A stretch of 42,623 nucleotides of DNA. It comes from Acutalibacteraceae bacterium. Lineage in GTDB: Bacteria > Bacillota > Clostridia > Oscillospirales > Acutalibacteraceae. Each line of letters starts with the position of its first letter. The first letter of the stretch is position 1. Shown here piece after piece: positions 1-42,623 of the stretch. Position numbers and translations under genes: made by a program. The stretch lies in the NCBI GenBank assembly GCA_045656845.1, contig JAZORX010000072.1, positions 1-42,623 on the forward strand, in the 5' to 3' direction. The notes beneath the pieces were generated by a model, which was given only the letters and a program-made list of their open reading frames with translations, did no database searches and was not told where the DNA came from.

Positions 1-114
1 AAGTCACACATCCTTAACAAGAAGACAACAAAGCGTAAAAGAGGTCTTCGTCAGACAGTTGTTGCTGACACAACAAACGTTAAGCAGATCAAGCGTTTGA
101 TTCCTTACAAATAA
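1..114 (+). CDS. rpmI: 50S ribosomal protein L35, 3' end (partial; start lies upstream of the window)
   Basis: Frame 1 reads KSHILNKKTTKRKRGLRQTVVADTTNVKQIKRLIPYK-stop, a typical basic L35 C-terminus. It lies immediately upstream of rplT, as in the conserved infC-rpmI-rplT operon. Confidence 0.85.
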   Translation, partial: KSHILNKKTTKRKRGLRQTVVADTTNVKQIKRLIPYK

Positions 115-173
115 GAACGTGCTGCTTACGGCAGCAAAAGCTAATTAAATTTTAAAATTGGAGGTAACTTACC

Positions 174-530
174 ATGGCTCGTATTAAAGGCGCTACCATG
201 ACTCGTAAGAGAAGAAATAAAGTAATGAAAATGGCTAAGGGCTACTATGGCTCAAAGTCAAGTCTTTTCAAAACTGCTAAGCAGGCAGTTATGAAGTCCG
301 GACAGTATGCATATGTCGGACGTAAGCAGAAGAAGCGCGACTTCCGTCGTCTTTGGATCACAAGAATTTCAGCAGCTTGCAAGATGAACGGCATGAACTA
401 TTCAACATTCATGAACGGCCTTAACAAGGCAGGCATCACACTTAACCGTAAGATGCTTTCAGAGATCGCAATCGCTGATCCTGCTGCATTCACAGCTCTC
501 ACAGAGAAGGCTAAGGCAGCTCTTAAATAA
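174..530 (+). CDS. rplT: 50S ribosomal protein L20
   Basis: 118-aa basic protein [17 protein letters not shown]...FRRLWITRI, full-length L20-like. GGAGG lies 7 nt upstream of the ATG. Confidence 0.97.
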
Positions 531-541
531 TAAGCTTATAT

Positions 542-579
542 CACGCCCCTGAGATATGGGGGCGTGAATTTGTCTTTTT
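542..579 (+). terminator. Intrinsic terminator after rplT
   Basis: Stem cacgcccc (542-549) pairs with ggggcgtg (559-566), followed by a T-rich tail tttgtcttttt. Confidence 0.8.
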
Positions 580-646
580 ATAAGTAACACAGTGCGAGTG
601 TTTTTAACCCAGAAGGGCAATGATTTTTTGAAAAGGAGTGCTGAAA

Positions 647-1435
647 ATGGAACAGTTGACTGCTAAGCAGAATGAAAAAATCAAGGCTGCCGTCAGCGTT
701 CGCGACAGTGCAAAAGTCCGTCGCGAATCAGGATTATTCTTCCTTGAGGGCGCGCGTCTTTGCGCAGATGCGGCTGAAAATAATGTTACCATTGTCAGGG
801 CTTTTTTCACTGCAAAGGCTCTGGAAAAGTATACCTCCTACGCTGAAAAGATTATTGCAAAGGCGCAGGAAACTTTCGGAATAAGCGAAGAAATTTCTTC
901 AAAGCTTTCAGATACTCAGAATCCGCAAGGCGTTTTCTGCATCTGTTCTGCTCCGGCAAGACAGGCTGAAACTGCAGAAATCAACCTTCAGGGAAAGTAT
1001 ATTTTTCTTGAAAATGTTCAGGATCCTTCAAACCTTGGTGCCGTCTCCAGAACGGCTGAAGCGCTCGGAATTGACGGTCTGATAGTCTGTGGTGGATGCG
1101 ATGTTTACAACCCGAAGGCACTCAGAGCATCTATGGGCTCTGCATTGAGATTGCCCGTATATGTCTGCGACGATGCCGTAAAGCTTCTCGAAAGTCTTGG
1201 ACGAAAAGGTATGCTCACTCTCGCTTCAACTCCCGATAGCTCGGCAGAACTCATAACACAGGTTGAAATGACGGGTGGCGTAGTCTGTGTTGTCGGCAAT
1301 GAAGGGAACGGTGTTACCTGCGAAACGATGTCTGCTTGCTGTAAAAGGATAACAATTCCTATGGACGGCAGGGCAGAGTCGCTGAATGCATCAACTGCAG
1401 CGGCAATTCTTATCTGGGAGATGGTCAGAAAATGA
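647..1435 (+). CDS. TrmH/SpoU-family RNA 2'-O-methyltransferase
   Basis: C-terminal SpoU motifs VVGNEGNGV and ESLNASTAAAILIWE. I chose the ATG at 647 (AAGGAG 8 nt upstream) over the tracked GTG at 638, which overlaps the RBS. Confidence 0.85.
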   Translation: MEQLTAKQNEKIKAAVSVRDSAKVRRESGLFFLEGARLCADAAENNVTIVRAFFTAKALEKYTSYAEKIIAKAQETFGISEEISSKLSDTQNPQGVFCICSAPARQAETAEINLQGKYIFLENVQDPSNLGAVSRTAEALGIDGLIVCGGCDVYNPKALRASMGSALRLPVYVCDDAVKLLESLGRKGMLTLASTPDSSAELITQVEMTGGVVCVVGNEGNGVTCETMSACCKRITIPMDGRAESLNASTAAAILIWEMVRK

Positions 1436-2616
1436 GCGACAGAATTTATTGGATCTGGCTTCAGCAGACTCTTGGGATCAGCTCAAGCATAAAGACAGAT
1501 GAGATTTTTTCATATTTCGGCTCAGCAAAGGCTTTGTATTATGCAGGTGAAAATGAGTGGCGTCTTTCAGGAGTTTTCACTCCTAAGCAGATATCAAAGC
1601 TCGCAAATCAGGATTTGACAAGAGCTAAGAATATATTTGACACCTGCGTTAAAAATAATTGGCAAATGGTTACGCCGAATGACGGGGATTATCCGTCTCT
1701 GCTTTTCAAATTGCCTAATTTTCCCATGGTTTTATATTACAGTGGAGATTTAGACTGTTTGAAAAACAAAATATCCATTGCCGTTGTCGGCACAAGAGAG
1801 CCGACGGTTAACAGCTCAAGAGCTGCAAGGTCTCTTTCTGCATCGCTTACCCGTTCGGGTGCGTTGGTTGTCAGCGGAGGAGCTTTGGGTATCGATGCGA
1901 TGTCGCATCAGGGCGCTCTTGATGCAGGCGGAAAGACGGTTGCAGTCCTTGGTTGTGGATTGGATTGTTCCTATCCGGTTGCTAATGCTGCACTTCGCCG
2001 TCAGATTGAAAAGAACGGAGTGCTTGTAACGGAGTATCCTCCGGGAACTCAGGCAACTGCAAGAAATTTTCCGATACGAAACAGAATTATTTCGGGACTT
2101 TCGCATGGTACTGTTGTTATTGAAGCAGGCGAAAGAAGCGGTTCGCTGATAACTGCTAACTATGCTCTTGAGCAGGGCAGAGAGGTTTTTGCCGTGCCGG
2201 GGGAGATTATTTTCAGCTGCTTCACGGGCACCAACAAGCTTATCCGTGACGGAGCAAAACCCGTCTTTAATGCATATGATGTACTCAGCAGTTTCCTGAT
2301 AACTCATCCTGAGTTGCTCGAGCTGAGTAAAATCGAAACAGAGCTGACTGTATCGGAAGCTCCGGTTCATCAGAAAGAAGACAGAAAGCCTTCAAAGCAG
2401 AAGGTTGAAGAAAAAGCGCAGAGAAAGCCTGAGCCTGATGGCTTGAGCGAAAATGCGCGTAAGATTTACAATGCTTTTGAATCCTGCGAAATGCAGATGG
2501 AAGATTTGATTATGAAAACAGGTCTTGGCGTCAGCGCCTTTGCCTGTGCAATGACCGAGCTTGAGCTTTTCGATCTTGTTGAGCTCAGAGCAGGTAAAAA
2601 CTATAAACTGAAATAG
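1432..2616 (+). CDS. dprA: DNA-processing protein DprA (Smf) with charged linker and C-terminal winged-helix-like tail
   Basis: Rossmann-like DprA core: VVGTREPT, SGGALGIDAMSHQGAL, FPIRNRIISGLS, VIEAGERSGSLITA. ATGA overlap with the upstream gene. Conserved dprA-topA-trmFO order. Confidence 0.9.
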   Translation: MSDRIYWIWLQQTLGISSSIKTDEIFSYFGSAKALYYAGENEWRLSGVFTPKQISKLANQDLTRAKNIFDTCVKNNWQMVTPNDGDYPSLLFKLPNFPMVLYYSGDLDCLKNKISIAVVGTREPTVNSSRAARSLSASLTRSGALVVSGGALGIDAMSHQGALDAGGKTVAVLGCGLDCSYPVANAALRRQIEKNGVLVTEYPPGTQATARNFPIRNRIISGLSHGTVVIEAGERSGSLITANYALEQGREVFAVPGEIIFSCFTGTNKLIRDGAKPVFNAYDVLSSFLITHPELLELSKIETELTVSEAPVHQKEDRKPSKQKVEEKAQRKPEPDGLSENARKIYNAFESCEMQMEDLIMKTGLGVSAFACAMTELELFDLVELRAGKNYKLK

Positions 2617-2630
2617 GATGATAGAACAAT

Positions 2631-4745
2631 ATGTCAAAGCTTATTATCGTGGAGTCACCTACAAAGGTTAAGACAATAAAAAAATACCTCGGAAAGGATT
2701 TTGATGTTACCGCATCTATGGGACATGTCCGTGATCTCCCTGCAGCAAAGCTCAGCGTTGATATCAAAAACGACTTTGCCCCGAAATATTCCATAATCAA
2801 AGGAAAGGAAAAACTCGTCAAGGAGCTTAAGGCTAAGGTTGCTGAAAGCGACGAGATTTTTCTCGCAACTGACCCGGACCGTGAGGGTGAAGCGATTTCG
2901 TGGCATCTTGCAACCTTGCTCGATATTGATATGAGCAAGGCAAACAGAATTACTTTCAATGAAATCACAAAGACGGGTGTTGAAAACGGAATGAAAGCAC
3001 CTCGTTCGATCGATATGGATCTTGTCAATGCGCAGCAGGCAAGGCGTATCCTTGACCGTCTCGTTGGTTATAAACTGAGTCCGTTCATTTCTCAGAAAAT
3101 CCGCAGAGGTCTTTCTGCAGGACGAGTTCAGTCAGTTGCCGTTAAGCTCGTTGTAGACAGAGAAAACGAGATCCGTGCATTCGTTCCCGAAGAGTACTGG
3201 TCACTTGATGCAAAGTTTATCGCACCTTGCAGAAAGAGCTTTTCAGCTTCGTTCTATGGTGATGAAAGCGGCAAGGTTAAGATTACAAACAAAGAGCAGG
3301 CTGATTCATACCTTGAACGCCTTGACGGTGCAAAGTACAGCGTACTCTCAATCAAAAAAGGTACAAAAAAGAAGAATCCCGCACCTCCGTTTATCACATC
3401 AACTCTTCAGCAGGAAGCATCACGCAGAATGGGCTTCCAGGCTCAGAGAACGATGCGTACAGCTCAGGAGCTTTACGAAGGTGTTGATGTTGCAGGAATA
3501 GGCACAACGGGTCTTATAACATATATGAGAACAGACTCTCTTCGAATTTCTGAAGAAGCAAGAGCACTTGCAAACACATTTATCACGGATAATTACGGCT
3601 CAAAGTATCTTCCCGAGAAGCCGAGATATTATAAATCAAGAAGTAATGCTCAGGACGGTCACGAAGCAATCCGTCCGACAAATCCGATGCTCACCCCTGA
3701 CAAAGTAAAGGGTAGTCTTACATCAGACCAGTATAAGCTTTATACTCTTATCTGGAAACGCTTTATCGCAAGCATTATGGCCAGCTGTATCCTCAACACT
3801 GTAAAGGCTGAAATCAAGGCTGAGACGGAAGGTAAGGAAGGCTATTGCCTTTTCAATGCATCAGGCTTCAGTGTGAAGTTTGATGGTTACACAGCTCTTT
3901 ATGAGGAGAGCACGGATGAGGAAGAAGAGGATGCTTCAAAGCTTCCCGAGCTCAACGAAGGCGATAAGCTCAAGCTCAAGGAGCTTACGGGCAATCAGCA
4001 TTTCACTCAGCCTCCGTCAAGATATACGGAAGCTTCACTCATTAAGGCTCTTGAAGAAAACGGCATCGGCAGACCGAGCACCTATGCTACTATTATTTCT
4101 ACAATCGTAAAAAGAGAGTATATCAAGCGTCAGCAGAAGCAGCTTACTCCGACAGAGCTCGGCGAAGCAATCACAAACCTTCTTAAAGAAAAATTCCCGA
4201 AAATCGTTAATACAAAATTCACGGCAGGAATGGAAACAAACCTCGACGAAGTAGGCGAAGGTAACCTTGATTATATCGCAATGCTTCATGAATTTTACGA
4301 TGAGTTTGAAAACACTCTTCAGAAGGCAAAGGCTGATATGAAAGATGTCAAGATTCAGCTTGAAGAGGATATGACGGATATTCCGTGCGAAAAGTGCGGA
4401 AGAATGATGGTAATCAAAAAAGGCAGATTCGGTAAATTCCTTGCTTGCCCCGGTTATCCTGAATGTAAAAACGCAAAGCCTCTCGTTATGCAGACCAATG
4501 CTAAATGTCCTAAGTGCGGTGGCGAGGTTGTAGAGAAAAAGTCAAAGAAGGGCTTCACATTCTTCGGATGCGGAAATTGGCCGAATTGTGACTTTATGAC
4601 ATGGGATAAGCCGACTGACGACAAGTGCCCTCAGTGCGGAAAGTCTCTTTTCAAACGCAAGGGAGGACTCACTGTCTGCCTTGATGAAGCTTGTGGATAC
4701 GAAAAGAAAACAGAAAGAAAATCAAGAAAAAAAGCAGAGGAATAA
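2631..4745 (+). CDS. topA: DNA topoisomerase I (type IA) with three C-terminal Zn ribbons
   Basis: Toprim start LIIVESPTKVKTIKKYLG, active-site region TYMRTDS, and three CxxC...CxxC ribbons at the C-terminus. Confidence 0.97.
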   Translation: MSKLIIVESPTKVKTIKKYLGKDFDVTASMGHVRDLPAAKLSVDIKNDFAPKYSIIKGKEKLVKELKAKVAESDEIFLATDPDREGEAISWHLATLLDIDMSKANRITFNEITKTGVENGMKAPRSIDMDLVNAQQARRILDRLVGYKLSPFISQKIRRGLSAGRVQSVAVKLVVDRENEIRAFVPEEYWSLDAKFIAPCRKSFSASFYGDESGKVKITNKEQADSYLERLDGAKYSVLSIKKGTKKKNPAPPFITSTLQQEASRRMGFQAQRTMRTAQELYEGVDVAGIGTTGLITYMRTDSLRISEEARALANTFITDNYGSKYLPEKPRYYKSRSNAQDGHEAIRPTNPMLTPDKVKGSLTSDQYKLYTLIWKRFIASIMASCILNTVKAEIKAETEGKEGYCLFNASGFSVKFDGYTALYEESTDEEEEDASKLPELNEGDKLKLKELTGNQHFTQPPSRYTEASLIKALEENGIGRPSTYATIISTIVKREYIKRQQKQLTPTELGEAITNLLKEKFPKIVNTKFTAGMETNLDEVGEGNLDYIAMLHEFYDEFENTLQKAKADMKDVKIQLEEDMTDIPCEKCGRMMVIKKGRFGKFLACPGYPECKNAKPLVMQTNAKCPKCGGEVVEKKSKKGFTFFGCGNWPNCDFMTWDKPTDDKCPQCGKSLFKRKGGLTVCLDEACGYEKKTERKSRKKAEE

Positions 4746-4746
4746 T

Positions 4747-6072
4747 ATGAGCGACGTTCTTGTAATAGGTGGTGGCCTTGCAGGTGTTGAAGCTGCATGG
4801 GCGCTGGCAAACAACGGAATATCGGTAACAATAGCAGAGATGAAGCCGGAGAAGCGTTCTCCTGCGCACAAGAGTGATATGCTCGCAGAGCTTGTGTGTT
4901 CAAATTCTCTCAAGGCGCAGAGACTTGCTTCTGCGGCAGGTCTTCTTAAAGCAGAGATGGAGCTTTTAGGATCGGTCTGCGTTGAATGTGCTAAGGCTTG
5001 CAGTGTCCCTGCAGGTGGCGCATTGGCAGTAGACAGAGACGATTTTTCTCGGATGGTGACTGAAAAAATCAAAAATCATCCTCTTATAACTGTCGAGTGC
5101 AGAGAGGTAACCAAAATCCCTGAGGGTAATGTTATCGTTGCTGCAGGTCCTCTTGCTTCAGATGCACTTGCAGATGATATCAAGGCTCTTTGCGGAGGCT
5201 CACTCAGCTTTTTCGATGCAGCAGCACCGATTGTAACAGACGAAAGTATAGATAAATCCTGCGCATTTACTCAGTCACGATACGACAGAGGCGGTGAGGA
5301 CGACTATCTTAACTGTCCGATGAATAAGGAAGAGTACGAAACCTTCTATAACGAGCTTGTCAATGCAGAGTCAGCCGAGCTTCATTCTTTCGACAAGAAA
5401 AAAGGTGTATATGAAGGCTGTATGCCAATTGGGGTTATGGCTTCAAGAGGTGCAGACACTATGCGTTTCGGGCCTCTTAAACCCGTCGGTCTCAGAGACC
5501 CGAGGACGGGTCACAGACCGTGGGCTGTGCTTCAGCTCAGAAGAGAAGATGCAAGCGGCACGATGTATAACCTTGTAGGTTTTCAGACCAATCTTAAGTT
5601 TGGTGAGCAGAAGAGAGTTTTCTCTTTGATTCCTGCTCTTAAAAATGCCGAGTTTATCCGTTACGGAGTTATGCACAGAAATACATTCATCGATTCTCCC
5701 CGTCATCTTAACAGTGACTTTTCATTCAGGGGAAGAAAGGGTCTTTATTTCGCAGGGCAGATAACGGGTGTTGAAGGCTATATGGAGTCAGCAGCATCAG
5801 GCATTCTCGCAGGTCTTAATATGGCGAGATACCTCAAGGGTGATGAGCCGATAAAGCTTCCTGAAATCACGATGCTCGGTGCGCTTTCAAACTATATCAG
5901 CAACGAATCTGTTGAAAATTTCCAGCCTATGGGCGCAAATTTCGGAATAATCCCTGCGCTTGATGAGCTGATAAGAGATAAAAAATTGCGTTACGAAGCT
6001 CTCGCACAGAGAAGCCTCGGATATTATAAAAAATTACTCTCTGAAGAAAGGAGAGGTGAAGATGAAGAATAA
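4747..6072 (+). CDS. trmFO: Methylenetetrahydrofolate--tRNA-(uracil-5-)-methyltransferase TrmFO
   Basis: MSDVLVIGGGLAGVEAAW FAD fold and TrmFO/Gid-like body. The start is moved to the ATG at 4747, one nt after the topA stop. The tracked start at 4681 would overlap topA by 65 nt. Confidence 0.94.
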   Translation: MSDVLVIGGGLAGVEAAWALANNGISVTIAEMKPEKRSPAHKSDMLAELVCSNSLKAQRLASAAGLLKAEMELLGSVCVECAKACSVPAGGALAVDRDDFSRMVTEKIKNHPLITVECREVTKIPEGNVIVAAGPLASDALADDIKALCGGSLSFFDAAAPIVTDESIDKSCAFTQSRYDRGGEDDYLNCPMNKEEYETFYNELVNAESAELHSFDKKKGVYEGCMPIGVMASRGADTMRFGPLKPVGLRDPRTGHRPWAVLQLRREDASGTMYNLVGFQTNLKFGEQKRVFSLIPALKNAEFIRYGVMHRNTFIDSPRHLNSDFSFRGRKGLYFAGQITGVEGYMESAASGILAGLNMARYLKGDEPIKLPEITMLGALSNYISNESVENFQPMGANFGIIPALDELIRDKKLRYEALAQRSLGYYKKLLSEERRGEDEE

Positions 6073-6742
6073 TATAAAAGAGTTGCAGGAAAAGCTCGGC
6101 TATACATTCAACGATGAGTCAGTCCTTATCCGTGCACTTTCACATTCGTCATATGTCAATGAGAATCATTCTGCAGGCGATTCAAACGAAAGACTTGAAT
6201 TTCTCGGAGATTCCGTTCTGGGGCTTATAACTGCAGAGAATTTCTTTAAGAATTATAAAAATCTTCCCGAAGGCGAATTGACAAAGCTCAGAGCAGCGAC
6301 AGTATGCGAAAAGTCACTTGCAGGTTTTGCAAAGCAGCTTGAGCTCGGCAAATATCTGCTGCTCGGCAAAGGTGAAATACTTACGGGAGGAAGAGAGCGT
6401 CCGTCAATTCAGGCAGATGCATTTGAGGCAATCATTGCCGCAATTTATCTCGATGGGGGAATGGAAGCTGCAAGAGCTTTTGTTCTTAAATATATTGATG
6501 AAGCAATCAAGCGTCAGCAGTCTGTAAAGGATTATAAGACGATGCTTCAGGAGGTTGTTCAGAGAAATCCGGGCGAGCTTGTGGAATATGTTCTTGCAGG
6601 TGAAACGGGTCCTGACCACGATAAGAGATTTGAGGTTGAGGTACATCTCAATTCAAATGTAATCGGCAGAGGAATCGGCAGAAGCAAAAAGAGGGCCGAG
6701 CAGGAGGCTGCAAGGGAAGCCTTGGAGCTTATGGGTCTGTGA
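6062..6742 (+). CDS. rnc: Ribonuclease III
   Basis: RNase III signature ERLEFLGDSVL plus a C-terminal dsRBD (GPDHDKRFEVEV...SKKRAEQEAAREAL). ATG at 6062 lies 6 nt after GGAGAGG; the tracked GTG at 6056 abuts the RBS. Confidence 0.94.
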   Translation: MKNNIKELQEKLGYTFNDESVLIRALSHSSYVNENHSAGDSNERLEFLGDSVLGLITAENFFKNYKNLPEGELTKLRAATVCEKSLAGFAKQLELGKYLLLGKGEILTGGRERPSIQADAFEAIIAAIYLDGGMEAARAFVLKYIDEAIKRQQSVKDYKTMLQEVVQRNPGELVEYVLAGETGPDHDKRFEVEVHLNSNVIGRGIGRSKKRAEQEAAREALELMGL

Positions 6743-7746
6743 GGCATATAAATGTTGCGCTGTTTGTACCGCATAACGGTTGCCCGAACCAATGCTCGTT
6801 CTGCAATCAGCGTGCAATTTCAGGACACAGAAATCAGGTAGAGCTGTCAGATGTTGACAGAGCTGTGCAGATTGCCATGGAAAATCCCGAAAGCAAAGGT
6901 GGAGAAATCGCTTTTTTCGGAGGAAGCTTTACGGCTATTGAAAGAGAAACGATGGTTTCTCTTCTCTCTGCTGCGTATAAATATATTGAAAACGGCAGCT
7001 TCAGAGGGATACGCATTTCGACCAGACCCGATGCGATAGACGAAGAAATCTGTAAAATTCTTAAAAGCTATGGTGTTTCGGCTGTTGAGCTTGGTGCACA
7101 GAGCCTTGATGACAGAGTGCTGACGCTTAACAAAAGAGGCCATACGGCAGAGGATATTGTGAAAGCGACGAGGCTTCTTCAGAAAGAGGGCTTTGAAACG
7201 GGCTTACAGATGATGACGGGGCTTTACGGCTCAACGGATGAGGACAGCATTGAAACGGCTCGTAAAATTATAGAGCTTCAGCCCGATACAGTACGGATTT
7301 ATCCGACGGTCGTGCTTGAAAACACTCAGCTTTGCGACCTTTACAGAAGTGGGGAATATCATCCTCAGGGCGTTGAAGAGGCGGCAGAGGTCTGTGCTGT
7401 TCTGCTTGAAATGTTCCAAAAAGCAGGGATCAGGGTTATACGAACAGGTTTGCATTCAGGCGGAGATGTTGAGGGCGAATTTGTTGCAGGTGCTTATCAT
7501 CCTGCTTTCAAAGAAATCTGTGAAAGTAAGATTTACCTGAAAAAAGCAACGGAGTTTATCCGTCAGAATCAGATCCCTGAAGGCAAGATAGAAATCCGTG
7601 TGTCGCCTAAATCTGTTTCTCAGATGACGGGGCAGAAAAAAGCCAATATTCAGGCTCTGAGTGAGCTTGGGTATGAAGCAAAAGTAGTCACGGATGACAG
7701 TATTGAAAAATACAAAGTTTACATATTAAGGAATGAAACATTATGA
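6739..7746 (+). CDS. Radical SAM protein (ELP3/MiaB-like family, function unknown)
   Basis: CPNQCSFCN matches the CxxxCxxC motif near the N-terminus. GTG start overlaps the rnc stop, and the stop overlaps the smc ATG. Confidence 0.8.
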   Translation: MRHINVALFVPHNGCPNQCSFCNQRAISGHRNQVELSDVDRAVQIAMENPESKGGEIAFFGGSFTAIERETMVSLLSAAYKYIENGSFRGIRISTRPDAIDEEICKILKSYGVSAVELGAQSLDDRVLTLNKRGHTAEDIVKATRLLQKEGFETGLQMMTGLYGSTDEDSIETARKIIELQPDTVRIYPTVVLENTQLCDLYRSGEYHPQGVEEAAEVCAVLLEMFQKAGIRVIRTGLHSGGDVEGEFVAGAYHPAFKEICESKIYLKKATEFIRQNQIPEGKIEIRVSPKSVSQMTGQKKANIQALSELGYEAKVVTDDSIEKYKVYILRNETL

Positions 7747-10700
7747 GATTAAAAGCACTCGAAATGCAGGGCTTCAAATCGTTCCCTGACAAGACAGTTT
7801 TTAATTTTAACCACGGAATGACGGCTGTCGTCGGCCCTAACGGCTCAGGTAAGAGTAACATTGCCGATGCTGTGCGTTGGGTTCTCGGTGAGCAGTCAAC
7901 CAAAAATCTTCGTGGTTCAAAGATGGAAGATGTTATCTTCGGAGGAACAAAAATCCGTAAGGCTCTCGGCTTTGCTGAGGTTACTCTGAAGCTTGATAAT
8001 TCAGACAGAAGTCTTAATAATTGCGACAAGGATGAAGTTTCCGTAACCCGTCGCTATTACCGTTCGGGTGAGAGCGACTATATGCTTAACGGTGCTGTCG
8101 TAAGACTTCGTGATATCCACGAGCTGTTTATGGATACGGGTCTTGGTCGTGACGGTTATTCTCTCGTCAGCCAGGGCAGGATTGCTGACCTCATTTCTTC
8201 AAAGTCGGGTCAGCGCCGTGAAATGCTCGAGGAGGCTGCTGGAATTTCACATTTCCGTTACCGCAGAAACGATGCAAACAGAAAGCTTGCTCAGGCTGAG
8301 GAAAATCTCATCCGTTTAAGAGATATTCTTTCAGAGCTTGAAAGCCGTGTCGGCCCCTTGAAGGTGCAGAGCGAAAAGGCACAGAAGTTTCTCGTTCTTG
8401 CTGCTGAAAAGAAGGAGCTCGAAATCGGTCTCTGGCTTAATACTATCGAAACTTCAAAAACAAAGCTTCGTGAGCAGGAAGATAAGCTTTCAATCGCTCA
8501 GGCTCAGTATGATGGTATCGAAGCTGCTTTGAATGTCATCGAGCAGGAAACAGAAACAATATTTGCAAAAAATCAGGAAATCACCGTGCGCATAGATAAT
8601 CTTCGGATGAACGCTACTTCTTATGAGGAGCAGGCAGTTCATATCGACGGTGAAATTTCTGTTGAGAAAAATACAATTCTTCATAACAATCAGACAATCG
8701 AGCGTATCCGTCGCGATATGACGGATGCAGCAGACAGTGAAAAGGGTCTCAACGCAGAAATCGAAGAGTCAAAGAAAGAAATTGACGAGTTGCTCGAGGA
8801 AATTGCGTCAAAGAAGAATGAACTTGATCTTGCAGCTGCAGATATTGCAAAAGCAAGGCTTGAAAACAGCGAGTTTTCAGATAAAATCGCAGACCTTTCA
8901 CAGAAGATTACTGAAATCACAAATAAGATTGCCGATAAGCGAATTGAAGAAACGACGGCAAACTCTTCCATTGAAGAAATTATGGGCAGAGTCAGCAACA
9001 TTGACGGTGTTCTTTCCACAAGAAACGGTTATATCACCGAGCTTGAAGGTAAGAAAAACGAGTGTCAGGCAGAGCTTGACAAGCTCAAGGAAGAGGAAAC
9101 GCAGATTATGAATGCCGTTTCAGGCTATAATATGCGTGTTCAGAGCCGTGAAGAAAAGGCTGAAAAGCTCAAGAACGAGATTGACGCCCGTGGTCTTGAT
9201 ATTCTTCAGAAGAAAGATAAAATCCGTATTCTTGACGAAATGGAAAAGAATATGGAGGGTTATTCGGGTGCAGTCAAGTCGATTGTTCGTGAAGCAAAGG
9301 GCGGAATGCTCCGTGGTATTCACGGCCCGTTGTCTCAGCTTATAAATGTAAGCGACAGGTATGCGATTGCAGTTGAAACGGCTCTCGGTGCTGCTATTCA
9401 GAATATCGTTACAGACAATGAAAACGATGCTAAGCGTGCAATCAACTTCCTTAAAGAGAAAAAGAGTGGTCGGGCAACCTTCCTTCCTCTGACGGCTATC
9501 AAAGCGAAGCCGTTTACGGAAAAAGGTCTTGATGATTGCTATGGTTTTATCGATATGGCTGATATGCTTCTTGATTATGAAGAGAAGTACAGCGAGGTTA
9601 TTAAGTCTCTTCTTGCACGCACGGCAGTTGCAGAGGATCTTGACAGTGCGATTGCAATCGCCAAGAAGTACGACTACCGTTTCAAAATCGTTACTCTTGA
9701 CGGTCAGGTTGTCAATGCAGGCGGTTCAATGACAGGTGGTTCAAGAGGACACAACGCAGGTATCCTCAGCCGAGGAAATGAAATCGACAAGCTCAATGCT
9801 CAGATAAAGGAGCTTTCTGCTCAGCAGCAGATAAGTCAGGAAGAGTATAAAAAGCTCAGCGAGGAGCTTGCCCTTGTCAAGGCAGACCTTGACGCTTCGC
9901 AGGCAGACCTTAAGCGTACGCAGGAAGACGTTATCCGTAAGGAAAGCGAGTTTACCCTCATTGACGGTAAGCTTGACACTGCCAATGCAGCTCTTGAGGA
10001 GCTTCGCAGAGAGAAGCATAATGCAAACCTCCGAATCAGCGACCTTGACGAGCTCAAGGCTAAAGCTCAGGCTGAAATTGACGAATACAACAAAGAGCTT
10101 GGTTCTTTGCAGGCAGATCTCGATGTCGTAACACACGGCAGGGAACAGCTTGACGAAAAGAGAGAAAATCTCTCTCAGCTTGAAGCAAAAATTAACCTCG
10201 ATATCCTCGCATATGAAAAGGATATTCAGGCACGAAGAGAGGCTGTCGATCTTCTCATCAGGCGTATGGCAAGCCACGAAGGCAAGCTTGATGACCTCAA
10301 CGAGGAAATCGCAGTTATCGAAAACGCAAACAAAGAAATTGAAAATAAAATTATTGAGCTTGAAAAGAAGGCAGCAGACCTTCGTTCAATGGGCGCTCAG
10401 TCAAAGAGCGATGTTGAAGCTCTTATCAAGGAAAGAACAGAATGCGATGCGTTGAGTGTCAAACTTCGTTCTGAGGAGCGTATGAAGCTTGATGAGCGTG
10501 AAAAAATCAGCGGAGAGCTTGCCCGTCTTGAAGAGAGAAAGGAAACAATGCTCAAACAGCTCGATGATGCTGTGAATAAGCTCTACGATGAATATCAGCT
10601 TACAAAGAGTGAGGCTGAGGCTATGAACATCGTCATTGACGATTATCAGAAGGCTCATCGCACTTTGCAGGAAATCAAAGGAAAAATCCGTGCTCTCGGC

Positions 10701-11315
10701 AGCGTAAATGTCGGAGCGATCGAGGAATATGCTGAGGTTTCAGAACGCTATGCCTTTATGAAAGAGCAGCTCGACGATATCGAGCGCTCCCGTGAAGAGC
10801 TTAACCGTCTTATCGGTGATCTTACGGGCAAAATGGCAGAGCAGTTCAAGGAGCAGTTTGTCAGAATCAACAGCTATTTCGGCGAAACATTCGTTGAGCT
10901 TTTCGGTGGAGGCAAGGCAGAGTTGCTTCTTGAAAATCAGAACGATGTTCTTGAATGTAACATTGAAATCAAGGTTCAGCCACCGGGCAAGAATGTTCAG
11001 AATATTGACCTTCTCTCAGGTGGTGAAAAGGGTCTCGCTGCGATTGCACTTCTCTTCTCAATTCTCAAGGTTTCTCCGTCTCCGTTCTGTATCTTTGACG
11101 AGGTTGAGGCAGCGCTTGACGATGTCAATGTAACCCGATATGCTCAGTATGTGCGCCGTATGACGCAGAATACTCAGTTCATTCTCATCACACACAGACG
11201 AGGAACGATGGAAGAAGCCGATGTTCTTTACGGTATCACAATGCAGGAAGAGGGCGTTTCAAAAATGCTCGAGCTCCAGACGACAGAAATGGCAAGAAAA
11301 CTCGGAATTACCTAA
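7743..11315 (+). CDS. smc: Chromosome partition protein SMC
   Basis: 1190 aa. Walker A GPNGSGKSN, long coiled coils, hinge, signature LSGGEK, Walker B FCIFDEVEAALD. Confidence 0.97.
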   Translation: MRLKALEMQGFKSFPDKTVFNFNHGMTAVVGPNGSGKSNIADAVRWVLGEQSTKNLRGSKMEDVIFGGTKIRKALGFAEVTLKLDNSDRSLNNCDKDEVSVTRRYYRSGESDYMLNGAVVRLRDIHELFMDTGLGRDGYSLVSQGRIADLISSKSGQRREMLEEAAGISHFRYRRNDANRKLAQAEENLIRLRDILSELESRVGPLKVQSEKAQKFLVLAAEKKELEIGLWLNTIETSKTKLREQEDKLSIAQAQYDGIEAALNVIEQETETIFAKNQEITVRIDNLRMNATSYEEQAVHIDGEISVEKNTILHNNQTIERIRRDMTDAADSEKGLNAEIEESKKEIDELLEEIASKKNELDLAAADIAKARLENSEFSDKIADLSQKITEITNKIADKRIEETTANSSIEEIMGRVSNIDGVLSTRNGYITELEGKKNECQAELDKLKEEETQIMNAVSGYNMRVQSREEKAEKLKNEIDARGLDILQKKDKIRILDEMEKNMEGYSGAVKSIVREAKGGMLRGIHGPLSQLINVSDRYAIAVETALGAAIQNIVTDNENDAKRAINFLKEKKSGRATFLPLTAIKAKPFTEKGLDDCYGFIDMADMLLDYEEKYSEVIKSLLARTAVAEDLDSAIAIAKKYDYRFKIVTLDGQVVNAGGSMTGGSRGHNAGILSRGNEIDKLNAQIKELSAQQQISQEEYKKLSEELALVKADLDASQADLKRTQEDVIRKESEFTLIDGKLDTANAALEELRREKHNANLRISDLDELKAKAQAEIDEYNKELGSLQADLDVVTHGREQLDEKRENLSQLEAKINLDILAYEKDIQARREAVDLLIRRMASHEGKLDDLNEEIAVIENANKEIENKIIELEKKAADLRSMGAQSKSDVEALIKERTECDALSVKLRSEERMKLDEREKISGELARLEERKETMLKQLDDAVNKLYDEYQLTKSEAEAMNIVIDDYQKAHRTLQEIKGKIRALGSVNVGAIEEYAEVSERYAFMKEQLDDIERSREELNRLIGDLTGKMAEQFKEQFVRINSYFGETFVELFGGGKAELLLENQNDVLECNIEIKVQPPGKNVQNIDLLSGGEKGLAAIALLFSILKVSPSPFCIFDEVEAALDDVNVTRYAQYVRRMTQNTQFILITHRRGTMEEADVLYGITMQEEGVSKMLELQTTEMARKLGIT

Positions 11316-11326
11316 GAGGTGATTGT

Positions 11327-13150
11327 ATGTTAAAACCTTTAGTTTTCAGACAGTATACAACCAACGAATTAAAGCCTGCAGGCTGGCTTGAAAATCAGCT
11401 GAGAATTCAGGCAAATGGACTTTCAGGCAATCTCGATAAAATATGGCCTGATATCCGTGACAGTGCATGGGTCGGAGGCGATTGCGAAGGTTGGGAAAGA
11501 GTGCCTTATTGGCTTGACGGTTTTATTCCTCTTGCGTATCAGCTTGAGGATGAGGATATGATTGCAAGGGCAAAAAATTTCATCAATGCAATCATTTCCC
11601 GTCAGCAGGAGGATGGTTGGATTGCTCCGTGTTCCAAGGAAAAAAGAAACGAATATGATATGTGGGCAGTTTTTCTTATCTGCAAGGTGCTCGCTCTTTA
11701 TGCAGATTGTGCAAATGACGAGGAGAGAATTTTGCCTGTTATTTATAAGGCGCTTAAAAATCTTGACAGTCACATTCGTGGAAATATCCTTTTTGATTGG
11801 GCAGCAGCAAGGTGGTTTGAATGTCTTATTCCTCTTGCGTGGCTTTATGAAAGACAGCCTGAGGATTGGATGCTTGACCTTGCGCAGAAGCTTGATATCC
11901 ATGGCATCGATTACGAAAAGCTTTTTGCTGATTGGAGATATGAGAAAAGGCGTGAAGGCTGGAGCTTTCTCAACCATGTTGTAAATATGGGAATGATGAT
12001 AAAAGCATATGCCCTCCGTTCACTTTTTACCGGTGAAGATTCCAATGCTTTTGCTAAAAAGTCAATGGAAATTCTGCTTCGTGACCACGGAATGGCTTGT
12101 GAACATTTTTCGGGCGATGAATGCCTCAGCGGCAGAAGTCCGATTCACGGCTCAGAGTGCTGCTCAGTGACGGAAGCTATGTATTCTTACGAATGGCTGA
12201 CTGCGATTACGGGCGATGCTTATTGGAGCGACAGACTTGAAAAAGCAGCATTCAATGCGTTGCCTGCAACTATCAGCCCCGATATGTGGACTCATCAGTA
12301 CGACCAACTTTCAAATCAGGTTCAGTGCTCTGTTTTTCCTCAGGGTAAGCAACCTTTTGATACTAATTCTGAGGAGTCACACCTCTTTGGACTTGAGCCG
12401 AATTACGGCTGCTGCACGGCAAACTTCAATCAGGGTTGGCCGAAGTTTGCGATGAGCACATTTATGAAAGCTGAGGACGGAATTGCTGTAACAACAATTG
12501 CTCCGTCAAAGCTTGTAACCGATAACATAACAGCAGAAATTATAACAAACTATCCCTTTGAGGATGGGTATTCAGTTAAAATCAAGGCTGAAAATCAGGG
12601 TGCGTTTGTGCTGTATCTGCGTATTCCCGAAGGTGCAGTAAATCCGACGATAGACGGAAAACCTGCAGAATCAGGCTATAATAAAGTTATGATTACAACT
12701 GAGGGTGAAAAGGAAATCAGCGTTTCTTTCAGCTTTGAAGCAAAGCTTTATGAAAGAGATAACGATATGTATTGCCTCAGAAGAGGAAATCTCACTTTCG
12801 CTCTCCCGATAGGCGAGAGATGGGAAAAGAAAGAGTATATCCGTGACGGCGTTGAAAGAAAGTTCCCGTATTGTGACTACGAGATTTATCCGACCTCTGC
12901 GTGGAATTATGCTTTCACAGGAGATGATTTCTCAGTTGAATTCGGCACGGTAGGCGAGACTCCGTTTTCACCTGATAATGTACCTCTTAAAATCAAAGCA
13001 AAGCTGGTGCCGATTGAGTGGAATTTGGTTGACGGAATCTGCACGGAAACACCTTCATCACGAGTGCCGATGGGTGAGTCGGTTGAGCTTGAAATGATTC
13101 CCTATGGCTGCACAAATCTCCGTATGACGGAAATGCCCGTTGTGAAATAA
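11327..13150 (+). CDS. GH127/DUF1680-like glycoside hydrolase (beta-L-arabinofuranosidase-like, cysteine type)
   Basis: 607 aa. N-terminal GWL..QL..Q region; SECCSVTE and EPNYGCCTANFNQGWPKF resemble the Glu/Cys3 Zn site and Cys nucleophile region of GH127. The family call is from memory of these motifs. Confidence 0.65.
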   Translation: MLKPLVFRQYTTNELKPAGWLENQLRIQANGLSGNLDKIWPDIRDSAWVGGDCEGWERVPYWLDGFIPLAYQLEDEDMIARAKNFINAIISRQQEDGWIAPCSKEKRNEYDMWAVFLICKVLALYADCANDEERILPVIYKALKNLDSHIRGNILFDWAAARWFECLIPLAWLYERQPEDWMLDLAQKLDIHGIDYEKLFADWRYEKRREGWSFLNHVVNMGMMIKAYALRSLFTGEDSNAFAKKSMEILLRDHGMACEHFSGDECLSGRSPIHGSECCSVTEAMYSYEWLTAITGDAYWSDRLEKAAFNALPATISPDMWTHQYDQLSNQVQCSVFPQGKQPFDTNSEESHLFGLEPNYGCCTANFNQGWPKFAMSTFMKAEDGIAVTTIAPSKLVTDNITAEIITNYPFEDGYSVKIKAENQGAFVLYLRIPEGAVNPTIDGKPAESGYNKVMITTEGEKEISVSFSFEAKLYERDNDMYCLRRGNLTFALPIGERWEKKEYIRDGVERKFPYCDYEIYPTSAWNYAFTGDDFSVEFGTVGETPFSPDNVPLKIKAKLVPIEWNLVDGICTETPSSRVPMGESVELEMIPYGCTNLRMTEMPVVK

Positions 13151-13164
13151 TATTTAATTTGCAT

Positions 13165-13201
13165 CGCATCCCGGAACTCAGGTTCAGGGGTGCGTTTTTT
13201 T
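13165..13201 (+). terminator. Intrinsic terminator after the GH127-like gene
   Basis: cgcatccc (13165-13172) plus gaac pairs with gttc plus ggggtgcg (13187-13194), followed by TTTTTTT. Confidence 0.85.
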
Positions 13202-13233
13202 GCTTAAAAAGCTGAAAAAATCGCAATAAACTC

Positions 13234-13262
13234 TTGATACTTGAGCCGTTTTCTGCGATAAT
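13234..13262 (+). promoter_or_regulatory. Sigma-A-type promoter for gltX-glnS
   Basis: TTGATA-17 nt-GATAAT, about 50 nt upstream of the gltX ATG. Confidence 0.5.
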
Positions 13263-13312
13263 ATAAAATGTATATTTATATGTAGGTCTACCTACTTTAA
13301 GGAGCATTTAAT

Positions 13313-14974
13313 ATGAGTGATTATGAAAAACTTGCGGAGTTATTGTTCCCTGATATAACAAAAACTCCTGAAGATTATGAAGCAATATATCCCGAAAGAG
13401 GATTGTCAGAGGGTGCAAGAGTTTCCCGTTTCGCCCCGAGCCCGACAGGATTCCTCCATCTCGGTGGTCTTTTTGCATCAATGATTTCCCGCCTTACAAC
13501 CCGTGCAACGGACGACGGTGTTTTCTTCCTTCGAATTGAAGATACAGATAAGAAGCGTGAAATCGAAGACGGTGTTTCTGCAATCATCACAGGTCTTAAG
13601 GATTTCGGTATGACACCCGACGAGGGCGTTATGGGCTTTAATGAGGAAAGCGGAAATTACGGCCCTTATCAGCAGAGCCACAGAAAAGAGATTTATCAGA
13701 CGATTGCAAAGAGCCTTGTTATAAAAGGTCTTGCATATCCTTGTTTCTGCTCAGAGGAAGAACTCAACGCTATCCGTGCAGAGCAGGAAAAGGTAGGCAC
13801 ACCGATTCAGGGCTATTTCGGTGAATGGGCAAAGTGCCGTGAGCTCAGCTTTGAGGAGCAGAAGGCTAATATTGAGGCAGGAAAACCCTATACTCTTCGT
13901 CTTCGTTCTCCGGGTAATGCAGATAACAGAATTAAGTTCGATGACCTTATAAAGGGCAAGATCGAAATGCCTGAGAATATTCAGGATGTTGTCCTTCTTA
14001 AGACGGACGGTATTCCTACATATCATTTTGCACACGCAGTTGACGATCATTTTATGAGAACAACTCATGTTGTCCGTGGTGACGAGTGGATTTCTTCAGT
14101 GCCTCTTCATATTCAGCTTTTCAAAGCTTGCGGATACAGAGTGCCGAAATATGCTCATATCTCTCCGATTATGAAGGAGGATAACGGTGGCAAGCGTAAG
14201 CTCTCAAAGCGTAAGGACCCCGAAGCTTCAGTTTCGTTCTATACAGAGAGTGGTTATCCGAGAGAGAGCGTTATTGAGTATCTTCTCACAATCGCAAACT
14301 CAAACTTTGAGGATTGGAGAAAGGTTAATAAGGATGCACCTCAGTCAGCATTCCCGTTCAACCTTAAAAAGATGAGCGCAAGTGGTGCATTGTTTGATCT
14401 TAACAAGCTCAACGATGTCAGCAAAAATGTTATCTCAGTTATGACAGCTGATGAGGTTTATGAAAAAGCTCTCATCTGGGCTAAGGCATATGACGAAGAG
14501 CTTTATAATCTCTTCTCAAATGATGAAGCGTTTGCAAAGGGCATTCTTTCAATCGACAGAGGCACAGCTAAACCCCGTAAGGATATCGCAAAGTGGGACG
14601 AAATCAAGGATTATGTTTCTTATTTCTACAACGATATCTATACTCCCGACTATTCTCTTCCCGAAAATATCTCAAAGGAAGATGCTGCGGCTGTTCTTGA
14701 AGCATATATCAAGGTTTTTGATGCTGCTGACGATAAGGACACATGGTTCAATAAGATAAAAGATCTTTGCGAGCCTCTCGGCTTCACCCCGAATGTAAAA
14801 GAATATAAGAAAAATCCCGAAGCTTTCAAGGGCCATGTCGGTGATGTTTCAACGGTTATCCGTGTTGCAATAACATCACGCCGTAACACTCCGGACCTTC
14901 ATTCAATTATTGCTCTTCTTGGCAATGACGAGATAAAGGCAAGGCTCGAAAGCGCACTTAAAGAATATAAATAA
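13313..14974 (+). CDS. gltX: Glutamate--tRNA ligase (long, bacterial-type)
   Basis: RFAPSPTGFLHLGG (HIGH region) and KLSKRK (KMSKS); 553 aa. Confidence 0.88.
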   Translation: MSDYEKLAELLFPDITKTPEDYEAIYPERGLSEGARVSRFAPSPTGFLHLGGLFASMISRLTTRATDDGVFFLRIEDTDKKREIEDGVSAIITGLKDFGMTPDEGVMGFNEESGNYGPYQQSHRKEIYQTIAKSLVIKGLAYPCFCSEEELNAIRAEQEKVGTPIQGYFGEWAKCRELSFEEQKANIEAGKPYTLRLRSPGNADNRIKFDDLIKGKIEMPENIQDVVLLKTDGIPTYHFAHAVDDHFMRTTHVVRGDEWISSVPLHIQLFKACGYRVPKYAHISPIMKEDNGGKRKLSKRKDPEASVSFYTESGYPRESVIEYLLTIANSNFEDWRKVNKDAPQSAFPFNLKKMSASGALFDLNKLNDVSKNVISVMTADEVYEKALIWAKAYDEELYNLFSNDEAFAKGILSIDRGTAKPRKDIAKWDEIKDYVSYFYNDIYTPDYSLPENISKEDAAAVLEAYIKVFDAADDKDTWFNKIKDLCEPLGFTPNVKEYKKNPEAFKGHVGDVSTVIRVAITSRRNTPDLHSIIALLGNDEIKARLESALKEYK

Positions 14975-14989
14975 GAGGAGGAACTAAAA

Positions 14990-16642
14990 ATGGAAGAAGA
15001 AATCAAGGTTTCCAATTTTATTCATGATTTTATAGATGAAGATCTCAAAAACGGAGTCAACACCAGAGTGCAGACCCGTTTTCCGCCTGAGCCGAATGGT
15101 TATCTTCACATCGGCCACGCAAAGGCTCTGTGCATAGACTTCAGCACAGCTGAAAAATACGGTGGAATCTGCAATCTTCGTTTTGACGATACAAATCCGT
15201 CAAGAGAAGATGTTGAATATATCGAAGCTATCAAGGAAGATATCAAGTGGCTTGGATTTAATTGGGAAAACATTTACTATGCTTCAGGTTATTTTGATTT
15301 TGTTTATGAATGTGCTCTTAAGCTCATTCAGGACGGTAAGGCTTATGTTGATGACCTTACTGCAGACGAAATCAGAGAGTACAGAGGTACTCTTACAGAG
15401 CCGGGCAAGGAAAGTCCCTACAGAAACCGTTCAGTTGAGGAGAATATGGATCTCTTCAAGAGAATGACAGACGGTGAATTCGGCAACGGTGAAAAGGTGC
15501 TTCGTGCAAAGATTGATATGGCATCGCCTAACCTTAATATGCGTGACCCTGTTATTTACAGAATTTCTCATGTTTCACATCATCAGACAGGCGATAAATG
15601 GTGCGTTTACCCGATGTATGACTTTGCTCATCCTCTTTCCGACGCAAGAGAAAGAGTAACATATTCTCTCTGTTCTCTTGAGTTTGAAAACCACCGTCCT
15701 CTTTACAACTGGTTCCTTGAGCAGATCGGTTTTGATGAGCCTCCCCGTCAGATTGAGTTTGCACGTCTTAACATCAACTACTGCGTGACAAGCAAGAGAA
15801 AGCTTCTTGAAATGGTTAATAAGGGAATCGTTGCAGGTTGGGATGACCCGAGAATGATAACTCTCTGCGGTATGCGCCGTCGTGGTTATCCTGCAACAGC
15901 CGTAAGAGATTTCATAAACAGAATCGGTGTTTCAAAAGCAGACAGCACGGTTGATTACGGTCTTATCGAGGCTTGCGTAAGAGACGATCTTAACCTTAAT
16001 GCACCCAGAGCTATGGCAGTTCTCAAGCCGCTCAAGGTTATTATCGATAACTATCCTGAAGGACAGAGTGAGGACTTTGAAGTTGAGCTTCATCCTGATC
16101 ATCCTGAAATGGGTACCCGTAAGGTTACTTTTGCCCGTGAGCTTTATGTTGAACAGGACGACTTTATGGCAGAGCCTGTCAAGAAGTATTTCCGTCTCTT
16201 CCCGGGCAACGAGGTTCGCTTCAAGAGCGCATATTTTGTAAAATGTAATTCTTATGAAACAGATGAGGAAGGCAATGTAACCTGCCTTCACTGCACATAT
16301 GACCCTGAGAGCCGCGGAGGAAACTCTCCTGATGGCAGAAAGGTCAAGGGAACAATTCACTGGGTAAATGCAAACGATTGCATCAAGTGCGAAGCCCGTC
16401 TTTATGACAGACTCTTCAGCGCTGAGGAGCCCGGTAAGGAGCACGACTATGAGGAAGATCTCAACCCGAATTCATTGACGGTTGTTGACGATTGTCTTCT
16501 TGAAGGTGGCTTTGGTAATGTTAAACCGGGCGACACCTTCCAGTTTATGCGTAACGGTTATTTCTGCGTCGATAAAGACAGCACAGACGATAAAATCGTA
16601 TTTAACCGTACGGTAGCGCTCAATTCATCTTGGGGCAAGTAA
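14990..16642 (+). CDS. glnS: Glutamine--tRNA ligase
   Basis: [17 protein letters not shown] and VTSKRKL motifs; 550 aa GlnRS-like body. AGGAGG RBS. Confidence 0.92.
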
Positions 16643-16661
16643 TAAAAAGGAGCTTTAGAAT

Positions 16662-17354
16662 ATGAAAATCCTTAACAGAATAGTTACCTTTGTTCTGGCT
16701 CTTGCAGTTTTTCCTGCGTTGGTAACAAGGATACTTATCAGAATAGTTGAAGACCCTAAGGGTCTTATGGCAAACAGTGCGCTTATTGAGACAAACCTCA
16801 ATTTCAGCCAGCTTGTTGATTACATCAAGGACGGAACAATCAGCATCGGCAATCTGTTCTCGTCTTCATCCAATCTTCCGGGCGAAATCCTTAAAATGAA
16901 GGGTTGGCTCATTGCGACTCTCGTTTTCATAGTTATTGCTTTGCTTATAGCGATAGTAATTATGGGTTGCGCACTTTTCACAAGAGCACATAAAACGGTT
17001 ATGTGTCTGAGTGCAGCAGGTGCTCTCTGTGTCTTTATTGCAATGGGATTGTTCCAGAAGTTTACAACTCCGTTTACAGAAGGTGTTATGACTCTCGCAG
17101 ACCTCTTGCCTGACAGTTTCCTTGGTGGCGAATTCGTCGGCAGCATTGCTGAGATGCTTTCAATCACGGGTACGGGTGATATTGTTGTCTTCCAGCTCGG
17201 AAATGCATTTATAACAATGGCAATTATCTTTATCGGTCTACTTCTCTGGACGGTTGCTTATTATGTAACTCTTCCTGAAGAGGAGAAGGCTTCTATCAAG
17301 AATCCTCCCGTTAAAGAAAAGAAAGTAAAGGCTAAAGCTAAAAAGGCTGACTAA
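16662..17354 (+). CDS. Hypothetical multi-pass membrane protein with Lys-rich C-terminal tail
   Basis: Several hydrophobic helices, tail KNPPVKEKKVKAKAKKAD, AAGGAG RBS, coding-like codon use. No family recognised. Confidence 0.6.
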   Translation: MKILNRIVTFVLALAVFPALVTRILIRIVEDPKGLMANSALIETNLNFSQLVDYIKDGTISIGNLFSSSSNLPGEILKMKGWLIATLVFIVIALLIAIVIMGCALFTRAHKTVMCLSAAGALCVFIAMGLFQKFTTPFTEGVMTLADLLPDSFLGGEFVGSIAEMLSITGTGDIVVFQLGNAFITMAIIFIGLLLWTVAYYVTLPEEEKASIKNPPVKEKKVKAKAKKAD

Positions 17355-17355
17355 C

Positions 17356-17392
17356 AAATAAAGCGACTCCGGAAACGGAGTCGCCTTTTTGT
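17356..17392. terminator. Bidirectional intrinsic terminator (membrane protein gene on + / rubrerythrin on -)
   Basis: gcgactccg-GAAA-cggagtcgc perfect 9-bp stem (17363-17384), flanked by aaataaa on the left and cttttt on the right. Confidence 0.85.
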
Positions 17393-17401
17393 GTGTTTGG
17401 A

Positions 17402-17932
17402 TTAATAGTTTTCTTTTCTCATTTCGAAGTAGCTCTGCGGATGGTTACATACGGGGCAAACTTCGGGAGCTTTTTTACCGATTACGAGGTGACCGCAGTT
17501 ACGGCATTCCCACATAATTTCTTCGCTCTTTTCGAAAACAGCCTTCATCTCAACATTGTTGAGAAGTGCACGGTAACGCTCTTCGTGAGATTTCTCGATT
17601 GCAGCAACTGCTCTGAACTGAGCTGCAAGAGCTGTAAAGCCTTCCTCTTCAGCGTCCTTTGCAAAGCGGTCGTACATATCTGTCCATTCGTAGTTTTCGC
17701 CTGCAGCTGCAGCAGCAAGGTTTTCTGCTGTGTTGCCAAGCTCACCGAGAGCCTTGAACCAGAGCTTTGCGTGTTCCTTTTCGTTGTTCGCTGTCTGCTC
17801 AAAAATAGCAGCGATCTGCTGATAGCCTTCCTTCTTTGCTACGCTTGCAAAGTAAGTGTACTTGTTTCTTGCCTGGGATTCACCTGCGAAAGCCTCCATA
17901 AGGTTTTTCTCAGTTTTTGTTCCCTTATACAT
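17402..17932 (-). CDS. rbr: Rubrerythrin
   Basis: Diiron four-helix motifs ([25 protein letters not shown]) plus a C-terminal rubredoxin-like CRNCG...CPVCN. Confidence 0.93.
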
Positions 17933-17952
17933 AATAAATTCTCCTTTATTAT

Positions 17953-18702
17953 TTATTTCAGCGGAAATCTTACAGAAATTTCTCCGCTTGTCAATGTAAC
18001 TGTTTCGCCGTTTTCAAGGACGACGAGTCCTCCTCTGCTGTCTATATCAGCAGCCTGAGCTTCGTGCCATACATTATCTTTAAGATACCGGATATCCTTT
18101 CCGATGACATTTGAAAGCTCTTTATATTCGCTGATATATTCCACGGGATCTTTGAAAATCAGCTCAGAAATATTATTTGCAATCTCAGCAGTAAGGATAT
18201 TACGGTCAATTTCCTGACCCAATGAAGCTGCGATTTCTTTGATATCGTCGGGAAAATCGATCGTTGAAACATTTATTCCGACTCCGATAATCAGCTTCTT
18301 GACAATACCGTTTTCGCTGACGGACTGAACAAGAATTCCACAGACTTTTTTATTATCGATATAAATGTCATTCACCCATTTGATTTTTGCGTCAAGAGAT
18401 GTCAGCTTTCGTATAGCTCTTGCGCAGGCAACTCCTACAGCGCAGGTAACGCCCGTAAATTCGAAAGCAGGGGAGTCTGTGTTGTAAACAATTGAGAAAT
18501 AAAGACCGCTTCCTTTGGGTGAAAAGAAGCTTTTTCCTTGGCGCCCTCTTCCGTTAGTCTGCCCATCTGCAGCAACAAGAATACATTTTTTGTTTTCTTT
18601 GCAAAGCTCTTTGGCTATGTCGTTGGTCGATGTTACCGTGTCGTAAACAAAAACATCAATGCTGTCGTTGATTAATGAGCGTATTTTTTCTTTGCTGAGC
18701 AT
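17953..18702 (-). CDS. birA: Biotin--[acetyl-CoA-carboxylase] ligase, group I (no N-terminal HTH)
   Basis: [12 protein letters not shown] and KWVNDI motifs. Length of about 249 aa leaves no room for a repressor domain. ATG at 18702 (AAGAGG 7 nt upstream) is preferred to the tracked TTG at 18708. Confidence 0.87.
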
Positions 18703-18842
18703 TATCAAACCTCTTTTGTGCGAGTTTGTATTTCTTTATAACAAAATAATATCATAATCTTTTTAAACATACAAGCACAAGACGGAAATTTTTGAATAGA
18801 ATATATTATATGATTTGCACAGTTTTCTTAACGGAGGTCAGG

Positions 18843-19853
18843 ATGATGATAAGCAGCTGCTTCTATTACGGTGTCTATTCGCCCAAAGGTTTTTATTCTC
18901 TTGCTTCGAGGCATAGCTTCAGGGCTGAGAAAAACTATATTGTCAAAAGTTATTCAGCTTCAGCGAAGCAGGGGCTTTTTAATTCTATAAAAACAGAGCT
19001 TGAAAGAAGAGGGCAGAGCTGCATCGATTTTTGTGCAGACGAAAGAAGCATTGGAATATTCAGCAGCGATGCAGACTTCAGAATTTTTGACGGCACATAC
19101 GGCTTAGCAGAAACTGCCGATAAAATTCTGTTTCTGGGTGACCCGGAGCCGACAGCTGAAATGCAGAAATACATAAACGAAAGAAGAGAGGCTGAAAAAA
19201 GAGCGTGCAGATTTCTCTCTGCTTGCCGTTGCATCAATAATGATATGGTTCGCCTTGACTCAGCGAATATGGATATCGTAAAAATAAACCGTTTTTCAAG
19301 CAGACTCTGGTCTTCAGCAGGAGGTAAACTCAAAGGCAATATAGGAACGGAGCATAAAAGATTTGTAACCTGCATAACGCCCGACGGTGTTGAGCTGAAT
19401 ATGGAGGCTTTTGACACTTACTGCGACAATATTACGGTGATCTGTGATAAATCGGGCGCATCATCAAGAAGGATTACAGACAGGGTCAGGCGATATGCTC
19501 TGAGCGCAGGCTATGATGTTATAAGCTGCATCTGCCCGTTGAACATTGAGGGTGGAGCAGAGCATCTGATAATTCCCGAACTCAGATACGGTATTTTTAC
19601 CTGCAAGTATTATCATAAATGCGATTTTGAAAAGTGCCGAAGGGTTTCGGCCCGTAGGTTTCTTATCCCATCAGAGGCTGAAACTAAACAACGGATGGAT
19701 TTCAGCTTCAAAGCATACAAAAGGCTGATGCAGGAAGTTTTTTCTTCTCTTGAGACGGTCAGACAATGTGACATTAAAATTGAAGAAAAAATGCAGAAAA
19801 ACAGCCTTGAAGAGGATATAGGAAATATTATGAAAAAGATTTTTTGCTCTTGA
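18843..19853 (+). CDS. PRK06851-like protein with degenerate P-loops (hypothetical)
   Basis: N-terminal Y..Y.PKGFYSL, FVTCITPDGV and AEHLIIPELRYGIFT resemble the two-lobed ATPase-like PRK06851 family as I recall it. ATG at 18843 lies 5 nt after GGAGG. Confidence 0.55.
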   Translation: MMISSCFYYGVYSPKGFYSLASRHSFRAEKNYIVKSYSASAKQGLFNSIKTELERRGQSCIDFCADERSIGIFSSDADFRIFDGTYGLAETADKILFLGDPEPTAEMQKYINERREAEKRACRFLSACRCINNDMVRLDSANMDIVKINRFSSRLWSSAGGKLKGNIGTEHKRFVTCITPDGVELNMEAFDTYCDNITVICDKSGASSRRITDRVRRYALSAGYDVISCICPLNIEGGAEHLIIPELRYGIFTCKYYHKCDFEKCRRVSARRFLIPSEAETKQRMDFSFKAYKRLMQEVFSSLETVRQCDIKIEEKMQKNSLEEDIGNIMKKIFCS

Positions 19854-19877
19854 AAAAATATCTGCAAGTGATATAAT
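19850..19877 (+). promoter_or_regulatory. Sigma-A-type promoter (extended -10) for the dockerin protein gene
   Basis: TTGAAA-16 nt-TATAAT with TGa immediately upstream of the -10. Confidence 0.5.
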
Positions 19878-19898
19878 TTAGAAAAAGGAGGAGTTGTT

Positions 19899-20789
19899 AT
19901 GAAAAAAACATTCAAAAAATTAATTGCTGTTATGCTTACGGCTGTAATTTGTCTTAGCATTATGCCGTTCGCTTCTGCTGCAATTTACGGTGATCATGTT
20001 ATTATCAGAGGCGATGCAGACGGAGATGGCAAAGTGAATTCTTCAGATGCTCTTCTCGTTTTGCAGTATGCTGTAGGAAAGGTTGACGAGGAAGAGATCA
20101 ATTGGCAATGGGCAGACCTTAACGGAGATGATGAAATCAATTCATCAGATGCTCTTCGTATTCTTCAGATTGCTGTCGGCTCAGATAACCCGTTGAAATA
20201 CAGCGAAGAAGAGATTGTTAAATTCTATGCAGATGCTCTTACGATGTCCTGCCAGAATCCGTCTCAGATTTCATATTATTCATATTACGGATCACTGATG
20301 GAAAATGATGCCGATCCTGATGAATACTATGAATTTGATGATAATACTGAATATATCGAGTATTTTGTTGACGGATACGATGAATATGGATATTCAACAT
20401 TTGATTTTTGTCCGGCACCCTGGCTTTTGATGGACTTTGTTTCTTCTGCTGAGATAGAAATGTACGAGGGTGAGTATTGCGTTACAATTACTCTTAACGA
20501 AGAATGGTCAAGTTTTGAAGAACCCGCTCCTGCCAATACATACTGGTACACAGCAAACTATGCAGACTGTACTGTAAGTGGTGTAGAAGGTTTGACTGTT
20601 TATGATGCTTCAGCTTGTTTTTATGAAGTACAGCTTACTGCATTCATTGGTAAGGATGGCTTTGTAAACACTCTTTTTGTTGATATTCCTTTTACAATGT
20701 ATATGTCAGTCGAAGACGACTACGGTTATTACTATGCAGATTTTACTGAAACAGGAATAATCAGCGATAGTTATTTCTTTTATTTTTAA
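19899..20789 (+). CDS. Secreted dockerin-domain protein with uncharacterised Tyr/Asp/Glu-rich C-terminal domain
   Basis: Signal peptide MKKTFKKLIAVMLTAVICLSIMPFASA. Two dockerin Ca-binding repeats: GDADGDGKVNSSDALLVLQYAVG and DLNGDDEINSSDALRILQIAVG. Confidence 0.8.
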   Translation: MKKTFKKLIAVMLTAVICLSIMPFASAAIYGDHVIIRGDADGDGKVNSSDALLVLQYAVGKVDEEEINWQWADLNGDDEINSSDALRILQIAVGSDNPLKYSEEEIVKFYADALTMSCQNPSQISYYSYYGSLMENDADPDEYYEFDDNTEYIEYFVDGYDEYGYSTFDFCPAPWLLMDFVSSAEIEMYEGEYCVTITLNEEWSSFEEPAPANTYWYTANYADCTVSGVEGLTVYDASACFYEVQLTAFIGKDGFVNTLFVDIPFTMYMSVEDDYGYYYADFTETGIISDSYFFYF

Positions 20790-20794
20790 CAGAT

Positions 20795-20835
20795 AAAAAC
20801 AACAAGCGGAGTGCATTTTGCACTCCGCTTCAGCT
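20795..20835. terminator. Intrinsic terminator shared by the dockerin gene (+) and the atp operon (-)
   Basis: aagcggagtgca (20804-20815) pairs with tgcactccgctt (20819-20830). The - strand reads a better T-tail (gttgttttt). Confidence 0.8.
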
Positions 20836-21099
20836 TTATTCATCAAATTTAAACGAGCCTGAAAGTAAGGTTACGGAATTTTTATCAACAGTGAGCAATC
20901 CGCCGTCGGTTGTCGCTGTTTTTTTTGTTCCGTCCTCAAACCAGATGGTACACGGACTTTTCACAACAGATGTTACGAAAGATATGTGACCTGCCATAAT
21001 TGCAAGTTCACCTTCAGTTCCGCGGACATCAAGCTTTGCAATCTCGCCGTTGAATTTGTTTCCGTCAGGGGAAGCGACGGTAAGATTAAATGTGCTCAT
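20836..21099 (-). CDS. atpC: F1 ATP synthase epsilon subunit, beta-sandwich domain only (87 aa)
   Basis: Last gene of the atp operon, with an epsilon N-terminal-domain-like sequence (LTVASPDG..F.GE...L.V.G.EGE..I...H). The stop is followed directly by the terminator. Confidence 0.85.
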   Translation of the reverse strand: MSTFNLTVASPDGNKFNGEIAKLDVRGTEGELAIMAGHISFVTSVVKSPCTIWFEDGTKKTATTDGGLLTVDKNSVTLLSGSFKFDE

Positions 21100-21102
21100 A
21101 GC

Positions 21103-22509
<1,407 letters not shown>

Positions 22510-22512
22510 TTA

Positions 22513-23316
22513 TCAGTTGCCGCTGCCGGCAACAATTTCTGTAATCTCCTGCGTGATAGCACCCTGTCTTGCACGGTTGTATTCAAGCTGGAGGTCACTG
22601 ATCATCTGCTGCGCATTCTTCTCTGCAGAGTCCATAGCCATTCTTCTTGCGGCAACTTCACTTGCAAAGCTTTCTCTTGCGCAGATCGTTATCATTCCTG
22701 CAATGTATTCACGGGCAACATTGTTGAGCACAGTAAGATTATCCGGCTCAAAAACAATACCCGAAACATCCTCGCGTTCGCTTTTTTCAAAGGGGAGGAT
22801 CCATTTGATGTAGGCTTCCTGCGACATTACGGAAAGATATTTTGTAGAAATAATTCCGAGTTTATCAAACTTTCCTTCTGCAAAATCGGTACAGAGAGTT
22901 TCTGCAAGAGAAGCAGCCTCTTCAAAGGAATAGCTCTCGGAAGAATTGGTTGGTTGGTTATATTTTTCGCATGCACGTTTACCGATCGGGATAAACTCAG
23001 CTTCGGGGAATTCTTTTGCAAGACGGAATACATTTGCATTGTATCCACCTGCAAGACCTCTGTCACCTGCGATAACGATAATTCTCGTTTTGCCTGTGTC
23101 ACGGACCTGCATATAAGGACTTTTGAGGCTTTCTCTGTCTGCAGCGAGAATAGAGATAGTATCTTCAAGAGCCTTGCAGTAGTCACGACCCTTTTGCATT
23201 GCTTCGTTTGCCCTGCGTATTTTTGAAGAAGCGACAAGCCCCATGGCTTTGGTAAGCTGCATGGTTGATGTAACGCTCTTTATGCGCACACGAAGAGTTT
23301 TAGTGTTTCCTGACAT
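22513..23316 (-). CDS. atpG: F1 ATP synthase gamma subunit
   Basis: The N-terminal (RIKSVTSTMQLTKAM) and C-terminal (LEYNRARQGAITQEITEIV) helices are typical of gamma. Confidence 0.93.
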   Translation of the reverse strand: MSGNTKTLRVRIKSVTSTMQLTKAMGLVASSKIRRANEAMQKGRDYCKALEDTISILAADRESLKSPYMQVRDTGKTRIIVIAGDRGLAGGYNANVFRLAKEFPEAEFIPIGKRACEKYNQPTNSSESYSFEEAASLAETLCTDFAEGKFDKLGIISTKYLSVMSQEAYIKWILPFEKSEREDVSGIVFEPDNLTVLNNVAREYIAGMITICARESFASEVAARRMAMDSAEKNAQQMISDLQLEYNRARQGAITQEITEIVAGSGN

Positions 23317-23322
23317 AATGAA

Positions 23323-24813
23323 TTACACCTGCATTTCAGCAAGAATTTCTCTGAGCTTGGTTTCGTCGGCATCGTCGTAATATCCGGCTTCAATTCTTTC
23401 AAGCCATGCGCCGTATTTGTTTTCAAGCAATGCAAAAAGTCCTGCCTCATAATCACGGACACCTGAAACGGGAACTTCGTCAAGGAATCCTTTGATAACT
23501 GCATAAACGATCGCAACCTGACAGCCAACGCGTACGGGAGAATTCTTGCCCTGCTTGAGAACTTCAACGATTCTTTCACCAAGAGCAAGACGAGCCTTTG
23601 TATCTGCGTCAAGATCGCTTCCGAACTGAGCAAAGGACTGAAGCTCACGGTACTGTGAATAAAGGAGCTTCAATTCACCGGAAACCTTCTTCATAGCCTT
23701 GAGCTGAGCCGAACCACCAACACGGCTAACGGAGATACCCGGGTTGATAGCAGGCATAATACCTGAATGGAAGAGTTCCGTTTCAAGGAAGATCTGGCCG
23801 TCTGTGATAGAAATAACATTTGTCGGGATATATGCTGAAACGTCACCTGCCTGAGTTTCGATGATGGGAAGGGCTGTGATAGAACCTCCACCGTATTCGG
23901 GAGCAACGCAGGCTGCACGTTCAAGAAGACGGGAATGAAGATAGAAAACATCACCGGGGTAAGCCTCTCGTCCGGGAGGACGACGGATAAGAAGAGAAAG
24001 TGCACGGTAAGCGACCGCGTGCTTGCTCAGATCGTCGTAGATGATAAGAACATCTTTGCCCTGCTCACGGAAATATTCAGCCATTGCGCATCCGCTGTAC
24101 GGGGCAATGTACTGCAAGGGTGCGCTTTCTGATGCGCTGGCAGAAACGATGATTGTGTTTTCCATAGCACCGTTGCGAAGAAGCTCGTTTGCAAGCTGAG
24201 CAACGGAAGTGCTCTTCTGTCCGATTGCGACATAAATACAGATTACGCCTGTATTCTTCTGGTTGATAATTGTATCAACGGCAATCTCAGTTTTACCTGT
24301 CTGTCTGTCTCCGATGATAAGCTCACGCTGACCTCTGCCGATGGGGATCATACTGTCGATAGCCTTGATACCTGTCTGCAAAGGAACGCATACGCTTTCT
24401 CTTTCGATAATTCCCGGTGCCTCTGACTCGATAGGACGGGTGCCGCTGTATTCAACGGGGCCTTTACCGTCGATCGGTTCACCGAGGGCGTTGACAACTC
24501 TGCCGAGAAGAGCTTCACCGACGGGAACAGAAAGAACCTTGCCTGTTCTGTGAACGGTTGAACCTTCACGGATATCGTTTTTATCGGAAAGAACTGCGAC
24601 TGAAACTGTTTCTTCCTCAAGGTTCTGTGCAACGCCGAAGCTGCCGCCTTCAAATTCAAGCAGCTCGTTTGCCATACAATTGCGAAGGCCGTAAACTCTT
24701 GCGATACCGTCACCAACAAGGATAACCTTGCCTGTCTCGGTCATATCAATCTTCGCCTTGTAGTTTTTTATCTGATTTTTAATAATATTGCTGATTTCTT
24801 CAGGTCTGTTCAT
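23323..24813 (-). CDS. atpA: F1 ATP synthase alpha subunit
   Basis: Walker [10 protein letters not shown]; 496-aa alpha-like body. ATGA overlap with atpH. Confidence 0.97.
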
Positions 24814-25340
24814 CCGATAATCACATCCTTAACTTCGCTGAGGCGGTGTCTGATACTGCCGTCAAAGGTTTTTCCTTCAACTTCAATTTTAACTCCGCCG
24901 ATTAAAGATTCATCAATAATGTAAACTGCCTCGATGCTTTTGCCCGTGACCTTGCCGAGCTTTGCACAGATATTTTTCTTCTGCTCATCATCAAGAGGCA
25001 CTGCCGAATAAATCTCGGCAACGGTAGTTGAAGAAAGCTCCATAACGAACTTTCCGAATTCATCGATACAACCCGAAAGAGTACGGGCTTTTCCGTTTTC
25101 ACAAAGGATCTTGAGAAAAGACACAACATTTTCGGGAAAGCCTTCGCTGAAGGCTTCGTCGATTGCCTGTATTCTTTCAGAAAGAGAAATTGCAGGGGAA
25201 CAAAGAAAATCAATGTATTCGGGGTTTTCTTCGATAACGCTCTTTACAGTGTCAAGGGCTGCCGTGTATTCTTCAACGGCATTGTCCTCAACTGCAAGGG
25301 TAAAGAGAGCCTCGGCATATTCTCTGTCAGTTTGAATCAT
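24810..25340 (-). CDS. atpH: F1 ATP synthase delta subunit (OSCP)
   Basis: Position between atpF and atpA, with a delta-like C-terminus ([22 protein letters not shown]). ATG at 25340 lies 6 nt after AGGTG. Confidence 0.87.
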
Positions 25341-25839
25341 TTTCATCACCTATGCTTTCGATAAATGAATCAATGAAATGCTTGTGGTCGTCAGCAGAAA
25401 CCTCACGCTCGAGCATTTTCTCAGTAAGAAGTGAAGAAACCTCAATGATTTCTCTTTTAATACCTTCTTCTGCTTTCTTACGCTCAAGAAGAGCATCATT
25501 CTCAGCCTGACGGACAATACCGTCTGCCTTCTGCTTTGCTTCGGCGATGATTTCTCTTTCACGCTCATTGGCGATGTTGACTGCAGCTTTAATAACACCA
25601 TCGGCCTCTTCTTTAGCACCGCGGAGCTTTTCAGCATATTCTTTTTCCTCGGCAAGAGCTTTTTCTTTTGCAGAGGCAGCTTCGTCATAATCGCTCTGGA
25701 TAGAATTCTGACGCTGTTCAAGCATTTTTTTAACAGGCTTGTATAAAAACTTTTTCACCATCAAAAACAGCAGAACAAGGTTCGCAAGGGAAGCGAGAAT
25801 CTGCCATATATTGACTGAAATAACGTCCAGACTTTGCAT
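25327..25839 (-). CDS. atpF: Fo ATP synthase b subunit
   Basis: Single N-terminal TM helix followed by a long charged helix (AEEKEYAEKLRGAKEEA...). Confidence 0.88.
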   Translation of the reverse strand: MQSLDVISVNIWQILASLANLVLLFLMVKKFLYKPVKKMLEQRQNSIQSDYDEAASAKEKALAEEKEYAEKLRGAKEEADGVIKAAVNIANEREREIIAEAKQKADGIVRQAENDALLERKKAEEGIKREIIEVSSLLTEKMLEREVSADDHKHFIDSFIESIGDENDSN

Positions 25840-25866
25840 AAGTTTATCACTCCGAAAGAAGGTGAA

Positions 25867-26169
<303 letters not shown>

Positions 26170-27066
26170 TTAATTTTTATTTTCAACGCGTTTTTTACGC
26201 GCTTTTCGCTTTTCATATTCTTCAGCAGGGAAGCCACCTGCGATATAAAGCATCGTGAGCATTGCAAAAATGAATGCCTGCAACAAGCCACTGAAGACAT
26301 CGAGATAAATTGAAAGTACTGCAGGGATACCAACCTGAAGGAGTGGCATATCTGCAAGAAAACCGGGAAGCCAGCCGAGTATACTTGCTGAAAGTCCACC
26401 GAGGGCAGAGCATAAAAGAGCTGAGATAACTGAGCCTGAAAGGACATTTCCGTAATGACGGAAAGCCATTGATATAGGCGTTGCGATTTCACCGATAACA
26501 TTAAGAGGGGTAAGAAAAGCAACGGGTTCAGTGAATGCTTTGATATAGTAGAGCGGACCGCATTTCATCTTGTAGTAAGTGATAAGAATGAAAACGAGAA
26601 TTGCCCAACCTGCGACGATGTTGATATCGGATGTCGGCGGGAAGAGACCGAAAAGCGAAAGTAAGCTCGACACTGCAGAAAGAGCCATAATCGCAATAAT
26701 GAAAGGTGAATATGCGCTGAAATAGCTGCCCATATTCTCGTCAACGAGACCGTCAACCTTTTCAACAATCATTTCTGCAAAGTGTTGCCTTTTAAGCTCA
26801 ATCTTTTCGCTCAGACCGTGAGTGATGAAAAAGCAGAAGAAAAAGATAACCATCAGAGCTATCACGGAGTTTACCTGAGATTCCGTGATTATAAAATTCT
26901 GCAAAGGCATCGGAATTTCGAAGAATATCTTTGCACCCGTAATTGTGATGCCTTCTGTTGCAGGGTCTGTAAGCACCTGAAGAACAATGCCGAAAACAAT
27001 CGGCAATATCATCATAGCGATGTAAAACGCATCAACGATTTTAAATCTGAGGCTTTTGGTATTCAA
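26170..27066 (-). CDS. atpB: Fo ATP synthase a subunit (N-terminally extended, 298 aa)
   Basis: Conserved a-subunit region ISMAFRHYGNVLSGSV (essential Arg) and a polytopic body. TTG start lies 6 nt after AGAGGTGA. Confidence 0.9.
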   Translation of the reverse strand: MNTKSLRFKIVDAFYIAMMILPIVFGIVLQVLTDPATEGITITGAKIFFEIPMPLQNFIITESQVNSVIALMVIFFFCFFITHGLSEKIELKRQHFAEMIVEKVDGLVDENMGSYFSAYSPFIIAIMALSAVSSLLSLFGLFPPTSDINIVAGWAILVFILITYYKMKCGPLYYIKAFTEPVAFLTPLNVIGEIATPISMAFRHYGNVLSGSVISALLCSALGGLSASILGWLPGFLADMPLLQVGIPAVLSIYLDVFSGLLQAFIFAMLTMLYIAGGFPAEEYEKRKARKKRVENKN

Positions 27067-27099
27067 TTTTTATCACCTCTTCTGTATTGTTTCAAAAAT

Positions 27100-27480
27100 T
27101 TATTTTTTCATAAAAAGTGGCCTTGCGGCAATTGCAATTCTTGGGAAAATAAGAGGAATAACGACTGCAACAAGATTAAAGACGGGAACCAGATGCCCGA
27201 TAAGAGCAACAACGAGAAGCATCAGAAGACGAAGGCTCTGCGAAATCTTCATCAGCTTTTTGGCATCATCCTCCGTTTTGTCTAGAGCTGATTGAACGGA
27301 AAGTCCCATCAGAAAGAAATTGCCGACTCCACCGGCAAGGCCGAGAAGATTCCCGAGAAGAACAGTGTAGTTCCACCTGCCGAGTATCAGAAACACCGAC
27401 TGCATCAATGTGCTGAAAATCAGGGTAAAGGCAAAAATGTATGCAGTTTCTTTAAGAATTGTAGGATCGATCTTTTTCAT
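27100..27480 (-). CDS. atpI: ATP synthase protein I (AtpI-like small membrane protein)
   Basis: 126-aa, 4-TM hydrophobic protein at the first position of the atp operon. Confidence 0.7.
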   Translation of the reverse strand: MKKIDPTILKETAYIFAFTLIFSTLMQSVFLILGRWNYTVLLGNLLGLAGGVGNFFLMGLSVQSALDKTEDDAKKLMKISQSLRLLMLLVVALIGHLVPVFNLVAVVIPLIFPRIAIAARPLFMKK

Positions 27481-27519
27481 AACTTTATCATACCTTAAAA
27501 TAAAACGAACTTAACCTAT

Positions 27520-27547
27520 ATTATATCATATTTTTTAGTAACATCAA
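27520..27547 (-). promoter_or_regulatory. Sigma-A-type promoter (extended -10) of the atp operon
   Basis: The - strand reads TTGATG-16 nt-TATAAT with TGa upstream of the -10, about 40 nt upstream of the atpI ATG. Confidence 0.55.
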
Positions 27548-27577
27548 GAAAATTCAATAAATTTTAACAATTATATT

Positions 27578-27610
27578 AAAAAAGAACCTGTTCATAATCA
27601 GGTTCTTTTT
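27578..27610 (-). terminator. Intrinsic terminator after the sugar-phosphate isomerase gene
   Basis: agaacctg (27583-27590) pairs with caggttct (27599-27606), flanked by A5 and T4-5, so it could act in either direction. Confidence 0.8.
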
Positions 27611-27635
27611 CAGTGTAGTGTTATTAATCAGTTCG

Positions 27636-28502
27636 TCAAGCTTCTGCTTCAAACATATCTGCAAGCTTTCTTACGCTAGTGTGAAGATCGCAGAGCTTTT
27701 CGAAAACATTTTCAGGTTCGCAATCATCAATGTAACAGTCGGCTTCAAGGGTGAAGTATCCTCCGTAGTTTATATCCTTGAGCGCTTTTACAATGGGAAC
27801 AAAATCAATATTCATCGAAAAGGGAATCTGATGAGAATCGTGCCACCTGTCGTTATCGTGAATATGAAGAGCCTGAAGCCTTGGTCCGAGAGCATGAATC
27901 ATATTTACTGCGCCGTCTCCCGAGCCTCTCATTTCAGCGTGACCGATATCAAGGCAGGCAACCAGAAAATCGTTGTTTACAACATCGATGTGTTTGACGA
28001 AATCTTCTCCTGTTGAACAGGCTGCGAAGCTGCTTTCGTTTTTTTCGTCATCCCAGTTCCACATATTTTCCGTTGCAATTTTAACTCCGCAATCTCTCGC
28101 AAACGGAAGGAGCTCGTTATAAATCTCGGCATTTTCCTCTGCTGATTTATTATTGTCGGGATGAATTATACAGATTTCACCACCTGCTTCAGCAACGCAT
28201 TCAATGCTCCTTTTATAGTAGGAACGGATAGCTGCACACCTTGTAGGGAACGGTGCGTGAGCCTGGTTGCATACAATGCCGTTATCAAGCCCGATCTGCT
28301 TTAATCTGCGTGCAAAAGCAAGATAATTGTCTCCGGCAAGAGGATGATCGTTATCAAGAAGTATATTTTTTCTCCAGTCGTAGTTGCACATATCAAACAT
28401 CGAGAAATCCCAGGCGTCGAAGCCGGCCTTTGCGATCAGCTCGACGGCTTTTTCTTCGCCGATAATGCGGCCTGATGAAGCAATTTCTGTTGAAGTTTTC
28501 AT
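27636..28502 (-). CDS. Sugar phosphate isomerase/epimerase (xylose isomerase-like TIM barrel)
   Basis: AP-endonuclease-2/xylose-isomerase-like pattern (AGFDAWDF..., IATENMW, LDIGHAEM, ALHIHDND). ATG at 28502 lies 7 nt after AAAGGAG; the tracked TTG at 28520 is rejected. Confidence 0.78.
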   Translation of the reverse strand: MKTSTEIASSGRIIGEEKAVELIAKAGFDAWDFSMFDMCNYDWRKNILLDNDHPLAGDNYLAFARRLKQIGLDNGIVCNQAHAPFPTRCAAIRSYYKRSIECVAEAGGEICIIHPDNNKSAEENAEIYNELLPFARDCGVKIATENMWNWDDEKNESSFAACSTGEDFVKHIDVVNNDFLVACLDIGHAEMRGSGDGAVNMIHALGPRLQALHIHDNDRWHDSHQIPFSMNIDFVPIVKALKDINYGGYFTLEADCYIDDCEPENVFEKLCDLHTSVRKLADMFEAEA

Positions 28503-28531
28503 AGTAACACTCCTTTGCAAATGCTGAGTAA

Positions 28532-28560
28532 ATTATATACTTTAAAAAAGGTTTTGTAAA
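28532..28560 (-). promoter_or_regulatory. Sigma-A-type promoter for the isomerase gene
   Basis: The - strand reads TTTACA-17 nt-TATAAT. Confidence 0.45.
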
Positions 28561-28588
28561 TAAAAATAACCGGACTCATCGAGCCCGG
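28556..28588 (-). terminator. Intrinsic terminator after the four-zinc-ribbon gene
   Basis: The - strand reads ccgggctc-gat-gagtccgg (one mismatch), followed by ttatttttattt. Confidence 0.65.
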
Positions 28589-28598
28589 TCAGATGATT

Positions 28599-29372
28599 TT
28601 ATTGGATTTTCGTTCCGCATTCGATGCAGAAAACTGAGTCTGCTTCAAGAGCTGCTCCGCAGTTGGGGCAGGAAGAAGCAGCTGCCTGAACAGGAGCTGC
28701 AGGAGCGTTACCGCCAACAGGAGTTCCGCATACTACACAGAAAGCACAGTCAGGCTCAAGGGGAGATTTACAGTTTGAGCATACAGCAGCAGGTGAAACA
28801 GGAGGAACCACGGGTGCTGAAGGAGCTACGGGTGCCACGGGAGCAACAGGAGGAGCAACAGGTGCAGCAGGAGCTGCAGGAATACCTGTCTGAGTTACGG
28901 GAGCACCTGCCTGAACAGGAACTGAAATCTGCATCGGAGCGCCGCAACCTGTGCAGAATTTCATATGCTGAGGAACAATAGCTCCACAGTTTACGCACTT
29001 GCTCATTCCGTCAGGAATAACAACTGCCTTCTGAGGCAAACGATAGCCACAGGTGCTGCAGAAAGCGATATCTCCCGGAATTTCTGTACCGCAACCCGGG
29101 CAGTCGATAATGTTTCTGAGCTGCTTGATGCTTTTCTTGAGCTCTTCAGTCTGCTTGACAGCTTCCTGATATGCCTGAATATATGCTGACAAAGGCTCTT
29201 CATAATCCTGAGGATGAAGCTGCACATATGTCTTACCTATCTGGTAAAAGATAGAGTTGATTTTCTTTTCTTCTTCAGCAAGAAGGGAGTTGAACTTGGC
29301 GATATCTGCCATGTCTTTTGTTTTCTGACCGGCATTAGTAAACGCCTTGCCGATATCATCTAAAAAAGCCAT
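28599..29372 (-). CDS. Zinc-ribbon domain protein (N-terminal helical region, four CxxC-CxxC ribbons, Pro/Val/Ala linker)
   Basis: CPGCG..FCSTCG, CVNCG..FCTGCG, CSNCK..FCVVCG, CPNCG..FCIECG. The N-terminus MAFLDDIGKAFTNAGQKTKD is typical of a clostridial zinc-ribbon family. Confidence 0.75.
   Translation of the reverse strand: MAFLDDIGKAFTNAGQKTKDMADIAKFNSLLAEEEKKINSIFYQIGKTYVQLHPQDYEEPLSAYIQAYQEAVKQTEELKKSIKQLRNIIDCPGCGTEIPGDIAFCSTCGYRLPQKAVVIPDGMSKCVNCGAIVPQHMKFCTGCGAPMQISVPVQAGAPVTQTGIPAAPAAPVAPPVAPVAPVAPSAPVVPPVSPAAVCSNCKSPLEPDCAFCVVCGTPVGGNAPAAPVQAAASSCPNCGAALEADSVFCIECGTKIQ
28782..28922 (-). repeat. Imperfect short tandem coding repeats (Pro-Val-Ala low-complexity linker)
   Basis: The DNA reads ggagcaacagg/aggagcaacagg/tgcagcagg/agctgcagg. 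The protein reads PAAPAAPVAPPVAPVAPVAPSAPVVPPVSP. Confidence 0.7.
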
Positions 29373-29427
29373 AATGTATACCTCCTGAAAAGGGAAAAAT
29401 CATTTGTGAAACCAAATGTACAAAGTA

Positions 29428-29456
29428 ATTATATCAAATGTAATATTTTTTAGCAA
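29428..29456 (-). promoter_or_regulatory. Sigma-A-type promoter (extended -10) for the zinc-ribbon gene
   Basis: The - strand reads TTGCTA-17 nt-TATAAT with TGa upstream of the -10. Confidence 0.5.
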
Positions 29457-29471
29457 TACTTTTTTATGAAA

Positions 29472-30566
29472 TCACCATCTGTTTTCAACATATTCGCAGA
29501 AAGCGAAAAGGTCTTTGATTTCAATCTTTGTTCCGTCATCGAGGGTCACATCACCATTCCAGATACCGTAAACCTGATGGCAATTCATTCTGCCGACCTT
29601 GAAGTCAACATCGCTGTGGTTATCAAGAGTCGGGGTCATTGTCATATTAAAACGGCCGTCCTCGGAAATGAATTTCCATTCTTCCATAAATCTTCCTTTA
29701 GGGAATTTTTCAACATCGACTGCACCGAATTTATGAGCTTTGCCGTCGTAGAAAATCGCTGTTTCGGTTGCGTAGCTTTCGTTTCCGATTGCCCATGTGA
29801 TTTCAAAGCCGAGGCTGTGTCTGTCGCCCTTTTCGTCGTAATGATACAATGAGCCGCTGCCCCAGTACCATACCATTTTATGAACGGTGTTGACTCTGCC
29901 CCAGTCCATTGCGCAGAAGGCGGTGTCTTTTGAAACCTCGTAAACATAATCACCGTATCTGAATGTACCTTCGCAGGGCATACACATCTGCTTTGTGGTC
30001 ATAAAGTATTTTGTATCGTCTTCATCAAAGGGGAGAACAGTTGTTATATTTTCTGAATCGGGAAGAATATCCATTTTGATATTTACTTCAACGAGCTTGC
30101 CTTTATGCATCTTTTTAAACCAGAGAACACGCTCATTTTTCCTTGTATCAAAATCAAACTTTGCCTTGCCGATTTTATCCTTATAACGGTTGGGTACATC
30201 ACCTTTGACGGGAGGAACATGCTTGTTTGTGCCGATGAAATACTGCATCGCATCAACTATGACCTCGCCTGTAGAAAGGTCAGTGAGCTTTGCGCTGACA
30301 TAGCCACCGACGGTTATATTTGCGAAGCTGACGAGAATCTGCACTTTGCCGTCAGTTATTGTGTAAAAATCCCACTCTTTACGGCTCATAATTCCCTTTT
30401 TGACGAGGTTACGGTCGTATGTAAAGTAGTTGTGCCTTGCCCAACCTTTTGCAAGGAGTTTGCCGTCGGGAGAGAGCAACGGTGTTTCCTCTGTGTATTC
30501 AATCTGCTTTGAGGGCTCTTTCCAATCCTTGAAAGGGACATAGGTACGCGGTAATTCTTTACTCAT
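29472..30566 (-). CDS. DUF2804-like protein
   Basis: About 364 aa, soluble and beta-rich, with SRKEWDFYTI near the N-terminus as in DUF2804 proteins (recalled). ATG at 30566 lies 8 nt after GGAGG; the tracked TTG at 30584 is rejected. Confidence 0.6.
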   Translation of the reverse strand: MSKELPRTYVPFKDWKEPSKQIEYTEETPLLSPDGKLLAKGWARHNYFTYDRNLVKKGIMSRKEWDFYTITDGKVQILVSFANITVGGYVSAKLTDLSTGEVIVDAMQYFIGTNKHVPPVKGDVPNRYKDKIGKAKFDFDTRKNERVLWFKKMHKGKLVEVNIKMDILPDSENITTVLPFDEDDTKYFMTTKQMCMPCEGTFRYGDYVYEVSKDTAFCAMDWGRVNTVHKMVWYWGSGSLYHYDEKGDRHSLGFEITWAIGNESYATETAIFYDGKAHKFGAVDVEKFPKGRFMEEWKFISEDGRFNMTMTPTLDNHSDVDFKVGRMNCHQVYGIWNGDVTLDDGTKIEIKDLFAFCEYVENRW

Positions 30567-30660
30567 TTCAAATCCTCCGTTCAAACAAAACTGATAATTA
30601 ATTATAACAAATTAAAACCCGGATTGGTATAGCTTTTTTGAAAAAATAATATGATTTATG

Positions 30661-30696
30661 AAAAAGATAACCACTCAGGCACAGACCCGAGTGGTT
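30661..30696 (-). terminator. Intrinsic terminator after the lipase gene
   Basis: aaccactc (30669-30676) pairs with gagtggtt (30689-30696). The - strand tail is atcttttt. Confidence 0.7.
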
Positions 30697-30702
30697 GAAA
30701 GC

Positions 30703-31797
30703 TTATAACGAGTTTATCATTGAGAGGTGCTCAACATAAAGAGGCTTGACATTGTTGACAACGGTCATACCGCCCTGCAGAGACATATGGTCGCCATAAT
30801 AAACGGGCATAACATTCCAAATGCCTTTTTTTACATTCTCACTGTCATAGTCTGTGCTCGGGTCGGAAAGGGGAGCGAGAGCAGAGTATGTATTGACAAG
30901 TCCGTCGTTTTCAAGCCACTCTTTGCCGACAACATAACCACCGGGAGTTGTTCCTGTAAGTTTGCCGATTTCTGCACTGCTTGATGTGAATAAACCTTCC
31001 ATATTTTCTTTAACAGGGACATGGAAACCGTTTTCGTCTTCCTCTGTCATTGAGCAGGCAAAGGAGAAATAATAGGTGCAGCTGCTGATTGAAAGAGTTT
31101 CGTTAAGTGCAAGAGCGTTATCGATATGCATATCGTATGCTGCCGTGTCAAATTCAGCCCCGTCGATTGTTCCAACACCATAGGCTGTCGTACCGTTATG
31201 CGGTGCTGCAAGGGATGTTACAGAGTAAATATAGTCTGCTTTTCCACCTGTGAAAAGACCACTGATTTCATCCTCAGAGGTAGCAGCCATTTCTTCGGCA
31301 CTTCCCTTTGCCATAAGATGAGCAAAGGTTCTGACGGTTGCACCACCAAAAGAATGGCCGAGGAGGTTGATTTTATTTTCAGCATCCCATTCATCAATGA
31401 GAGCTTTTCCCGTGAAGTCCTCGCCGTATCTGTCGTGTCCGCATTTTTCTGAATGAGCCTTGCCGTAGTCTGTAACAGTACCCGTGAGCTGAGCGTAAAG
31501 CTCGCAGGCTCTGTCCCACGCACTTGCGGTTCCGGAAACAGAAGCTGCATAGCAGTCGAAGCCGTTGTTGTTGAGATAATTCATAAGGTTTCCGCCAAAC
31601 ATTCCCCAATAGGGCATAATCGGATAGTAAAAATCGTATTCACCCCAGCCCATAAGTCCGTGAACGAAAACATATTTATAATTTGTGTTCCAATCGCTTG
31701 AGTCAACCTCGTGATCGGGCAGGGAAACACCAAAAATTGAAAGTATTCCCATTAAGACGGAAAGAAACATTGATACTATTCTGCTGATAATACCCAT
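30703..31797 (-). CDS. Secreted/membrane-anchored alpha/beta-hydrolase lipase (staphylococcal/Bacillus-type lipase-like)
   Basis: N-terminal hydrophobic anchor and nucleophile elbow LLGHSFGGATVR. The overall layout resembles family I.5/I.6 lipases. Confidence 0.72.
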   Translation of the reverse strand: MGIISRIVSMFLSVLMGILSIFGVSLPDHEVDSSDWNTNYKYVFVHGLMGWGEYDFYYPIMPYWGMFGGNLMNYLNNNGFDCYAASVSGTASAWDRACELYAQLTGTVTDYGKAHSEKCGHDRYGEDFTGKALIDEWDAENKINLLGHSFGGATVRTFAHLMAKGSAEEMAATSEDEISGLFTGGKADYIYSVTSLAAPHNGTTAYGVGTIDGAEFDTAAYDMHIDNALALNETLSISSCTYYFSFACSMTEEDENGFHVPVKENMEGLFTSSSAEIGKLTGTTPGGYVVGKEWLENDGLVNTYSALAPLSDPSTDYDSENVKKGIWNVMPVYYGDHMSLQGGMTVVNNVKPLYVEHLSMINSL

Positions 31798-31826
31798 TTA
31801 TATTACTCCTTTATTCTTTTTAGGAA

Positions 31827-31855
31827 ATTATAACAAATCACCATTTTGATGTCAA
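31827..31855 (-). promoter_or_regulatory. Consensus sigma-A promoter for the lipase gene
   Basis: The - strand reads TTGACA-17 nt-TATAAT with TGt upstream of the -10. Confidence 0.6.
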
Positions 31856-31886
31856 GAAAGAAAAAGCAGAGAGGGAAACTCTCTGC
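31855..31886 (-). terminator. Intrinsic terminator after the GNAT gene
   Basis: gcagagag (31866-31873) pairs with ctctctgc (31879-31886). The - strand tail is tttttctttc. Confidence 0.75.
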
Positions 31887-31900
31887 ATATATTTCTGATG

Positions 31901-32392
31901 CTATTTTTCCAGATTCTTCAGGTAGAATTTATTCATCGTGCCGTGCATTACAGTTTCGGGACGGGGAATCTCAACATAACCTGCTTTTTCATATACATGA
32001 ATTGCCGTCTGCAGGTTTGTATGCGTTTCAAGGTACATTTTTTTGTACCCCATTTTCAGCGCTTCTTTTTCGAGTATATCAATCAGAAAATAGCCGAGTC
32101 CGTGTCCCTTTGCCTCGTCTGCGAGGTAGAGCTTCTGCAATTCTGCGCAGCCGTCGATGTCGGGGAATTCAGCAAGACCGATACCTCCGACAACCTTGTC
32201 GCTTTCATCAACGAGAACAAAATATGCACGGCTCTCGGGTTTCTCATCATAGAAATCCGTCAGGTGCCATATTATTTCGTCAAAGTAGACCGTTCCGGGT
32301 ATGTCAAGTCCGTTTGCTTTTAAATTATGTCTTATCAGCTCTGCCATCCGTGTATTGTCACGAGGCAGAAGCTTTCTGTGCGTTGTTTTCAT
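31901..32392 (-). CDS. GNAT-family N-acetyltransferase
   Basis: 163 aa with acetyl-CoA motif A region LYLADEAKGHGLGYFL. Confidence 0.85.
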   Translation of the reverse strand: MKTTHRKLLPRDNTRMAELIRHNLKANGLDIPGTVYFDEIIWHLTDFYDEKPESRAYFVLVDESDKVVGGIGLAEFPDIDGCAELQKLYLADEAKGHGLGYFLIDILEKEALKMGYKKMYLETHTNLQTAIHVYEKAGYVEIPRPETVMHGTMNKFYLKNLEK

Positions 32393-32402
32393 AAAAACAT
32401 CC

Positions 32403-32439
32403 TTTAAATCAAAGGGAAGCGAATTTTCATCCGCCTCCC
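32403..32439 (-). terminator. Intrinsic terminator after the vWA gene
   Basis: The - strand reads gggaggcg ... cgcttccc (8 bp, one G-U), followed by tttgattt. Confidence 0.6.
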
Positions 32440-32466
32440 TGATTGTTTTATTCGTCAGATTTACGG

Positions 32467-35229
32467 TCAGTCTTCAGGTGTACCTTCATCTTCCTTTTTG
32501 AGCTTACCGACGCCTACGAGAAGCATTGCACTTATCAATGTTGCATAAACACCGATGGGGATGCAGTATGATGCAGCAGACTCGGTTTTAGACATAGGCT
32601 CATTTACAGCAACTTTTTCAAGATCCTTAAATGAAACGATTGTATAGTAGGGTTCTTCATCGTAAGAGGTTTCAACACCCTTGATTGAGAACGACCAATC
32701 ACCCGGAACAGGATTTTCAACCGTTACAACGGAAGGAATAGACTTGTAGTCGATAGAAACACCGGGATATTCTTCGTCAACAACTCTGCCACTCGGGTCA
32801 AGGAGTATTGTTTCGAGGAAAGAACCGGGCCATGCAGTGGTTACGCAGAGATCACCGCTTCCTTCTCCGACGGTGAATTTTTCGGGATCAGTTGTCTCGC
32901 CCTGAGAAACTGTACCTTCAACTTCAGTGATAACGTTTGAAGTACTTGCCTGCTGAGCATACATAAAGCTGCCGACGATACCCATAATGCTGCTTGTGTC
33001 GGCAAATCTGTATTCGCCACCCGTCAGAGATGCAATTTCTTCAAGAAGATCCTTGTCAACATCGCTGCCGAAGCCGATAGTGTATATTTTGATGCCTTTT
33101 TGCTTAGCTTTTTCTGTTGAAGCTATGATACCGCTTCTGTTACTGTCCTGACCGTCAGTCATAAGAATGATGATCTTATTGTGTGAAGTAACTGCATCCA
33201 GCTGAGAAATACCTGTTTCAAGACCTGAAGAGATATTTGTTCCGCCACCGTCGCCGATGCGGTCAATACAAGCGCCGACATAATCATAGTCTACGTGCGG
33301 TATGGTAACTGTTTTAGAAGAGCTTCCGAACTGAACAACACCGATACCGTTCTGATCGGATTTGTATTTTTCGGCCCATTTTTTCGTTGTTGACAAAATA
33401 ATTTTAGATGCGCTCTGTGCAGCCTGAAGCTTTGTTTCACCCGTGTCGACTCTGCCACTCATTGATCCCGATGCATCGAAAACAATTGATATAACAGAGG
33501 TGAAATCGGTAGGAGCAATTCTCTTTGAAACGGGGATTGACAGCTTGTATTTATCAGGTGTCTGTCCCTTTTCAAAAAGTGTCAGGTCAAGAAGGGCAAA
33601 CTGGAAATCAACATCGAGCGAAACATTATCCAGCCATTTTTGACCCTGAGCGGTTATCTTGACTTTGAACTCGAGCATTTTCAGATACAGCCGCGCGTAA
33701 TATTCATAAGCTTCTGCATCTACCTTTGTTGTTGTGCTTGTATGGCTTGCTTCAATGGTTGTACTGCCTTTGGTCTGAAGGCCCAGACGGGCGGCAGAAA
33801 CCTCGGCAACATTAACACCTGCGATATAAAAGAGAACAGAGCAGCCTGCAAGTGTAATGTCTGTATCTGCGCTGAAGGAAAGAGTAGCATTCCACTTAAC
33901 ACCGTCTTCTTCGGCATCGTGGGTTTTCGTGTACGGATAGCTTTCAAGTCTTATGCATTTTTCGCCCTCATGGCAGAGTGTTAAGCCATTGTTAAAGCTG
34001 TGGGCATAAGTGAAGCCTGCGTTGAGATCAAGAGAGATGTTGCCTTCCCAGTCTGAGTAAACAACCATAAAGATTGTCGGATAAATAGCCTCTCTCTTTG
34101 TTTCGTATGTTTTTGTTGAAATATAAACAGGGGCAGTTCCTTTGAACTGGAAAACTGCTAATGGGAAACGCTTGTCGTTAAGACCTTCGAGAGAAAGATA
34201 TTTCCATTCTTTTTTAGTTGCATCAGCCTGAACATCGGCACTGAACGATCCGTTGATATTAACATTTGCATACATCTGGCCGCTGAGACCTACATAAAAT
34301 TCCTGCAGATCTGTTGCGCTGGGCATATCTATTACGAGGTGCGCTGCAAGGTCTTTAATACCTATCTTACCGGTAAGCTTGCAGGAAGAGCCGGCATCAA
34401 CGATAGCGTTGGGATCTTCTGCACCCTGGGCTTTCTTGCCAAGGTCAGCATCAAGAGTAACGATAAGGTCCTGACCAGAGGTGCTGTACTCATTAGCCAT
34501 AAATCCGACTTCGGCACCATTTGCGTTATATTCAAGGCTCTGGTTAGCAGAGGGTGATAAAGTTTCTGTCTGGGAAACTACGGATATTTCCTCGTCAACA
34601 CTTCCGAAATGCGAAGAAACACCGTCCATATAATAAGCGTCAATCAGGGTTGCCTGTGACAGAGTGTTGGTTGAGCTTACCTCAAGATTTTCAAAAACTT
34701 CATTGAAATCGGGCTCGCTGACCTCAAGAGTAGCTTCACCGTTATAGTTTGAAACATTATCAACCTTAAAGAAACGGTCTTCGCCAAAAGCAGTGTTTTC
34801 GTCACCTTTAAGTTGAATAATTCTGCTGCTGGTAATTCCATCAAGGAATGTAGGGTCAGGGTTCTGCATTTTGATAGAATATCTGTTACCGTTGTATGCA
34901 GTGCGTGTCTCAACACCCACAATGGAAGAGTTGATAGCATCTGACTGAGCATCGGAAAGGAAAACGACTCCGTCCTTTACCGTTACCTCATTTTTAAGAT
35001 GTGAAAAACGGTCGGTAGGATATTCGTAAGCAACTGCATTTGTGGCAGTGTCGCCTGCAGGTGTACCGTCGGGATTGCTCGGGTTTTCTCCGTTTTCATC
35101 GGCTTTGTTTTTGCTCAGAGCAGCTACAACAACACCAAAAGAGGTTGAGAGAATTCCCAGACAAAGAGTTATAATAAGAAATATTTTCAAGCCTTTGAGC
35201 AGCTTTGGAATAAAGCTTTTTTTATTCAT
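32467..35229 (-). CDS. Large vWA-domain surface protein with N- and C-terminal TM anchors
   Basis: 920 aa. N-terminal TM (IFLIITLCLGILSTSFGVVVAAL); beta-rich region of about 540 aa of unknown fold; vWA with MIDAS DASGSMSG (33457-33477) and MTDGQDS; C-terminal beta domain; terminal TM plus acidic tail. Confidence 0.8.
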   Translation of the reverse strand: MNKKSFIPKLLKGLKIFLIITLCLGILSTSFGVVVAALSKNKADENGENPSNPDGTPAGDTATNAVAYEYPTDRFSHLKNEVTVKDGVVFLSDAQSDAINSSIVGVETRTAYNGNRYSIKMQNPDPTFLDGITSSRIIQLKGDENTAFGEDRFFKVDNVSNYNGEATLEVSEPDFNEVFENLEVSSTNTLSQATLIDAYYMDGVSSHFGSVDEEISVVSQTETLSPSANQSLEYNANGAEVGFMANEYSTSGQDLIVTLDADLGKKAQGAEDPNAIVDAGSSCKLTGKIGIKDLAAHLVIDMPSATDLQEFYVGLSGQMYANVNINGSFSADVQADATKKEWKYLSLEGLNDKRFPLAVFQFKGTAPVYISTKTYETKREAIYPTIFMVVYSDWEGNISLDLNAGFTYAHSFNNGLTLCHEGEKCIRLESYPYTKTHDAEEDGVKWNATLSFSADTDITLAGCSVLFYIAGVNVAEVSAARLGLQTKGSTTIEASHTSTTTKVDAEAYEYYARLYLKMLEFKVKITAQGQKWLDNVSLDVDFQFALLDLTLFEKGQTPDKYKLSIPVSKRIAPTDFTSVISIVFDASGSMSGRVDTGETKLQAAQSASKIILSTTKKWAEKYKSDQNGIGVVQFGSSSKTVTIPHVDYDYVGACIDRIGDGGGTNISSGLETGISQLDAVTSHNKIIILMTDGQDSNRSGIIASTEKAKQKGIKIYTIGFGSDVDKDLLEEIASLTGGEYRFADTSSIMGIVGSFMYAQQASTSNVITEVEGTVSQGETTDPEKFTVGEGSGDLCVTTAWPGSFLETILLDPSGRVVDEEYPGVSIDYKSIPSVVTVENPVPGDWSFSIKGVETSYDEEPYYTIVSFKDLEKVAVNEPMSKTESAASYCIPIGVYATLISAMLLVGVGKLKKEDEGTPED

Positions 35230-36032
35230 TTCTGTTTCCTCCTTTTATTGAGAATTGAAGAAATAACAATTGTTGCTGCAACAAATAACAGCGCGGCTAC
35301 TGCGTGAATGATAAATGTTGTGAAAGTAACACTTGTTATATCCTCGGCAAGGATACCTGCCTTTGCGCTGATTGCAACCTTGAAATCAGGAACAAAGTTG
35401 ACGCAAATCGGCACGATGAGTGCCATAAACAATGCCGATAAAGAAGAAACAACTGAAGAAATGATATTGAATATTTTTCCTTTTTTGGTGAAACTGGTCA
35501 CAAATGCCAATAAGGCGAAAACAGGTACGCTACAGAAAAGAGTTTTTGTAAGAACACCCAATGTTGTAGAAATAACTGTCGGGTTGAATACTCTGTTGCC
35601 TTTTATCAACAAGTTAAGGAAAGTTTCAAGAGTCATAGAGGCTTTGAAAGATTCGTTGAAGGCAGATGTGATGAAAATCTGCTTTTTCATACCGAATGAA
35701 AGGATAAAAAATAACGAAATCAAGATGTAAAGAACAGCAAGAATCGCTATGAAAGACCATTTGAGTATGTTTTCTTTTGTGAAGACAGGCTCAGAAGGAG
35801 CTGCCGGCTTGGCAGGCTTAATAACAGGTGAGGCCTGAGCTCGGTTGAAAACGGGTTGGTTTTGAATAGTGGTGACGGGCTTCGGATTGACCACGGGTTG
35901 GGGCTGAGCTGCTACCTCTTTGTTGGTATTGGCAGCGGCAGAGACTGCGGTCTTTGGCTTAGGCAACTGTGCACCACAGCTGACACAGAAATTGGTGTTT
36001 TCGTTTTGCTTTCCACACTTAGGACAAAACAT
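35226..36032 (-). CDS. Zinc-ribbon / Pro-rich linker / polytopic membrane protein
   Basis: MFCPKCGKQNENTNFCVSCG ribbon, Pro-rich spacer, then about 5 hydrophobic helices. ATGA overlap with the vWA gene. Confidence 0.7.
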   Translation of the reverse strand: MFCPKCGKQNENTNFCVSCGAQLPKPKTAVSAAANTNKEVAAQPQPVVNPKPVTTIQNQPVFNRAQASPVIKPAKPAAPSEPVFTKENILKWSFIAILAVLYILISLFFILSFGMKKQIFITSAFNESFKASMTLETFLNLLIKGNRVFNPTVISTTLGVLTKTLFCSVPVFALLAFVTSFTKKGKIFNIISSVVSSLSALFMALIVPICVNFVPDFKVAISAKAGILAEDITSVTFTTFIIHAVAALLFVAATIVISSILNKRRKQK

Positions 36033-36058
36033 AATTTCTCCCTCCTTTATTTTGCATT

Positions 36059-36087
36059 ATTATACAATATCTGACTTATAAATGCAA
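36059..36087 (-). promoter_or_regulatory. Sigma-A-type promoter of the Zn-ribbon/vWA operon
   Basis: The - strand reads TTGCAT-17 nt-TATAAT, about 20 nt upstream of the GGAGG RBS. Confidence 0.5.
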
Positions 36088-36138
36088 TAATATTACAGAT
36101 AACTTGTCTTTTGTTGCATAAAAATTTTGGAAGGACTA

Positions 36139-36167
36139 TTGACATTTGATTTTAAAAGGTGTATTAT
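36139..36167 (+). promoter_or_regulatory. Near-consensus sigma-A promoter of the DAHP synthase leader
   Basis: TTGACA (36139-36144)-17 nt-TATTAT (36162-36167). Confidence 0.6.
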
Positions 36168-36195
36168 GTTGAAAATTTTCGAAGGAGGAAACGAT

Positions 36196-36267
36196 ATGTT
36201 TAATAAAAACTTTTACTTTTATTACTTTATCAAAGGTCGTTCATCTTCTTCGTTTTTCGGAGCTTAA
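36196..36267 (+). CDS. Candidate Phe/Tyr-rich leader peptide (23 aa, MFNKNFYFYYFIKGRSSSSFFGA)
   Basis: GAAGGAGGA RBS lies 6 nt upstream of the ATG. 6 Phe and 3 Tyr in 23 codons, including FYFYYF at codons 6-11. It sits between the promoter and an intrinsic terminator upstream of an aromatic-pathway gene. Confidence 0.6.
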   Translation: MFNKNFYFYYFIKGRSSSSFFGA

Positions 36268-36294
36268 AGCTTCGCAAGAATAAGAGAACGACCT
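36234..36294 (+). promoter_or_regulatory. Candidate antiterminator helix of the aro leader
   Basis: aggtcgttc(a)tctt (36234-36247) pairs with aagagaacgacct (36282-36294): 13 bp with one bulge. The 3' arm shares gacct (36290-36294) with the terminator stem. Confidence 0.5.
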
Positions 36295-36340
36295 GCAGGT
36301 GTTTATGCTTCAGCATAAATTTTGCAGGTCTTTATTTTTT
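36290..36340 (+). terminator. Leader (attenuator) intrinsic terminator upstream of DAHP synthase
   Basis: gacctgca (36290-36297) pairs with tgcaggtc (36323-36330), plus upper stem tttatgc/gcataaa, followed by tttatttttt (36331-36340). It lies 18 nt before the DAHP synthase ATG. Confidence 0.8.
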
Positions 36341-36358
36341 ACAAAAGAGGTAATTGTT

Positions 36359-37387
36359 ATGAAAATGCATTTCGCAAGAAAGCTTCCGATTCCACAGGAT
36401 GTTAAGCGAGATTTTCCTGTGTCGGAGAAAATGGCAGAGGTCAAAGCAGCAAGAGACAAAGAGATTGAAGCGATTTTTGAAGGGAAGTCGGATAAGTTTA
36501 TTCTTGTGATCGGTCCTTGCTCAGCAGACCACAGAGAGCCTGTGCTTGAATATATTTCACGCCTTCGTAAAATTGAAGATGAAGTGAACGATAAGATTGT
36601 CATAATTCCGAGGATCTATACAAATAAACCCAGAACAACGGGCGCAGGATATAAGGGTATGCTTCATCAGCCTGATCCTGACGAGAAGCCTGATATGTAC
36701 CACGGTATCGTTGCAATCAGAGATCTGCATATGTCTGCACTCAGAGATTACGGATTTTCCTGCGCTGACGAGATGCTCTATCCTGAAAATCATCGTTATC
36801 TTTCGGATTTGCTTTCTTATGTTGCCGTAGGTGCGCGTTCTGTCGAAAATCAGCAACACAGACTTACCGCAAGCGGATTGGGTCTTCCCGTAGGTATGAA
36901 AAATCCGACGGGCGGTGATCTTTCGATTATGATGAATGCTATCACTGCCGCACAGTCAAGCCATACATTTATCTACAGAGGCTGGGAAGTAACCAGCGAG
37001 GGTAACCCATACGCTCATGCAATACTTCGTGGATATCTTGACTATTCGGGCCACAGTATTTCAAACTATCATTATGAAGACCTCATAACTCTTAACGAGC
37101 TTTATGCAAAATCAGACCTTGCAAACCCTGCAGTAATCGTTGATACAAATCATAACAACTCAGGTAAGAAGTATCTTGAGCAGATCCGTATTGCCAAGGA
37201 TGTTGTTCACAGCAGAAACCAGAATAATGATGTTAAAAAGCTTGTCAAAGGTCTTATGATCGAAAGCTATATTGAGGATGGTGCTCAGGGAATGGGTGAG
37301 CACATTTTCGGCAAATCTATTACAGACCCGTGCCTCGGTTGGGAAAAGACAGAAAAGCTTATTTACGAGATTGCAGAAAAGCTTTGA
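36359..37387 (+). CDS. 3-deoxy-7-phosphoheptulonate (DAHP) synthase, class I-alpha (AroF/G/H-like)
   Basis: VIGPCS, KPRTT, GMKNPTGG and GKSITDPCLGWE motifs parallel E. coli AroG. ATG at 36359 follows AAGAGG. The tracked start at 36299 would run through the terminator hairpin. Confidence 0.92.
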   Translation: MKMHFARKLPIPQDVKRDFPVSEKMAEVKAARDKEIEAIFEGKSDKFILVIGPCSADHREPVLEYISRLRKIEDEVNDKIVIIPRIYTNKPRTTGAGYKGMLHQPDPDEKPDMYHGIVAIRDLHMSALRDYGFSCADEMLYPENHRYLSDLLSYVAVGARSVENQQHRLTASGLGLPVGMKNPTGGDLSIMMNAITAAQSSHTFIYRGWEVTSEGNPYAHAILRGYLDYSGHSISNYHYEDLITLNELYAKSDLANPAVIVDTNHNNSGKKYLEQIRIAKDVVHSRNQNNDVKKLVKGLMIESYIEDGAQGMGEHIFGKSITDPCLGWEKTEKLIYEIAEKL

Positions 37388-37413
37388 TACATTTAAAAAT
37401 ATGATAAAAGCTC

Positions 37414-37460
37414 AGGCTGTATCAGGTCATCTTACCGATGCCGATACAGCCTTTGTTTTG
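37414..37460. terminator. Hairpin terminator between aro gene (+) and the transporter operon (-)
   Basis: aggctgtatc (37414-37423) pairs with gatacagcct (37443-37452) with a 19-nt loop, followed by ttgttttg. An A-run lies on the left side. Confidence 0.6.
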
Positions 37461-37479
37461 TCAGATTCAGATTTTAAAG

Positions 37480-37968
37480 TCAGACATCAGCCATCTTCAT
37501 TTTGCTGAATTTCTGACCCCAGGCATTTGCCCAGGCCTCACAATAAAGCTTGTAATAAGAAATATTGTTCTTTTTTCTGTATCCCTCAAAGCAATTGCAC
37601 CATATCATTGAAGGCAGAGCGATAACGATATAGTAGAGAGGGCCGAGAAGAAGGCATTGCCATGTGTGTCCGTATTCGTGGATACGGGTGTTATATGTCC
37701 ATTTTTTGCTCTTATGGTTGTCTTTCATAAAGATGAAAAGTCCGAGCGAAAGACCACCTGCCTTCCACGGAAGATAGACGATATATGCATAGCCGAACCT
37801 TTGCCAACGGCGTTTTTTGATCTTTGTGCAGAAAAGAAAAGCGATGCCACCGACGATGTTGACCGGCAGACCCCAGGTCCACTGAATAAGAAAGAAAAGA
37901 AAATCAATCAAAGAATTCTTAAAGTTTTTCTCTTTTTTATCAGGATGTTTTTTTGTAATATCAACCAT
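37480..37968 (-). CDS. Small membrane protein with HExxH motif (putative membrane zincin; hypothetical)
   Basis: 162 aa with 3-4 hydrophobic helices and RIHEYGHTWQ (HEYGH). The ATG overlaps the transporter stop by 8 nt. Confidence 0.55.
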   Translation of the reverse strand: MVDITKKHPDKKEKNFKNSLIDFLFFLIQWTWGLPVNIVGGIAFLFCTKIKKRRWQRFGYAYIVYLPWKAGGLSLGLFIFMKDNHKSKKWTYNTRIHEYGHTWQCLLLGPLYYIVIALPSMIWCNCFEGYRKKNNISYYKLYCEAWANAWGQKFSKMKMADV

Positions 37969-39613
37969 TAGCTTCAGCCTCCCTGAGCTTTTTCTGCTCG
38001 ATTAAAATGAGATAATTGCCATCTTCATCTGTGTTAAGGAAATGCTCTTCGTTGTCGCTGTTACCCTGACCGAGCCAGGTCTTTTCAAATTTCTGACCGG
38101 ATATGATTTCACAGCGTTTTTTCTGCTCATCGGTAAGCGTAACGCTGCCGTATTTATGCTTTGTAGCGATTGCAGCACGGATCATTGTGTGGTCGTCCTT
38201 TGTCATACGGAATCTCTTGAGAAGAACAAGAGAAATGATTGCTGCAACAATCGGTATAACTGCGACGCAGATTCTGACGCCCCATATTGCACTGTCGCTC
38301 TGCTCAAAAAGAGAACCCGTTGTTTTCTCGTACTCTGAAACGGTGTCTCCCGTTATCAGACCGAAGCCCTGAAGAGTGAAGCCTACCATAGCGGCCATAA
38401 CTCCACTGATGCTTTTTTTGATAAGTGTGCTGAAGGTTGCGATTACGCCCTCTCTTCTTCTGCCGGTAATAAGCTCGTCAATGTCGGTAAGGTCGGGGAA
38501 AATATTGGTTGAAACAAAACCGAGACCTGACATGCCGAAAGGATAGAGAAGCATGCTAAGCATCATCAGTGCACTCCAGAAGAATGAGCCTCCCGATTGC
38601 ATCACAAGACCGATTGCAAGGCCTGCCACCATAAGAGGGGTGACGATATTGCCACATTTTTTCTTGCCGTGTTTCATTGTCAGCGCATAGTTGAGTGGAA
38701 AGGCAGCAGCCTCAGCAACACCTGCAACAGCGTTGAAAACGGCATAACCACTGTACTGGTTGGCAAGATATTTTATATAATAAACCTTTGAGTTAGCATA
38801 AAATCCCGTTGCAAACTGATAAGCAAGGCTCATAAAGAAATACTGCCTGAAGGACTTGTTTTTAAAGACAAGTACATATTCGTGAATGATATATTTTATA
38901 TCGAGCTTTTCATTTTTGTTGTTAAGTGAACTCGGTTCTCTTGTTTTAAGATATGTAAGAAAAACGGCAAATCCGAAGAAGACCGAAAGCACGATACCGA
39001 TAAAAAGAAACGGTGTCTTTGACTCGGAGGTAAGATCGTCGTTTGATCCGAAAATCGCAAGAATGGCAACAACAATTCCGAAAGCCGGCACCATACCTGC
39101 AGAGTTGAAAAGATAACCTACAGAATTGTATTGAGTGCGCAGATTGTATTCGGGCGCAAGCTCAGGGAGCATAGCTGTATGAGGCACACCGATAACCGTA
39201 TACGCTGTTTTATAAAGCATATATACAATTATGAAGTATGTCATTGTGAGATATGGCGAGGTTTTGCCGTTGAGACCGAATGAATTCCACATCAGTGTGT
39301 AAGAGAGCATCATCAGCGGAATACCCCAGAGAAGATACCGGCGATGTTTACCGGTTCTGGAGCGTGTACGGTCTGTTATAATACCCATAACAGGGTCTGT
39401 TATCGCATCCCAGACGGTTGCGATCATAACGACAATACCTGCCTGATTGAGCGAAAGGTTGACGACATCAGTAAGGAAAACAGTAAAGTACATACTGATA
39501 ATGTAACCTGCGCCACCCATATACATGTTTGCATAGCTGTAGTTGATCATGGGCAGAATGGTAGTTTTGAAATCGCCCTGAACACCTACTAGTTTTTTTA
39601 GCTTTTCTCCCAC
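37961..39613 (-). CDS. GPH-family (MelB/GusB-like) glycoside:cation symporter with C-terminal extension of about 90 aa
   Basis: GPH signature WDAITDPVMGIITDRTRSRTGKHRRY and about 12 TM helices. GTG start after GGGAGTGA. Confidence 0.85.
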   Translation of the reverse strand: MGEKLKKLVGVQGDFKTTILPMINYSYANMYMGGAGYIISMYFTVFLTDVVNLSLNQAGIVVMIATVWDAITDPVMGIITDRTRSRTGKHRRYLLWGIPLMMLSYTLMWNSFGLNGKTSPYLTMTYFIIVYMLYKTAYTVIGVPHTAMLPELAPEYNLRTQYNSVGYLFNSAGMVPAFGIVVAILAIFGSNDDLTSESKTPFLFIGIVLSVFFGFAVFLTYLKTREPSSLNNKNEKLDIKYIIHEYVLVFKNKSFRQYFFMSLAYQFATGFYANSKVYYIKYLANQYSGYAVFNAVAGVAEAAAFPLNYALTMKHGKKKCGNIVTPLMVAGLAIGLVMQSGGSFFWSALMMLSMLLYPFGMSGLGFVSTNIFPDLTDIDELITGRRREGVIATFSTLIKKSISGVMAAMVGFTLQGFGLITGDTVSEYEKTTGSLFEQSDSAIWGVRICVAVIPIVAAIISLVLLKRFRMTKDDHTMIRAAIATKHKYGSVTLTDEQKKRCEIISGQKFEKTWLGQGNSDNEEHFLNTDEDGNYLILIEQKKLREAEANG

Positions 39614-39646
39614 AGTATCACTCCCGGGAATATGTTTTTTAAAATA

Positions 39647-41737
39647 TTACATCAGGATATAGCTTTCGTCTGCCTGAGTTTCGAAAGAAATAATATCTCC
39701 GTTTCGTGTGAATGAAGTTTCCTTGCCGTCAGACTCTCTTGTTATTTTTTCAAAAGTACCTTCAACATTGCAAAGTCTTCCCTTGAGGCTCTTGATTCTG
39801 ACAGAAGAAATCTTTTTGTTTTCAAGCTTTGCAGAAACGAGGAAAGCACCGTCTGCACGAAGGTTTTCAAAGGATGCAGATGATTTTTTATCCCAGCAGG
39901 GGAAAAGACGGATAACGCCTTCATATCCCTGAAGAAGCATTTCGTTGATGGTTGCAGGGATTGTTGTAAGATGCTCAATGCCACCACCGTGGTGACGGAA
40001 AAGCCTGTTCGGAAGTCCGAACTCTTTTATGTTCTGATGAATGCCCTCTATGATGAATTGCGGATCAACACCGATTCGTGCACCTGCAGGAAGGTAAGAG
40101 TTTGAACCGTTATCATCAAGGCGTCTGTCGTTAATGAAATATGTATTTTTTGCAATTTTAAGAAGCTTTTCGCCTGGACAGAAACCGATCTGTGAAGCAG
40201 GGTAGATGTGCTGAAGACCGACGGTGTTTTCATCTCTCCAGCGTATACCTCTCTTAGAGTAACGGAAGCACTTTTTACCCTTTTTGATAAAGGTCGGAAA
40301 ATCGCTTAAGTTTTCGTTAATATCTTCCCATAAAGCATATTTTTCTTTGTTAAGACCAAGCTCTTTGGCCATATCGTAAATGCCATCGAAAAGCATTTTG
40401 ACAAGACCGAGTGAGTTGATAGCGTTTACTGTTCCGACCTGACCGCAATGAGTGATGTATCTGAATTTTTTTCCGCGATAATACGGGATTTCGTGAGCAG
40501 CATCTTTTTTGATAACATATCTGCCTTTTTCTTTAACAAGATAGTCTTCCCAGAAAGCTGCTGTGTTTAAAACAAAATCATAGTAATTTTCAAGAGCATA
40601 GTCTTTATCATAAGTCGCAAACCAGTGCATAAGCGGAATTACGCAAGCATAGGCTGCGTGACTCTTCTGACCGAGGAAAAGAACACCGTGCTCCTTGCAG
40701 TCTGCCTGAGAATAAACATCAAGAGCCTTCGGGCCGAAGCTTACGGGGAAGGCATAGCCTTTGCAACCAAAAAATCCTGCAAACTTTGCAGCCTCTTCTT
40801 TCATATCGTTGACGGGTGCCATATAACCGTCAAAAAGCTCGGGATGGTTGGATGCAAAAATGCAGTAATAGGGAGCTTCGTAGTTGTAATTCATATGATA
40901 ATCTCCTGCCCAGGGGAAAAAGTCATCAGTTATGAAATTTCCGAAAAGACCGGGAGGGAATTTCTTGTTGCCCATACAGCCTGCAAGATGATAGAGACTT
41001 GAATTGTAAAATTTTTCAATTTCCTTGTCTTCAAGAGTTACCTTTGAAGCAGAGAAAAAGTTCTGCCATTTTTTCAGAGTTTTTTCTTTGTCAAGGTCAT
41101 AGTTGCAGCCATTGACCATTGAAACAGCCTTGTCGGCATAGTTAGTATCATCAAAATTTGTAACTACAGAGATGCAGAAGCTTACACATCTGAAATTATC
41201 TGAAACTGTCTCTTCAATTTCACGAAGGCAGACAGCAACACCCGTTTCAATAGCAAGGTTATCTCCTTCAAATTTACGGGTCAAGCACTTAACACCATTG
41301 AAGGTTGACTCTGAATTGACTGAATCGCAGGTGTCCGGCATTTCAATATCGGGAGAAGAAAAAGTATCTGCCACGGGAGTTTTGACCTTGAAATAAATAA
41401 TGTTTTCGGGAGCGACGAAAAATTCCATTTCCGTTTTGCCGAACTTACATTCAAGCAGACCTTTGTCAAAATACTGCTTGATGTTGTAATCGTTCAGGTC
41501 AATATTTTTTATGCGGATATTGCCGACGGTTTTAATTCCTCCGTCGTTGTGCGCACCGGGCTTGAATTTCCAGAAATCGCACTTTGAGATGTAGATGATA
41601 AGGTCTGTTTCGTCGTTATCAAAAACAACACCGAGATCGCCGTTGCCACACATTGCACCGGCAGGGATTTTGTAGAGAACCTTTTCTTCGTTGGTGTTGA
41701 TTGGTTTAGATTTTATTTCATTAAAATAAGTATTCAT
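39647..41737 (-). CDS. GH95-like (six-hairpin) glycoside hydrolase; family and specificity uncertain
   Basis: N-terminal GNGDLG motif and C-terminal IRLFPCWDKKSSASFENLRADGAFLVSAKL resemble the GH95 N- and C-terminal signatures (recalled). ATG at 41737 follows GGTGG. Confidence 0.65.
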   Translation of the reverse strand: MNTYFNEIKSKPINTNEEKVLYKIPAGAMCGNGDLGVVFDNDETDLIIYISKCDFWKFKPGAHNDGGIKTVGNIRIKNIDLNDYNIKQYFDKGLLECKFGKTEMEFFVAPENIIYFKVKTPVADTFSSPDIEMPDTCDSVNSESTFNGVKCLTRKFEGDNLAIETGVAVCLREIEETVSDNFRCVSFCISVVTNFDDTNYADKAVSMVNGCNYDLDKEKTLKKWQNFFSASKVTLEDKEIEKFYNSSLYHLAGCMGNKKFPPGLFGNFITDDFFPWAGDYHMNYNYEAPYYCIFASNHPELFDGYMAPVNDMKEEAAKFAGFFGCKGYAFPVSFGPKALDVYSQADCKEHGVLFLGQKSHAAYACVIPLMHWFATYDKDYALENYYDFVLNTAAFWEDYLVKEKGRYVIKKDAAHEIPYYRGKKFRYITHCGQVGTVNAINSLGLVKMLFDGIYDMAKELGLNKEKYALWEDINENLSDFPTFIKKGKKCFRYSKRGIRWRDENTVGLQHIYPASQIGFCPGEKLLKIAKNTYFINDRRLDDNGSNSYLPAGARIGVDPQFIIEGIHQNIKEFGLPNRLFRHHGGGIEHLTTIPATINEMLLQGYEGVIRLFPCWDKKSSASFENLRADGAFLVSAKLENKKISSVRIKSLKGRLCNVEGTFEKITRESDGKETSFTRNGDIISFETQADESYILM

Positions 41738-41778
41738 CAATTACCACCAGGACTTGCTGAAATTTTAGTTGATAACAC

Positions 41779-41807
41779 ATTTTAGCATAAAGAAAACCCA
41801 TTATCAA
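41779..41807 (-). promoter_or_regulatory. Sigma-A-type promoter of the GH95-like/transporter operon
   Basis: The - strand reads TTGATA-17 nt-TAAAAT. Confidence 0.5.
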
Positions 41808-41849
41808 GACTGTAGTTTAAGTGAAAAAACAAGCTTTTTGAATGTGATG

Positions 41850-41878
41850 TTGACATCGTGGCAAAAACATCGTAAAAT
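41850..41878 (+). promoter_or_regulatory. Sigma-A-type promoter of gldA
   Basis: TTGACA-17 nt-TAAAAT, about 30 nt upstream of the ATG. Confidence 0.55.
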
Positions 41879-41908
41879 TAAATAAAAATGTCAAAGGAGA
41901 AATATACG

Positions 41909-42623
41909 ATGGCAAAAATTCTTATCAGCCCCGGCAAATATGTTCAGGGCGCAGGCGAAATGAAAAAACTCTATGATTATGCAAAGGGTTACGGCAAGAA
42001 GGCTCTTGTTCTTATCACCGCATCAGGTTATAAGAGAATCGGCGCAACCGTTGAAAGCAGCTTTGCAGGTCAGGATTTCGAGCTTGTTTTTGATTATTTC
42101 AATGGCGAATGCTCAAAAAATGAAATCAACAGACTTATCAAAATCATGGAAGAAAAAGGTTGCGACCTTGTTATAGGTATCGGTGGCGGTAAGATTCTTG
42201 ATACTTCGAAGGCAGTTGCATATTATTGCAAAACTCCCGTGCTCATCTGCCCGACGATTGCTTCAACCGACGCACCCTGCAGCGCTCTCTCCGTTATTTA
42301 TACAGATGACGGTGTTTTTGAAGAATATCTTTTCCTTCCTGCAAACCCGAATATGGTTCTTATGGATACAGATATCATCGCAGCTTCTCCTGCAAGACTT
42401 ACAGTATCAGGTATGGGTGATGCTCTTGCAACATACTTTGAGGCAAGAGCTGTTATGGCAAAGGATGCCGGCACTTGTGCAGGCGGTAAGGTAACCTGCG
42501 CAGCTATGGCTCTTGCAAAGCTCTGCTTTGACACTCTTATGGCAGAGGGCGTAAAGGCTAAGATCGCTCTTGAAGCAGGTGCTTGCACCGAGGCTGTTGA
42601 AAAGGTTATCGAAGCAAACACAC
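41909..42623 (+). CDS. gldA: Glycerol dehydrogenase (iron-containing ADH family), 5' part; runs off the window
   Basis: MAKILISPGKYVQGAGEMKKL..., GIGGGKILDTSKAVA, PTIASTDAPCSALSV. AAAGGAGA RBS. It is absent from the ORF track because no stop codon lies within the window. Confidence 0.9.
   Translation, partial: MAKILISPGKYVQGAGEMKKLYDYAKGYGKKALVLITASGYKRIGATVESSFAGQDFELVFDYFNGECSKNEINRLIKIMEEKGCDLVIGIGGGKILDTSKAVAYYCKTPVLICPTIASTDAPCSALSVIYTDDGVFEEYLFLPANPNMVLMDTDIIAASPARLTVSGMGDALATYFEARAVMAKDAGTCAGGKVTCAAMALAKLCFDTLMAEGVKAKIALEAGACTEAVEKVIEANT

Follow-up and report, generated by a model that had tools for sequence, protein, structure and literature searches.

The locus examined here raises the question of what a short reading frame rich in phenylalanine and tyrosine codons is doing between a promoter and a DAHP synthase gene in a member of the Clostridia. 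Leader-peptide attenuation is a textbook case of coupled transcription and translation and is seen as a mainly proteobacterial and actinobacterial mechanism, with Firmicutes relying on T-boxes, TRAP and riboswitches; in E. coli the DAHP synthase genes are repressed by TyrR or TrpR. A sequence-only reading of the 42,623-nucleotide stretch of an Acutalibacteraceae contig analysed here (in its whole length, the window; G+C content 43.5%) had proposed a ribosome-mediated Phe/Tyr attenuator of DAHP synthase. The core of this proposal is strongly supported by RNA folding and by comparison with relatives, in which the reading frame, its aromatic run and both competing helices are conserved or co-vary in ~40 loci. 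We consider it probable that the element is a classical ribosome-mediated (leader-peptide) transcription attenuator, through which expression of a type I-alpha DAHP synthase would follow the availability of charged tRNA-Phe and tRNA-Tyr.

Sequence inspection and folding recovered the promoter, the Shine-Dalgarno sequence (SD), the 23-codon ORF with its FYFYYF run, the terminator and the competing helix where the sequence-only reading had placed them. Its anatomy was incomplete, as it had missed a helix between the SD/start region and region 2 and a hairpin around the leader stop codon. The features, all on the forward strand, are the following:

36139..36167, + strand: promoter, sigma-70-type, with TTGACA at 36139-36144, a 17-nt spacer and TATTAT at 36162-36167 (11/12 match)
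36180..36195, + strand: region 1, the leader SD plus the spacer AACGAU, pairing with region 2 (MFE pairs 36180-36188/36244-36252 and 36190-36195/36236-36241)
36181-36189, + strand: leader SD GAAGGAGGA, followed by a 6-nt spacer and the ATG at 36196
36196..36267, + strand: leader ORF of 23 codons plus stop, MFNKNFYFYYFIKGRSSSSFFGA, with its own SD and a homologous ORF in relatives
36211..36228, + strand: regulatory run FYFYYF (UUU UAC UUU UAU UAC UUU), codons 6-11, uninterrupted, as read from the sequence
36234..36252, + strand: region 2, the antiterminator 5' arm (36234-36247) and the partner of region 1 (36236-36252), from folding and duplex energy
36253..36280, + strand: stop-codon hairpin between regions 2 and 3, its 3-nt loop being the leader stop UAA at 36265-36267 (MFE pairs; -8.8 kcal/mol)
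36282..36294, + strand: region 3, the antiterminator 3' arm, its last 5 nt (GACCU, 36290-36294) forming the base of the terminator stem, from duplex energy and alignment
36290..36330, + strand: terminator hairpin (regions 3' and 4), -23.3 kcal/mol
36331..36340, + strand: terminator U-tract UUUAUUUUUU, directly 3' of the hairpin
36344..37387, + strand: regulated gene, with SD AAAGAGGU at 36344-36351 and the type I-alpha DAHP synthase CDS at 36359-37387 (342 aa), from Pfam, NCBIfam and PDB matches

The CDS matches Pfam PF00793 (DAHP_synth_1) and NCBIfam TIGR00034 (aroFGH) and NF009395, and gives full-length matches to the PDB structures of E. coli AroF/AroG and yeast Aro4 (E 1e-61 to 1e-47). The Pfam, TIGR00034 and structure matches identify the enzyme as type I-alpha, the class assigned to it in the earlier reading, and the proteins of relatives align with it from residue 1. 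Because both flanking genes lie on the minus strand, the DAHP synthase gene is monocistronic. Its promoter outscores all other promoter-like sites between 35000 and 38500, and transcription probably starts near 36174, from where the first transcript nucleotides are the SD of the leader ORF. At the equivalent position, every promoter-proximal family member carries TTGAC[AT]-17-TAnnnT (9-12/12 matches), with the -10 box ending 28-44 nt 5' of the leader ATG. Nine codons of the leader ORF specify Phe or Tyr, and a six-frame check of the 42.6-kb window found no other short ORF with an aromatic run.

The RNA from 36170 to 36345 folds at -50.0 kcal/mol, compared with -30.1 ± 3.7 kcal/mol for 200 shuffles (z = -5.4; 0/200). 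The lower stem of the terminator (36290-36299/36321-36330) has 10 pairs, two of them G.U, with U36300 bulged, and is continued by an upper stem (36301-36308/36313-36320) around the loop 36309-36312. The end of the U-tract lies 18 nt before the DAHP synthase ATG, a distance given earlier and now measured. A simple terminator scan did not list this terminator (36290-36340), probably because the bulge leaves too few G-C pairs in a contiguous stem, and folding was used instead. The antiterminator (36234-36247/36282-36294) consists of nine contiguous pairs, a bulge and four more pairs, with a duplex energy of -21.2 kcal/mol. Terminator and antiterminator share only five nucleotides (36290-36294), and the mutual exclusion previously claimed for them applies to these basal nucleotides; beyond them it does not, as the equilibrium fold accommodates the full terminator together with a shortened antiterminator. 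The additional helix between regions 1 and 2 (1:2; -17.0 kcal/mol as a duplex) is equalled by 2/200 random 27-mers drawn from the same sequence, and modelling suggests that region 1 may act as an SD-sequestering anti-antiterminator.

Energies for the full-length RNA slightly favour the terminator state (-49.3 kcal/mol) over the antiterminator state (-46.5 kcal/mol), and the terminator is favoured even with the 5' part masked. Without a ribosome the 1:2 helix is the first to form (-16.6 kcal/mol at transcript end 36256), and the full-length minimum combines it with the stop-codon hairpin and the terminator. Once region 3 has emerged, the state with regions 2 and 3 paired (2:3) is still 8-9 kcal/mol better than the 1:2 state in the absence of a ribosome. 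Given this, the slight preference for the terminator at full length and the overlap of only five nucleotides, the model implies that the decision must be kinetic.

The effect of a ribosome was modelled by folding only the RNA 3' of it. Masking the ribosome footprint alone in a thermodynamic fold was dropped, since it leaves the 1:2 helix in place across the ribosome, a physically implausible arrangement. With a ribosome stalled at codons 6-10, the RNA between it and 36322 adopts the full antiterminator, with 9/9 or 8/9 pairs formed, in agreement with the suggestion that an early stall leaves 36234-36247 free. At codon 11 only 5/9 antiterminator pairs form, as expected from the earlier remark that such a stall would cover the 5' arm, and from codon 12 onward none do (0/9). 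Region 2 begins 5 nt after the last aromatic codon, and a ribosome halted at the final one or two run codons would therefore mask it. A ribosome stalled in the run does not cover region 1, its 5' edge lying approximately at the start codon, and the model suggests that it would exclude the 1:2 helix sterically.

These results suggest the following course of events. When Phe and Tyr are plentiful, the first ribosome would pass FYFYYF and reach the stop codon, where it would melt the stop-codon hairpin, fill the spacer and keep regions 2 and 3 apart. Behind it region 1 would capture region 2 and hide the leader SD, and each transcript would therefore be read about once. Region 3, being free, would pair with region 4 and RNA polymerase would terminate at ~36338-36340. 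When Phe-tRNA or Tyr-tRNA is scarce, the ribosome would stall at the first hungry codon of the run. A stall at codons 6-10 would leave region 2 fully or nearly fully exposed, and the ribosome, sitting between regions 1 and 2 and over the start codon, would block 1:2 pairing. Region 2 would stay single-stranded until region 3 emerges, with the stop-codon hairpin drawing the two together, and the resulting antiterminator would strip the five basal terminator pairs beside the U-tract, permitting readthrough into the DAHP synthase gene. Without translation, 1:2 and 3:4 would both form and transcription would terminate.

We examined ~40 homologous elements in Oscillospirales/Clostridia MAGs and metagenomes, nearly all directly 5' of an orthologous DAHP synthase gene. 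The relatives are all MAGs or metagenome contigs, and the first of them were found via the DAHP synthase protein, independently of the leader. Among the 80 closest species-level genome loci the element occurs in 13 (L001-L004, L006-L008, L010-L013, L016 and L017), all within the 17 most similar enzymes, and it is also present in 6/6 loci (L136-L141) of four closer proteins (88-94% identity). In most relatives lacking the leader, DAHP synthase is encoded at a distal position in a longer operon, which begins beyond the flank examined. A DNA pattern scan of metagenomes added ~22 further elements, nearly all with the same DAHP synthase downstream; 19 of the 33 aligned sequences came from this pattern, in which regions 2 and 3 are largely fixed, and therefore carry no independent weight for these two arms. 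A profile built from the relatives, with the window excluded, has a single match in the window (36179-36317, E = 1.9e-8). The family as a whole retains the SD, the antiterminator, the terminator and an open frame that mixes 5-9 Phe/Tyr codons and lacks Trp, and promoter-proximal members also retain the promoter.

All aligned relatives (33/33) keep the leader frame open, compared with 4/33 and 1/33 for the other two frames, and an SD lies 7-13 nt 5' of the leader start in 31/33. Run codons comprise 116 for F, 125 for Y and none for W, with F and Y interchanging freely and synonymous codons in use (TTT 105, TTC 11, TAT 79, TAC 46). The distance from the run to region 2 is exactly 5 nt in 33/33, and the leader stop codon lies 21 nt (or 18 nt) 3' of region 2. 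These comparisons strongly support a geometry locked to the reading frame, which argues for translation of the leader. The FF pair at codons 20-21, which had been put forward as a possible later stall site, is not conserved and was rejected as a second sensing site; it does not form part of the sensor.

A less specific device is a further candidate: the leader would report translation rate or ribosome availability in general, or a partial terminator would act constitutively and only set a low basal level, in neither case with a particular sensitivity to Phe or Tyr. Whatever slows the leader ribosome would favour the antiterminator, and runs rich in UUU, UAU and UAC are also plain A+U-rich sequence. 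However, it is only when read from the SD and ATG that the run yields aromatic codons. In the +2 frame, considered as an alternative, the run would give Leu codons, but this frame has no start codon and is closed by a stop codon just upstream (36201-36203). Furthermore, no run contains a Trp codon and the element is almost exclusive to aromatic-pathway genes. At L011 the same leader precedes a tyrA (prephenate dehydrogenase)-DAHP synthase operon and at L087 a class I/II aminotransferase gene, which together with DAHP synthase make up a putative regulon that is coherent in its aromatic-pathway membership. On this evidence we regard such an unspecific device as very improbable.

Alternative terminator and antiterminator structures by themselves leave the sensor unspecified, and a trans-acting factor could in principle choose between them, either a TRAP/PyrR-like protein or an uncharged tRNA bound by a T-box, with the ORF incidental or modulatory. 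Most Firmicutes amino-acid genes are under control of this kind (PMC1262725). However, an Rfam cmscan of 35500-37000 at E <= 10 returned only four chance-level matches to unrelated families, with no leader family, T-box, riboswitch or protein-binding leader model among them, and a scan of L081, the one family member searched at this threshold, likewise returned nothing relevant. At the gathering score there was no Rfam match in 20 member loci and nothing relevant in 40 related DAHP synthase loci. T-boxes, riboswitches and the catalogued Rfam leaders (Phe_leader, Trp_leader, His_leader, Leu_leader, Thr_leader and Leu/phe_leader) were rejected on the basis of these scans. The region also lacks repeated (G/U)AG triplets, a specifier loop and T-box sequence. 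Nor would a trans-acting factor account for the conservation of the SD, for the open frame and its in-frame F/Y run with varying synonymous codons or for the frame-linked distances, and we think it very improbable as the determinant of the switch.

Conservation extends from the frame of the leader to its RNA structures. RNAalifold, run unsupervised on a plain MAFFT alignment, returned the antiterminator as the consensus structure, and the antiterminator is 90.6% paired in the 33 sequences compared with 21-43% in controls that slide the partner along by 1-3 columns. The basal stem of the terminator is 94.7% paired (24-43% in slid controls), with 6/8 pairs changed on both sides, and is followed in the 33 relatives by a U-rich tract wherever the contig permits, weak in a few (e.g. 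L002 and L006b). Antiterminator covariation comes mostly from one lineage, that of the window itself, and from wobble changes. The 1:2 helix is conserved at 15-17 bp and occurs in every promoter-proximal relative, with energies of -14 to -24 kcal/mol. Because the window pairs 3 nt out of register with the MAFFT columns, column-wise 1:2 pair counts were dropped in favour of duplex energies with random-segment and cross-combination controls. The spacer that holds the stop-codon hairpin averages -9.25 kcal/mol in the 33 relatives against -4.25 kcal/mol when shuffled (Wilcoxon p = 2e-10). In 25 of them the stop codon occupies the hairpin loop or its closing pair, in 7 it is part of the stem and in 1 it lies outside the hairpin; the stem sequences themselves vary widely.

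The window is divergent in all four regions from its closest relatives, and each region still fits its own partners. In a cross-combination test its own 2:3 pairing reached -15.5 kcal/mol compared with -2.7 and -6.2 kcal/mol for swapped combinations, and its region 1 fits solely its own region 2 variant. Differences from the closest relative, L136, are transitions at 6/6 positions in region 2 and 7/8 in region 3, as expected of compensation through G.U intermediates. Region 2 in relatives is the conserved GGGCUGCCCG, encoding KGCP, and reads KGRS in the window; the motif has been lost with the pairing kept, and the constraint therefore falls on the RNA and not on the peptide.

This divergence bears on the possibility that the leader works by nascent-peptide arrest of the TnaC, SecM or Erm type, perhaps with free Phe or Tyr as the effector in place of tRNA charging. 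A K-G-C-P motif, proline included, does stand directly after the run in most relatives. The window has replaced it with KGRSSSS and preserved all RNA pairings by compensatory changes, which suggests that the motif reflects RNA constraints. Likewise, the free exchange of F and Y positions and the variable N-terminus are unlike a sequence-specific arrest peptide. Five family leader peptides searched against NCBIfam and Pfam at E <= 10 gave no match, to leader or arrest peptide families or otherwise. Taken together, these observations make arrest a very unlikely basis for control and favour the charging of tRNA-Phe and tRNA-Tyr as the signal.

Eight loci carry two copies of the element in tandem before the same gene, the second copy without a promoter. 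These second copies also lack the 1:2 helix, which is therefore not indispensable to the family. Such arrangements are difficult to reconcile with a function of the ORF as a hydrophobic micro-protein followed by its own ordinary terminator, a reading that the strong SD and the conserved ORF might otherwise encourage. Leader peptides range from 20 to 26 aa with N-termini variable in length and sequence, and the C-terminal half varies freely except at positions fixed by RNA pairing. In addition, the terminator lies 18-36 nt before the gene in the family, and a gene so placed without a promoter of its own would be unexpressed unless readthrough were regulated. A micro-protein is accordingly an extremely remote prospect, and attenuation by the leader ribosome remains the preferred reading.

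Judged from its sequence and that of its relatives, the window element appears to be a real classical attenuator and another case of a known mechanism. The family matches no Rfam, Pfam or NCBIfam model in the searches described. We see roughly even chances for the broader proposition that it constitutes an independently evolved, uncatalogued family of dual Phe/Tyr attenuators, widespread in gut and rumen Oscillospirales, in which the SD doubles as region 1 and leader translation is thereby held to about one ribosome per transcript, a conserved hairpin bridging the antiterminator arms carries the stop codon in its loop, two different copies stand in series in many species, and the window represents a 'compensated' allele with all four segments rewritten. 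A phylogenetically broad family in uncultured gut Clostridia, controlling entry to the shikimate pathway and reading two amino acids, would extend the range of the mechanism and would help to annotate the 'hypothetical small ORF plus terminator' arrangements common in MAGs. It would also offer natural material for attenuator design (a self-sequestering SD, a stop codon in a loop, tandem two-stage versions and the compensated window variant). In practical terms, the element offers a compact candidate for a Phe/Tyr-responsive part in the engineering of anaerobes and a possible marker of the regulation of aromatic amino-acid prototrophy in gut communities.

The sequence-only reading held a mixed Phe/Tyr leader before DAHP synthase to be undescribed. 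This is contradicted by the aroR-aroF system of Corynebacterium glutamicum (PMC4046766, PMC11802643) and by the candidate uORFC-13-1 (PMC8632094). The latter, a candidate uORF motif that occurs solely upstream of aroF (Brewer et al. 2021, RNA Biol, PMC8632094), has 24 representatives. They come from Acholeplasma, with the aroF upstream region of Acholeplasma laidlawii PG-8A providing the type sequence, and from environmental DNA whose source organisms are unknown (PMC8632094). The motif comprises -35/-10 boxes, an RBS, a start codon, a U-rich Phe-coding run and an additional base-paired substructure and is directly followed by an intrinsic terminator, an architecture that matches the window element as far as a comparison by description allows. 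Its description specifies 'at least one' Phe and mentions neither Tyr codons nor an antiterminator. Family members here are labelled Clostridia or Oscillospirales, in contrast to Acholeplasma or environmental sequences for uORFC-13-1. Protein searches with the DAHP synthase gave, among the matches listed, close Clostridia-type orthologues only and no Acholeplasma protein.

In C. glutamicum, attenuation of aroF depends on the aroR leader, which contains Phe-Tyr-Phe (Mentz et al. 2013, PMC4046766; Neshat et al. 2014 via PMC11802643). It shares with the present family a mixed Phe/Tyr leader before a DAHP synthase operon, a rise in transcription upon stalling, and the same pathway step and logic. 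It differs in belonging to the Actinobacteria and in having three aromatic codons, compared with six uninterrupted ones in the window and 5-9 in the family. The aroR descriptions consulted (PMC4046766, PMC11802643) mention neither an SD-sequestering region 1 nor a stop-codon hairpin nor tandem copies. Dual sensing of Phe and Tyr is not guaranteed by a mixed leader, as the reported response of C. glutamicum aroF was to Phe limitation only and not to Tyr (PMC11802643). Given the distance between the phyla, homology with the aroR leader, which was compared by description only, is unlikely.

Among the Firmicutes, a Leu/Phe leader of Lactococcus is represented in Rfam. A His leader preceding hisS/hisZ paralogues has been reported from bacilli (Naville & Gautheret 2010, PMC2965389). 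Both are amino-acid-specific and take the place of T-boxes; leaders of this kind are rare in the phylum (PMC2965389). They differ from the present family in amino acids, genes, taxa and sequences, and neither was matched in the Rfam scans. The Tyr- and Phe-specific T-boxes of Firmicutes serve the same goal, antiterminating aromatic genes according to tRNA charging, and sense uncharged tRNA directly, without translation. According to the Rfam scans, T-boxes are absent from the window, from the 20 family members and from the 40 related DAHP synthase loci.

The enterobacterial leaders pheL-pheA, pheM-pheST and trpL follow the same four-segment logic, with a cognate codon run, 1:2, 2:3 and 3:4 pairings and an intrinsic terminator (PMC3082878, PMC11802643). 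The window shows no detectable sequence or structure similarity to the Rfam Phe_leader and Trp_leader models (cmscan, E <= 10). In contrast to these leaders, its run mixes Phe and Tyr codons, the leader SD region takes the role of region 1 in place of the codon run, and the terminating ribosome would fill the spacer between regions 2 and 3 together with its hairpin, not region 2 itself. The gene placed under this control is DAHP synthase.

The DNA upstream of the DAHP synthase gene carries a promoter, a ribosome-binding site, a Phe/Tyr-rich ORF, a terminator and a second helix, all where the sequence-only reading had placed them, and the element very probably works as a Phe/Tyr leader-peptide attenuator, a reading well supported in silico by ORF, pairing and conservation data. 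Its parts in the window, all on the plus strand, are listed below with the energies obtained on folding the two helices.

Features of the leader region
36139-36144 and 36162-36167: promoter, TTGACA and TATTAT 17 nt apart (11/12; top promoter-like site within 35000-38500)
36181-36189: ribosome-binding site GAAGGAGGA, followed by a 6-nt spacer
36196-36267: leader ORF encoding MFNKNFYFYYFIKGRSSSSFFGA, with nine Phe/Tyr codons, including an unbroken FYFYYF at codons 6-11
36234-36247 with 36282-36294: second helix, nine contiguous pairs and four more (-21.2 kcal/mol)
36290-36330: terminator hairpin (-23.3 kcal/mol, RNAfold)
36331-36340: terminator tract UUUAUUUUUU, ending 18 nt upstream of the ATG at 36359
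36359-37387: DAHP synthase gene

We refer to the SD and spacer (36180-36195) as region 1, to 36234-36252 as region 2, to 36282-36294 as region 3 and to the terminator 3' arm as region 4, with 1:2 the anti-antiterminator, 2:3 the antiterminator and 3:4 the terminator. The structure of the leader region is far above chance (-50.0 kcal/mol versus -30.1 ± 3.7 for 200 dinucleotide shuffles; z = -5.4). A simple terminator scan did not list the hairpin at 36290-36330, probably owing to a stem bulge (U36300). Across all six frames of the window, no other short ORF contains an aromatic run. Read in frame +2, the run (36211-36228) becomes a series of Leu codons (CUU UUA CUU UUA UUA CUU), and E. coli pheL is a known case of frameshifting on a U-rich run of this sort (PMC3082878); the Leu-reading frame is probably irrelevant here, because UAA at 36201-36203 closes it and it has no start codon.

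The downstream protein matches Pfam DAHP_synth_1 and NCBIfam TIGR00034 aroFGH and NF009395, and aligns over its full length with structures of E. coli AroF and AroG and yeast Aro4 (E 1e-61 to 1e-47), which identifies it as a type I-alpha DAHP synthase. Flanking genes on both sides lie on the minus strand; the gene is therefore monocistronic and the hairpin cannot terminate an upstream gene. On the 3' side (37480-39613, minus strand), a 162-aa ORF, for which no Pfam match was found, and an MFS_2 sugar-type transporter converge with the DAHP synthase gene, an arrangement kept in some close relatives (contigs L138-L141). Upstream neighbours vary: the window has a zinc-ribbon protein and a VWA-domain protein, and relatives have DUF2804, an acetyltransferase or a beta-helix protein.

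Relatives were sought by the DAHP synthase protein rather than by the leader, with one genome per species. This gave 80 loci (67-92% protein identity) in MAGs labelled Acutalibacteraceae, Oscillospiraceae, Eubacteriales and Clostridia, and a homologous leader was found in 13 of them (L001-L004, L006-L008, L010-L013, L016, L017), all within the 17 most similar enzymes; leader peptides include MFDKKFYFYYFIKGCPSSLISEA, MRANKFFYYFYYFAKGCPSSVNSRA and MFVSNASYYYYYFCKGCPSFVNAEL. Four closer proteins (88-94% identity) led to six contigs (L136-L141), each with the leader. A metagenome scan with a pattern drawn from the two most conserved arms returned 55 stretches, of which ~22 proved genuine; all of these contain an F/Y leader ORF, and nearly all have the same DAHP synthase downstream where the contig reaches far enough. 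A sequence profile built without the window matched it once (36179-36317, E = 1.9e-8) and also reveals extra copies. The F/Y ORF with its RBS is conserved in the family, as the sequence-only reading would have it, and pairing is kept in both helices. At L017:2286-2459 the start is GTG (VKKAVFNVYFYYFNKAARLL), and region 2 is one base shorter, altering the downstream reading frame while the pairing of GGCUGCCCG with CGGACAGCC is retained. In most leaderless relatives (L005, L009, L018-L037 and many others) the DAHP synthase is last in a longer operon with tight gene junctions, and in these distant-relative operons it has no leader of its own; gene detachment from the operon and leader acquisition seem to go together. 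Upstream of position 2501 those operons hold ORFs of ~140, ~400 and ~285 aa, the last prephenate-dehydrogenase-like judging by its C-terminus. Near the DAHP synthase in the remaining relatives we found no T-box or other Rfam element. Across the relatives as a whole, unrelated RNA genes close to the DAHP synthase are a THF riboswitch (86 bits, L114:3775-3869) and an RNase P RNA (L035:3574-3909).

The leader frame is open in every one of 33 non-identical family members, versus 4/33 and 1/33 for the other two frames, and an AGGAGG-type SD lies 7-13 nt upstream of the start in 31; the two exceptions appear to reflect a wrongly assigned ATG. Summed over the members, the run has 116 Phe and 125 Tyr codons and none for Trp, with free F/Y interchange and varying third positions (TTT 105, TTC 11, TAT 79, TAC 46). 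From the end of the run to region 2 there are exactly 5 nt in 33/33, and from region 2 to the stop codon 21 nt (18 nt in one subtype). A sensor of ribosome position predicts such frame-locked distances; a protein- or tRNA-binding leader does not. A T-box, riboswitch or protein-binding leader is not supported by any model search and would leave the ORF features unexplained: no model in Rfam 15, Pfam or NCBIfam covers the present leader family, and no known riboswitch or T-box matched, in keeping with the attenuator reading.

Region 1 and a hairpin at the stop codon are conserved parts that the sequence-only reading had not described. The SD and spacer pair with 36236-36252 over 15 bp (-17.0 kcal/mol, matched by 2/200 random segments), and the 1:2 helix of promoter-proximal relatives ranges from -14 to -24 kcal/mol; the coding sequence for '...CPSFV...' is conserved because it is complementary to UCACAAAGGAGGCAGC in this pairing. 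Regions 2 and 3 are separated by a spacer that forms the stop-codon hairpin (36253-36280), the 3-nt loop of which, in the window, consists of the UAA stop. Spacers of the 33 members fold at a mean of -9.25 kcal/mol versus -4.25 for shuffles (Wilcoxon p = 2e-10). Of the 33 stop codons, 25 fall within the loop or the closing pair, seven within the stem and one outside, and stem sequences diverge widely.

Folded without a ribosome, the transcript forms 1:2 once region 2 has been transcribed (transcript end 36256, -16.6 kcal/mol), and the full-length minimum combines 1:2, stop hairpin and terminator (-49.3 kcal/mol), the antiterminated state being only 2.8 kcal/mol worse. With Phe and Tyr plentiful, the first ribosome would reach the stop codon, melt the stop hairpin and fill the spacer separating region 2 from region 3; region 1 would capture region 2 behind it, hiding the SD too, and regions 3 and 4 would form the terminator. 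Were Phe-tRNA or Tyr-tRNA scarce, the ribosome would halt on whichever codon of the run first lacks its charged tRNA, standing between regions 1 and 2 and leaving region 2 to await region 3, with the stop hairpin helping to join both; the five basal terminator pairs beside the U-tract would be withheld and polymerase would enter the DAHP synthase gene. The sequence-only reading had an early stall free the antiterminator, and the modelled folds agree: for stalls at codons 6-10 the RNA 3' of the ribosome completes the antiterminator before the terminator 3' arm emerges. It also expected a stall at codon 11 to cover the antiterminator 5' arm, where folding leaves only 5/9 pairs, and none from codon 12 onward. 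Its further claim that terminator and antiterminator are mutually exclusive applies to their overlap, which at only 5 nt is a weak point of the mechanism; another is that the choice between them is, on this model, kinetic. Two further weak points are that region 1 would be excluded sterically rather than covered by the ribosome, and that a ribosome halted on the last or next-to-last aromatic codon would cover region 2.

The antiterminator is the RNAalifold consensus structure of a plain MAFFT alignment (A2) of the 33 sequences, with the caveat that 19 of them do not bear independently on these arms, having been selected by a pattern fixing most of regions 2 and 3. It is 90.6% paired versus 21-43% with the partner slid by 1-3 columns, and four pairs are altered on both sides, all through the window sequence. 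The terminator base is 94.7% paired (24-43% in slid controls), with both-side changes in 6/8 pairs. Family-type arms, GGACUGUCCG in region 2 and CGGAUGGUCC in region 3, are present even in the nearest relatives, whose DAHP synthase is 94% identical as protein and 81.5% identical at the nucleotide level. In the window these arms read AGGUCGUUC and GAACGACCU, and changes that match them are seen in the SD-proximal spacer of region 1 and in the terminator 3' arm. Transitions account for 6/6 region 2 and 7/8 region 3 differences, the expected route via G.U intermediates. Good pairing of the window's segments is confined to their own partners: its own 2:3 helix has -15.5 kcal/mol, versus -2.7 and -6.2 for cross-combinations with family versions. 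Against the closest-relative contig L136 (575-800), all four pairing segments of 36234-36330 differ, almost entirely by transitions, with mutual complementarity retained. The K-G-C-P motif encoded by region 2 is K-G-R-S in the window while pairing is intact; the constraint is therefore on RNA, not peptide. This, with the free F/Y interchange, argues against an arrest peptide. The window copy illustrates, in a small natural system, how an RNA switch evolves by multi-way compensation. At A2 columns 83/153 (window 36240/36288) 30/33 members have a C.A mismatch midway along the antiterminator, and U-A occurs in the window and L001, and outside A2 in L136-L141 and L119; pairing to region 1 (GGCAGC) requires the C, suggesting a trade-off between alternative helices.

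The window has one copy of the element. Eight related loci have two dissimilar copies arranged in tandem upstream of the DAHP synthase gene.

Tandem loci
L006:2095-2468
L081:1522-1906
L084:4150-4507
L103:6858-7215
L108:1130-1512
L114:1326-1706
L119:2-299
L094:3-294

The first copy has a promoter, the SD-sequestering 1:2 helix and a leader ...KGCP[ST]FV.SE.; the second lacks promoter and 1:2 helix and has a distinct leader end (...KGCPQIEFKR or ...KGCPHSYAFK). The arrangement looks like a two-stage attenuator. That the leader encodes a functional micro-protein is unlikely, given its variable C-terminus and the promoterless tandem copies. An unspecific sensor of translation rate is likewise unlikely in view of the exclusive link to aromatic-pathway genes, which extends to an operon in L011 (1292-2381; leader, prephenate dehydrogenase with PDH_N/PDH_C, DAHP synthase) and to a class I/II aminotransferase in L087 (leader at 1294-1467, minus strand). 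In L091 an AMP-binding enzyme is encoded by the next large ORF, 260 nt beyond the leader.

The literature searched gave no description of the present leader family for Clostridia. The proposal that this kind of element was undescribed is not supported, as two close cases are already published and the kind of system is classical. In C. glutamicum a Phe-Tyr-Phe leader peptide, aroR, was detected by RNA-seq upstream of aroF, encoding DAHP synthase (PMC4046766), and PMC11802643 describes it as an attenuator responding to Phe, not Tyr, limitation. The candidate motif uORFC-13-1 (Brewer et al. 2021, PMC8632094), known from 24 representatives found in Acholeplasma and in environmental DNA of unidentified source, is always upstream of aroF and comprises -35/-10 boxes, an RBS, a start codon, a Phe-coding U-run, an extra helix and an adjacent terminator; by its published description it shares the architecture of the window family, to which it may be identical, related or convergent. 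An old proposal of tyrosyl-tRNA-dependent attenuation of E. coli aroF is cited in PMC2659441. Among Firmicutes, leader peptides have been documented but are uncommon, one case being the His leader of bacilli (PMC2965389). Unusual design features of the family are the SD-sequestering region 1, the stop codon in a hairpin loop and the frequent tandem copies of relatives, together with the fully compensated variant in the window.
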